A DNA stretch of 32,000 nt, taken from the NCBI GenBank assembly GCA_049974095.1, contig JBMFJD010000004.1:35080-67079 (forward strand), given 5' to 3'. Each line of letters opens with the position of its first letter. Position 1 is the first letter of the stretch. This DNA is from Nanopusillaceae archaeon (lineage in GTDB: Archaea; Nanobdellota; Nanobdellia; Nanobdellales; Nanobdellaceae). This document shows positions 1 through 32,000 of this stretch, piece after piece. The notes beneath the pieces are model-generated. The model saw nothing but the letters and a program-made list of their open reading frames with translations. It was not told where the DNA came from and did not search any database. The translations under genes and the position numbers were made by a program.

Positions 1-353
1 AAATTGGTTTAGAAAATGTTAACTCATTAACTGCTGCAGCAATTAGATCTATATTTATGATGGTTTTTATATTAATAATTGCTTTATCTCTTGAAAAATC
101 ATCATTTTTTACTTCTTTTTCTTCAAAAAATATTATATTTATTATATTAAGTGCAATTGCTGGTGCATTATCTTGGATATTCTACTTCTTAGCCCTTCAA
201 AAAGGAGATGTTGTTCCTGTAGCAGTAATAGATAGATCCAGTATTCTATTTGTTATAATTCTATCTATATTATTATTAAATGAAAACCTATCTACAAAAA
301 CAATTATTGCATCTATATTTATAGTTATAGGTATATATTTGCTATCGATTTAA
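1..353 (+). CDS. EamA/DMT-family transporter, C-terminal part (5' end lies outside the window)
   Basis: The frame is open from nt 3 to the window edge (IGLENVNSLTAAAIRSIF precedes the first Met at 57). It has hydrophobic helices, and ALQKGDVVPVAVIDRSSILFVIILSILLLNE is typical of an EamA repeat. Confidence 0.55.
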   Translation, partial: IGLENVNSLTAAAIRSIFMMVFILIIALSLEKSSFFTSFSSKNIIFIILSAIAGALSWIFYFLALQKGDVVPVAVIDRSSILFVIILSILLLNENLSTKTIIASIFIVIGIYLLSI

Positions 354-356
354 ATT

Positions 357-364
357 TTTATATC
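357..364 (+). promoter_or_regulatory. TATA-like box (TTTATATC) for tRNA-Gly
   Basis: The octamer is centred about 27 nt upstream of the tRNA 5' end at 388. This is weak evidence because AT-rich octamers are common here. Confidence 0.3.
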
Positions 365-387
365 TAAAATTTAGATATTATCTTATA

Positions 388-458
388 GCACCCGTCGTCT
401 AGTGGCAGGATGCGGGCCTTCCAAGCCCGCGGCCCGGGTTCGAATCCCGGCGGGTGCA
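388..458 (+). tRNA. tRNA-Gly (anticodon UCC)
   Basis: 71-nt cloverleaf. Acceptor GCACCCG/CGGGTGC, anticodon stem CGGGC/GCCCG, loop CUUCCAA, T arm CCGGG-TTCGAAT-CCCGG, 4-nt variable region. It is a GC-rich island and encodes no CCA. Confidence 0.92.
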
Positions 459-494
459 TTTTAACTTATTAATTTCAAAGATTTTCTAAAAAAT

Positions 495-1796
495 ATGGAT
501 ATTATTGTTGGGAGATCTTTAGATGATTTGGAAAAATATGGTTTTCTAGGAACAATTTATATTGGAAAAGAATATATAAAAATGGAAAATACATTATCAC
601 TAGCAAATAAAATTTATTTAGATGTTAATTTACCTCATTTAATATTAATTGCCGGAAAAAGAGGACAAGGAAAAAGTTATACCTTAGCATCATTATTCGA
701 AAGTTTATCTTTATTAGAAAAAGATTTATTAGAAAACTTTTCTGGATTAATATTTGATACAATGGGTATATTTTGGACTATGAAATTTCCAAACTATAGA
801 GATGCAGAATTATTAGAAAAATGGGATTTAAAACCACAATCTGTTCATAATGCTAGGATTTTAGTACCTAAAGGATTATTAGACGAATATAGAAAAATAG
901 ATATGCCAATAGATGACGTTTTTGAATTAAATCCAGCAGATTTATCTGGGATAGAATGGGCATTAGCATTTAACTTAGATCCTTCTTCATCAATTGCATT
1001 ATATATACAAAGAATAATAAAGAAAATGAAAGAAAACTCTAATGGATATTCTATACAAGATATAATAAATTATACAGAAAAACTAAATATTGATAGTAAA
1101 ATAAAAAATGCAATAATAACATATTTTGATAATGCAGATAGTTGGGGGTTATTTTCTGAAAAGTCAGAAACAATAAAAAATTTAGTAAAACCTGGATATA
1201 TAAATATTTTAGATATATCTTTATATACTGCAATAACTGGTGGATGGTCTATAAAAAATTTAGTAATAGGGTTGGTTGCTAAAAAAATATTTTACCAAAG
1301 ATTAATATATAGAAAAGTAGAAGAATTAGAAGAAATATATATATCAAAAGAATTAGGAACAAGAAAATTTCCATTAATTTGGATGGCAATTGATGAGGCA
1401 CATGAAGCAATACCAAATGATTCTATTACTCCAGCAACAGAACCTTTAATACAAATAATAAGAGAAGGAAGACAGCCAGGAATTACTTTAGTATTAGCAA
1501 CACAACAACCTGGAAAAATGCATACCGATGTTATAACACAAAGTGATATCGTAATTTCTCATAGACTAACTGCAGAGAATGATTTAAAATCATTAAATGA
1601 AATAATGAAAAACTTTACAGCACAAGATATTGATATTTATATGAATGATAATCTACCAAAAAGAAAAGGTGCTGCGTTGATTTTAGATGATAAATCTGAA
1701 AGAATATATCCTGTACAAATAAAACCAAGATTTTCTTGGCATGGAGGAGAGGATCCTACATTAATTAGAAAAAGATTATGGTTAGAATACAAGTAA
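495..1796 (+). CDS. HerA/FtsK-superfamily (DUF87-like) P-loop ATPase
   Basis: Walker A is IAGKRGQGKSYT (nt ~651-680). Walker B is LIWMAIDEAHE (nt ~1380-1400). LVLATQQPGKMHTDVITQSDIVISHRL is the HerA/VirB4-type sensor region. Only ~50 aa precede the P-loop. Confidence 0.75.
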   Translation: MDIIVGRSLDDLEKYGFLGTIYIGKEYIKMENTLSLANKIYLDVNLPHLILIAGKRGQGKSYTLASLFESLSLLEKDLLENFSGLIFDTMGIFWTMKFPNYRDAELLEKWDLKPQSVHNARILVPKGLLDEYRKIDMPIDDVFELNPADLSGIEWALAFNLDPSSSIALYIQRIIKKMKENSNGYSIQDIINYTEKLNIDSKIKNAIITYFDNADSWGLFSEKSETIKNLVKPGYINILDISLYTAITGGWSIKNLVIGLVAKKIFYQRLIYRKVEELEEIYISKELGTRKFPLIWMAIDEAHEAIPNDSITPATEPLIQIIREGRQPGITLVLATQQPGKMHTDVITQSDIVISHRLTAENDLKSLNEIMKNFTAQDIDIYMNDNLPKRKGAALILDDKSERIYPVQIKPRFSWHGGEDPTLIRKRLWLEYK

Positions 1797-3889
1797 AAGA
1801 AATAGAAGGAGTAATTGCAATAGTAATATTTATTTCATTTTTAACTTTTTATTTATCAGTTTATAGAAGCTATATTTTTAATAAAGTAGATAATTATAAT
1901 CAAATAAACTATTATAATTCGTATATAAAAAATATTTTAAATAATATTGAAGATAGATATTATTTACTTTCATTTAATGTTACAATACCTATCTCTATGT
2001 ACTATCAATGCTTACAAAGTTCTTCAATTTATAATAATTTAATAAATGATAATGCATATAATGATTTTTGTTCGAATTTTCCAATATCTTATCCATTAAA
2101 TATTTCATTCTTAACTTCTTATTCTGGAGTATTAAATAATACAAATAATACTTATCTTGATCCAAATGTTGGTTTATTCTTTTATTTAAATATAGCTAAT
2201 CTAAATTTATATAATCAGCCACAATATGCTTTAGTAAATATTTCAAATCCTTCTGGTCAAAATCTAAATAATTATCCAGTATTTGTTACTTCTCCAGATA
2301 TTTTTTATTGGTTACAAGAAGGATATAATTTAAATGTAACAGATTTAAATGGAAATCAATATTATTTTTGTTATTTAAATTCTCAATTTAACTGTAGTAA
2401 TATAAATAATAATGCTTATGGGATCTGGATTGATTTAAATATTTCTAAAAACCGTTATATAATATTAAATATTTCTCCAATATCAAATAATAATCCATAT
2501 TCAGTAGATGGATCTCAAATATTCCCATTTTACGATCATTTTACATACCAAAATTATCAACAATTTAGTCAAAACTGGTATAATAATACTCCAATAAGCA
2601 TTACTCCTTTGAATCCTGGAGATCAAATTTCTTCTAGCTCTTTTAAAATTTATTCTAAAAAAACAATAAATAAAGGATATTATTTAATATTATTCAATAT
2701 ACAAAATATTAATTCTCTGAGTTCTGGTAATATAAATATTGGAGATAGTTGTAAAATAAGTCTTCAATCAAATAACAAACCATATTTCTATTATTGTAAT
2801 GTTAATGATAATAATGTAGATATATCAATATCTGCTAATGGACGAACATATGCTTATTATTTAATTTTAATTCCATATAATATTATACCACGAATAAATA
2901 TTATCTATCAACCAAATATTACTCAAACATTTAATTTTATTATCGGCCCAAATTTAACATATGATTTTTCTCAATACAACGATTTAATAAAAGGTATAAA
3001 TAGTATCGCAAATAATTACGTAAAATATAAAGAATCTTCTTCTTCCTATGGTTATATAATTTCATCTACTAATTATTTTAATCATTTATTCTATTATTTA
3101 TATACTTCTCAATATGAACCTTCTAATTTAGGTTCTAGATATATATATAATGAATCTTTATCTTTAATTTACTTATATTCTACTCAGAATTTATCTATTA
3201 AAAAAATATTATTTTCTAACACATCTTGGTTCATATTGAATACTCAAAAATATTATAATTCTTCCAATATGATATATTGGAATACTTCTCAAAATAACTA
3301 TGGATTTACTTATAATATTATTAATTTTTATAATCTTCTTTTATCCTATGACAATTCTTTGCTAAACAATTATTTATATTATCCATACGAAAATGGAATA
3401 ATACTTTCCAATTCTAATAATTTTGCTCTTTTATTTACAAATTATTATCCATTAGTTAATATAACATTAAATATAACAGTTAGCAATTCTATGATCTACT
3501 CTAATACTAATTATTATTATCTATTAAATTTAACTTTATTGAATAACTATCCCTATCAAGATTATTATCTATATTTTTATGATAATCCAAATCTAGATAA
3601 AGAAACTGCAAAATATTTAGCATTCTCTACACAAATTCCAATAATGAAAATAAATTATATAGAACCAATAAATATAATAAATATAAATAATCTATTACAA
3701 GAATCTCAAAATTATCCAGATATTTATTTTTATTTCGAAAATGAAAATATTACAATATATAATGGAATAATATATCAAGGAAATGTTGCAAATAATTATC
3801 AATATTCACAAGAATATAGTATTTATGTATTAAATACAACAAATGTAAATGATCTATATAAAGATAATTTAATAATATATATAAAATGA
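1778..3889 (+). CDS. Large N-terminally anchored, N-glycosylation-sequon-rich surface protein (703 aa)
   Basis: The start overlaps the ATPase stop by 19 nt. The N-terminus MVRIQVKEIEG-VIAIVIFISFLTFYLSVY is one hydrophobic helix. The rest is N/Y/S/I-rich with very few K/E/D/R and dozens of N-x-S/T sequons. YALVNISNPSGQNLNNYPVFV...GIWIDLNISKNRYIILNIS followed by IFPFYDHF vaguely resembles DUF2341 plus LamG-type surface domains (low confidence). Confidence 0.6.
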   Translation: MVRIQVKEIEGVIAIVIFISFLTFYLSVYRSYIFNKVDNYNQINYYNSYIKNILNNIEDRYYLLSFNVTIPISMYYQCLQSSSIYNNLINDNAYNDFCSNFPISYPLNISFLTSYSGVLNNTNNTYLDPNVGLFFYLNIANLNLYNQPQYALVNISNPSGQNLNNYPVFVTSPDIFYWLQEGYNLNVTDLNGNQYYFCYLNSQFNCSNINNNAYGIWIDLNISKNRYIILNISPISNNNPYSVDGSQIFPFYDHFTYQNYQQFSQNWYNNTPISITPLNPGDQISSSSFKIYSKKTINKGYYLILFNIQNINSLSSGNINIGDSCKISLQSNNKPYFYYCNVNDNNVDISISANGRTYAYYLILIPYNIIPRINIIYQPNITQTFNFIIGPNLTYDFSQYNDLIKGINSIANNYVKYKESSSSYGYIISSTNYFNHLFYYLYTSQYEPSNLGSRYIYNESLSLIYLYSTQNLSIKKILFSNTSWFILNTQKYYNSSNMIYWNTSQNNYGFTYNIINFYNLLLSYDNSLLNNYLYYPYENGIILSNSNNFALLFTNYYPLVNITLNITVSNSMIYSNTNYYYLLNLTLLNNYPYQDYYLYFYDNPNLDKETAKYLAFSTQIPIMKINYIEPINIININNLLQESQNYPDIYFYFENENITIYNGIIYQGNVANNYQYSQEYSIYVLNTTNVNDLYKDNLIIYIK

Positions 3890-4206
3890 GAAGTTGGATA
3901 ATCCTAGTTGAACTTGCATTTTCAATAATCCTATTAACAGTATTTTTCTTATATATTTATTATTTTAGATCTCAAAATATTATTATTGAAAATTTTGATC
4001 CAAATAATTTAAGATACCTAAATGTATCATGTAATAATAATCTATATACGTATGAAATAATAAATTTAACAAATAATAATATAACAATATGCTATTTTGG
4101 AAGGCAAGCAAATTATACATATATAGAAAATTTAAAACCAATATTTGAATATTTATATTCTGGCCAAAACAATTTTAACCCTTATATTTTAATAGTATTA
4201 TCATGA
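3886..4206 (+). CDS. Small type IV pilin-like (class III signal peptide-like) secreted protein
   Basis: ATGA overlap with the upstream gene. N-terminus MRS-WIILVELAFSIILLTVFF has a short basic leader, a small residue at -1 and a hydrophobic helix containing Glu. The body is sequon-rich with 2 Cys. Confidence 0.5.
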   Translation: MRSWIILVELAFSIILLTVFFLYIYYFRSQNIIIENFDPNNLRYLNVSCNNNLYTYEIINLTNNNITICYFGRQANYTYIENLKPIFEYLYSGQNNFNPYILIVLS

Positions 4207-4643
4207 AATCTCAATATATTTTATTAGCAACAATTTTAATAATTATTTTCATATCTTTTTTAACCTATTATAATTTAAAACCAATAAATAATATTAATGC
4301 AAATTTAATTGGAGAAAATTTCAAAAATGAAATAATATATACATATAAATACTTTGGATACAAATATGTTGGAAATTATACATTTTATTTTGAGAATTAT
4401 ACAAATAATATTGGATATAATTTTTCTTTTATTTGTATTTCATCATATAATTTATCAATACCACAATGCAATGGAAATAATATAAATTGTTGTTATTATT
4501 TTTCTGGATATTTCTATGTAAATTCTTCAATATTAATTTTCTGCAATGAGAACTTTATGATATATAATCCTCCAAATTGGATTTGCTTTTGTTATCAATT
4601 GAATAATTCTAATGAATACTATTCAAATTTCTTTTGTATTTAA
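4203..4643 (+). CDS. Small type IV pilin-like secreted protein, Cys-rich
   Basis: ATGA overlap with the upstream gene. N-terminus is MKS-QYILLATILIIIFISFLTYY. The body is N/Y-rich and charge-poor, with about 10 Cys and many sequons. Confidence 0.5.
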   Translation: MKSQYILLATILIIIFISFLTYYNLKPINNINANLIGENFKNEIIYTYKYFGYKYVGNYTFYFENYTNNIGYNFSFICISSYNLSIPQCNGNNINCCYYFSGYFYVNSSILIFCNENFMIYNPPNWICFCYQLNNSNEYYSNFFCI

Positions 4644-5110
4644 CATTTATATACAAAAAAACCAGATGTTGTTTTATTTAAAATCAGACAAATATCATTT
4701 CCATAAAATGTATAATTATTTGATATTATATTAAAGGGTATTGTATTCATTGTAAAATTATATAAGAAATTATTTGAAGGTAATTGAGTAATATTTAAAT
4801 TTATATATGATGGAACACTCAAAGAATAATTTATTGGAGAAATATATAAACTTTCTATTGTTCCATTAAATATATAAACTGTTAAACCATTCGGAATATT
4901 TTGTTGGAATTTATATGTACATGAATAACATGATCCTATCATATCTATTTGATAATTTAAATCTGTTAATAGATTAACAGTATATTTTAAATTTATTTGT
5001 GCTTGTTGATTCAAAATTGTTAAATGAACATAATATAATACAATAGATAAAACAGATATGGCAAAAGATGTATATATTAAAAATTCAACCCATAAACTTA
5101 TTCCTTTCAT
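4640..5110 (-). CDS. Type IV pilin-like protein with class III signal peptide
   Basis: N-terminus MKG-ISLWVEFLIYTSFAISVLSIVL matches the archaeal KG(Q)-xSxE(Y/F)L class III signal motif. The body is charge-poor and sequon-rich with Cys pairs. The start overlaps the S19e stop (ATGA), and the 3' end overlaps the convergent 4203-4643 gene by 4 nt. Confidence 0.55.
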   Translation of the reverse strand: MKGISLWVEFLIYTSFAISVLSIVLYYVHLTILNQQAQINLKYTVNLLTDLNYQIDMIGSCYSCTYKFQQNIPNGLTVYIFNGTIESLYISPINYSLSVPSYINLNITQLPSNNFLYNFTMNTIPFNIISNNYTFYGNDICLILNKTTSGFFVYKC

Positions 5111-5616
5111 GTAACATTTTTAACATAATCAACTAAATTTTTATTTTCTTTACTTAATTCTTTATATATTTCATTTGCCAATTTATCCATTATACTTTTT
5201 CCATTATTTGTTACAACTCTCCCTCTCTTCTGTCCATCCATTATTTTCATAACAAATCCCGCTTGTTCCAATTGTTGCAAAATTAATCTGATAATTTTTC
5301 CATATCCTCTAACAAATTTTCCAGGTTCCATACCTCTTTTTCTCAATCCCCCATATTTTTTTCTTAATCTAGATATTCCAACAGGCCCTTTTAAATATAC
5401 TTGTCTCAAAATTGAAGCTGCTCTATAATACCACCATCCAGGTCCTCCATTATAATCTACATCTGGAGGAAAATCCGGATTTCTTTCTCTATCTGGTCCT
5501 GTTCTAATAAAAAAAGCCCATGTTGGTGGTTTAATTATTTCTTTATAATTTTCAAATAAATGTTTTGCTAATCTTTCAACATATATTTGTCCAGGTATTT
5601 CTCTTACCGAAACCAT
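5107..5616 (-). CDS. rps19e: 30S ribosomal protein S19e (eS19)
   Basis: GGPGWWYYRAASILRQVYLKGPVGISRLRKKYGG is the eS19 signature. The track start at 5625 is a TTG. The first ATG at 5616 (MVSVREIPG) fits a TATA box at -27. Confidence 0.9.
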   Translation of the reverse strand: MVSVREIPGQIYVERLAKHLFENYKEIIKPPTWAFFIRTGPDRERNPDFPPDVDYNGGPGWWYYRAASILRQVYLKGPVGISRLRKKYGGLRKRGMEPGKFVRGYGKIIRLILQQLEQAGFVMKIMDGQKRGRVVTNNGKSIMDKLANEIYKELSKENKNLVDYVKNVT

Positions 5617-5627
5617 AATATGCAATA

Positions 5628-5635
5628 TTTATAAA
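5628..5635 (+). promoter_or_regulatory. TATA box (TTTATAAA) for the L37Ae-rpoP-pcc1 transcription unit
   Basis: Canonical archaeal TATA octamer centred about 28 nt upstream of the ATG at 5660. This implies a leaderless mRNA. Confidence 0.4.
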
Positions 5636-5640
5636 ACATT

Positions 5641-5648
5641 TTTAAAAT
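5641..5648 (-). promoter_or_regulatory. TATA-like box for S19e (divergent, interleaved with the L37Ae promoter)
   Basis: The reverse complement reads ATTTTAAA and is centred about 28 nt upstream of the ATG at 5616. Confidence 0.3.
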
Positions 5649-5659
5649 ATATGTAATTT

Positions 5660-5875
5660 ATGAACCATACTAAAATTGTTAGTTCTGCTGGAAGATTTGG
5701 TGCAAGATATGGTAAAGGTATTAGAGAAGATTTAGTTGAAATTGAGAAAAAATATAAAAATAAAAGATTAAAATGTCCTTACTGTAATTATATTTCTGTA
5801 AAGAGGATCGCATATGGAATATGGTATTGTGAACATTGCGGCAAAAAATTTACTGGAAAAGCTTATAGTATATAA
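5660..5875 (+). CDS. rpl37ae: 50S ribosomal protein L37Ae (eL43)
   Basis: SAGRFGARYGKGIRE plus the zinc ribbon CPYC...VKRIAYGIWYCEHCGKKFTGKAY. Confidence 0.9.
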   Translation: MNHTKIVSSAGRFGARYGKGIREDLVEIEKKYKNKRLKCPYCNYISVKRIAYGIWYCEHCGKKFTGKAYSI

Positions 5876-6015
5876 TGACAAAATATCTTTGTATAAATTG
5901 TAAAAGAATTATAGATCATGAAACAGCATTAAAGAAAGTTAAGTGTCCATATTGTGGATCAAAGATTTTAGTAAAATTAAGACCTGAAACAGTTAAGAAA
6001 ATAAAAGCAATATGA
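5875..6015 (+). CDS. rpoP: DNA-directed RNA polymerase subunit P (Rpo12/RpoP), 46 aa, absent from the ORF track
   Basis: Hand translation gives MTKYLCINCKRIIDHETALKKVKCPYCGSKILVKLRPETVKKIKAI. This has a CxxC...CPYCGxKIL zinc ribbon and the RP motif. The ATG overlaps the L37Ae stop. The position after L37Ae is conserved in archaea. Confidence 0.8.
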   Translation: MTKYLCINCKRIIDHETALKKVKCPYCGSKILVKLRPETVKKIKAI

Positions 6016-6212
6016 AGGTAATAGTTGAAGGATTAGATAAAGATTTTATAGAATCAATAAAATTTTTAGAAAAAGATGAAAAAATAAAAATTGAAGGAAA
6101 TAGTATTATTATTGAAAAGGATGAAGAGTCAAAATTAAGGGCACAAGTAAATTTATTATTTAGATTAATAAAAATAAATGATAATCTTATCAGACTCCTG
6201 TCCAATTTGTAA
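6012..6212 (+). CDS. Pcc1-like KEOPS subunit (tentative)
   Basis: Small protein with a C-terminal ESKLRAQVNLLFRLIKI, resembling the Pcc1 LRAsxNsxLRLI helix. ATGA overlap with rpoP. The L37Ae-RpoP-Pcc1-prefoldin beta neighbourhood is known from the archaeal exosome superoperon. Confidence 0.5.
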   Translation: MKVIVEGLDKDFIESIKFLEKDEKIKIEGNSIIIEKDEESKLRAQVNLLFRLIKINDNLIRLLSNL

Positions 6213-6666
6213 TTCAAAAAATATTGAAGTAAAAAATATTGAATATGATTTTCCAAAAATAGGAAAGGCAATACTGTATGTATTTAAATGTAATGATTGT
6301 GGATATAAAACATCAGAAATAATTCCATTAGAAGAAAGACAACCAGTTAGTTTTAGTATAAAAGTAGATAGTAAAGAAAAATTTGGAAAATTAATATTAA
6401 AATCTCCTTATGCAAAATTAATATTAAAAGAAATAGATTTAGAAATATTACCTGGAATAGAATCTAAATTTGAAATAAAGGCCGTAGATGACTTATTAAT
6501 GAATATAAAAGATAAATTGGATGACATAAAAGTATTATATATTAATGAACCAGAGAAATATAATAAAATTGTTGAAAAAATAAACTATTTAAATGATGTA
6601 TTAAACAATAAAAAAGAGATAACAATTATTATTGAAGATGAAAAAGGTTATTCAATGACTTATTGA
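6178..6666 (+). CDS. ZPR1-type zinc-finger protein
   Basis: CPICNS...FKCNDCGYKTSEI, then SFSIKVDSKEKFGKLILKSPYAKLILKEIDLEILPG, matching the ZPR1 zinc-finger plus beta-domain pattern. Confidence 0.7.
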   Translation: MIILSDSCPICNSKNIEVKNIEYDFPKIGKAILYVFKCNDCGYKTSEIIPLEERQPVSFSIKVDSKEKFGKLILKSPYAKLILKEIDLEILPGIESKFEIKAVDDLLMNIKDKLDDIKVLYINEPEKYNKIVEKINYLNDVLNNKKEITIIIEDEKGYSMTY

Positions 6667-7061
6667 CCTTCTTTCTTTTCTTCTTCCTTTATTTCTTCAA
6701 CTGCTGACATTTGATGACCTCTCCAAACTTTTACATATGGTGGTGTTGCAATAACCCAATCTTTATTTACCGCAACAATATCTCCTCCTATTGCATCTAC
6801 AACAGATTTTAATCTAGAAACAACTCTCTTTATTTCAACAATATCTTTACTTGCATTTAAATTACTTAAATCTACAAATACTATATAACTTCTCTCTCTT
6901 AAAGAATCGACAACTGCTTTTACTTCTGAAGGATCTTTTAATCTAAATACTCTTACATAAATCTTTACTTCCTCAGCTTTCTGCGTTGGAATAACTTCTA
7001 CATATTGATCAGTATCCTCTTTCTTTTTACCTTTAAATATCCCTTTAAAGGATATAGCCAT
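6660..7061 (-). CDS. sepF: SepF-like cell-division protein (FtsZ anchor)
   Basis: VKIYVRVFRLKDPSEVKAVVDSLRERSYIVFVDLSNLNASKDIVEIKRVVSRLKSVVDAIGGDIVAVNKDWVIATPPYV matches the SepF/DUF552 core. The ORF extends to 7094, but the ATG at 7061 (MAISFKG) has a TATAAAAA centred ~26 nt upstream. Confidence 0.7.
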   Translation of the reverse strand: MAISFKGIFKGKKKEDTDQYVEVIPTQKAEEVKIYVRVFRLKDPSEVKAVVDSLRERSYIVFVDLSNLNASKDIVEIKRVVSRLKSVVDAIGGDIVAVNKDWVIATPPYVKVWRGHQMSAVEEIKEEEKKEGQ

Positions 7062-7136
7062 ATATCTATATATTGTATTGGTATTTTTATACATTTAGTT
7101 AATATTTTTGTTTATATTATTGATTATCAATAAAAA

Positions 7137-7493
7137 TTATTTAGATTGTAAATCTGATTTCTTCAATAGATCTTCTAATTCTTTTGCGAGAGAAGAAAGC
7201 TTTTCTCTATATAAATCGGATTGTTTTTTTAAACTTTCAGATTTTATTCTAAATACTTCTTTCTCTTCATTTAATCTATCTATTAATTCTTTTTTATCTT
7301 TTTCTATCAATACATTACCTACTAATAAATATACTTTCTGTCCTTCCTTTAAATTATCCAATTCTTTTAAAGCATTATCTACTTCATCTAAATCTTGTAG
7401 AATTTTTGATCTTTGAGCCTCTATTAATAAATATGCTTGTCTTAATTTTTCATATTCTTCATATTTTTTCTCAATTTCTTCTTCACTAACCAT
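7137..7493 (-). CDS. pfdB: Prefoldin beta subunit
   Basis: Two coiled-coil arms flank the central hairpin KVYLLVGNVLIEKDKKE. The length of 118 aa is typical. Confidence 0.8.
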   Translation of the reverse strand: MVSEEEIEKKYEEYEKLRQAYLLIEAQRSKILQDLDEVDNALKELDNLKEGQKVYLLVGNVLIEKDKKELIDRLNEEKEVFRIKSESLKKQSDLYREKLSSLAKELEDLLKKSDLQSK

Positions 7494-7514
7494 CTTAATA
7501 ATTTTATATATATC

Positions 7515-7522
7515 TTTTTAAA
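7515..7522 (-). promoter_or_regulatory. TATA box (TTTAAAAA on the minus strand) for prefoldin beta
   Basis: Centred about 25 nt upstream of the ATG at 7493. It directly abuts the GluRS stop codon. Confidence 0.35.
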
Positions 7523-9235
7523 TTATTTATGCATAAATATTAGATAATTATTTTCTCTCTTAAAGAAACCATATCTTATTCCATGCAATATTTCTCCATC
7601 TTTTGTTAATTCAAATACATATTTTTCACATGATCCATTTATTTTTCCATCTTTTTCCCATATCATAACATCCATTTTATATTCTTCAGGTACCCATTGA
7701 ATTATTTTTGCATTCAAATTTTTTGCATCTTCATAACTATCAGATAAATATTCCGCAATTGCATAATCTTCCTTTATATCAATTATAGATATATTAAAAC
7801 CTTCCATTAATCTAATATATTTATTATTTAAATCTGATTTTTCAACATATATTATATTAGAATTTATTTTAAATTCTCTATATCCTAAATCTACTTCTGG
7901 ATGATTTTCAATTTTTATTTCTTTTGGTAACTTTAAATCTTTAATTATTACTTTTACAGGATTCCTTAGAATAAAGAATCTTTTTGCTTTTTTATCATAT
8001 ATTTCTCTATTATATGTATATATTTTATCCCAATTAACTTGAACATCTACAGGATTTGGACCTATTTCTATAATATATTTCCTTATTGCTTCTCTATCAA
8101 TCCCTCTCCTTCTTAATCCTCTTAATGTTGGTAAAAATGGATCATCCCATCCAGATATTTTTCCTTCTTTTATCAATTTTCTTATCTCAGACTTATGTAA
8201 TGGCATATCTTTTACTAATAATGCTCCATAATTTATTACTATAGGAAATTCCCATCCAAAATAATCATAAATATATTTTTGTTTAAATGCATTTACCTCA
8301 TGTTCTTTCATCCTTAAAACATGAGTAACTCTCATTAAATGATCATCAATAGATACAGAAAAATTATAAGTTGGCCATATCCAATATTTTTCAACATAAT
8401 TTTCTCCATATTTATTCAATAAATATGGATGAGGATTTCTTTTAGGATTTACTATTCTAAATGCAATCCAATCTCTTATTGATGGATTTGGATGATTTAA
8501 ATCTGTCTTTATTCTAATTACTGCCCTACCTTCATCATATTCTCCATTTAGCATCTTTTCAAATTGTTCTAAATTCCATCCAGGATCTTTATCCCTATAT
8601 TCTGTAGGTATTCCTTCATTTCTATATTTTGATATTAACTCTGGAGGAGATAAATCTACATATGCAAGTTCTTTCTCTAATAATTCTTTAATATATTTAT
8701 AATATATATCTAATCTTTCTGATTGAATATAAAATTCATCAACTTTATCGTTTATTAACCATTCAACATCTTCTTTTATTGCATCATATACATTTGGATC
8801 TGGTTTTTTAACCTTTGGATCTGTATCTTCAATTCTTAATATAAATTTACCTTTATACATTTTTGCATATTCATAATTTAAAATAATTGCCCTTGCATGA
8901 CCTATATGTAAATATCCTGAAGGATTTGGAGCAAATCTTGTTACAACTTTTCCATCAATAGCATTTTTTAATGAAGGTAATCCAATTTTTTCTTCTTTTT
9001 TCTTTTCCTCTAATAATTCTGGATATTCATTTTTCAATCTTTCATATGCTTCTTCTTTTGTTATTTTATTTATTTTATCAACTATTTCCTTTACCTTAGG
9101 TATAATCTCCTTTATATTTTTCTTTATCTCCGGATATTCGTATACTATTTTTGATATAACAGAATTTAATTCTATATTTCCATATTTATATTTATTATAT
9201 AGAGACCATTTTTCTGCTAATTTTTCAATATCCAT
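7523..9235 (-). CDS. gltX: Glutamyl-tRNA synthetase (archaeal type)
   Basis: RFAPNPSGYLHIGHARAIILNYEYAKMYKGKFILRIEDTDP carries the class I HIGH region of the GluRS/GlnRS family. The 570-aa length is the archaeal form. Confidence 0.92.
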   Translation of the reverse strand: MDIEKLAEKWSLYNKYKYGNIELNSVISKIVYEYPEIKKNIKEIIPKVKEIVDKINKITKEEAYERLKNEYPELLEEKKKEEKIGLPSLKNAIDGKVVTRFAPNPSGYLHIGHARAIILNYEYAKMYKGKFILRIEDTDPKVKKPDPNVYDAIKEDVEWLINDKVDEFYIQSERLDIYYKYIKELLEKELAYVDLSPPELISKYRNEGIPTEYRDKDPGWNLEQFEKMLNGEYDEGRAVIRIKTDLNHPNPSIRDWIAFRIVNPKRNPHPYLLNKYGENYVEKYWIWPTYNFSVSIDDHLMRVTHVLRMKEHEVNAFKQKYIYDYFGWEFPIVINYGALLVKDMPLHKSEIRKLIKEGKISGWDDPFLPTLRGLRRRGIDREAIRKYIIEIGPNPVDVQVNWDKIYTYNREIYDKKAKRFFILRNPVKVIIKDLKLPKEIKIENHPEVDLGYREFKINSNIIYVEKSDLNNKYIRLMEGFNISIIDIKEDYAIAEYLSDSYEDAKNLNAKIIQWVPEEYKMDVMIWEKDGKINGSCEKYVFELTKDGEILHGIRYGFFKRENNYLIFMHK

Positions 9236-9237
9236 TT

Positions 9238-9441
9238 TTAGAATACTTTAATTGCCCATTTGCCTTCTTTTATATTCAATTTTTTACTAAATTCTGATTT
9301 TTCTTTATTTACAACTATAATAAATCCTGAAAAGTCGTCTGCTAGATCTGTAGATCCACAATATGGACATTTATCTACATCTTTATCAATTATTGCTTTA
9401 CAATTTCTACAAACTTTTCTCTTTGGTTTTCTATATACCAT
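9238..9441 (-). CDS. spt4: Transcription elongation factor Spt4 (RpoE'')
   Basis: CRNCKAII...CPYCGS zinc ribbon, then FSGFIIVVNKEKSEFSKKLNIKEGKWAIKV. It lies immediately downstream of rpoE'. Confidence 0.85.
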   Translation of the reverse strand: MVYRKPKRKVCRNCKAIIDKDVDKCPYCGSTDLADDFSGFIIVVNKEKSEFSKKLNIKEGKWAIKVF

Positions 9442-9986
9442 TATTTCTTACTCTTTGTTTTTTGTTCTAGCCATTCTAATTTTCCCAATCCTGGTTGCTT
9501 CATTGTTAATGCAACTCTTAAGCTTGAAATTCCTTTATAGCTTACAGTTATTATTCTTGTAATTACCATATCATTTACCTTTAATATTCTTCTACTATTT
9601 TTTCCAATTAATGCTTCTTTTCCAGATACTGAAACATCATCATCCATTACTTGAGAAATATGTACTAATCCATCTATTGGTCCTATATTAATAAATGCTC
9701 CAAAATCTGCAATAGATGATACAATACCATATGTGATTTCTGATATCAATGGAATATATGATATAACTGTAAATTTTACTTTATAATAAACTCCTCCATC
9801 TTCAAAAATCATAATTCCATCTGATATTTCATCTACTGATTTTATTGTAACAATTATGCCATAATCTTTGCTACTTGTCCCTATATATGTATTAACTAAA
9901 GTCTTCTCTATCATATCTTTAACATCCCCCTTTAATTCTGTTGGAGGTATCCTAACAACATCTGTTAATTGTATTTCGTAAAACAT
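9441..9986 (-). CDS. rpoE: DNA-directed RNA polymerase subunit E' (Rpo7)
   Basis: MFYEIQLTDVVRIPPTELKGD N-terminal domain plus an S1 domain (GIVSSIADFGAFINIGPIDGLVHISQVMDD). Confidence 0.9.
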   Translation of the reverse strand: MFYEIQLTDVVRIPPTELKGDVKDMIEKTLVNTYIGTSSKDYGIIVTIKSVDEISDGIMIFEDGGVYYKVKFTVISYIPLISEITYGIVSSIADFGAFINIGPIDGLVHISQVMDDDVSVSGKEALIGKNSRRILKVNDMVITRIITVSYKGISSLRVALTMKQPGLGKLEWLEQKTKSKK

Positions 9987-10008
9987 TAATAGAATGATTT
10001 TATAAATT

Positions 10009-10018
10009 TTTATAAATT
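10009..10018 (-). promoter_or_regulatory. TATA box for the rpoE'-spt4-gltX unit (second copy of a tandem TTTTATAAAT repeat)
   Basis: TTTTATAAAT occurs twice in tandem (9999-10008 and 10009-10018). The distal copy is centred about 27 nt from the ATG at 9986. Confidence 0.35.
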
Positions 10019-10054
10019 TTCTTAACTTTTATTTTTTTATTAAAATATTTTTAC

Positions 10055-11443
10055 ATGGGTGTTATAAGAGAAAAATTATTAGAATTCTATAAGAAAAATA
10101 ATGAAATTTTAGAAGATATAGTTAAAATTTCACAAAATAGAGAAGTTGGATATTTATTAACAAATGGTTCCTTTGGTCATAGACCATCAAAAATTGAAAC
10201 AAAAGATGATATAATTGAATATATAAAAAAAGGAGCATTATCTTTTCATATTTCAATTGAAAGATGGATAGATTTAAATGTTCTTGAAGAAAATACATCA
10301 AAAAAAGAATTAAGTGAATACAGATTGGGATGGGACTTTATTATTGATATAGATTCTAAATCTTTAGATTTATCTAAAATTACTGCAAGATTAATTGTAG
10401 ATTATTTAAAAGAAAAAAATATTAAACCTGTATATATAAAATATTCTGGAGGAAAAGGATTGCATATTGCAATACCATGGGAAATATTCCCTGAAACAGT
10501 AAATATTGAGAAAAAAGAAGAAATTGTTGAGGAAGAGACAAGAAAATTGTTCCCAGATTTAGCAAGAATATTAGCATTATATATTGCTGAAGAAATTAGA
10601 GAAAAATTAAAAAAATTAATTTTATTAAAATTTAATGAAGAAGAATTGAAAAATTTTGGAATAAATAATATAGAAAAATTTGATCCATATGAAATTGTAG
10701 AAATAGATACTATTTTAATTTCTTCTAGACATCTAATAAGATGCTTATATTCAATAAATGAAAAAACTGGTAACTTATCTGTACCTATAAAAGAAAATTA
10801 TATAGAAAAATTAAAACCTGAAGATGCAAGTTTAGATAATTATTCATATGAAGGGATACCATATTTAACTGAAGATCTTGAAAAAAGAGAATCTAAAGAG
10901 TTTAAAGATCTAATTTACTCTTCATTTTTATGGAAAATAAATAATGAATTAAAAAGTAAACAAATACAACATTTAGCAGAAAAATATAAAAATCAGGAAG
11001 GAATTGAAGAAGCTGAAAAAGATATTGAAGAAATAAAAAAGAAAAAAATAGAAATAGATGAATCTTTATTCCCACCCTGTATTAAAAATATATTAAGTGA
11101 AAATATAGAAGATGGAAGAAAAAGAGCTGTATTTATTTTAATTAACTTTTTAGCAAATATAGGATGGGATTGGGATAAAATAGAAAAATATGTTAAGGAA
11201 TGGAATGATAAATTAAATGAACCATTAAGGGATAGATATATCGAATACCAATTAGAATGGCACAAAAAATTATATAAAGAAAATAAAAGATATTTAACAC
11301 CAAATTGTAATAATGAAATATATTATAAAGATATTGGAATATGTCAACCTGATGAAATATGTTCTTTAATTAAAAATCCATTATCTTATCCAATTAAAAA
11401 GATTAAAAATATAAAATCTTCTCAGGATTCTCAAAATAGTTAA
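10055..11443 (+). CDS. DNA primase, fused PriS catalytic domain plus PriL-like Fe-S C-terminal domain
   Basis: AEP motifs are present: WDFIIDIDSK (DxD), YSGGKGLHIAIPW (SGxGxH) and SSRHLIRCLYSINEKTG. The C-terminal FPPCIKNIL...TPNCNN...GICQPDEIC supplies four Cys, as in the PriL 4Fe-4S domain. Confidence 0.85.
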   Translation: MGVIREKLLEFYKKNNEILEDIVKISQNREVGYLLTNGSFGHRPSKIETKDDIIEYIKKGALSFHISIERWIDLNVLEENTSKKELSEYRLGWDFIIDIDSKSLDLSKITARLIVDYLKEKNIKPVYIKYSGGKGLHIAIPWEIFPETVNIEKKEEIVEEETRKLFPDLARILALYIAEEIREKLKKLILLKFNEEELKNFGINNIEKFDPYEIVEIDTILISSRHLIRCLYSINEKTGNLSVPIKENYIEKLKPEDASLDNYSYEGIPYLTEDLEKRESKEFKDLIYSSFLWKINNELKSKQIQHLAEKYKNQEGIEEAEKDIEEIKKKKIEIDESLFPPCIKNILSENIEDGRKRAVFILINFLANIGWDWDKIEKYVKEWNDKLNEPLRDRYIEYQLEWHKKLYKENKRYLTPNCNNEIYYKDIGICQPDEICSLIKNPLSYPIKKIKNIKSSQDSQNS

Positions 11444-11789
11444 TATAAAATTTTAATTTTTCAATATTTTTTCTTAAATTTTCTACTTCTCTTACTTTAA
11501 AATATTTAAAGAATTTTCTTCTATCTCTATCATTAATAATTATTCCTTCGGATTCTAATAAATTTTTCAAATATTTATACAAAGAATTTCCCTTATTATC
11601 ATTATCTGTTAATATTATTGCCTCTTTAAAATATAAAGACAAATTTTCCAATTTCTTAATTTCATATATTGTATATATATTATTTAATCCTAATTCTTTT
11701 AAAACATCTTTATCTCTTTTCCCTTCAACTATAATAAAAGTATCTTTTTTATTCTTAATATATAATAAAAAACCAATACTACCTTTCAT
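11403..11789 (-). CDS. Small Toprim-domain protein (COG1658 / RNase M5-like family)
   Basis: FIIVEGKRDKDVLKELG (conserved Glu) and AIILTDNDNKG (DxD) are the Toprim motifs. The 3' end overlaps the convergent primase gene by 41 nt. Confidence 0.65.
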   Translation of the reverse strand: MKGSIGFLLYIKNKKDTFIIVEGKRDKDVLKELGLNNIYTIYEIKKLENLSLYFKEAIILTDNDNKGNSLYKYLKNLLESEGIIINDRDRRKFFKYFKVREVENLRKNIEKLKFYINYFENPEKILYF

Positions 11790-11854
11790 AACATATCTTT
11801 ATTATTATTCTTTTATAAGATTAATTTTTATTTTTACTAGTAGTATATTTTAAT

Positions 11855-12340
11855 ATGCCTCCAAAGGAGAGAATTGTTGATGGTAAAACATTCTCGTATA
11901 CAGGGTTAATTGACTTTGGAAAATTTTACAAATCTGCAAAAGAATTTTGGGATACAAAAGGATTTGATTTTCTTGAAAATAAACATGAAGAAAAAGTAAA
12001 AGATGATGGATCTAGATCTATTAATTTAGAATGGCATACTGAAAAGAAAGTAACTGATTATGTTACATATAGCTATGATATATCCATTACTGCAGATAGT
12101 TTAAAGATATTAGACAATTTAAGACAATATATAGAAAACCTTGTAATAAAAATAAATGGAGATCTAATAACTGATTATCAAAAATATTTCGGGAATAAAC
12201 CATTTAATATATTTCTTAGAGGATTATTTGAAAAATATTTATATGATAGCGAATTAAAGGATCATAAGAAGAATGTTGGAAAAATTGCTGATGATTTTCT
12301 AAATTTGGCAAAAGATTTTACAGCAGCATTTAAATTATGA
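11855..12340 (+). CDS. Hypothetical protein (161 aa), member 1 of a tandem pair
   Basis: Long ORF with typical cytoplasmic K/E-rich composition and a TATA-like element at about -26. I recognise no family. Confidence 0.5.
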   Translation: MPPKERIVDGKTFSYTGLIDFGKFYKSAKEFWDTKGFDFLENKHEEKVKDDGSRSINLEWHTEKKVTDYVTYSYDISITADSLKILDNLRQYIENLVIKINGDLITDYQKYFGNKPFNIFLRGLFEKYLYDSELKDHKKNVGKIADDFLNLAKDFTAAFKL

Positions 12341-12879
12341 ACTGGGAACAAATATATCAAACAAGAGTAAGATCAAAAATAAAGTTTATACCACAAGATT
12401 TTTATGAAAAATTTAAGAAATTTTTAGAAGGAGAAGAATGGGAAGGAATATTCAAAAAAGATAGATATGAAAAATATTATTATCATAAATTAACACCAGA
12501 TGGTTTATTATTTATTGAAGCACAATGGGAAATGTATAAAAACTATTGGAAAGAAGAACCAAAAATTGATTGGAAATTAGAAATTACAATACTTGTTAAT
12601 GGTTATAATATAAATACACTAGTTGGAGATTTAGATATAAGTATAAAAAGCTCACATAATGTAGAAGACTTTAGAGAACCAAATACAAGTAAATCAAAAG
12701 GTACAGAAAAAATATTATTATCCTTTGGATTTAAAAAAATAATGAAAGGATTAGTATCAAATTTAGAAAGAGTTAGAGGAAAAAAGAAATTAATAGATAT
12801 GTCTGGAAGAGATTTATATAATGAATCTGAAAAAATAAAAGATTGGATTATTGATTATTTTAAATTATATAAATATTAA
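12337..12879 (+). CDS. Hypothetical protein (180 aa), member 2 of a tandem pair
   Basis: ATGA overlap with the upstream gene. It shares a loose motif order with the 161-aa protein. I recognise no family. Confidence 0.5.
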   Translation: MNWEQIYQTRVRSKIKFIPQDFYEKFKKFLEGEEWEGIFKKDRYEKYYYHKLTPDGLLFIEAQWEMYKNYWKEEPKIDWKLEITILVNGYNINTLVGDLDISIKSSHNVEDFREPNTSKSKGTEKILLSFGFKKIMKGLVSNLERVRGKKKLIDMSGRDLYNESEKIKDWIIDYFKLYKY

Positions 12880-13253
12880 ATATTAAAAATTTCTATATTT
12901 AATTCCTTCGCCTTATTTATTATTTGTTCTCTTTTTCTTTTTCCAACAGTAGATGCAATAATTGCTGCTTCCTTCTCCTTATCAATTTTTTCTAATTCTT
13001 CAACATTATGAACAATTACTGGTCTTTTTCCATTTGGTAATAATCCTTTAATTTCCTTTGGGGATCCATATCCAACCTCTACCATTCTTGGCCTTCCTTT
13101 TAATTTTTTCCTCATTTTATTGTGTATTCCTTTTGGTCTTCTCCATGATTCCATACTATTTCTTTGAGATATAGATCTCCACCAATATGGTCTCCAATAA
13201 TCCGGTTTTTTCCTCTTAATTTTCTTTCTTAATTTTAATAATTTTTCTCTCAT
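12876..13253 (-). CDS. rpl32e: 50S ribosomal protein L32e (eL32)
   Basis: SWRRPKGIHNKMRKKLKGRPRMVEVGYGSPKEIKGLLPNGKRPVIVHN. Confidence 0.9.
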   Translation of the reverse strand: MREKLLKLRKKIKRKKPDYWRPYWWRSISQRNSMESWRRPKGIHNKMRKKLKGRPRMVEVGYGSPKEIKGLLPNGKRPVIVHNVEELEKIDKEKEAAIIASTVGKRKREQIINKAKELNIEIFNI

Positions 13254-13783
13254 GGTTTTTCAACAATATATATTCCATCCTGGAATTTTCTTAAATCCTT
13301 TTCTTTTATTTTTGCTGAATTTTCTATTAATCCTGCAAGATTTCCTAATACTTCTATATCATATCCCTCTAATATTATTTCGTTCTCATTTACTGTTACT
13401 TTTACTCCCTTTGGTATTTCAATTTCTTTTGGTGCTCTACCACCCATAAAATTTTCAATTATTAATTTATTTTCCTGTACTTTTAATTTTATTGGAAAAT
13501 GGATATATACAGCTCTTAACTTATATTTGTATCCATTTATTACACCATTTATATCATTTTTTATATGAGAAATCATTGTATAGAAATCTCTTAATAATCT
13601 TTTTGATGGAAAATATACTTTAACAACTATTTTATTATCCTTTTTTTCTACAATTATATTTCTATTATTTATTTTTCTTTCTTTTTCTCCTATAGGTCCC
13701 TTAATCTTTATTATATTATTTTCTATCTCTATATTTACATTATTTGGAACATCTATTTCTTCAACAATGACTGGAGGTCTCAT
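13250..13783 (-). CDS. rpl6: 50S ribosomal protein L6 (uL6)
   Basis: IDVPNNVNIEIENNIIKIKGPIGE...GYKYKLRAVYIHFPIKLKV...IIENFMGGRAPKEIEIPKGVKV. The two-domain uL6 pattern is present. Confidence 0.9.
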   Translation of the reverse strand: MRPPVIVEEIDVPNNVNIEIENNIIKIKGPIGEKERKINNRNIIVEKKDNKIVVKVYFPSKRLLRDFYTMISHIKNDINGVINGYKYKLRAVYIHFPIKLKVQENKLIIENFMGGRAPKEIEIPKGVKVTVNENEIILEGYDIEVLGNLAGLIENSAKIKEKDLRKFQDGIYIVEKP

Positions 13784-13813
13784 CTTATCTTAATATATAA
13801 ATAAAGTTAAAAA

Positions 13814-14344
13814 TTATTCTTTTACAACATTAACCCCAAAATTATTCCTTAAATATTCTATTACCTCTTCCTTTGTAGTCCTATGTCTCTTTGGTATTTT
13901 TGCTCCTTTTATTCTTCTCTTCATCACTCTATATCCAGGTCTCTTTACCGTTACTATTACATCCATTCCATATATTCCAATTTCTGGATCATACTTTAAT
14001 CCTGGTATCCAAACATATTCTTTTATTCCAAAACCAAAGTTTCCATATTCATCAAATTGAGATTCTTTTAAAGTATTATTTACAGCTTTTAATAACCATT
14101 TTAAAGCATCTTCAGCTTCTTTTCTCCTTAATGTTAATTTTACTCCAATTTCCAATCCAGGTCTTATTCCCCATGCTTGTACCCTTTTCTTTGCCCTTGT
14201 TCTTACAGGTTTTCTATTTGGAAACATCTTTTTTAATAATTTTTCTGCTTTTTCTAATGGTTCTCCAGGTTTTCCTACCCCAATATTTATTGTTAATTTA
14301 TCTATTAAAATCCTTCTCATAGGATTATCTTTATTCTTGCTCAT
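13814..14344 (-). CDS. rpl5: 50S ribosomal protein L5 (uL5)
   Basis: NPMRRILIDKLTINIGVG...GIRPGLEIGVKLTLRR...FDEYGNFGFGIKEYVWIPGLKYDPEIGIYGMDV. Confidence 0.92.
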   Translation of the reverse strand: MSKNKDNPMRRILIDKLTINIGVGKPGEPLEKAEKLLKKMFPNRKPVRTRAKKRVQAWGIRPGLEIGVKLTLRRKEAEDALKWLLKAVNNTLKESQFDEYGNFGFGIKEYVWIPGLKYDPEIGIYGMDVIVTVKRPGYRVMKRRIKGAKIPKRHRTTKEEVIEYLRNNFGVNVVKE

Positions 14345-15072
14345 TTTACTGTAATTAATGGTTTATCTTCGCCTATTACAATTGCATAGTCCCATACTGT
14401 CTCTTCTATCTTATTATTTTCTATATTTGTATATTCTATAAATCTCGTATGACCAAATGATTTCTTTAATATTTTTAATGAATTTAACTTTCCAATTGTT
14501 CCAGATTTTGCTCCATAGAAAATATAAACAAGATTTCCTTCCTTCATCTTTATTATTTTTTCTATCTTGTTTTCTTTTGTATTAAATAAAATACTATCAC
14601 CTGTTTTTACATCTTTATCATCAATAATAAAATTCCTTCCATCAATACCTGTAACTTGTATTTTTCCTCCTTCAACTAGCATCTTCCTATTAATCCTTAT
14701 TATTTTAAAATCCTTTTCATTTTCAGGTATTTCAATTAATTTCAATTTCAAATTATTAGATATTACAACTCTATAGCTTTTATTTAAATCTGGAATAGAA
14801 ATAACATCAAAAATTCCTACAGAATATCCTAGATCATTTATCTTTTTATTATTAACCAATACTTTTCCATTTTGTAATATATATTTTGCTTCTTTTTGTG
14901 TTTTTACAATATTTAAATAATCTCTTAACCATAACAAAATTGGCATTGAATATTCATATTTATAACCATTAGTACTTAGCCTCTTTATCCAATAATATTT
15001 TTTTCTACTTATTGGCCATGTTCTTGGTATAGCAATATTTCTTAAATGTCTTTTATTTGAAACATGAGCCAT
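14341..15072 (-). CDS. rps4e: 30S ribosomal protein S4e (eS4)
   Basis: MAHVSNKRHLRNIAIPRTWPISRKKYYW...PILLWLRDYL...EAKYILQNGKVLVNNKKIND. Confidence 0.92.
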   Translation of the reverse strand: MAHVSNKRHLRNIAIPRTWPISRKKYYWIKRLSTNGYKYEYSMPILLWLRDYLNIVKTQKEAKYILQNGKVLVNNKKINDLGYSVGIFDVISIPDLNKSYRVVISNNLKLKLIEIPENEKDFKIIRINRKMLVEGGKIQVTGIDGRNFIIDDKDVKTGDSILFNTKENKIEKIIKMKEGNLVYIFYGAKSGTIGKLNSLKILKKSFGHTRFIEYTNIENNKIEETVWDYAIVIGEDKPLITVK

Positions 15073-15110
15073 TTTTTATTAAATTTTAGAAATTATTTTA
15101 AAATTTATTT

Positions 15111-15623
15111 TTATTTAAATTTTTTATTTATTTCCATCACTTTAGCCAATTCTTCATCCTTTACTGAGAAATTATTTATTAATTCATTTATTTTATCTTC
15201 AGGAATATTTTTACTCTTCATTTTTCTTTTAATCATTTCTATTCTTTTCTTATCCTTTAAGTTTAATCTTAATATTACTAATTTTGAATGATGAATTGGT
15301 CTATAAACTTCTTTTCCTTTTTTATTTGTAAATTTTACATTATCTACATATACTTTATATCTTTTCCTATCAATATAAACAACAAATCCTTCTACATTTC
15401 TATATTTTCCCCTTAAAACTTTAACATAATCTCCAACTCTTAGGGGCAAAGAATTTATATTTATTATCTTTTTGATATCTTTTGATAACATAGACGAAAT
15501 AATTTTTCCTCTAATATGTAAAGGAGCATTAATTATATATTTTCTTTGCTTCTTTGGCTTCTTAGAGCTTTTCCAAGAAGAACTCCAATTATCATAATTT
15601 ATATTTTTGATTTCTAATACCAT
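15111..15623 (-). CDS. rpl24: 50S ribosomal protein L24 (uL24) with a K/E-rich C-terminal extension
   Basis: KOW motif LPLRVGDYVKVLRGKYRNVEGFVVYIDRKRYKVYV. The ATG at 15623 lies 1 nt after the L14 stop. The track start at 15653 would overlap L14 by 29 nt. Confidence 0.88.
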   Translation of the reverse strand: MVLEIKNINYDNWSSSWKSSKKPKKQRKYIINAPLHIRGKIISSMLSKDIKKIININSLPLRVGDYVKVLRGKYRNVEGFVVYIDRKRYKVYVDNVKFTNKKGKEVYRPIHHSKLVILRLNLKDKKRIEMIKRKMKSKNIPEDKINELINNFSVKDEELAKVMEINKKFK

Positions 15624-15624
15624 T

Positions 15625-16029
15625 TTATACAATAATACTTGCAATTTTTCCAATTTCTGGCCATCTTTCTACAACCTCTCTTGCTACAGGTCCTCTAATT
15701 ACGGTACCTGCTGATAATCCAGTTTTTTCATCTTTTATTATTATACATGCATTATCTTCAAACTTTATTCTTGTTCCATCTTTTCTTTTATATTCTTTTC
15801 TTTGTCTTATTATTACTGCCTTCATTACTTTTCCTACTAATGATAAATCTCCATCAATAATTGAAACATAAACCACATCTGCGATTCCTGCTCTAGCATA
15901 TCTTCTCTTTATACCTTTATATCTTAAAACTGAAATTACTTTTGCTAATTTTGCTTTTGAATTATCAGCAACTTTTAATATTGTTCCAACCGTGATCCCT
16001 TTTGTAACCTTTGCATTTATTGCCTTCAT
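15625..16029 (-). CDS. rpl14: 50S ribosomal protein L14 (uL14)
   Basis: ILKVADNSKAKLAKVISVL...ARAGIADVVYVSI...KAVIIRQRKEYKRKDGTRIKFEDNACIII...GTVIRGPVARE. Confidence 0.93.
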   Translation of the reverse strand: MKAINAKVTKGITVGTILKVADNSKAKLAKVISVLRYKGIKRRYARAGIADVVYVSIIDGDLSLVGKVMKAVIIRQRKEYKRKDGTRIKFEDNACIIIKDEKTGLSAGTVIRGPVAREVVERWPEIGKIASIIV

Positions 16030-16361
16030 ATTTTGTTAATTATAACAAACTTGATTGTTTTTGATAAGGGCCTTGTTTCTCCAATTAATACTTTGTCTCC
16101 AACATTAATATTTAAGCACTTTGGTACATGCGCTTTTATTTTTGATATTCTAATTTCATATCTTTCATATTTTGGTATATAATAATATTTTGCAAATTTA
16201 ACTAATGCAATTCCATGTTTTATTCTTATTACTTCTCCTTTAAATATAAATCCCCTTATCCTAACTTCTCCATGCCATGGGCATTTTTTATCATTACATG
16301 TATTTTCTGGAGGATTTACTCCTTCTATTCCAATATCTTTAACATGAACCTTCTGTGCCAT
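16026..16361 (-). CDS. rps17: 30S ribosomal protein S17 (uS17)
   Basis: CNDKKCPWHGEVRIRGFIFKGEVI...YYIPKYERYEIRISKIKAHVP...VGDKVLIGETRPLSKTIKFV. Confidence 0.9.
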   Translation of the reverse strand: MAQKVHVKDIGIEGVNPPENTCNDKKCPWHGEVRIRGFIFKGEVIRIKHGIALVKFAKYYYIPKYERYEIRISKIKAHVPKCLNINVGDKVLIGETRPLSKTIKFVIINKI

Positions 16362-16373
16362 GTTTCTTATAAG

Positions 16374-16381
16374 TTATAAAT
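16374..16381 (+). promoter_or_regulatory. TATA-like box (TTATAAAT) for the C/D sRNA / DUF488 transcript
   Basis: Centred about 25 nt upstream of the C box at 16403. Confidence 0.35.
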
Positions 16382-16383
16382 AA

Positions 16384-16391
16384 TTTTAAAA
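16384..16391 (-). promoter_or_regulatory. TATA-like box (TTTTAAAA) for the S17-L32e r-protein operon
   Basis: Centred about 26 nt upstream of the S17 ATG at 16361. Confidence 0.35.
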
Positions 16392-16402
16392 ATAATGTTT
16401 GT

Positions 16403-16452
16403 ATGATGAAGGATCAACGATCTGAGGAGATGATGAATGATGGGCAAACTGA
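16403..16452 (+). ncRNA. C/D box sRNA (2'-O-methylation guide)
   Basis: C box ATGATGA (16403-16409), 12-nt guide AGGATCAACGAT, D' box CTGA (16422-16425), 4-nt GGAG, C' box ATGATGA (16430-16436), 12-nt guide ATGATGGGCAAA, D box CTGA (16449-16452). Box order and the 12-nt spacers are exactly the archaeal architecture. Confidence 0.8.
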
Positions 16453-16960
16453 GATATATACGCTAGGTCATTCTAATAGAAATATAGAGGAATTCTTGGA
16501 GATATTAAAAAAGAAAGATATAGATATTGTTATAGATGTAAGATTAATACCTGGATCAAATAAATATCCACAATATAACAAAGAAAATTTAGAAAAATAC
16601 TTAAATAATAATAATATTGAATATTTACATTTAAAGGAGCTTGGAGGATTTAGAAAACCTTTAAAAGATTCTAAAAATATATGGTGGAGAAATAAAAGTT
16701 TTAGAGGATTTGCAGATTATATACAAAGGACAGAATTTAAAGATGTAATAAAAAAATTGATAGAAATTGCAAAAAATAAGAAAGTAGTAATAATTTGCTC
16801 TGAGAAAAATCCTTATAGATGCCATAGAAGAATAATATCTGACTATTTATCATTAATATATAATGTTAAAGTAATACATATAATTGATAAAAATAGAGAA
16901 GAAGAACATAAAGTTACTAAATCTACAAAAATAATCAATAATGATATTATTTATCAATAA
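16430..16960 (+). CDS. DUF488-family protein
   Basis: EIYTLGHSNRNIEEFLEILKKKDIDIVIDVRLIPGS...ENLEKYLNNNNIEYLHLKELGG and a later CSEKNPYRCHRR match DUF488. The ORF opens at 16403. Family members usually start just before the IYTxGHS motif, so the ATG at 16430 or 16433 (inside the C' box) is preferred. Confidence 0.7.
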   Translation: MMNDGQTEIYTLGHSNRNIEEFLEILKKKDIDIVIDVRLIPGSNKYPQYNKENLEKYLNNNNIEYLHLKELGGFRKPLKDSKNIWWRNKSFRGFADYIQRTEFKDVIKKLIEIAKNKKVVIICSEKNPYRCHRRIISDYLSLIYNVKVIHIIDKNREEEHKVTKSTKIINNDIIYQ

Positions 16961-16961
16961 T

Positions 16962-17390
16962 TTAGTGGGCGGCTTCCGTGCTTTCCCGGCCTTCGCCAGT
17001 ACTCACACAGACGTGGGCCGGCTTAACTTCCGTGTTCGAAATGGGTACGGGTGTTTCCCGGCCACTTTGGCCGCCCTTGATTTTATCATTTCCATGAACC
17101 TTTTTTAAATCTTTTCTTATATTGAATCTCTTAACATATCCACAATATAAACATTTATATATAATTCTTCCTCTTCTTATCCTTATTTGTAATGTTTTAC
17201 CGACAATCCATGGAGTATAACATCTTTTACAAAATTTATTTCTTAAATTTTTTGGCAATCTAATTCTAGCTTTATTTTTTATTTTCCATAAAATATAAAT
17301 ATATCTTCTAGATAATTCTAAATTATCAATATTTTCTATTGCTTTCTTATATAAATATTCTATTCTCTTTATTGCTGTTTTTTTATACAT
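16962..17390 (-). CDS. rnp4: RNase P protein component 4 (Rpp21/Rpr2). The ORF has no stop before the 5S gene and runs through it
   Basis: AIKRIEYLYKKAIEN...LSRRYIYILWKIKNKARIRLPKNLRNKFCKRCYTPWIVGKTLQIRI...YKCLYCGYVKRF is the Rpp21 helical arm plus zinc ribbon. The conserved domain ends near nt 17120. Residues ~105-142 (KGGQSGRETPVPISNTEVKPAHVCVSTGEGRESTEAAH) are a translation of the 5S rRNA gene. Confidence 0.75.
   Translation of the reverse strand: MYKKTAIKRIEYLYKKAIENIDNLELSRRYIYILWKIKNKARIRLPKNLRNKFCKRCYTPWIVGKTLQIRIRRGRIIYKCLYCGYVKRFNIRKDLKKVHGNDKIKGGQSGRETPVPISNTEVKPAHVCVSTGEGRESTEAAH
16965..17076 (-). rRNA. 5S ribosomal RNA (isolated, not linked to 16S/23S in this window)
   Basis: The reverse complement reads GGGCGGCCAAAGUGGCCGGGAAACACCCGUACCCAUUUCGAACACGGAAGUUAAGCCGGCCCACGUCUGUGUGAGUACUGGCGAAGGCCGGGAAAGCACGGAAGCCGCCCAC. 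It contains the conserved ACACCCGxACCCAUUUCGAACxCGGAAGUUAAGCC core. Helix I pairs GGGCGGC with GCCGCCC. Ends are accurate to within a few nt. Confidence 0.93.
17102..17109 (-). promoter_or_regulatory. 5S rRNA promoter: TATA box TTTAAAAA preceded by the purine-rich BRE-like AAGAAAAGA, embedded in the rnp4 coding sequence
   Basis: The minus strand reads AAGAAAAGATTTAAAAAAGG. The TATA centre lies about 29 nt upstream of the 5S 5' end at 17076. Confidence 0.45.
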
Positions 17391-17733
17391 ATATTTTTAC
17401 TTCCTTTTCTTCATTTTTATCAATATTTTTTACATATAATAAAATATAATCATCTTGACTTGCATTTACTTTTGGTATTAAAACTTCTATATTTTGTTTT
17501 CTATATTTATCAATTGAAATAACAATTGGAGAAATTAAATTATAATATAATCTAAATTTTAAGGCAATATATTGATCTTTAAAATATATATACTTCGTTC
17601 CTATTTCAAATTTCCTTATATATGGAGAATGATTCTTAATTGTTAATATAACTTTCTTTGAGTATTTCAAATTATCAACATCTGTAGATATATTTACTTC
17701 TACATCCCATCTATCTTCCAATTCTTCCATCAT
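17383..17733 (-). CDS. Hypothetical protein (116 aa)
   Basis: The ORF overlaps pth2 (4 nt) and rnp4 (8 nt) in the same orientation. Its composition looks beta-rich. I recognise no family. Confidence 0.45.
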   Translation of the reverse strand: MMEELEDRWDVEVNISTDVDNLKYSKKVILTIKNHSPYIRKFEIGTKYIYFKDQYIALKFRLYYNLISPIVISIDKYRKQNIEVLIPKVNASQDDYILLYVKNIDKNEEKEVKIYV

Positions 17734-18083
17734 AATAATTTTAATGTTCCTGTTATTTTATCAATCTTATCTTCATAATCTGGGCCTATACCTATGCATG
17801 TTATAGTACCTGGTTCTAATTGAGTTAAACCAGCATCCTTTATTAATACAGTATTTAATCCTTCATTTTTTGCTTTATTATATATATCCATTAATTTTTC
17901 TAAATTTTCTACATAAACAACAACCTTCTTGGCTCCTTCTTCTCTCCATTTTTCTACAATTTCTTTATTTTTATTTAATTGCTCTAATACACACTCAACT
18001 GCAGCATGGGCTACTTGAACACACAACTTTCCTTTTCCAATATCTAAATCTTTTCTAACTACAACTACTAATTTATAAACCAT
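17730..18083 (-). CDS. pth2: Peptidyl-tRNA hydrolase, archaeal type (Pth2)
   Basis: KLVVVVRKDLDIGKGKLCVQVAHAAV...KKVVVYV...LIKDAGLTQLEPGTITCIGIGP. Confidence 0.9.
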   Translation of the reverse strand: MVYKLVVVVRKDLDIGKGKLCVQVAHAAVECVLEQLNKNKEIVEKWREEGAKKVVVYVENLEKLMDIYNKAKNEGLNTVLIKDAGLTQLEPGTITCIGIGPDYEDKIDKITGTLKLL

Positions 18084-18435
18084 CTAATCCTTTTAATTTT
18101 TCTAATAAAAACTTTAATTTATAATTATCTAGTTTTTCATTTATTATTTCTTCATCTAATTTTTTATATAAGTCATCTAATTTTTTATTTATTTCATTTA
18201 GAACAGAATATATATTCTTTATTTCATTTTCTAAATTATTATATTTATTTTCAATCATATTTATTCTTTCGTCTCTTTTTTTATCTAATTCTTGAATATT
18301 TAAAATTTCACTTTTCATTTTATTTGTTTCCTCTTTTACATCATCTACATATTTCTTTAAATTTTCTAATATCTCTTCATATTTATCAAAGTCCAATAAC
18401 CTATTAATAATTTTATCATAACCTAAATCATCCAT
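18073..18435 (-). CDS. Hypothetical coiled-coil protein (120 aa)
   Basis: Heptad-like K/E/N/L-rich sequence. It is the first gene of the pth2-rnp4 string, with a TTTATTAA centred about 26 nt upstream of the ATG. Confidence 0.45.
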   Translation of the reverse strand: MDDLGYDKIINRLLDFDKYEEILENLKKYVDDVKEETNKMKSEILNIQELDKKRDERINMIENKYNNLENEIKNIYSVLNEINKKLDDLYKKLDEEIINEKLDNYKLKFLLEKLKGLDGL

Positions 18436-18470
18436 AAAAATACTTTTTATTTAGATATTAATAAATATGT

Positions 18471-18992
18471 ATGATAGCAAGATTGCATCAGACACTAAGT
18501 TTATTGTTATCATATTTATTATTTTATTATATATTTTCTTTTGATAAAATATCTTCAATAATTATTGCAATATTTGTAGGCATTATTTCAACAATACCGG
18601 ATTTTGATTATAAAATATTTAAGTGGAGTAATAAACAATATTTGTTTTTAAATAAAACAAAATTAAAATATCCTCTATTTCCATATTATTTATTTATATT
18701 ATTTCTAATAAAAATATTTAAACATAGAGGAATTACACATTCCATATTTCCAATAATTTTATTTTTTCTTCTAGGTTTTTTTACAATAAGACTTTTTTAT
18801 TTATTTTCTCTAGCATTTTTATTGCATATTATTGAAGATTCTTTAACAGTATCAGGTATTCAACCATTTTATCCATTATTAAATTTCAAATTTGTAATAC
18901 CTATATTAAATAATAAAAAACATAGGAAATTACAGATATTTTTATCATATCTAACAATATTTATTTTTCTTTACTTTATTATTTTTTTATGA
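18471..18992 (+). CDS. Membrane-bound metal-dependent hydrolase, YdjM/DUF457-like
   Basis: Polytopic membrane protein with HRGITHSIF and LLHIIEDSLTVSGIQPFYP, resembling the His/Asp motifs of the YdjM family. Confidence 0.5.
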   Translation: MIARLHQTLSLLLSYLLFYYIFSFDKISSIIIAIFVGIISTIPDFDYKIFKWSNKQYLFLNKTKLKYPLFPYYLFILFLIKIFKHRGITHSIFPIILFFLLGFFTIRLFYLFSLAFLLHIIEDSLTVSGIQPFYPLLNFKFVIPILNNKKHRKLQIFLSYLTIFIFLYFIIFL

Positions 18993-19519
18993 GAATATTT
19001 ATTGCAATTGATTTACCAGAAAAAATAAAGGATGAAATATTTAATTTAGGGAAAAAAGTAAGAGGAATAAATGGAAAATATGTTGAAAGAGAAAATTTAC
19101 ATATAACATTAAAATTTATTGGAGATATACAACCAGATTTTGTAGAAAGGATAAAAGAAGTATTAAAAAATGTAAAATATAATAAATTTTATATTAGAAT
19201 TGAAAAATTTGGTATGTTTAATGAAAGAGTATTATGGTTAGGAATATCAAAGGGATTTGAAGATATAATTAATTTACATAACTTAATAGATAATGAATTG
19301 GTAAAATTAAAGATAGAAAGAGATTATGACTTCCATCCACATATTACTTTATACAGAATAAAAGGAATAAATAATAGAAAAGATCTTGAGGAATCATTAA
19401 AATATTTAGAAAAATATAGATCTGAAGATATCATTGTTGATAAATTTTATATAAAACAAAGCATACTAAGACCACAAGGTCCTTTATATTTAAATGTAGA
19501 AGAATATAAACTATTATAA
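18989..19519 (+). CDS. thpR: RNA 2',3'-cyclic phosphodiesterase (ThpR/LigT, 2H family)
   Basis: Two HxT/S motifs at the expected spacing: ENLHITLKFIGD and FHPHITLYRIKG. The N-terminus MRIFIAIDLP is also typical. Confidence 0.8.
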   Translation: MRIFIAIDLPEKIKDEIFNLGKKVRGINGKYVERENLHITLKFIGDIQPDFVERIKEVLKNVKYNKFYIRIEKFGMFNERVLWLGISKGFEDIINLHNLIDNELVKLKIERDYDFHPHITLYRIKGINNRKDLEESLKYLEKYRSEDIIVDKFYIKQSILRPQGPLYLNVEEYKLL

Positions 19520-19544
19520 AGGTTATTGTAAAATATCATTAAAT

Positions 19545-19742
19545 ATGGCTAGTCAATTATTACCTGAATTAAAAGCAAGAAAATTCGATAGGATATTTAT
19601 ATGTAGAAAATGTGGAGCAAGAATTAGAGCAGATCCTGATAAAGTGAGAGCTGGATTAGTTAAATGTAGAAAATGCGGATCTAGAGCATTAAGACCAAAG
19701 AAATCAGAAATTGTATTGGTTGCTGGAAAAACTACTAAATGA
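19545..19742 (+). CDS. rpl40e: 50S ribosomal protein L40e (eL40)
   Basis: RIFICRKCGARI...VKCRKCGSRALRPKK zinc ribbon typical of eL40. Confidence 0.85.
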   Translation: MASQLLPELKARKFDRIFICRKCGARIRADPDKVRAGLVKCRKCGSRALRPKKSEIVLVAGKTTK

Positions 19743-20842
19743 ACTATCAGATAAATTTACCAACCTCATCAATATTAGAAATTATTTTAATTTTTTTAGT
19801 TTTAAATATAATTTTTATTATATTGAAAAAAATATATAAAGAAAATACTGATTATAAATTTATATACGGAATTTTCAGAACAAAAAAATATACAGAAATA
19901 ATGGAAAAATTTTCTAATAGTTTTTATTCAAAATTTTTATCATTTTCTTCATTATTATTATCCCCAATAATTATTTTATCTTCATTATTTTTTCTTTTTT
20001 TAGGAATATTCACATATACCCCAACATATGTACCTTTAATTCCTGGAGCATCTTATGGACCTATATCAATTCCTATAGTTCAATCAATTATCGCAATATT
20101 TATTGCTGCATTTATTCATGAGTTTTCTCATGGTGTTTTAGTATTTAAAAATAAATTAAATTTAAAATCATGGGGTTTCTTTTATCTAGGTCCTTTAATA
20201 GGTGCATTTGTAGAACCTGATGATAAGGAAATAGAGAAAATAAGTAAAAAAGAACAATTAAAAATTTATGGAGCAGGTTCTACTATAAATATTATTGCTG
20301 GAATACTCTTCTTAGGATTATTTTTATTGTTTTCTCAATTAATTATCTCTTTTAATTTAGCAAAACCATATGTAAAAATAATAGGAACAATGCCAAATAC
20401 CTATGTATATAATGTTATTCCAAATAATACTATATTATATACTATTAATAATTATTCAATTAGTTATGTAACACAAATTGGAGAAATTACTAAAAATATG
20501 AAACCTGGAGAATATGTTTATTTATATACAAGTTCTGGAGATTATAATATTAAATTATCTGAAATTGATAATAAAACATTTATTGGAATTATTGTAGAAC
20601 AAGAATATAGTTTTTCAAATCCATCTATTCCATTTACTTCATCATTATTATTTTGGCTATTTGTAATAGATATTGGTTTAGGAATTGGTAATATGTTACC
20701 AATATATCCTTTAGACGGAGGAAGAGCACTAAAATCTTTATTAGAAATGTATATTGATGAAAATAAAGTTAAAAAAATAATAAGTATTATATCTATACTA
20801 GTTATTTTATTAATAATATATAATATTTCATTTATTCTTTAA
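19739..20842 (+). CDS. Site-2 protease (M50 family intramembrane metalloprotease)
   Basis: HExxH motif FIHEFSHGVL. The second metal-ligand motif is NMLPIYPLDGGRAL. Multiple TM helices are present. The central charge-poor segment is probably an extracytoplasmic PDZ-like domain. Confidence 0.85.
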   Translation: MNYQINLPTSSILEIILIFLVLNIIFIILKKIYKENTDYKFIYGIFRTKKYTEIMEKFSNSFYSKFLSFSSLLLSPIIILSSLFFLFLGIFTYTPTYVPLIPGASYGPISIPIVQSIIAIFIAAFIHEFSHGVLVFKNKLNLKSWGFFYLGPLIGAFVEPDDKEIEKISKKEQLKIYGAGSTINIIAGILFLGLFLLFSQLIISFNLAKPYVKIIGTMPNTYVYNVIPNNTILYTINNYSISYVTQIGEITKNMKPGEYVYLYTSSGDYNIKLSEIDNKTFIGIIVEQEYSFSNPSIPFTSSLLFWLFVIDIGLGIGNMLPIYPLDGGRALKSLLEMYIDENKVKKIISIISILVILLIIYNISFIL

Positions 20843-21417
20843 TCACATCTTGTAGATTTTCTAATAAACAATTTATCAGTTAATAAATTATATATATCCC
20901 CTACATAATCTACTTTTCTTCTAATATCATAATTCTTAAATTCCATATATAACATATATTGATATATTTCAAATATAATTTCTCTAGCTTTTTCAGCAAA
21001 TTCTATATTATTTTTTAACATTTCTTCAATAGATTTTCTATATAATTCTCCAACAAAATCCATTAATCCCATAACATAAGGATATTCCTCTACTTCAATT
21101 TCATAATTCTTTATTATTTTATTTTCAGTTATAAAATAATAAAATATCATTGCTTCTGCATATTCTTGTAAATTTACCTGTATATTATTATATAATGTTT
21201 TTTCTTCATTTACTATTTTTTCTAATTCTTCTTTTATTTTTTTCATTTCATTTATATAATTTTTAGCTGATTCTAAATCTCCTCTAATAGTAGAATATAT
21301 TACTGATTTTGATAATCTATTTAATTTTATACCTAACTGTATTACTTTATCTCTTTTTTCTTCATATTGATTAAATTTATCTTTTAATTTATCAATATAT
21401 TCTTTTTCTATCATCAT
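20839..21417 (-). CDS. Translin-family protein (tentative)
   Basis: All-helical. RDKVIQLGIKLNRLSKSVIYSTIRGDLESAKNYI...LQEYAEAMIFYYF...YVMGLMDFVGELYRKSIE follows the translin-like pattern (QEYvEA...Y.xGlxDxxGEL.R). The track start at 21423 is a TTG, and the first ATG is at 21417. Confidence 0.55.
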   Translation of the reverse strand: MMIEKEYIDKLKDKFNQYEEKRDKVIQLGIKLNRLSKSVIYSTIRGDLESAKNYINEMKKIKEELEKIVNEEKTLYNNIQVNLQEYAEAMIFYYFITENKIIKNYEIEVEEYPYVMGLMDFVGELYRKSIEEMLKNNIEFAEKAREIIFEIYQYMLYMEFKNYDIRRKVDYVGDIYNLLTDKLFIRKSTRCD

Positions 21418-21462
21418 TTTCAATCTATATTAAATAATCTTAAAAAGATAAATTATAAATGA

Positions 21463-22587
21463 TTAGAAATTAGAAAATAAATGTTTTATATACATAGTAG
21501 CAAAAGAACCTTTATTTAAAATAAATGAAATTTCAATAATATCATTATTTATTTTATAATCCAATTCTTTTACTTCAGATAATAAATTTCTATTAGTAGA
21601 TAATAAAGATAATGATGGCTTATCCTTAAATTCCAATTCTTCAATATTTATATTTTCTTCTCCCAATATTTCTTTATATATTTCTTTATCTTTTATGTCA
21701 TATCCTATCAATGGAAATATTTTATTTTTTAATTTGTCTATCTCTTCTTTATCTTTTATAATATAAAATTTTCCAATTTTTGTTTCAATATAATATTTAT
21801 CTCCATAATTTTTTTCTATATATCTTGAAACTAATTTGTTCCATAGATATGATTGATATGAATGAACAAACATCTTTAATATTCTTTTAGGTATATATCT
21901 TAATGCTCTTCTGTAATTTATTTCTTTTGATAAATATGTTAATAATGATCTCTCAATATCTAAGAAACTTGGATATAATTTTAATGCCTCTTTAAAATTT
22001 CCCCAATTTTCTAATAAATATTTTCTAGCCTTAATTGATAATTCATTTTTTTCATTATTATAATCCGTTAAAAATATCTTTATTGCATTTTCAAAATCTC
22101 TTTTAATTATATATTTCCCAATTATATGATTGTTATATCTATTTCCAAACCTTTGTTCATCAAAATAATTAAAATAATATTTATCAAATATTTTAATATT
22201 TTTTTCAAATAATTCTCTTTCTTTTTCATTTACTTCTCTTATTATTATTCTAAAATAATTATATTCTATATCAGAAATCCTTAATGGTTCATCATAAGAT
22301 CCTACATATTTTAAATAAACATTTCCAAAATTATATTCTTCTTTAAATTCGTTTAAATTTCTTATTGCTATATATTGCTCAGATATAGTATTTTTATCTT
22401 TTTCTCCAGCAAAATATATTTTCCTTTTTGATATATGTAATTTTCTTGCAATAATTTTTATTGCTTTTATTGTACTAATATTTTTCTTTCTCATTAAAAA
22501 GTATCTGAATGTTTCTCCCTCTTTCTTTTTATCCAAATCTATTATCTCTTTAACATAAAAATCCTCAGGTTTACTTTTTATTTTCAT
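21463..22587 (-). CDS. truD: tRNA pseudouridine synthase TruD/Pus7 family
   Basis: N-terminal IKSKPEDFYVKEI and NYFDEQRFG are TruD signatures. Confidence 0.85.
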   Translation of the reverse strand: MKIKSKPEDFYVKEIIDLDKKKEGETFRYFLMRKKNISTIKAIKIIARKLHISKRKIYFAGEKDKNTISEQYIAIRNLNEFKEEYNFGNVYLKYVGSYDEPLRISDIEYNYFRIIIREVNEKERELFEKNIKIFDKYYFNYFDEQRFGNRYNNHIIGKYIIKRDFENAIKIFLTDYNNEKNELSIKARKYLLENWGNFKEALKLYPSFLDIERSLLTYLSKEINYRRALRYIPKRILKMFVHSYQSYLWNKLVSRYIEKNYGDKYYIETKIGKFYIIKDKEEIDKLKNKIFPLIGYDIKDKEIYKEILGEENINIEELEFKDKPSLSLLSTNRNLLSEVKELDYKINNDIIEISFILNKGSFATMYIKHLFSNF

Positions 22588-22595
22588 CTTAATTT

Positions 22596-23738
22596 TTATA
22601 TTTTAAATTCCCACTCCCACATTTCTTTTGCTAATTTTCCATCATACATGAACTTCTCAATTTTAATGTTTTTTCTTCTTTCCTGTATCTCCTTTAAGAA
22701 CTCCCATATTTTTTTAACAGTATAATCTTTTAATTCTCCAGTAGTTAACTCTCCACTAATATATTTTTCTCTTATTTCTAATAATTTTTTATCGTCTTCT
22801 TCAAATAATACATATAACCAGAAATATGATACATCAATATCTGGATTTCCTCCATATTTTCTATGTTCTTCTAATGTTGCTCTTCCACCAGAAAATGCAT
22901 ATTTAAATATTTTATTTCTTATTGTTTCATAATCATCATCAATAAATATTGCAGATTTTGGATCTGAAGCACTCATTTTTGTATATGGTCCCTGTAATCC
23001 CCAAACAAATTTAGATAATATTGTTGCTGCTTTTTTATATCCAAATTTTGGAGCAATATCTCTTTGTAATCTAAAGTATGGATCCTGATCTATTCCACAT
23101 GGAATTAATGGTATATTTTTCTCAAAAAATGTCGGAACAATTTGTAATGAAATATAGAATGGTAAACCAATAGTAGCACTATCATTGAATCCAAATACAG
23201 ACTTTGCAGTATTTAAATTTATTTCTCTTGCAATATATATTGCTGCTTTATATAAATGTTGAATATATTCAGAATCTATAAATATAAATGTTTTATCTGG
23301 ATCATATCCAATTGAAGCAATTGTTTTTGCATCTTCCAATGCATATTGATATGCTTCTTCATAATTATCTACTTTTTTCTCCCAATATTTTTCTTCATCT
23401 GGTATTTGTATATATACATTTACATCGAATTTCTCTTGTAGCCATTTTGTTAAAATAAATGGAATTAAATGCCCTATATGCATTTTACTTTTTGAAGGTG
23501 CTCTTCCAGTATATAAGAAAAACCTTTTACCATTTTCATATTCTCTTAAAACAATATCAAAATCTCTATGAGCATAAAAGAATTTTCTTCTTAATAATAG
23601 ATGAGTATATCCAGCAATTTCTTCTACTTTATTTAATATATAATCATCAATTTCTTTTACTCCAAATAATTCTATTAATCTTTTATAATCTTCTTCTGAT
23701 TTTATATTTACATCGTACATATTAATTATATCATTCAT
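22596..23738 (-). CDS. trpS: Tryptophanyl-tRNA synthetase (archaeal/eukaryotic type)
   Basis: YTGRAPSKSKMHIGHLIPFILTKWLQEKFDVNVYIQIPDEEKY closely parallels the eukaryotic/archaeal TrpRS HIGH region. A KMSAS loop is present. Confidence 0.92.
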   Translation of the reverse strand: MNDIINMYDVNIKSEEDYKRLIELFGVKEIDDYILNKVEEIAGYTHLLLRRKFFYAHRDFDIVLREYENGKRFFLYTGRAPSKSKMHIGHLIPFILTKWLQEKFDVNVYIQIPDEEKYWEKKVDNYEEAYQYALEDAKTIASIGYDPDKTFIFIDSEYIQHLYKAAIYIAREINLNTAKSVFGFNDSATIGLPFYISLQIVPTFFEKNIPLIPCGIDQDPYFRLQRDIAPKFGYKKAATILSKFVWGLQGPYTKMSASDPKSAIFIDDDYETIRNKIFKYAFSGGRATLEEHRKYGGNPDIDVSYFWLYVLFEEDDKKLLEIREKYISGELTTGELKDYTVKKIWEFLKEIQERRKNIKIEKFMYDGKLAKEMWEWEFKI

Positions 23739-23810
23739 CCATAATAATTATTTATCAATAATTTAAAACTTAATATTATGTTTTAACTTTGAAAAACAAA
23801 AATATTATAT

Positions 23811-23894
23811 GCCGCGGTGCCCGAGTGGACCAAGGGGTCTGGCTCGAGACCAGATCCCCGAAAGGGGACGTGGGTTCAAATCCCACCCGCGGCG
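23811..23894 (+). tRNA. tRNA-Ser (anticodon CGA)
   Basis: 84 nt. Acceptor GCCGCGG/CCGCGGC, anticodon stem TCTGG/CCAGA with loop CUCGAGA, long variable arm (CCCCGAAAGGGG), T arm GTGGG-TTCAAAT-CCCAC, discriminator G. It is a GC-rich island. Confidence 0.92.
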
Positions 23895-24434
23895 TTAAAT
23901 AATGCTTTTTTGTATTTCTTCTTCAATATTTTTTAAATTCTCTCCTAATTCATATATTGAATCTCTTCCTTTTACAGTTATTAAATTTCTATCAACAAAA
24001 TAATTATGATTTGTTATTAATTTTACTCCAGAATTTTCGAAATATTTTAGATATTCTGGAAATTCGTCATAATTATATACAATTGATCTTCCAACCAAAA
24101 GACCAGATTTTAAAAATGCAATTTGTGCTAATGAAGATAATATTACTGTTCTATATGAATTTAAAAATCTTGTAAATATAGATTGTATTTCTACATCCAT
24201 AAATTCTTTGTATCCTCTATCTGCAATAAAAATTATTCTATCAAAATGATTTTCTTTCATTAAAAATATTTCATGTGTATCAAAATCTGGTAATACTTTG
24301 CTTTTATATCTTCCAATACTAATTTCTCTTTTTGGAATTGCAACATAATTTCTTCCATCTAATATATCAAAAAAATTAAATAAATCATCATCATCAAATC
24401 CTCTTCTTGGTAATACTATTAAATTCATTTTCAT
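23895..24434 (-). CDS. DJ-1/PfpI-superfamily-like protein lacking the nucleophile Cys (tentative)
   Basis: NLIVLPRRGFDDDDL...FDRIIFIADRGYKEF...TVILSSLAQIAFLKSGLLVGR...FVDRNLITVKG follows the class I glutamine amidotransferase-like/DJ-1 strand order. SSLAQ replaces the usual (A)ICHGP elbow. The ORF opens with a TTG at 24455, and the first ATG is at 24434. Confidence 0.45.
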   Translation of the reverse strand: MKMNLIVLPRRGFDDDDLFNFFDILDGRNYVAIPKREISIGRYKSKVLPDFDTHEIFLMKENHFDRIIFIADRGYKEFMDVEIQSIFTRFLNSYRTVILSSLAQIAFLKSGLLVGRSIVYNYDEFPEYLKYFENSGVKLITNHNYFVDRNLITVKGRDSIYELGENLKNIEEEIQKSII

Positions 24435-24497
24435 AAAATATAATAAATACTTCAATATTATTAAAATTTTTAATTTCCAAAATATCTTATCAAAGAT

Positions 24498-26174
24498 ATG
24501 TCAGATATTAAATTAGAAGATTTAAGAAATGAAAAAATTGAGGATAATAAACATAAATTATTGGAAATAAAACTAATATTTGATAATCCAAATATAAGAT
24601 TTGAACAGATATATTTCTGGTTATTAGATTTTATAAGGGATAGCTTAAAAATGAATATAAGTAAATTATCCGATGAATTTACATCTTCTGTAGGTTCTTT
24701 ATTTTTTGGAGAAATGAGTCAAAGAGCAACTGCAGTATTAAATACTGCCAGATCATTGGGAGAATTATTTAATACATTGACAAGATCAATTATATCAATT
24801 TTAAGTGAATATAAACAGATACAAACAAGGATTTTTCTATATGAAAAAATATTATCAAATGATAAAGATGAAGCATATAGTGCATATTTAACATTAAAAG
24901 ATATATGGATAAATAATGTAGATACAAATAGAGGTGCTGCAAGCTTAGCAAATATATCTAGGGGAAGATTAGGATTTGCAACTGCAATAGATTTATTTTA
25001 TATTTCTGATCTAAAAAATGAACTTGAAAAATTAAAAAATAAAGGAATTATTGGAGAATCTCTATTTAATAAAATATTTAACGAACAATATAATATACCA
25101 AGAGATTTAAATGAAATAAAAAATAAAGGAATAATAAATGAACAAATATATAATGTTGTAAATATTAGATTACAAGAATTTTATAACTGGTTAGAAATAA
25201 ATAAGAAATATCTATATGATAGAAATAATTTATTAAAAGCATATTTAAGGCATCAATTGAGCTCTTTATTATATTATGTTGAATTTGCAAAACCATATTT
25301 CAAATTTGCAAGAAAATTATTACAAAATCCTGAACAACCTATAGATGTTGTAAATGCATTAGAAACTGCAATTATTAACTTAACATTATTTTCTACTGGA
25401 AAAGAAACTAATGTAAAAGAGTATAATGAAAAAGAAGAAAAAGAAGGAGAAAAAACATATTTACCATTATATGAAATTGATATAACTGCAAGAGCATTAC
25501 CAACATTAACTGGAAGAGTTGAAGGTACAAGAATGTATTCATTCATTGGAAGAGCTGATATATATTTAAGAGCATATATTGTAGAAAAAAGTGAATATGA
25601 AAATATATTAGTAAATCAGGAAGCAGAGGATTTGTTATATATTACAGGATTAACTGATGAATATTTAAAAGATATGTCTGATATAATTTTGGAGATGTTT
25701 TTATATGATATAATAAAAAATGACGAAAAATTATTAAAATTAGTTGCAAATAGGTCAAATGCAAAACCTGATGAAATAAAAAACAATCCTTATAAAATAA
25801 AATGGACTAAAGAATTAATTGAAGAATTGGAAAAGAATGAAAGAATAAAAAAAGCAATGGGAAGTATAAGATGGATAAAAAAATATTTAGAATCTGAAAA
25901 AAAGGAAGAAAAAAATGAGGAGAAAAAAGAAGAAAAAGAAGGAGAATCCGGAATTCAATTAATATTTCCAAGTTTATCCAATATATTTATGAAAATATTT
26001 GAATTCATTACAACTTTTGGTAAAGACTTAAATGAAATTGGAAAGAATATAAAAAAGAAAAATATAGAAAATGAAAAGAAATATATTATGGATGATTTAA
26101 AGGATAAAACAATAGATACTGCCTGGAAAATTTATATGACATTTAAGAAAACATTTGGTATGTTAAATTATTAA
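24498..26174 (+). CDS. Hypothetical protein (558 aa): helical, two SHOCT-like repeats, K/E-rich linker, amphipathic C-terminus
   Basis: Long ORF with normal cytoplasmic composition and a TATA-like TTTTTAAT about 27 nt upstream. I recognise no family for the N-terminal IRFEQIYFWLLDFIRD...RGAASLANISRGRLGFATAIDLFYI region. Confidence 0.55.
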   Translation: MSDIKLEDLRNEKIEDNKHKLLEIKLIFDNPNIRFEQIYFWLLDFIRDSLKMNISKLSDEFTSSVGSLFFGEMSQRATAVLNTARSLGELFNTLTRSIISILSEYKQIQTRIFLYEKILSNDKDEAYSAYLTLKDIWINNVDTNRGAASLANISRGRLGFATAIDLFYISDLKNELEKLKNKGIIGESLFNKIFNEQYNIPRDLNEIKNKGIINEQIYNVVNIRLQEFYNWLEINKKYLYDRNNLLKAYLRHQLSSLLYYVEFAKPYFKFARKLLQNPEQPIDVVNALETAIINLTLFSTGKETNVKEYNEKEEKEGEKTYLPLYEIDITARALPTLTGRVEGTRMYSFIGRADIYLRAYIVEKSEYENILVNQEAEDLLYITGLTDEYLKDMSDIILEMFLYDIIKNDEKLLKLVANRSNAKPDEIKNNPYKIKWTKELIEELEKNERIKKAMGSIRWIKKYLESEKKEEKNEEKKEEKEGESGIQLIFPSLSNIFMKIFEFITTFGKDLNEIGKNIKKKNIENEKKYIMDDLKDKTIDTAWKIYMTFKKTFGMLNY

Positions 26175-26197
26175 ATTACGAAATTTCATAAATAATT

Positions 26198-28297
26198 ATG
26201 GATAATGATAAAAAGAAATATCCAAATGAATTATTTAACAGACCTATAGGAAGTAGTACAAATCCTGCTATAGCAAATCAGTTACAAGCATTTTTTGAAA
26301 AAGTTAGAGCAGGATATCCTGCTGTAGAAATTCAAACATTTTCATTTTATTCAAGAGAAGGACAAGCAGGATGGGCAGATATACCAAAAATTATTTTTGA
26401 AGAAATTGCAAGATCTGCAAAAATAAATAATGTCCAGTTATCTATACATGCTCCAGAACAGGATTTTCAAATAGCAGGTACTCCAGATAGAGAACTAAAT
26501 ATAAGTAAAGATTATAAAAAAGATAGTGCATATAAGATATCTTCAGTATTAGAAGCTGCAGAAACTATGTCAAAAATATATGGCCAACCAATAAAGGTAA
26601 ATATGCATGCTGGGGATACTACTTTAACAATTTGGGATAAAGATTTTGAAGAAAAAGTAAAAGAAAAATTGATATATGATTATAATTATAGAAAAGAATT
26701 TATAGAAAAATTATATAGAATGGGATTTATTACTGAAGAGCAATATAATATTTTAACTAAAAATAATATTGATAGAGAAACATTAGAAAAAAATATTCCA
26801 TCCTGGGCTTTTGCAAAATCTGAAGGAATATATTATAGAATAAATGGTGATGATATATTTAGTAAATTTGCTTCTCCATTTACAAGAGGAGTCGAAAGAG
26901 CAATTGGAGAAGTTGAAAGAGGAGGAAAAATAAGAAAAGAAGAAATAAAAACAATTGTAGATGAATTATATAATGCAAATGAAAATTTCTGGCTAAATTT
27001 CTTTAGTAGTATAGATAATCAATTTAGTAATTTAGCAATTAAATTTAGAAGAGATATTGAAGGCTTCTTCAATTATTTATTAACCCGAGGGGGATTTGCT
27101 GCTGGATATCCACAAAAAATTGGTGATTTTATAATGTATATTAAATCTTATAGAAATGTTTTGGATAATGTAAAAAATTTTGTAAATACTATAGAAGATA
27201 ACATAAGAAATATTAATGATGAAGAATTAAAAAGAGAAGTCGCAAATAAAATAGAATATTGGAAATCTATATTAAATGAAAATATAAATAAAATAGAAGA
27301 TTATGAAAAAAAATTATCAGAATTAGCTAGATATGCTGAAGAAGAAAAACAATATGATAAAATAGAAAATTATTTATTAAATGAAACAATAAATATTACT
27401 AATAATTTGAAAAATTCATTTGAAATAGTTGGATATTTATTAGATAATTTAAAAAATACAGTATTTTCTGATAGATTTGTACCTGTTGCATATCCTTTCC
27501 AAGAATTAGCAATAGAAAATGGAGCAAAAAATATTGCTGAAGGAATTAAAATGTTAATTGAAAGAGAAAAAATTAAGAATCCAAATTGGTATAAAAATAT
27601 TGTAGAATATTTACCAGATATTGTAATTGAAGAATCCTATCCAGGTGCTCCAGCAACAAGACCAGATATATGGAAAGAATTATTAAATAAAATAAGAGAG
27701 GAATTAAAGAATATTATTGAAAACTATCCTGAATTAAAGAATGAAATAGAAAAAAAGTATGGAAATATAGATAATTATTTAAAAAATAAAATAGGTGCAA
27801 CATTAGATGTTGGACATATAAAGATGTTTGAAAAATATGGATATAAGAAAGAGGATATATTAAAATGGGTTGAAGAAATAAAACCAGAAATAAAACATTT
27901 ACATGTTCATGAAACCCAATGGGGATCAGATACTCATTCACCTTTAGGTTTGGGATGGGATGATGTTATTGCAGAAGAATTAGAAAAAATAAAAGATATA
28001 TTGGGAAATGTTTCTATTGTTCATGAACCTGGATCATGGTATACAAAAGGATTTTCTCAAATGTATGGTTCAGAATATTCATATTATTTGCAAGGAGTTA
28101 ATCCAACAAATGTATATGGTCCATTATATGGAAATGAAGCATTTATAATTTCTCCATATGGAGGTACTCAATTTATTCCTCAATACATACAATATACCCA
28201 ATATTCTCCATTTTCTTATAATATATTTACCCAATTACCATTAGATCTTGGAGGAGGTAAGAAACAACAAACATTTACAGGAGAAAGAATAGATTAA
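26198..28297 (+). CDS. Endonuclease IV-like / xylose-isomerase-like TIM-barrel metalloprotein split by a ~330-aa helical insertion, with a Y/Q/G/P-rich tail
   Basis: Motifs in Endo IV order: QLSIHAPE (H84), KVNMHAGD (H137), IVIEESYPG (E478/479), ATLDVGH (D537, H540), KHLHVHE (H567/569/571), GSDTHSPLGLG (D578, H580), SIVHEPG (E610). These correspond to the nine metal ligands of E. coli Nfo. Residues ~141-470 have no counterpart in Nfo. Confidence 0.55.
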   Translation: MDNDKKKYPNELFNRPIGSSTNPAIANQLQAFFEKVRAGYPAVEIQTFSFYSREGQAGWADIPKIIFEEIARSAKINNVQLSIHAPEQDFQIAGTPDRELNISKDYKKDSAYKISSVLEAAETMSKIYGQPIKVNMHAGDTTLTIWDKDFEEKVKEKLIYDYNYRKEFIEKLYRMGFITEEQYNILTKNNIDRETLEKNIPSWAFAKSEGIYYRINGDDIFSKFASPFTRGVERAIGEVERGGKIRKEEIKTIVDELYNANENFWLNFFSSIDNQFSNLAIKFRRDIEGFFNYLLTRGGFAAGYPQKIGDFIMYIKSYRNVLDNVKNFVNTIEDNIRNINDEELKREVANKIEYWKSILNENINKIEDYEKKLSELARYAEEEKQYDKIENYLLNETINITNNLKNSFEIVGYLLDNLKNTVFSDRFVPVAYPFQELAIENGAKNIAEGIKMLIEREKIKNPNWYKNIVEYLPDIVIEESYPGAPATRPDIWKELLNKIREELKNIIENYPELKNEIEKKYGNIDNYLKNKIGATLDVGHIKMFEKYGYKKEDILKWVEEIKPEIKHLHVHETQWGSDTHSPLGLGWDDVIAEELEKIKDILGNVSIVHEPGSWYTKGFSQMYGSEYSYYLQGVNPTNVYGPLYGNEAFIISPYGGTQFIPQYIQYTQYSPFSYNIFTQLPLDLGGGKKQQTFTGERID

Positions 28298-28300
28298 TCC

Positions 28301-28308
28301 TTTATAAA
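28301..28308 (+). promoter_or_regulatory. TATA box (TTTATAAA) for secY
   Basis: Canonical octamer centred about 25 nt upstream of the secY ATG at 28330, implying a leaderless mRNA. Confidence 0.4.
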
Positions 28309-28329
28309 TATTTTTAATTAGTTTTATAT

Positions 28330-29694
28330 ATGACATTCTTAGATACTCTTGCATCATATTTACCTACAATAGAAAATCCAAAGAAATTATTATCTTTAAG
28401 AGAAAGAATATATAATACATTATTAGTAATTGTTTTATATACAATATTAGCTTCGATACCATTATTTGGAATATCTCCAGAAGTATCTACTAGATTAGAA
28501 GAATTAGCATGGTTATTTGGATCAAATTTAGGCACATTAGCAAGTGTTGGAATTGCTCCACCAGTTGTTGCTGGTATTTTTATGCAATTATTAGTTGGAT
28601 TAAAAATAATTGATATTGATGTATCAAATGATGAAGGAAGAGAAAAGTTTGATATTTATACAAGAGTATTAGCATTTTTCTTTATTATTATAGAAAGTTT
28701 TGTATTAATTCTTAGTGGAAATATTATCCCAAATATATTTCTAGGAATAAATATTTATCTTTTATATTTTATATTATTTATTCAGTTAGTTATTGGTGGA
28801 TTAATAATATTATTATTAGATGATTTTGCATATAAATATGGAATTACTTCAGGAATAAATATAATAATATTAACTGTAATAATTATTGCATTAGCATTAA
28901 GATTATTCAATCCATTATCTCCTCCATCATTAAGTGTTAATTTATTTGCCCAACCTACAGGATATATCCCTTCAGGAATGTTATATTTAACTGAAGGAAA
29001 TATTAATTTAGGATTAGCATTTATATTTGCAGCAATAGCAACATTTGGAATATTAATATTTGCTATATATTTACAATCTTTAAAAGTAGATGTACCTTTA
29101 TTATATCTTAATATAAATGGAGAAATAATAAAATATCCAATACAATTATTATATACATCTGTAATTCCTGCAATATTTATTTATGCATTAATTGTTGAAA
29201 TACAATCTTTATTTGGATTTAATCCAAATAATCCAATTGTTCAATTATTATCTCCCCCAAATGCTATAATAAATATTGGACAATTTGGAATTTCATGGTT
29301 ATATTCTCCATTTAATATTTTCCATATAGTATTTTACTTCCTATTATTTGTAATTGGCGGAATGTTTATATCAAAATTCTGGATATATGCAATTGGTATG
29401 GATCCAAAAAATTTAGCAAATTATTTAACAAACAATCCTTCTTCCCCATTATATATGAGGGATCCAAGAATTGTTGAGGATATGTTAAGAAAATATATTG
29501 ATCCAATTGGATATTTATCAGGATTTTTAATGGGATTACTAGCATCTTTAGGAGATATATTAAGTTCTGCAGTATCTGGTGTTTCAATTTTATTACTAGT
29601 AGTAATTGCAGGACAAATATATAATGATATGAAAAGGCTAAATGCATTACATTTATTCCCATTAATTGGAAAATATTTAGAAAAAAATGCTTGA
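28330..29694 (+). CDS. secY: Preprotein translocase subunit SecY
   Basis: About 10 TM helices. N-terminal PTIENPKKLLSLRERIYNTLLVIVLYTILASIPLFGI and GIAPPVVAGIFMQLLVG are typical SecY/Sec61alpha segments. Confidence 0.9.
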   Translation: MTFLDTLASYLPTIENPKKLLSLRERIYNTLLVIVLYTILASIPLFGISPEVSTRLEELAWLFGSNLGTLASVGIAPPVVAGIFMQLLVGLKIIDIDVSNDEGREKFDIYTRVLAFFFIIIESFVLILSGNIIPNIFLGINIYLLYFILFIQLVIGGLIILLLDDFAYKYGITSGINIIILTVIIIALALRLFNPLSPPSLSVNLFAQPTGYIPSGMLYLTEGNINLGLAFIFAAIATFGILIFAIYLQSLKVDVPLLYLNINGEIIKYPIQLLYTSVIPAIFIYALIVEIQSLFGFNPNNPIVQLLSPPNAIINIGQFGISWLYSPFNIFHIVFYFLLFVIGGMFISKFWIYAIGMDPKNLANYLTNNPSSPLYMRDPRIVEDMLRKYIDPIGYLSGFLMGLLASLGDILSSAVSGVSILLLVVIAGQIYNDMKRLNALHLFPLIGKYLEKNA

Positions 29695-30304
29695 TTCATT
29701 ATTTTTCTATGTTTTATTATTAGTAATTTTTGTTAATATTATAGTAAAAAAAATTGAAAGAAAAAGTGGAATAAAAGAACATACAAAGAAGTTACAGGAA
29801 ATACAGAAAAAATATATAGAAAGCATAAAATCTGGAAAAATTGATGAATTAAGTAAAATGATGGAAGAATTTCAAAAAATATATGGAAAAATAATGAAAC
29901 ATACAATGATTGTAACAATTATTGGAATTTTTATATTAATAATTATTACATTTTTATTCCAAACTGGTTTTTATATTAAATTAGTTGATAATACTACACA
30001 AGTAGTTATTACAAATCCAATATTATATAATCAGGATTTTGTAATATATTATAATAATACTTTTTTAGGATTCTATCATGCAAATAATAATTTAATTATT
30101 TTAAATGGAACATATGAAATAAATAAATTATCTGCTAATGTTATAACAAATAATTTACCATTTTATATATTTGGGATAAATTGGCTAAATCCTTTATTTT
30201 TATATATTATTTTGTATCTATTAATCCAGATAATTCTTTTAATTTTTAATTATATTAGTAGAAGATTTATAAAAAAATCTCAGGAAAGTAATAGAAATGG
30301 CTAA
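29687..30304 (+). CDS. DUF106 / EMC3-TMCO1-like membrane protein (archaeal Oxa1-superfamily insertase candidate) with an extracytoplasmic insertion
   Basis: TM1, then a basic coiled coil (KKLQEIQKKYIESIKSGKIDELSKMMEEFQKIYGKIMK), then further TMs. Its position between secY and L34e is the conserved archaeal slot for DUF106. Confidence 0.45.
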   Translation: MLDSLFFYVLLLVIFVNIIVKKIERKSGIKEHTKKLQEIQKKYIESIKSGKIDELSKMMEEFQKIYGKIMKHTMIVTIIGIFILIIITFLFQTGFYIKLVDNTTQVVITNPILYNQDFVIYYNNTFLGFYHANNNLIILNGTYEINKLSANVITNNLPFYIFGINWLNPLFLYIILYLLIQIILLIFNYISRRFIKKSQESNRNG

Positions 30305-30566
30305 AACATATTTGTATAGAAAAACTCCTTCAGGAAGGATTACAGTTATAGTTAAATTAAGGAAAGGAAATATACCAAGATGTGCAATATGTGGAAGAAA
30401 ATTACAAGGATTGCCTGCATTGCATCCTTCAAAATATAGGAGATTAAATTTATCACAAAAGAGAGTTAGTAGAAAATATGGAGGATATATATGTCATAAA
30501 TGTTTAGAAAAAATATTAAAGGAAAAAGTAAGGGAAAAATTAAAAGAATTAACTATTAATCAATAA
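30297..30566 (+). CDS. rpl34e: 50S ribosomal protein L34e (eL34)
   Basis: YRKTPSGRITVIVKLRKGNIPRCAICGRKLQGLP...RVSRKYGGYICHKC. Confidence 0.9.
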   Translation: MAKTYLYRKTPSGRITVIVKLRKGNIPRCAICGRKLQGLPALHPSKYRRLNLSQKRVSRKYGGYICHKCLEKILKEKVREKLKELTINQ

Positions 30567-30568
30567 AA

Positions 30569-30934
30569 ATGGTCTTACAAGTTGGTAGAGTATGTGTAAA
30601 ATTAAGGGGAAGAGAAGCTGGAAGGATGTGTGTAGTAGTAGATATAATAGATAATAATTTTGTATTGGTAGATGGAAATGTTAGAAGAAGAAGGGTAAAT
30701 ATAAAACATTTAGAACCAACAGATAAAGTATTAAATATACAAAAAGGAGCAAAAACAGAAGATGTAATAAAGGAAATGCTAAAAAATAAAATATCTATAT
30801 CATATTGGAAATTAAAAAAAGAAAATTTATTAACAAATGAAATAATTGAATTATATAAACAAAACTTTGGAGAAAAATGGGAAGATATTGCAAAATCTTT
30901 AGGCTCTCCTGGTAAAGGAAAAGTTATTGTATAA
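30569..30934 (+). CDS. rpl14e: 50S ribosomal protein L14e (eL14) with a C-terminal extension
   Basis: VGRVCVKLRGREAGRMCVVVDIIDNNFVLVDGNVRRRRVNIKHLEPTDKVLNIQKGA closely matches crenarchaeal L14e. Confidence 0.88.
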   Translation: MVLQVGRVCVKLRGREAGRMCVVVDIIDNNFVLVDGNVRRRRVNIKHLEPTDKVLNIQKGAKTEDVIKEMLKNKISISYWKLKKENLLTNEIIELYKQNFGEKWEDIAKSLGSPGKGKVIV

Positions 30935-30940
30935 TTTTTT
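30935..30940 (+). terminator. Oligo-T tract (T6) directly after the L14e stop codon
   Basis: TAATTTTTTATC. Archaeal termination commonly uses oligo-T. T-runs are frequent in this genome, so support is weak. Confidence 0.3.
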
Positions 30941-30961
30941 ATCTATATTGATAAACATTTG

Positions 30962-30969
30962 TTTATAAA
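30962..30969 (+). promoter_or_regulatory. TATA box (TTTATAAA) upstream of a small ORF
   Basis: Centred about 25 nt upstream of the ATG at 30991. It is overlapped by a near-palindrome, ATAAACATTTGTTTAT (30951-30966). Confidence 0.35.
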
Positions 30970-30990
30970 GACAGAAGTTTTCTATCTTTT

Positions 30991-31158
30991 ATGGACAGCA
31001 AAATATTATTAAGTATGTTTATAATTGGTGGAACATTAGTAGAAATTTACTTATTATGGAATCCGTCCTTTTTTAACAATGAGTATATTAAATTATTAGC
31101 TAGCAGTATAGTTACATTAGATATATTGGCACTTTTACAAATTTTATTAAATATTTAA
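30991..31158 (+). CDS. Small hydrophobic protein (55 aa), hypothetical, absent from the ORF track
   Basis: Hand translation gives MDSKILLSMFIIGGTLVEIYLLWNPSFFNNEYIKLLASSIVTLDILALLQILLNI. It has two hydrophobic segments and a canonical TATA at -26. Confidence 0.35.
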   Translation: MDSKILLSMFIIGGTLVEIYLLWNPSFFNNEYIKLLASSIVTLDILALLQILLNI

Positions 31159-31167
31159 TTTTTTATA

Positions 31168-31239
31168 GGGCCCGTAGTCTAGTGGTAGGATTCCAGATTC
31201 GCTATCCGGAGGTCCGGGGTTCGAATCCCCGCGGGTCCT
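31168..31239 (+). tRNA. tRNA-Ala (anticodon CGC), atypical details
   Basis: 72-nt cloverleaf. Acceptor GGGCCCG/CGGGTCC includes the G3:U70 Ala identity pair. Anticodon stem CCAGA/TCCGG has an A:C mismatch. Loop is UUCGCUA. T arm is CGGGG-TTCGAAT-CCCCG. Confidence 0.8.
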
Positions 31240-32000
31240 TTATGATAAAATAAGTAATCCTAACGATAGAGCTAAAGCAAGTAATGGATAATAAATATCT
31301 TGGCTAACTACTAATGAAGAAGATGAAGTAGGATAGTTTACCAAAAAATTATATTGGGCATTTCCTATATAATTATTATTTACATTTACTCCGATTTGTA
31401 AATTTGAAGAACCTACATATAATGGAATTAAAGAAAATGTAATAATAGAAGAATTTCCTGGTTGTAATGAAGGAATATTAATACTATTTATGTTATTTAT
31501 TGATAATCCATTATAAATTATCTCTGGATTATTTGATGGATAATTTAATATTAAATTAATATTATTTATTGTAGTATTTCCTATATTTGTTATATTTAAT
31601 ATTAATTGAAATTCTCCAGATCCTAAATTTAAATTAAATGTATTTCCTATAGGATGTAACTTTATATTTTGATTTACTGGAACCAAATATGCTTGCATTT
31701 GTATTAATCCGTATAAAGTAGTTGTTGCTAAGTTTTGAATTATTTGGGTATAACAGTTCGATGTTCCTGCATTTGTAGATGCACATACTGTTAAATTTGT
31801 ATATGAACTATAAGGTAATGGTAGTATTTTAGAGAAATAATTTGAATTTGGATTTGTTGAATTTATATTATTTCCATTATCAGATACATTTACTGATGTT
31901 ATTATAGATGAATTTGAATATACTGAAATATTTGCTATTATATTACTATTTGTTATATTCAATAAATTAATTGAAATTATTGGTATATTAGTTCCAGGAG
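31240..32000 (-). CDS. Surface protein with C-terminal membrane anchor (5' end outside the window)
   Basis: The frame stays open past the listed TTG start at 31962 to the window edge. It is N/S/T/I-rich with almost no charged residues and many sequons. LILNITNIGNTTINNINLILNYP...IPSLQPGNSSIITFSLIPLYVGSSNLQIGV resembles a CARDB-like Ig fold. The C-terminal YYPLLALALSLGLLILS is a TM anchor. Confidence 0.55.
   Translation of the reverse strand, partial: PGTNIPIISINLLNITNSNIIANISVYSNSSIITSVNVSDNGNNINSTNPNSNYFSKILPLPYSSYTNLTVCASTNAGTSNCYTQIIQNLATTTLYGLIQMQAYLVPVNQNIKLHPIGNTFNLNLGSGEFQLILNITNIGNTTINNINLILNYPSNNPEIIYNGLSINNINSINIPSLQPGNSSIITFSLIPLYVGSSNLQIGVNVNNNYIGNAQYNFLVNYPTSSSSLVVSQDIYYPLLALALSLGLLILS

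Follow-up and report, generated by a model that had tools for sequence, protein, structure and literature searches.

A predicted type IV pilus adhesin and pilin-like protein set encoded beside a HerA-like ATPase in a Nanopusillaceae archaeon

Gene content and layout of the locus

Here we describe five genes lying together in a 32,000-nucleotide stretch of DNA from a Nanopusillaceae archaeon (the window), encoding an ATPase, a large surface protein and three small pilin-like proteins (Table 1). The five open reading frames, the ATPase motifs and the gene overlaps listed in an earlier note on this DNA were all reproduced. Successive same-strand genes from the ATPase to the 146-aa protein overlap by 19, 4 and 4 nt, and the 146-aa and 156-aa genes overlap tail to tail by 4 nt. 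The earlier note took these overlaps to indicate one coupled unit. Overlap does not mark out a functional unit in this genome, because it is the rule in the window, affecting 17 of 33 gene pairs on the same strand and 4 of 6 that converge. No promoter upstream of the adhesin gene, internal to the unit, was evident. Domain searches of the window found no gene for FlaI/FlaJ, T2SSE, T2SSF or an A24 peptidase, in agreement with the absence of FlaI and FlaJ stated earlier.

Table 1. Features of the locus (positions in the window; arrows mark junctions)
Feature	Position	Strand	Basis
HerA-clade P-loop ATPase, 433 aa	495-1796	+	ORF call; Pfam DUF87
Large secreted or anchored glycoprotein, predicted pilus-associated adhesin, 703 aa	1778-3889	+	Class III-like signal, DUF2341 region
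Pilin-like protein, 106 aa	3886-4206	+	N-terminus MR[S/G]↓WIILVELAFS, Glu9, 2 Cys, 4 sequons
Pilin-like protein, 146 aa	4203-4643	+	N-terminus MK[S/T/N]↓QYILLAT, 8 Cys, 6 sequons
Pilin-like protein, 156 aa	4640-5110	-	N-terminus M[KR][GS]↓ISLWVEFLIY, CxxC and two C-terminal Cys
Ribosomal protein S19e gene (rps19e), context only	5107-5625	-	Pfam Ribosomal_S19e E 6e-41

The HerA-like ATPase

The ATPase carries the motifs GKRGQGKS, IDEAH, ATQQPG and ISHRL and matches Pfam DUF87 (E 6e-10). It has a RecA-like core, a helical insert and, at the N-terminus, a short beta domain; it lacks any hydrophobic or membrane segment and is cytoplasmic. The best Foldseek matches of its AlphaFold model (pLDDT 90.7) are HerA of the Thermococcus kodakarensis HerA-NurA complex (9x1m, E 9e-21, TM 0.62) and Sulfolobus solfataricus HerA (4d2i). 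In this structure search the fold is nearest to DNA-repair and anti-phage HerA and not to VirB4, TrwB or FtsK. The modelled fold and the DUF87 match place the protein in the HerA clade and not with PilB/FlaI, as the earlier note had proposed. Fold and domain order are common to the two structurally characterized HerA proteins and the window ATPase (E 1e-19 to 1e-21, TM about 0.62), as are Walker A, Walker B and C-terminal core motifs, whereas sequence identity is only ~19%, and an invariant C-terminal W-H-G-G motif is distinctive of the window ATPase family.

It is possible, though doubtful, that this ATPase is the lineage's true HerA, acting in the end resection of DNA double-strand breaks. 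Besides the structural matches, this is suggested by the name HerA given by NCBI to the Nanobdella orthologue, and by the RPA and RadA genes that adjoin the ATPase gene in a subset of loci (7 of 80 and 2 of 80, respectively; also in locus L003). Against it, the NCBIfam HerA equivalogs score 29-44 bits, far under their cut-offs of 800-970, and among curated models another one of DUF87 type, PADLOC mads_8 (E 9e-20), matches best. The protein is also shorter than a typical HerA (433 versus 500-580 aa), with a short N-terminal barrel. The adjacency to NurA expected by the earlier note of a bona fide HerA was not seen: no NurA, Mre11 or Rad50 domain was found in the called genes of nine ATPase loci, and no recurrent neighbor family across ~80 loci resembles these proteins.

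At least 584 species-level Nanoarchaeota genomes encode a member of the ATPase family, with 43-50% identity between orders, and hundreds of these genomes lack the adhesin family. In loci at 49% identity or less, and in L117, its neighbors are variable housekeeping genes, not surface genes. In other loci the ATPase gene overlaps genes unrelated to it, a MiaB-like one in L117 and HtpX in the sister-lineage locus L115. Among metagenomic Nanopusillaceae loci the ATPase retains 87-91% identity, versus 57-61% for the adhesin. The ATPase is thus conserved across the whole phylum and is probably not the motor of the surface proteins.

The large DUF2341-family protein

In the 703-aa protein, 9.2% of residues are charged, sequons number 22 and a hydrophobic segment occurs once, at the N-terminus. 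The earlier description of it as singly anchored, charge-poor and rich in N-x-S/T stands in these respects, but the sequon richness of the surface proteins is largely a matter of composition (12-18% Asn), and their sequon counts reach only 1.3-2.3 times the mean of shuffled sequences (P 0.03-0.10 per protein). The N-terminus (MVRIQVKEIEG↓VIAIVIF) fits the strict FlaFind pattern, with EGVIAI at residue 10; all of 44 adhesin homologues have E10, and at least 90% of them have G11. This class III-like junction, KEIEG↓VIAIVIF, had been missed earlier.

The adhesin homologue P0174 matches DUF2341 (24.5 bits, cut-off 23.4); the corresponding region aligns to about residues 207-268 of the window protein, whose own score over it is insignificant (E 3.1). 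The family has four invariant Cys, and the window protein contains beta-rich domains; its structure model is poor (pLDDT 45.6) and yields weak matches to CBM/jelly-roll folds. In archaeal type IV pilus loci, large DUF2341 proteins have been predicted to act as tip adhesins, and the remaining class III proteins have been described as minor pilins (PMC4858521). Sequence features make the 703-aa protein a plausible pilus-associated adhesin.

The small pilin-like proteins

The N-termini of the three small proteins (MRSWIILVELAF, MKSQYILLATIL and MKGISLWVEFLIY) had been quoted correctly. They are of a conserved K/R-G/S-hydrophobic type, and many sequences carry Ser or Asn at -1. At +6, inside the helix, the 106-aa family and close orthologues of the 156-aa protein invariably have Glu9; among 11 divergent members of the 156-aa family, 8 have an acidic residue (Glu or Asp) at this position. 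Gln at +1 does not vary in the 146-aa family, whose 26 clusters of homologues (MJ1_0639, YN1_1910) all lack annotation. Divergent homologues retain the junction, among them a 156-aa homologue with a longer leader, MGGYRG↓LSVFVSYLMY, and the N-terminal 30 residues of the 156-aa protein are its most conserved part (0.44 versus 0.26 for the rest).

A relaxed class III pattern among the 45 open reading frames of the window selects only the four surface proteins and one other. All four are charge-poor (6-10% charged residues, versus 26-28% in the ATPase and S19e, the two cytoplasmic proteins measured), Cys-containing and sequon-rich, and their Cys residues and sequons are conserved. The N-termini, the extracellular character and the DUF2341 family bear out the earlier view of pilin-like surface proteins accompanied by a plausible adhesin. 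Three of the four N-termini, those of all the small proteins, fail strict FlaFind, and the small proteins have no match to Pfam or NCBIfam pilin models.

Loci in related archaea

The accessory set of adhesin and small proteins occurs only in Nanopusillaceae, Nanobdella, Nanoclepta and one sister lineage, and the ATPase-surface gene order, for which the earlier note proposed a synteny check, is not kept outside this clade. The ATPase-adhesin junction, with overlapping stop and start, is kept in every locus showing both genes (about 30), even in L115 and L009, which differ on either side of it. In L115 (sister lineage), HtpX and the ATPase gene are followed by genes for the adhesin (541 aa), a 92-aa and a 130-aa protein, two T2SSF genes (TadC/FlaJ-like) and a T2SSE gene (PilB/FlaI-like ATPase), in this order. 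The 92-aa protein, encoded between the adhesin and 130-aa genes, is a homologue of the 106-aa protein, and the 130-aa protein, a homologue of the 146-aa protein, is encoded directly next to the T2SSF genes. In L009 an Arch_flagellin-domain protein is encoded two genes downstream of the adhesin gene.

It is unlikely that the four are simply envelope glycoproteins of the usual signal-anchored or Sec-secreted kind, with no type IV link and with short positive-inside signal anchors as N-termini. The lack of pilin model matches, the FlaFind failures with frequent Ser or Asn at -1, and a window free of pilus genes are consistent with such proteins, as is a prepilin peptidase reported as undetected in two nanoarchaea (PMC4858521). 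The DUF2341 assignment of the large protein's family, the assembly genes directly adjoining the set in L115, the acidic +6 residue, the junction kept despite altered leader length and the strongly conserved N-terminus argue against them.

Pili in conjugation and Ced/Ted systems are powered by HerA/VirB4-type ATPases, and the ATPase might likewise be devoted to driving a new kind of surface filament or transfer device made of the adhesin and pilin-like proteins, for example in DNA or macromolecule uptake. This proposal of the earlier note draws on the invariant ATPase-adhesin overlap and on the lack of an obvious separate promoter, but is improbable given the phylum-wide family with its housekeeping surroundings, the absence of a membrane segment, the HerA-like fold, the overlaps joining unrelated genes, the canonical assembly genes of L115 and the known occurrence of DUF2341 in canonical archaeal type IV pilus loci. 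The analogy with Ced/Ted or conjugation was rejected: a HerA/VirB4-superfamily ATPase gene beside small membrane proteins is the likeness, whereas the small proteins have one N-terminal helix and not a VirB2-like hairpin, no two-helix VirB2-like pilin or polytopic VirB6/CedA-like protein was found among the locus proteins, and the ATPase falls in with HerA, apart from both VirB4 and coupling proteins such as TrwB.

Comparison with known type IV pilus systems

The closest counterparts of the surface genes are the clade 1 (Epd-type) pilus loci of Methanococci, Methanobacteria and Thermococci, which likewise encode a large DUF2341 protein with a class III signal and several small class III-like proteins (PMC4858521). 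L115 matches the clade 1 composition, with one T2SSE ATPase gene and two TadC-like genes beside the surface genes. In contrast to clade 1 loci, the window has no adjacent assembly genes, its small proteins match no known pilin family and have leaders of just 3 residues, often with Ser or Asn at -1, and no gene for EppA/PibD or a MinD-type ATPase was seen beside the surface genes. For nanoarchaea, the 2016 survey found no identifiable cognate pilins (PMC4858521). The same logic, in which a few low-abundance pilin-like proteins and a co-encoded large non-pilin adhesin are presented at the pilus tip, is found in bacterial PilY1 with the minor pilins PilV/W/X/FimU (type IVa tip adhesin priming complex). 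The link of DUF2341 to PilY1 was drawn by Makarova et al. (PMC4858521); here the sequence relationship is through DUF2341 only, the archaeal adhesin has its own class III-like N-terminus, and its function is a prediction.

Proposed functions of the two units

We favor, with some reserve, a lineage-specific pilus adhesin/minor-pilin module that uses canonical type IV machinery encoded elsewhere and lies beside an unrelated, uncharacterized HerA-like ATPase. The locus would then comprise two juxtaposed units with separate functions. The first (1778-5110) holds four genes whose products are most likely the tip adhesin of a type IV pilus and small pilin-like subunits; in this tiny, host-dependent archaeon they are candidates for attachment to the host. 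The hydrophobic helix at the N-terminus would insert each protein in the membrane, a prepilin-type peptidase would cut it after the conserved K/R/E-G/S junction, and a PilB/FlaI-type ATPase with a TadC/FlaJ platform, specified by genes in another part of the genome, would extract and polymerize it. The small proteins may prime or build a short fiber displaying the disulfide-bonded, N-glycosylated adhesin, which could mediate attachment, probably to the host cell.

The second unit (495-1796) would be a cytoplasmic HerA-clade hexameric translocase, most likely acting on nucleic acid, and would be co-transcribed with the adhesin gene only through the packing of unrelated genes in a compact genome. 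Some functional link between ATPase and adhesin is possible, because their junction is kept in all loci with both genes and no sign of an internal promoter was seen.

Not noticed earlier was a 4-nt overlap between the rps19e stop and the start of the 156-aa gene; the two genes are therefore probably co-transcribed. Speculatively, the 156-aa product expressed from behind rps19e may serve as the major subunit. This overlap is also an instance of unrelated genes joined in the same way as those of the cluster.

Gene overlap and layout of the locus

The five-gene locus of this Nanopusillaceae archaeon lies in a core-genome stretch that is very AT-rich (G+C of the window ∼23%) and densely packed with genes for ribosomal proteins, tRNA synthetases, primase, SecY and similar functions. 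It encodes a HerA-like ATPase, a 703-aa protein referred to here as the adhesin, and three small proteins (106, 146 and 156 aa). An earlier note read these genes as one unit, a candidate new filament or transfer apparatus in which a HerA-class motor serves pilin-like subunits and a giant adhesin. The five ORFs, their overlaps (19, 4 and 4 nt on the same strand and 4 nt tail to tail), the ATPase motifs and the N-termini quoted there are all correct. As a mark of an operon or functional unit, overlap does not hold up, being commonplace in the window (17 of 33 same-strand neighbour pairs and 4 of 6 convergent pairs). Overlapping genes include unrelated ones, both in the window (L32e and an unknown gene; M50 peptidase and translin) and in homologous loci of relatives, where the ATPase gene overlaps a MiaB-like gene (locus L117) or the HtpX gene (locus L115). 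Overlap is thus a sign of compaction and probable co-transcription, not of shared function.

A further 4-nt overlap, unmentioned in the earlier note, joins the start of the 156-aa gene to the stop of the ribosomal protein S19e gene (rps19e), and is kept in all Nanopusillaceae-type loci. The 156-aa surface protein gene is probably co-transcribed with rps19e, which could give high expression of its product. At the other end of the locus, tRNA-Gly(TCC) ends 36 nt ahead of the ATPase start codon.

Features of the window discussed in the text (window coordinates)
Feature	Position	Strand	Product
tRNA-Gly(TCC)	388-458		
ATPase gene	495-1796	+	433 aa
Adhesin gene	1778-3889	+	703 aa
Small protein gene	3886-4206	+	106 aa
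Small protein gene	4203-4643	+	146 aa
Small protein gene	4640-5110	-	156 aa
rps19e	5107-5625	-	
156-aa gene plus rps19e	4640-5625	-	
Apparent fused primase gene	10055-11443	+	462 aa
Two large ORFs upstream of SecY	24498-28297	+	558 and 699 aa
ORF overlapping the SecY gene end	29687-30304	+	205 aa
tRNA-Ala(CGC)	31167-31240		

Four surface proteins with pilin-like N-termini

Each of the four proteins encoded beside the ATPase has one N-terminal hydrophobic segment. Their charged residues amount to 6-10%, versus 26-28% in the ATPase and S19e (the only cytoplasmic proteins measured), while Asn and Tyr are plentiful and Cys is conserved, giving them an extracellular look, as in an acidophile. Sequon density is 31-41 per 1000 residues, merely 1.3-2.3 times the composition-based expectation. 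All four families are limited to Nanopusillus, Nanobsidianus, Nanobdella, YN1, Nanoclepta and a few related lineages, and their homologue clusters (54 for the 703-aa, 26 for the 146-aa and 11 for the 156-aa protein) are all annotated as hypothetical, none with a Pfam domain. Metagenomic loci have ATPases 87-91% identical and surface proteins 56-82% identical. The five-gene order is the same across ∼30 Nanopusillaceae-type loci wherever both ends are visible, but synteny in these genomes extends to the whole flanking region (from FtsZ via SepF and prefoldin to GlnRS), so that conserved gene order within this group says little.

The FlaFind motif, reportedly from Szabo et al. 2007, is [KRDE][GA][ALIFQMVED][ILMVTAS]x3 plus a hydrophobic stretch near the N-terminus. 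The 703-aa protein fits it strictly (EGVIAI at residue 10), with a class III-like junction, MVRIQVKEIEG|VIAIVIF, that the earlier note did not mention; among 44 adhesin homologues E10 is invariant and G11 nearly so. The small proteins miss the strict motif by one or two positions (RS|W in the 106-aa, KS|QY in the 146-aa and KG|ISLW in the 156-aa protein), and the -1 residue of their orthologues is G, S, A or N. Divergent members of the 156-aa family follow the pattern M-[KR]-[GSAN]-[ILVQ]-[SDTA]-[ILV]-[WLF]-[VIT]-[EDGS]-[FY]-L-[IM]-Y, and a member with a longer leader keeps the junction (MGGYRG|LSVFVSYLMY). Position +6 is always Glu in the 106-aa family and among close 156-aa orthologues, and most divergent 156-aa members have Glu or Asp there; in the 146-aa family position +1 is always Gln. 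Only 5 of the 45 window ORFs carry a relaxed class III pattern, namely the four surface proteins and one more. This additional ORF encodes a 205-aa protein that has a hydrophobic helix at its N-terminus and lacks a Pfam match, and it overlaps the SecY gene end by 8 nt.

The first 30 residues are the best-conserved part in all four families. Pairwise identity there and in the rest of the protein is 0.44 and 0.26 for the 156-aa family and 0.49 and 0.31 for the adhesin, where the gap is widest, 0.67 and 0.63 for the 146-aa family, and 0.60 and 0.54 for the 106-aa family. The N-terminal helix is also the only similarity that hhalign detects among the four; hhalign against the archaellin-like proteins of a sister-lineage locus (L009) gave no match, and profiles of the three small-protein families retrieved nothing meaningful from the PDB. 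No pilin or archaellin model (Pfam, NCBIfam) matches the window proteins or 11 divergent 156-aa members at E values up to 5. The conserved N-termini speak for type IV pilus proteins; the lack of a match to a pilin model and the three N-termini outside the strict motif speak against.

A predicted DUF2341 adhesin and pilus genes in sister lineages

One homologue of the 703-aa protein (P0174) matches DUF2341 (PF10102) over residues 203-253 with 24.5 bits (cut-off 23.4; E 3.7e-5). This region aligns to residues 207-268 of the window protein via the invariant C198, C206, W217, G245 and F249; the DUF2341 score of the window protein alone is insignificant (E 3.1). Large DUF2341 proteins were described in archaeal type IV pilus loci by Makarova, Koonin and Albers (PMC4858521), who compared them with PilY1 and suggested a role as tip adhesins, and as minor pilins for the remaining class III proteins; tip location and adhesion of the archaeal family are a hypothesis in that literature too. 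DUF2341 in the family and the class III-like N-terminus make the large protein a plausible predicted adhesin, as the earlier note had supposed. Its structure model is poor (pLDDT 45.6); the moderately confident part is a beta sandwich, and weak Foldseek matches to CBM/jelly-roll folds serve as a hint. An S-layer role is rejected, the proposed S-layer genes being MJ1_0160/0707 in Nanobdella and YN1_5000/2560 in strain YN1, not YN1_1890.

In the sister-lineage locus L115 (L115:5881-14220; GCA_054017035.1, JBPMBW010000009.1), where the ATPase is 66% identical, HtpX comes first, then the ATPase gene and an adhesin gene (541 aa). Next are genes for a 92-aa protein homologous to the 106-aa one and a 130-aa protein homologous to the 146-aa one, with two T2SSF genes and one T2SSE gene directly after these. 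This is the composition of clade 1 archaeal pili, which have one ATPase and two TadC-like genes (PMC4858521). L115 has the appearance of a complete pilus locus in compact form, and its arrangement may be ancestral. In the second sister-lineage locus (L009:9909-11469) an NTPase_1 (THEP1-like) gene comes after the adhesin gene, and then genes for two proteins of 146 aa, each with an N-terminal helix; the one nearer the adhesin gene, two genes downstream of it, matches Arch_flagellin (Pfam, E 1e-8). No T2SSE, TadC/FlaJ or A24 prepilin peptidase gene is present within the window, which counts against the pilus reading.

A phylum-wide family of HerA-like ATPases

The ATPase belongs to DUF87 (Pfam, E 6e-10). 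Against the PDB its family profile matches HerA proteins at E 7e-15 to 1e-9, and FtsK, viral packaging ATPases and coupling proteins at E 0.002 or weaker. VirB4 and coupling proteins score E ≥0.04 by sequence and are missing from the top structural matches. The AlphaFold model (pLDDT 90.7) has its best Foldseek matches in Thermococcus kodakarensis HerA (HerA-NurA complex, 9x1m) and Sulfolobus solfataricus HerA (4d2i), with 434-464 aligned columns and TM ∼0.62; anti-phage HerAs rank next, and alignments span nearly the full length. The ATPase has no match to a T2SSE (PilB/FlaI) domain, TIGR01420 being matched over P-loop length only (E 0.033). These results support the earlier assignment to the HerA class, not PilB/FlaI.

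Like HerA of double-strand break repair, the ATPase has an N-terminal barrel, a RecA-like core and a helical insert, although its N-terminal beta domain is short (∼50 residues); it is shorter than typical HerA and has no hydrophobic segment. In contrast to HerA, it scores only 29-44 bits against NCBIfam HerA equivalogs with cut-offs of 800-970, and is not a HerA orthologue by NCBI criteria. Nor was the pairing with NurA, Mre11 and Rad50 found: none occurs among the called genes with Pfam annotation that surround the ATPase gene at nine loci, and none of the recurrent neighbour families in ∼80 loci resembles them. The family is present in at least 584 species-representative genomes, almost all Nanoarchaeota (their records carry labels such as Woesearchaeota and Pacearchaeota). 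Between orders identity is 43-50%, with many invariant columns including a C-terminal W-H-G-G motif. The gene downstream varies in loci with ATPase identity ≤49% and in L117 (58%), and recurrent neighbours are Trm5-like, FEN1, RFC, DnaG, HtpX (15 of 80 loci) and RPA (7 of 80). The ATPase is thus best described as a phylum-wide, uncharacterised HerA-clade translocase, probably of nucleic acid; a role in end resection, as a true HerA, is possible. Nearly universal in its phylum and with no NurA neighbour among annotated loci, the family merits its own study.

Two further features of the neighbourhoods were observed. An acidic, lysine-rich protein of ∼100 aa without Pfam match is encoded near the ATPase gene in 15 loci (L014, L012, L034, L041, L073 and other Woesearchaeota-type loci), directly downstream in 9, and could be a partner of the ATPase. 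In one subgroup of relatives (L003:8001-12959, L024 and L047) genes for RPA, RadA and an A24 prepilin peptidase come after the ATPase gene in the same direction, which hints at a recombination-related context.

Is the HerA-like ATPase the motor?

The proposal that a HerA-class motor drives the surface proteins is opposed by the commonplace overlap, the phylum-wide occurrence of the ATPase in housekeeping contexts and the canonical assembly genes in L115. Its sole positive sign, a hint, is the ATPase-adhesin junction, which is kept in every locus showing both genes, including L115 and L009 with their two differently arranged contexts in which both flanks differ; no conserved TATA-like element lies at a suitable distance upstream of the adhesin gene to mark an internal promoter. 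As a sign of a functional link the junction is weak, because there is only one rearrangement per side to judge from. We regard it as improbable that the HerA-like ATPase acts at the membrane together with a type IV pilus-like adhesin module; one possible variant is that it serves as a cytoplasmic translocase that draws in DNA, or a different polymer, which the pilus has captured from the host. If true, such a hybrid of pilus and HerA motor would be undescribed in any organism. A general association of the ATPase with pilus genes is rejected: T2SSE or A24 genes lie within 7 kb of it in just 4 of 80 representative loci, three of these being the one RPA-RadA-A24 arrangement.

The analogy with Ced/Ted or conjugation systems fails on several counts. 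Type IV secretion and Ced/Ted systems have a two-helix, VirB2-like hairpin pilin and a polytopic VirB6/CedA-like protein, whereas each small protein here has a single hydrophobic segment, the cluster encodes no such polytopic protein and the ATPase is not VirB4-like. An anti-phage HerA system (Sir2-HerA, DUF4297-HerA, MADS) finds no support either: the curated PADLOC model that fits the ATPase best is mads_8 (E 9e-20, over almost the full length; HerA models E 6e-16 or weaker), a component on whose function the searchable literature yielded nothing, but no defence model matches the four neighbouring proteins (703, 106, 146 and 156 aa), the context is not a defence island, and the contexts of the family are phylum-wide housekeeping ones.

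Proposed assembly and significance

We favour an archaeal type IV pilus with a DUF2341 adhesin and minor pilins, a kind of system already known, of which the families here are new members. Beyond the observed fold, motifs, distribution and neighbourhoods, the four proteins would insert in the membrane by their N-terminal helices and lose their leaders by cleavage at the K/R/E-G/S junction. Extraction by a PilB/FlaI-type ATPase and a TadC platform encoded elsewhere would then yield a short fibre or tip complex, on which the DUF2341 adhesin, putatively glycosylated and disulfide-bonded, would be presented for attachment. More speculatively, the abundant subunit may be the 156-aa protein, whose gene is transcribed behind rps19e. 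So read, the finding is useful, not startling, the radical HerA-driven framing being unlikely.

The locus corresponds to MJ1_0636-0640 in Nanobdella and YN1_1880-1920 in strain YN1 (tags extrapolated from MJ1_0639, YN1_1890 and YN1_1910). It does not appear in the published Nanobdella surface-protein survey or in other searchable papers, and searches of literature and supplements for the locus tags, DUF87 in DPANN and mad8 returned nothing. Host attachment in Nanobdella, YN1 and YN4 relies on an elaborate organelle, and these archaea also bear surface filaments of another kind as well as nanotubes (the nanotubes in YN4). The attachment organelle, second appendage and YN4 nanotubes have no assigned genes. 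The locus offers a candidate pilus adhesin and candidate subunits in strains that can be cultivated, and transcriptomes, glycoproteomes and cryo-tomography that already exist could serve to test them. A 2016 survey found nanoarchaeal pilus ATPases but not their pilins, and detected no prepilin peptidase in two nanoarchaea (PMC4858521); the candidate pilins here address the former, stated gap.

Other features of the window

The two large ORFs upstream of SecY have no convincing family match, the sole match of the 699-aa ORF being a sub-threshold one to AP_endonuc_2. tRNA-Ala(CGC) abuts the end of an opposite-strand 240-aa ORF without a family match. A single 462-aa ORF carries both small- and large-subunit DNA primase domains and appears to be a fused primase.

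Follow-up and report, generated by a model that had tools for sequence, protein, structure and literature searches.

A probable stop-codon loss that carries the rnp4 reading frame of a nanoarchaeon through the adjoining 5S rRNA gene

In a 32,000-nt stretch of the genome of a Nanopusillaceae archaeon (contig JBMFJD010000004.1; hereafter the window), the gene for the RNase P subunit Rpp21 (rnp4) has lost the stop codon that related genomes keep upstream of the neighboring 5S rRNA gene, and its reading frame runs through the whole of that gene. We consider it probable (roughly 70%) that this is a lineage-specific stop loss at a very compact junction, which has been tolerated without being adaptive, and not an evolved fusion of a protein with an rRNA.

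The rnp4 reading frame and the 5S rRNA gene within it

The features of the junction and of the genes upstream of it, all on the minus strand, are as follows:

17383..18435 (-): likely operon upstream of rnp4, gene ends overlapping (ORF list)
18073-18435 (-): coiled-coil ORF (ORF list)
17730-18083 (-): pth2 (Pfam PTH2 match)
17383-17733 (-): conserved unknown ORF (ORF list)
16962..17390 (-): rnp4 read-through ORF, 142 aa, C-terminal end KIKGGQSGRETPVPISNTEVKPAHVCVSTGEGRESTEAAH followed by the stop
17112..17390 (-): conserved core of rnp4 (Rpp21/Rpr2), residues 1-93, final motif KRFxIRK
17110..17111 (-): site of a 1-nt insertion (G17111 or A17110; alignment A2, column 40)
17101..17109 (-): putative TATA box (box A) of the 5S promoter, TTTAAAAAA, at a position conserved in relatives
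17079..17100 (-): spacer between box and 5S, residues V98-I104, 22 nt, without a stop in the shifted frame
16964..17078 (-): 5S rRNA gene (Rfam RF00001), wholly within the rnp4 ORF (codons 105-142)
16964-16962 (-): first in-frame stop of the rnp4 ORF, TAA, its T being the last Rfam 5S position
16927..16931 (-): first T5 run on the gene strand after 18107 (T-run scan)

The ORF at 16962-17390 encodes a genuine Rpp21/Rpr2, and purifying selection acts on its core. Pfam PF04032 (Rpr2) matched residues 9-84 with 58.7 bits (cut-off 29.3), and the NCBIfam model 'ribonuclease P protein component 4' (PRK03954 equivalog) matched residues 3-97 with 61.9 bits, below its whole-protein cut-off of 162. The core is made up of two N-terminal helices and a zinc ribbon (C54, C57, C80 and C83); the four cysteines are invariant in our homolog alignment (A1), and 36 invariant columns are kept. 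The AF2 model of the product had helices at residues 2-19 and 24-41 and three strands, with pLDDT >90 for residues 1-95, and structural relatives in the PDB include 1x0t, 2k3r and 6k0a. Pairwise dN/dS for the core was 0.04-0.15, which is an average across time both before and after the stop loss, and the core is identical in the two strains available (the window and L001, described below). All nine database homologs were 92-106 aa long and ended in RK[VI] or RKNLKNI. Solved Rpp21 structures hold a further 6-19 residues past the position equivalent to residue 97, so the family tolerates C-terminal extensions. The coiled-coil ORF, pth2, the unknown ORF and rnp4 likely form one operon, and the order of the three upstream genes is common to YN1, Nanobdella and L006. 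Neither Rpp29 nor RNase P RNA was found within the 32-kb window (Rfam search for the RNA); in the relative Nst1, RPP21, RPP29 and RPP30 together with a short RPR have been reported (PMC4919917, PMC3655853).

The 5S gene matched RF00001 over its full length (model positions 1-120) with 75.9 bits against a gathering threshold of 38. Syntenic 5S genes of relatives scored 66-81 bits with the same model and were 89-97% identical to that of the window. An earlier note on this DNA, made from the sequence alone, had described an rnp4 frame with no stop ahead of the same-strand 5S gene, which it placed at 17076-16965, and a first stop TAA at 16964-16962, right at the 5S 3' end. The ORF list and Rfam agree on the complete read-through, the Rfam boundaries (17078..16964) differ by no more than 2 nt and the stop coordinates are exact; all the elements that the note had claimed were recovered to within 2 nt. 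Frame 0 is the sole open frame among the three in 5S, and it was without an internal stop in all 15 related genomes checked. Stop triplets take up 7-8% of positions in AT-rich sequence. With the upstream stop gone and frame 0 of the GC-rich 5S free of stops, read-through is thus to be expected and not surprising.

The 38-aa tail encoded by 5S is non-coding in character, and its sequence is fully dictated by the rRNA gene. Its GC3 was 0.63 versus 0.11 for the genome, 20 of its 38 codons are used at <2/1000 in the genome, and CGG occurs twice in it versus 0 times in 9,417 reference codons. The tail was predicted to be disordered (AF2, pLDDT <50). Peptides specific to the 5S-encoded part are ETPVPISNTEVKPAHVCVSTGEGR and the C-terminal ESTEAAH. 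A search with 41 aa (DKI plus the 38-aa tail) of a 5.8-billion-protein index gave no match, a result of little weight in that the query's own protein was not returned either. Annotations of 142-aa and 150-aa 'Rpp21' proteins should be flagged as carrying 5S-derived tails, not a new domain.

The putative 5S promoter and the rnp4 stop codon in related genomes

The comparison took in about 40 syntenic loci (Nanopusillus, Nanobdella, YN1 and metagenomes), with about 26 distinct junctions among them. In all of them rnp4 adjoins a same-strand 5S gene. A [TC]TTA[AT]AA box starts 29-31 nt upstream of 5S in 25 of 26 distinct junction sequences, and the box of the window, TTTAAAAAA, occupies positions -31..-23 relative to Rfam 5S position 1. 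The distance from the end of the 9-nt box to the GGGCGGCC core of 5S was 24, 24, 24 and 22 nt in the window, L002, L003 and L004, respectively. Such a position fits an archaeal TBP/TFB promoter and matches box A of N. equitans (TTTAAA, 26-27 nt upstream of the start site; PMC3491384), which points to promoter function for the box. In addition, a purine-rich AGAAAAG at 17111-17117 is BRE-like. A promoter-like element had been proposed by the earlier note at 17102-17118, where AAGAAAAGATTTAAAAA is present (17118-17102), and its view that the 5S promoter lies within the CDS is backed by the conserved position of the box. The three tRNA genes of the window offered no control for box position, their upstream regions being too AT-rich for a distinct box.

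The rnp4 stop was found 11-37 nt upstream of 5S, mostly 28-29 nt, in YN1, an ENA contig and about 35 other loci. In most relatives it is a TAA within TTTAAAAAA (gTT-TAA-AAA), and in Nanobdella a TGA-TAA just past the box; in the window the same box is translated as D-L-K-K. A stop codon within the TATA box means that a single sequence serves both as rnp4 3' end and as 5S promoter and is doubly constrained. The earlier note had envisaged relatives with a clean stop and an intergenic spacer, which would suggest a strain-specific accident. The stop upstream of 5S is indeed there, but the clean spacer is not, because the stop is embedded in the TATA box of 5S. Similarly, the two nearest relatives of the window, YN1 and the ENA contig, keep the stop as expected for an accident of one strain, but a separate lineage, L006, also reads through. 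The 5S body is overlapped by the rnp4 ORF only in the window, L001 and L006; this overlap is not conserved among orthologous loci, and that with the promoter alone is.

One extra purine at 17110/17111 puts the ancestral TAA out of frame. In column 40 of alignment A2, the window, L001, L006 and Nanobdella have a base, whereas L002, YN1, N. acidilobi and Nst1 have a gap. The junction variants could be distinguished at 17090-17125 (AAAAGATTT versus AAAAGTTT or AAAAATTT), and the inserted base of the window stands in a GA context (AAAAGATTT), not as a pure homopolymer extension relative to L002. It should be noted that the presence of the extra base also in Nanobdella and L006 makes the ancestral state of the family ambiguous. 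The polarity for the window is unaffected because its two nearest relatives lack the base. As related genomes have the stop, the state of the window comes from a 1-nt insertion. The hint in the earlier note that the role of Rpp21 in RNA processing gives the overlap a meaning finds no support.

The same junction was recovered from an independent source. L001 (Logan SRR25937769), a metagenome assembly from a hot spring in the Uzon Caldera, Kamchatka, was 99.74% identical to the window, with five mismatches and one gap over 2.27 kb, and its junction was identical. Because the two assemblies are independent and not identical, the junction can be taken as real DNA and not a one-off error.

In a tree of six flanking proteins (692 columns), the window was sister to YN1 (bootstrap 0.965), and L006 (KM4331-16, a distant MAG), the sole other read-through genome, formed a separate deep branch. 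Given that YN1 keeps its stop, this implies two independent stop losses. Shared ancestry of the two read-throughs was rejected, as the window and L006 were paired in 3% of bootstraps. The L006 product is 150 aa long, and its tail goes eight codons further than that of the window, into unrelated sequence. L006 is a MAG of 3.8x coverage with the extra base within an A6 run, and the second case could be an assembly error. Recurrence in two lineages and in the same frame could hint at selection rather than at a mutational bias at the A run.

Expression of the junction and competing readings

In the stop-loss scenario that we prefer, one purine would have been inserted just 5' of the box (17110/17111) after the window lineage split from YN1-like relatives, and the shifted frame, meeting no stop in the 22-nt spacer or in 5S, would nominally end at the TAA on the last 5S base. 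The 5S rRNA would have a promoter of its own within the ORF; its transcript would begin at the mature 5' end or close by and hence carry no rnp4 start codon. Rpp21 would be made from a longer operon transcript. The T-run scan found the gene strand free of T5 runs from 18107 to 16931; the first one (16927..16931) lies 33 nt beyond 5S, antisense within the convergent DUF488 gene, and is a candidate terminator common to the operon and 5S transcripts, T-stretch terminators having been described in nanoarchaea (PMC3491384). With no T5 run between rnp4 and 5S, read-through transcripts that include the complete 5S are likely. Ribosomes on the long transcript would either add a disordered, functionless 38-aa tail or stall in the structured, rare-codon 5S segment; either outcome would leave the functional Rpp21 core (residues 1-93) intact, and the extension would be tolerated. 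No new molecular mechanism is indicated, and the locus is most readily seen as an accident of extreme gene packing that has been tolerated. Of a possible processing stem between the two flanks of 5S, only a 7-nt complement (AATGATA/TATCATT) was seen by eye; it is absent in L006 and was treated as chance.

An alternative, possible but unlikely, is that the operon transcript is cleaved at the 5S 5' end during 5S maturation, leaving a non-stop mRNA from which ribosomes are rescued by aPelota/ABCE1 and which yields an Rpp21 of ~104 aa without the tail. The missing T5 terminator between rnp4 and 5S would suit this course of events, as would the codons of the tail, nearly unused in the genome of the window, and the product would be like the natural 106-aa protein of Nanobdella. 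However, a 5S rRNA that starts at a promoter-defined 5' end needs no 5' processing, and coupled transcription and translation would put ribosomes on the 5S segment before it folds. Cleavage of this kind differs from the preferred stop-loss scenario only in the fate of the long transcript.

A different matter is whether the read-through is used. We regard it as improbable that translation into 5S, or -1 recoding on the TATA box, links the synthesis of the RNase P subunit to 5S transcription or maturation, with the recurrence in two lineages as a mark of selection. It is slightly less probable again that the tail, or translation through 5S, is functional and kept by selection, for example as a link between the making of Rpp21 and the transcription or assembly of 5S. 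The read-through is present in two strains of the window lineage, and it arose twice in distant lineages and in the same frame; the shared frame of the window and L006 is nevertheless forced and uninformative because 5S is open in only one of three frames. Moreover, the overlap is absent from the two nearest relatives of the window and from about 35 other loci. The tail is dictated by 5S, predicted to be disordered and written in codons that the genome avoids, and the longer tail of L006 ends in unrelated sequence.

Frameshifting or transcriptional slippage on the A-rich box could restore a stop upstream of 5S. A -1 shift on the in-frame A_AAA_AAG (17106-17100) would give a product ending in DLKKGSWK at the tandem TGA-TAA of the -1 frame (17088-17083), 5 nt ahead of 5S, and L006 has an in-frame heptamer too (A_AAA_AAT). 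The same heptamers occur in E. coli dnaX and Sulfolobus fucA1. In the Lys-rich window, however, in-frame A_AAA_AAN occurs 62 times in 9,705 codons, or ~0.9 expected per 142-codon ORF, so a slippery heptamer in rnp4 carries no weight, and the one at 17106-17100 exists because of the TATA box. The first stable G+C hairpin (17073-17059), located with a bacterial-type sigma-70/terminator scan whose signals themselves are not relevant to archaea, begins 27 nt downstream, as against the usual 5-9 nt for a stimulator. Furthermore, a run of six A is short for transcriptional slippage, alternative frames in AT-rich sequence stop within a few codons anyway, and relatives terminate normally without any shift. 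Recoding therefore appears highly improbable.

Least credible of all are two further readings. A sequencing or assembly artefact, with an indel error as the source of the extra base and an in-frame TAA in the true genome, might be suspected from a single-base indel beside homopolymer runs and from the low coverage and A6 run of L006, but the window and L001, two non-identical assemblies, have exactly the same junction, and the insertion in the window lies in a GA context (AAAAGATTT) and, compared with L002, does not simply lengthen a homopolymer. Early pseudogenisation of rnp4, as part of a decay of RNase P in Nanoarchaeota (complete loss in N. equitans and a reduced RPR in Nst1; PMC3655853, PMC4919917), could have stop loss as its first lesion, but was rejected on the dN/dS of 0.04-0.15 and is further opposed by a core that is intact (the four Zn ligands and 36 invariant columns are kept) and identical in two strains, and by the confident model for residues 1-95.

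Comparison with known overlaps and significance of the junction

In the literature on the rnp4-5S junction, Nanopusillus RNase P, YN1 and Nanobdella, we found no description of the junction and no transcriptome. The likeness to ordinary stop loss in reduced symbiont genomes is close: a single-base indel at the 3' end extends an ORF to the next chance stop, with the core under purifying selection and the extension disordered and unselected. In contrast to such cases, the rnp4 extension crosses the promoter and body of an rRNA gene that is functional and highly expressed, so the added stretch of mRNA doubles as a transcription unit of its own and as a structured RNA. Peptides are known to be encoded in rRNA genes, such as the mitochondrial humanin and MOTS-c and the pentapeptide of E. 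coli 23S rRNA, and like them the window has sense-strand coding potential inside an rRNA gene. Those are short independent ORFs, whereas here a normal upstream gene runs through the rRNA, and no peptide function is suggested. In Halobacterium, internal promoters within coding sequences give intraRNAs, and the nested transcripts often encode protein isoforms (PMC6161675). A promoter in a CDS that drives a nested same-strand transcript would be shared with the window, but the nested transcript of the window is an rRNA.

These findings illustrate how far gene packing has gone in nanoarchaea: throughout a family, the gene for an RNase P subunit ends with a stop codon that also belongs to the TATA box of the gene that follows. 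They also show a failure mode of such packing, in which one slipped base loses the stop and leaves a whole rRNA gene inside the ORF, as has happened at least twice. Were the organism to be grown or sampled, the locus would show, as a natural experiment, how archaeal ribosomes deal with a 3' region that is structured, rich in rare codons and possibly stop-less, and how an internal promoter performs under read-through transcription. Even without any function, the read-through would, if true, mean that archaeal ribosomes routinely enter folded rRNA sequence or reach a non-stop end, and a minimal cell could then be used to test archaeal ribosome rescue and the coupling of transcription with translation.

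For overlaps of stable RNAs with ORFs, comparison can be made with N. equitans (Randau, 2012; PMC3491384) and with archaeal C/D sRNA genes, for which the C box (RUGAUGA) contains the stop of the upstream gene in 23 Pyrobaculum cases (PMC6009581). As in those overlaps, a stable-RNA gene and an ORF share DNA on the same strand of a compact archaeal genome, and the C box supplies the stop there just as the 5S TATA box supplies that of rnp4 in the relatives of the window. However, the C/D sRNA overlaps are partial and involve a guide RNA of ~55 nt, whereas in the window a complete 115-nt 5S gene lies inside the ORF 3' end; in addition, the overlap in the window is not conserved in orthologs but is a derived stop loss in 2 of about 26 distinct junctions. 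The window also has a C/D sRNA within the 5' end of the DUF488 ORF, 500 nt from the rnp4/5S junction.

The read-through frame and its tail

An earlier note, made from the sequence alone, had claimed that rnp4, which encodes RNase P component 4 (Rpp21/Rpr2), has no stop codon ahead of the same-strand 5S rRNA gene and that its frame continues through that gene. This proved correct on the basis of the ORF listing, Pfam and Rfam. The G+C content of the window was ~23%, its RNA genes being G+C-rich, and the features concerned are as follows.

16962-17390, minus strand: rnp4 read-through ORF, 142 aa (ORF listing)
17078-16964, minus strand (same strand as rnp4): full-length 5S rRNA (Rfam, 75.9 bits, gathering threshold 38)
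16964-16962, minus strand: TAA, first in-frame stop of the rnp4 ORF (from the sequence)
17383-17733, minus strand: conserved 116-aa ORF upstream of rnp4
18073-18435, minus strand: conserved 120-aa coiled-coil ORF upstream of rnp4

The 5S gene thus encodes residues 105-142, as position 17078 is the exact first base of codon 105 and the first stop is at 16964-16962. The Rpr2/Rpp21 family (Pfam PF04032) matched ORF residues 9-84 (58.7 bits), and both the NCBIfam RNase P component 4 model and the solved Rpp21 structures 1x0t, 2k3r and 6k0a aligned with residues 3-97. Pseudogenisation of rnp4 was ruled out by the dN/dS of its 93-codon core (0.04-0.15 in all pairs among the window, the ENA contig L002, strain YN1 and L006, the MAG KM4331-16) and by the four zinc ligands and 36 columns that were invariant in the Rpp21 protein alignment.

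When AlphaFold2 was run on the same alignment, pLDDT exceeded 90 over residues 1-95 and was below 50 over residues 96-142. GC3 was 0.63 in the tail versus 0.11-0.12 in the core and in 9,417 reference codons; 20 of the 38 tail codons are used at <2 per 1,000, and CGG, which the tail contains twice, is absent from the reference codons. Judged by its low pLDDT, GC3 and rare codons, the tail is unlike evolved coding sequence and is simply a stretch of 5S that is open by chance. Since canonical Rpp21 proteins already extend 6-19 residues past the position matching residue 97, a floppy C-terminal extension would plausibly be harmless.

Loss of the rnp4 stop codon

An assembly artefact is unlikely for the window, as an independent and non-identical assembly from a hot-spring metagenome of Uzon Caldera, Kamchatka (L001, a Logan contig of SRR25937769; 99.74% identity, with 5 mismatches and 1 gap in 2,271 aligned bases) carried the identical 142-aa ORF and the identical 5S. 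All nine database homologs of the window Rpp21, from Nanobdella aerobiophila, Nanopusillus, Nanoclepta, the cultured strain YN1 and metagenomes, were 92-106 aa long and ended in RK[VI] or RKNLKNI. Exact-protein look-up, a set of one genome per species and JGI metagenomes together supplied 48 related loci. The conserved gene order was coiled-coil ORF, pth2, unknown ORF, rnp4, 5S, (DUF488), rps17 and rpl14, and rnp4 was followed by a same-strand 5S in all Nanopusillus, Nanobdella and YN1-type loci. The rnp4 stop of ~35 loci was a TAA located 28-29 nt upstream of 5S within the motif gTT-TAA-AAA, that is, within TTTAAAAAA. Nanobdella reads this motif as L-K and stops at a tandem TGA-TAA 16 nt ahead of 5S; two loci have a TAG at -15, and one frameshifted contig stops at -11 and one at -37. 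Among the related loci, only the window (with L001) and L006, a Nanopusillaceae MAG whose 150-aa rnp4 ORF extends 8 codons beyond 5S, had no stop ahead of 5S.

In a neighbour-joining tree built from six flanking proteins (concatenated, 692 columns), the window was sister to YN1 (bootstrap 0.965), with L006 and Nanobdella on separate deep branches. YN1 shared 82.5% concatenated identity with the window and L006 72.5%; the value for L002, based on four of the six proteins, was 83.5%. Since YN1 and L002 retain the rnp4 stop, the state of the window is derived and recent, and the genomic comparison identifies the feature as a real, recent stop-codon loss. The loss in L006 appears to be independent, with some doubt arising from its 3.8x coverage and A6 context.

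The junction alignment (MAFFT) contained a single extra base at column 40, between AGAAAA and [AG]TTTAAAA, which the window, L001, L006 and Nanobdella have and L002, YN1, N. acidilobi and Nst1 lack. With this base (G17111 or A17110 in the window), the codon phase of TTTAAAAAA changes from 2 to 3 and the TAA is no longer read; the stop was thus lost by a one-base insertion where it sat inside the 5S TATA box. Box-to-5S spacing, measured from the end of the 9-nt box up to the GGGCGGCC core, was 24 nt in the window, L002 and YN1 (22 nt in Nanobdella), and, the spacing being unchanged, the shifted frame enters 5S in 'frame 0'. No internal stop could be found in this frame of 5S in 15 of 15 genomes. 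The sole frame-0 stop in the Nanopusillus clade was a TAG straddling the 5S 5' boundary, where the window, YN1, L002 and L006 have AAG; the window 5S has a stop in each of the other two frames. Judging from these frames, read-through to the 5S end is the expected outcome once the base is inserted, and no further explanation is needed.

In metagenome contig L025 (JGI20129J51890_10054942, about 1530-1575), a small deletion within the last zinc-ribbon strand of rnp4 (taatagggaaaagattt versus taatagggtaaaaagattt) gives the frameshifted C-terminus EKIYNKKSLKNIHF, with a stop 11 nt ahead of 5S. This is either a further lesion at the fragile rnp4 3' end or an error in sequencing. Nanoclepta minutus and two related MAGs also have 5S next to rnp4, 0-12 nt past its stop, but on the opposite strand:

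L020 3277-3391, minus strand: 5S
L021 and L022 3289-3403, minus strand: 5S

Thus, rnp4-5S adjacency predates the same-strand arrangement, and 5S underwent inversion in this one lineage.

Predicted promoter and transcripts, and alternative explanations

The promoter-like element AAGAAAAGATTTAAAAA was found where it had been placed, at 17118-17102. Of 26 distinct junction sequences, 25 have a [TC]TTA[AT]AA box whose start lies 29-31 nt ahead of 5S position 1. In N. equitans, RNA-seq revealed box A (TTTAAA) at 26-27 nt before the sites of transcription initiation, as well as T-stretch terminators (PMC3491384). The conserved box position and this match support well the proposal of a 5S promoter inside the CDS, and the predicted promoter would overlap the last rnp4 codons family-wide. 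No run of at least five T was present on the gene strand between 18107 and 16931; the first such run after rnp4 was 33 nt beyond 5S, so that operon transcripts probably run through 5S. On the simplest model, two transcript classes would be formed: a short, promoter-defined 5S transcript without the rnp4 start codon, and a long operon mRNA on which ribosomes would carry on into the 5S segment. On the latter, the 142-aa protein may be completed, ribosomes may stall on rare codons or structure, or they may meet a processed, stop-less end.

An adaptive coupling of rnp4 read-through and 5S is disfavoured: the nearest relatives lack read-through, the tail is non-coding in character, and the frame common to both read-throughs is forced, being the only open frame in 5S. 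Recoding through a -1 shift at A_AAA_AAG, a heptamer in frame at 17106-17100, with termination at the tandem TGA-TAA (17088-17083), is very improbable although L006 has A_AAA_AAT in frame, because such in-frame heptamers occur 62 times in the 9,705 codons of the window, the one here is simply the TATA box, and the closest hairpin is 27 nt away. Nothing in the analysis suggests a new mechanism. The stop-codon loss is probably neutral or slightly deleterious; the earlier observation stood (ORF, Rfam, Pfam), and its interpretation was only partly supported.

No description of the rnp4-5S junction was found in the literature searched. RNase P proteins and a shortened RPR have been reported in the relative Nst1, and RNase P is lost in N. 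equitans. Archaeal C/D box sRNAs offer well-documented examples of stable-RNA genes overlapping ORFs on the same strand, including upstream stop codons provided by the C box and start codons in the C' box (PMC6009581; PMC3491384). The rnp4-5S case falls into this general class of signal sharing and overlap in compact archaeal genomes, with two differences: a whole 5S rRNA gene is involved, and the overlap arose from stop loss and is not conserved. The case neatly illustrates genome compaction and is a caveat for annotation, and the locus could be a natural test bed for archaeal ribosome rescue.

Neighbouring genes

The rnp4-5S pair lies directly upstream of rps17, a position presumably held by rnp1 (Rpp29) in other archaea. 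The 116-aa ORF, without a match in Pfam or NCBIfam, and the 120-aa ORF retain their synteny with pth2 and rnp4 in YN1, Nanobdella and L006, and gene ends overlap; this is a likely nanoarchaeal operon with no assigned function.

A convergent DUF488 gene separates 5S from rps17 in the window and Nanobdella and is absent from L002, YN1 and L006, in which a C/D box sRNA stands alone there; L006 keeps just the first few bases of DUF488 after it. In the window, the complete sRNA (16400-16456, plus strand; tgt-ATGATGA-aggatcaacgat-CTGA-ggag-ATGATGA-atgatgggcaaa-CTGA) makes up the initial ~17 codons of the DUF488 ORF as called (16403-16960, plus strand), whose N-terminus is the sRNA-derived MMKDQRSEEMMNDGQTE followed by IYTLGHS. 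Nanobdella has the same arrangement (L004 8917-8860, minus strand). DUF488 probably has its true start at the ATG of the C' box; a start codon inside this box is a documented overlap class (PMC6009581). Only an 86-aa DUF488 fragment (803-1063) was called in L001, the 99.7% identical strain, and this gene may contain the one gap that separates the two assemblies. The DUF488 stop (16958-16960) is 1 nt from that of the rnp4-5S ORF, and DUF488 contains, in antisense orientation, the putative 5S terminator T5 (16931-16927).

Follow-up and report, generated by a model that had tools for sequence, protein, structure and literature searches.

A conserved Nanoarchaeota gene pair encoding a split AP_endonuc_2 barrel with an endonuclease IV-type ligand set and a linked helical protein

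A 32,000-nt window from the genome of a tiny symbiotic archaeon of the Nanopusillaceae (contig JBMFJD010000004.1, positions 35,080 to 67,079) contains two adjacent genes, P1 and P2, and sequence searches indicate that this pair is kept across hundreds of genomes of GTDB-defined Nanoarchaeota (Nanopusillaceae, Nanoclepta, Woese- and Pacearchaeota). As judged from homology and structural modelling, P2 is a xylose-isomerase-like (AP_endonuc_2) TIM barrel split by a helical domain. We tentatively favour, at somewhat under an even chance, the explanation that the two genes constitute an operon passed on vertically, in which P2 acts as a three-metal phosphoesterase; its insertion and partner would determine what it acts on, probably abasic sites or the ends of nucleic acids. 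The literature searched contained no description of the pair, in keeping with the sequence-only reading, which knew of none.

Both ORFs lie on the forward strand where that reading had placed them, with P1 (558 aa) at positions 24498-26174 of the window, P2 (699 aa) at 26198-28297 and a spacer of exactly 23 nt between them (26175-26197). Directly read from the sequence, the A/T-rich interval between a divergent DJ-1/PfpI-like gene and P1 (24456-24497, forward strand) contains TATA-like runs ~25-35 nt 5' of the P1 ATG, which are not diagnostic at ~23% GC; such runs are ubiquitous in the local DNA, including within the 3' end of P1 and ahead of SecY, and the promoter-like element that the sequence-only reading saw before the first gene alone is not distinctive. 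Related genomes show either an overlap of 1-55 nt between P1 and P2 or a gap of 28-35 nt, and the probable co-transcription of the two genes is better supported by this conserved adjacency and overlap than by the promoter-like sequence.

Matches to the Pfam AP_endonuc_2 model fall in the C-terminal half of the P2 barrel, scoring 29.9 bits with the full-length protein and 32.8 bits without the insertion (cut-off 31.1), and 25 of 26 diverse family members are matched, the best with E=5e-20. The P2 family comprises 737 clusters at E<=0.001, of which 166 remain at E<=1e-30, and the split architecture is family-wide, with nearly all of the 150 clusters listed out of 737 measuring 560-735 aa. The best Foldseek matches are also AP_endonuc_2 barrels (psicose and tagatose epimerases, UVDE; probabilities 0.92-0.99), upholding membership of this superfamily. 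A profile search without the insertion identified M. jannaschii MJ1311 (3WQO, 293 aa; E=4.2e-19) as the nearest and only significant solved relative, matched in two stretches (MJ1311 residues 72-161 and 179-260) that flank the P2 insertion site. The two proteins have nine Endo IV ligand positions in common and the same HAP / HPG / LEN / DxxH / HxH / DxH / E pattern, which in MJ1311 reads HAP, HPG, LEN, DxGH, HVH, DDEHL..G.G and E. Whereas MJ1311 is a contiguous, single-domain, uncharacterised barrel, P2 adds a domain of ~283 aa and an 87-aa tail and is preceded by the gene of a dedicated partner. Canonical Endo IV structures were not recovered at E<=1 in the PDB profile search, NCBIfam nfo models matched one of 26 members below cut-off, and hhalign gave P2 against Nfo a probability of <1%. 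Since the nfo models lay no claim to the barrel and MJ1311 is nearest, the likeness to Endo IV is one of active site and not of family; the earlier label 'Endo IV-like' holds in the first sense and fails in the second.

In the AF2 model, the eight barrel strands are divided between an N-terminal half (aa 1-147, positions 26198-26638, forward strand; beta1-beta4 at residues 18-21, 42-46, 80-84 and 133-137), with E44, H84 (IHAP) and H137 (MHAGD), and a C-terminal half (aa 431-612, 27488-28033, forward strand; alpha4 and beta5-beta8, the strands at 474-478, 532-537, 565-571 and 606-610), which is also supported by Pfam and the alignments and bears E478, D537, H540, H569, D578, H580 and E610. All motifs quoted in the sequence-only reading are in place, namely IHAP (83-86), MHAGD (136-140), IEES (477-480), LDVGH (536-540), HLHVHE (567-572), DTHSPLGLG (578-586) and VHEP (608-611). 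Ligand conservation was scored on a MAFFT alignment of 151 diverse family members: H84, H137, E478, D537, H540, H569 and E610 are present in 151/151, E44 in 149, H580 in 144 and D578 in 142, and within the 567-571 run the invariant His is H569, position 571 being mostly Thr or Ser. The nine ligand positions first recognised by eye are kept family-wide, invariant or nearly so, a conservation that, on alignment evidence, exceeds chance by far.

Endo IV (E. coli Nfo; archaeal PF0258/PfuAPE) is likewise a TIM barrel, belongs to the Pfam superfamily of P2 and has the nine ligand positions in the same order on beta3-beta8. Six of them align exactly in the profile alignment (E. coli Nfo D179/H182/H216/D229/H231/E261 to P2 D537/H540/H569/D578/H580/E610), and the three remaining P2 positions correspond to the HAP, HPG and LEN motifs of MJ1311. 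P2 would be an active metal-dependent phosphoesterase on the MJ1311 branch of the xylose-isomerase-like/AP_endonuc_2 superfamily, a branch that appears to retain the full nine-residue, three-metal Endo IV site. To judge from the ligand set, three divalent metals at the C-terminal ends of beta3-beta8 would activate water for phosphodiester or phosphomonoester cleavage, the hydrolytic chemistry expected by analogy with Endo IV. The loop 572-590 with D578 and H580 is modelled at pLDDT <50, which, together with the P2-less loci given below, was counted against this explanation.

It is improbable, in our estimate, that P2 works as a sugar or keto-acid isomerase/epimerase (of the tagatose/psicose 3-epimerase or hydroxypyruvate isomerase type) in residual carbohydrate metabolism, with the extra His and Asp residues being structural. 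D-psicose and D-tagatose epimerases, which have the fold in common with P2, top the Foldseek list and rank next after MJ1311 in the PDB profile search, but their sequence similarity is weak (E ~0.03-0.05) and partial, covering only the C-terminal ~50-100 residues. NCBIfam models of fructoselysine 3-epimerase and hydroxypyruvate isomerase match 22/26 and 11/26 members, respectively, and some members carry the JGI annotation 'sugar phosphate isomerase/epimerase'; however, the best NCBIfam matches of the family, to sugar epimerases/isomerases (best 1e-8) and the cobamide phosphodiesterase CbiR, are all below cut-off. MJ1311 was reportedly described as 'D-tagatose 3-epimerase-like', which was counted in favour. 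Sugar epimerases of this superfamily bind one metal through four ligands, Glu, Asp, His and Glu, whose positions in P2 are E478, D537, H569 and E610; H84, H137, H540, D578 and H580 are not known to be among them, and the retention of these five across 151 members speaks against an epimerase. Further against it, members of the family belong to organisms with minimal metabolism, and the pair has no linked genes of sugar metabolism, its neighbours being tRNA synthetases, SecY, a nucleotidyltransferase and a beta-CASP RNase.

For the preferred phosphoesterase, the likeliest substrates may be AP sites, 3'-phosphates or other 3' blocks in DNA or RNA, which is the weakest step of the proposal. For M. 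jannaschii, MJ1311 is listed as the homologue predicted for Endo IV, and its P. furiosus counterpart PF0258 has been proven to act as an AP endonuclease and also as a 3'-phosphatase (PMC2770678). This precedent and the Pol-beta-type neighbour were counted for a nucleic-acid-related role, whereas the absence of a significant Endo IV/nfo match, the place of sugar epimerases/isomerases and CbiR as best NCBIfam matches, the acidic nature of P2 (pI 5.3) and the sequence HAPEQD after the first His, without the Tyr-Leu of E. coli Nfo (H69-DSYL), were counted against it. The Tyr-Leu following H69 in Nfo are residues that insert into DNA. The depositors of MJ1311 reportedly described no DNA-binding groove, which was likewise counted against.

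The acidity and the unconserved DNA-contact motif would also suit a phosphodiesterase whose substrate is a small molecule or lipid, possibly remodelling host-scavenged cofactors, nucleotide-linked compounds or lipid head groups like CbiR, with the insertion and P1 binding the non-nucleic-acid substrate or its carrier; we regard this as rather unlikely. CbiR, an AP_endonuc_2 member that hydrolyses a non-DNA phosphodiester, is among the better NCBIfam matches (7/26 members, best E=5e-7, also with full-length P2), but these matches are weak and far under the cut-off (18 vs 105 bits), and CbiR differs from P2 in having no insertion, no partner and a context of bacterial cobamide metabolism. The adjacent nucleotidyltransferase resembles, by eye only, kanamycin nucleotidyltransferase, a type of enzyme whose substrates are small molecules or proteins. 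Nanoarchaeota have no lipid, nucleotide or cofactor biosynthesis and must process the host-derived compounds they need (PMC5339279). Against such a substrate, the nine ligands follow the pattern of Endo IV, the pair has no linked genes for transporters, lipids or cofactors, and P1 displays no confident lipid-binding fold (START/TULIP-like Foldseek matches with E ~0.4-1 and TM-scores <0.2).

The inserted domain (aa ~148-430, positions 26639-27487, forward strand) occupies the beta4-alpha4 loop, on the barrel's catalytic side, and is predicted by AF2 to consist of five helices of 16-42 residues, within 148-205 and 253-422, plus one beta-hairpin (208-225). The insertion claimed in the sequence-only reading is real, but spans ~283 aa instead of ~330 after subtraction of the barrel's own alpha4; its helical character was borne out, while the model gives a bundle and not one long coiled coil. 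As had been proposed, it resembles no known domain, with no match in Pfam or the PDB. It is found at the identical site in every family member examined, with a length of 156-292 aa, and is poorly conserved between subfamilies (mean column identity 21%). P2, which differs from Endo IV in having this domain and a partner, is also over twice as large, and from TIM-barrel topology the insertion may serve as a lid, a substrate-recognition or an oligomerisation module. The C-terminal tail (aa 613-699, 87 aa, positions 28034-28294, forward strand) is Tyr/Gly/Gln-rich and predicted to be disordered (pLDDT <50), yet conserved in sequence, with many invariant positions within Nanopusillaceae and an end reading ...QLPLDLGG...TFTGERID; tails come in two flavours, and P661 and P681 are kept family-wide.

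P1 is a soluble, mainly helical protein with a central beta-sheet at residues ~291-363 (AF2 pLDDT 73.9, pTM 0.48). Searches of Pfam, NCBIfam, the PDB and Foldseek gave no match, agreeing with the earlier statement that it has no recognisable catalytic domain, and no homology to P2 or any known family was detected. It is not an orphan as that reading had it, since relatives occur at 484 places in species-representative genomes of Nanopusillaceae, Nanoclepta, Woese- and Pacearchaeota, with 65-82% identity within Nanopusillaceae and 27-31% in other Nanoarchaeota. On gene linkage only, P1 and P2 would form a physical complex, in which P1, possibly also the Tyr/Gly-rich tail of P2, may bind the enzyme and direct or regulate it.

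The long helices of both proteins and the conserved aromatic/Gly-rich tails, apparently prone to self-association, could instead point to a chiefly structural or scaffold role, for example in a cytoskeletal or cell-contact apparatus, with enzymology secondary, and in N. equitans an unsplit Endo IV-like protein ranks within the ~10 most abundant (PMC3149612). We hold this to be very unlikely: the strictly invariant catalytic-type residues across 151 members argue for catalysis, neither P1 nor P2 contains a transmembrane segment or signal sequence, and both evolve faster than the adjacent housekeeping genes.

P2 lies downstream of P1 on the same strand at 57 of 80 loci, or 57 of 67 when loci with less than 2.5 kb downstream are set aside, and the linkage persists at 27-44% P1 identity, so the pair is linked in distant genomes too; 10 P1 loci with at least 3 kb downstream have no P2 nearby. 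The order TruD, TrpRS, DJ-1-like, P1, P2, SecY, L34e is constant across Nanopusillaceae, and P1 and P2 would be a co-transcribed, vertically inherited pair characteristic of Nanoarchaeota. A suggested connection with high temperature was not borne out, most members coming from Woese- and Pacearchaeota MAGs, several labelled groundwater. The defence role also raised at first, considered here as a defence or mobile-element module in which a nuclease and a sensor or partner target foreign nucleic acid, is scarcely credible. Two-gene defence systems offer a superficial parallel to a nuclease-like enzyme with a partner, and PDDEXK_3 and 23S_rRNA_IVP genes are intermingled with the pair at one locus; however, PADLOC and PHROG matches were not significant, no P1 relatives were found among 2.9 million viral contigs, the GC content of the pair equals that of its surroundings, and its fixed housekeeping position and phylum-wide spread are unlike patchy defence islands.

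The catalytic fold split by a long helical insertion, with partner-subunit genes adjacent, bears a formal analogy only to Rad50/SMC/MukB, whose fold is an ABC ATPase and not a TIM barrel and whose insertion is a long antiparallel coiled coil, in contrast to the shorter helices of P2. In Woese- and Pacearchaeota the gene order of P1 (~510 aa), a charged protein of ~200 aa and the split enzyme recalls MukF-MukE-MukB. A Pol-beta nucleotidyltransferase, in which ~180 residues of C-terminal sequence follow an NTP_transf_2 domain, is encoded downstream of P2 at 36 loci, or 39 when counted by HMM search, and from linkage only it is conceivable that this enzyme and the charged protein act similarly to P1 in other Nanoarchaeota.

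The two ORFs noted in the sequence-only reading were recovered 23 nt apart on the forward strand: an upstream gene encoding a 558-aa protein (P1, 24498-26174) and a downstream gene encoding the 699-aa split-barrel protein (P2, 26198-28297), and all seven motifs quoted for P2 were found at the residues indicated. The gene order in the window, the base composition of which is ~23% GC, runs TruD, TrpRS, tRNA-Ser, a DJ-1/PfpI-like gene, P1, P2, SecY, a membrane protein and L34e, and is the same in Nanopusillus, Nanobdella, YN1 and Nanobsidianus. A Nanopusillaceae MAG has proteins identical to those encoded in the window. Judged by identity to the Nanobdella orthologues, P1 (66%) and P2 (54%) evolve somewhat faster than the housekeeping neighbours SecY (74%) and TrpRS (81%). 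The DJ-1/PfpI-like gene (186 aa, 23895-24455, minus strand) lies directly upstream of P1, and its stop codon is abutted by the tRNA-Ser(CGA) gene (23810-23895, plus strand). This 186-aa gene is kept at the same position in Nanopusillaceae, Nanoclepta and NZ13-N; the NZ13-N orthologue carries a precomputed DJ-1/PfpI match, while the window copy gave no Pfam match.

AlphaFold2 (AF2) modelling of P2 from a 21-sequence alignment (pLDDT 74.7, pTM 0.76) gave a (β/α)8 barrel of the AP_endonuc_2 (xylose isomerase-like) superfamily, with strands at residues 18-21, 42-46, 80-84, 133-137, 474-478, 532-537, 565-571 and 606-610. The full-length protein scored 29.9 bits against Pfam PF01261 (AP_endonuc_2), over the C-terminal half only and under the gathering cut-off of 31.1, because the insertion splits the match; removal of the insertion raised the score to 32.8 bits, above this cut-off, and 25 of the 26 diverse family members treated in the same way were matched (best E=5.3e-20). 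Local alignments are likewise split by the insertion, so that the P2 model gave weak Foldseek matches in the PDB (E~0.05), mostly to AP_endonuc_2 barrels, including psicose epimerases, tagatose epimerases and UVDE.

The insertion occupies residues ~148-430 in the AF2 model, between β4 and α4, and is helical with one β-hairpin. The large helical insertion described earlier therefore exists, with a length of ~283 aa instead of ~330 aa. By exhaustive HMMER search the P2 family comprises 737 clusters (50% identity; E<=0.001), 166 of them below 1e-30; a word-indexed homologue search with a mixed alignment added one further distant member, the family size being taken from the exhaustive search of representatives. 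The split architecture is common to the whole family, as nearly all of the best 150 representatives are 560-735 aa long, and the insertion occupies a single site across 151 aligned sequences, with lengths of 156-292 aa. Its sequence is strongly divergent between subfamilies (mean column identity 21%), and searches of the inserted domain alone against Pfam and the PDB identified no domain, the only matches being to designed helical bundles (E~0.01). Given that the insertion leaves from the β4-α4 loop, TIM-barrel topology would place it on the catalytic face of the barrel.

The 87-aa C-terminal tail of P2 (residues 613-699, 28034-28294, plus strand) is rich in Tyr (14%), Gly (13%) and Gln (10%); it is disordered in the AF2 model (about residues 611-699) yet strongly conserved in sequence, and may act as a docking or self-association element. 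Similar aromatic-rich tails, as well as N-terminal Tyr-rich extensions, occur across the family. Two kinds of tail can be told apart, …GSGFSxLPxELGGQ… and …NYIVGAYxPSNEWxLWSxVPLE, and many members from Woese- and Pacearchaeota carry the N-terminal motif [FY]xxGYxxxMDRxY.

The assignment of nine Endo IV metal-ligand positions to P2 was borne out in the 151-sequence alignment, in which each of the nine is kept in 142-151 sequences: without exception for H84, H137, E478, D537, H540, H569 and E610, and with few exceptions for D578 and H580. P2 thus carries the counterparts of the nine trinuclear-metal ligands of E. coli Nfo (H69, H109, E145, D179, H182, H216, D229, H231 and E261). Six of them, Nfo D179, H182, H216, D229, H231 and E261, pair exactly with P2 D537, H540, H569, D578, H580 and E610 in hhalign and hmmalign alignments. 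The other three, P2 H84, H137 and E478, were matched by strand position and by alignment with the Methanocaldococcus jannaschii (M. jannaschii) protein MJ1311; MAFFT sets them within 4-6 residues of the Nfo positions, and with --add the alignment was off by 2-6 residues. Endo IV recognises DNA on its catalytic face through a Tyr72/Leu73 motif after the first His. After the first His, P2 reads H84-APEQD and Nfo H69-DSYL, a tentative pairing of the two loops.

Searching the PDB sequences with full-length P2, or with an early P2 alignment, gave spurious coiled-coil matches only. The insertion was removed from the 26 diverse members, and the profile built from this alignment (A5) found a single significant match, MJ1311 (3WQO, 293 aa, E=4.2e-19), a relationship detected only after this removal. 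MJ1311 was matched on either side of the insertion point, at residues 72-161 and 179-260, and shares the family motifs HAP / HPG / LEN / DxGH / HVH / DDEHL..G.G / E. It is an unsplit single domain of ~290 aa, whereas P2 has ~283 aa added after β4 and the 87-aa tail. In its structure the nine Endo IV zinc ligands are reportedly conserved and the DNA-binding groove absent. Kiyonari et al. name MJ1311 as the Endo IV homologue predicted in M. jannaschii; in the same work, the Pyrococcus furiosus (P. furiosus) homologue PF0258 is a genuine AP endonuclease with 3′-phosphatase activity, and PF1383, a second Endo IV-like protein of P. furiosus, is inactive (PMC2770678).

The earlier description of P2 as an Endo IV-like barrel holds for the ligand set and does not extend to membership of the Nfo family. 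The A5 profile retrieved no canonical Endo IV chain from the PDB at E<=1, hhalign of the P2 family with E. coli Nfo gave a probability of 0.56%, and the NCBIfam deoxyribonuclease IV models matched one of the 26 members (E=0.003-0.04), below cut-off; with neither an nfo model nor an Endo IV structure matched significantly, P2 is, by sequence, not a member of the Nfo family. MJ1311 as the sole significant match, taken with the Nfo ligand alignment, places P2 on the uncharacterised branch of MJ1311, to which it adds a domain, and gives it a putative Endo IV-type, three-metal active site.

A placement among the sugar isomerases and epimerases was weighed against this assignment. Members of the P2 family are labelled in databases as 'hypothetical', 'TIM barrel protein', 'AP endonuclease' or 'sugar phosphate isomerase/epimerase', and tagatose/psicose epimerases followed MJ1311 in the PDB profile search, first at E~0.03-0.05 and within 0.03-0.3 overall, over ~45 C-terminal residues. 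The NCBIfam PsicseEpim model matched three of the 26 members at E>=0.015, so that no significant profile match places P2 in the D-tagatose/D-psicose 3-epimerase family. These matches are weak and partial, and a sugar is a less likely substrate of P2. All NCBIfam matches of the 26 de-inserted members (fructoselysine epimerase, hydroxypyruvate isomerase, CbiR and deoxyribonuclease IV) were sub-threshold. A CbiR-like action on a phosphodiester other than nucleic acid is likewise a less likely reading.

For P1, no match was obtained in Pfam, NCBIfam, PADLOC or the PDB sequences. Its AF2 model (pLDDT 73.9, pTM 0.48) combines long helices with a central β-sheet, and Foldseek gave no significant match in the PDB or BFVD, in keeping with the proposed lack of a recognisable catalytic domain; apparent likeness to START, TULIP and Cyt-toxin folds and to levivirus maturation proteins was discarded as noise (probability <=0.38, TM-score <=0.26). 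P1 is soluble, without a transmembrane segment, and hhalign found no relationship between P1 and P2. P1 is not the orphan it had been taken for: relatives are encoded at 484 places in genomes scanned at one per GTDB species. Its homologues within Nanopusillaceae are 65-82% identical; identity drops to ~42% for Nanoclepta and NZ13-N and to 27-32% for Woese- and Pacearchaeota. Short contigs assigned to 'Aquificaceae bacterium' (P0270, 1 kb), 'Omnitrophota bacterium' (L066, 3 kb) and 'Aenigmatarchaeota' (P0112) also carry homologues of P1 or P2; these are most likely mis-binned Nanoarchaeota and not genuine occurrences outside the phylum.

Linkage of the two genes extends to other genomes. Among the 80 best loci, 57 have P2 downstream of P1 and in the same orientation; 13 of the other 23 have <2.5 kb of downstream sequence, so that the pair is present in 57 of the 67 loci that are informative. 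Nanopusillaceae and Nanoclepta have the two genes overlapping or <=35 nt apart. For Woese- and Pacearchaeota the gap is usually 0.5-1.5 kb, reaching 4.4 kb, and often holds a poorly conserved, highly charged ORF of ~200 aa. In the same groups a Pol-beta-superfamily nucleotidyltransferase (~290 aa) follows P2 in 36 loci (39 by HMM search), and upstream and divergent stand a ~118-aa protein with a C-terminal coiled coil (44 loci) and GluRS/GlnRS (42 loci). The larger module of P1, charged ORF, P2 and nucleotidyltransferase (e.g. L004:3813-8871) is found in the Woese-/Pacearchaeota loci L003, L004 and L006 and ~40 others. No nucleotidyltransferase, ~118-aa protein or GluRS/GlnRS lies near the pair in the window or in other Nanopusillaceae loci; the first two and the charged ORF are absent from the window and these loci, with one marginal match in Nanobdella. 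In L003 the module is interrupted by a PDDEXK_3 gene (L003:7551-7952) and a four-helix-bundle 23S_rRNA_IVP gene (L003:10908-11267), which for this reason could be small selfish elements that have entered an operon conserved elsewhere. Nanoarchaeum equitans encodes an unsplit 'Endonuclease IV' of 293 aa, NEQ368, which ranks among its ~10 most abundant proteins (PMC3149612). None of the 80 best P1 loci comes from this organism, so that the distributions of canonical Endo IV and of the P1/P2 pair may be complementary.

Taken together, these data best support a conserved operon in which P2 would be a three-metal phosphoesterase, and the inserted domain and P1, presumably in complex with P2, would set or regulate its substrate. 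This substrate is most likely to be found among nucleic-acid lesions or ends, judging from the ligands shared with Endo IV, the tie to MJ1311 and PF0258, and the nucleotidyltransferase linked to the pair. The analysis establishes the fold and superfamily of P2, the conserved ligands, the site of the insertion, the family size and the linkage of the genes; the number of metals, the chemistry, the substrate and a P1-P2 complex are inferred. It is a long shot that P1 and P2, joined outside Nanopusillaceae by the charged ~200-aa protein and the nucleotidyltransferase, form a Nanoarchaeota-only multi-subunit nucleic-acid processing machine, in which an Endo IV-type three-metal barrel gated by an inserted helical arm and a new-fold partner would meet an essential need that is specific to these host-dependent archaea; it might, for example, heal the ends of acquired DNA or RNA, salvage such molecules or stand in for the canonical AP endonuclease.

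Two roles suggested earlier were not sustained. A defence, phage or mobile-element function is at odds with the fixed synteny and uniform composition: PADLOC gave nothing better than E=0.02, with those matches within the helical insertion, PHROGs matches were to families of unknown function or spurious in helical sequence, and P1 is absent from viral contigs. Repair specific to high temperature does not fit a family whose members are mostly from Woese- and Pacearchaeota MAGs, several labelled groundwater.

No description of the pair was found in the literature searched. As the genomes of Nanoarchaeota and other DPANN archaea are tiny, a ~3.8-kb pair that is retained phylum-wide and whose active site is strictly conserved probably matters to nanoarchaeal biology. 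Should P2 prove to be the lineage's own AP endonuclease or end processor, it would show how core repair was rebuilt in a minimal genome by means of an inserted domain and a novel partner; should its targets be other phosphodiesters, it could shed light on the way these symbionts handle molecules taken from the host. In both cases the pair gives a handle on the Endo IV-like barrels of the MJ1311 branch and on the large P1 family, which has no known fold, and these questions can be tested in Nanopusillus acidilobi and Nanobdella aerobiophila, members that grow in co-culture.

Elsewhere in the window, a 5S rRNA gene (16964-17078, minus strand; Rfam, 75.9 bits) sits within a mechanically listed ORF (16962-17390, minus strand, 142 aa), at least the 3′ part of which is probably non-coding.
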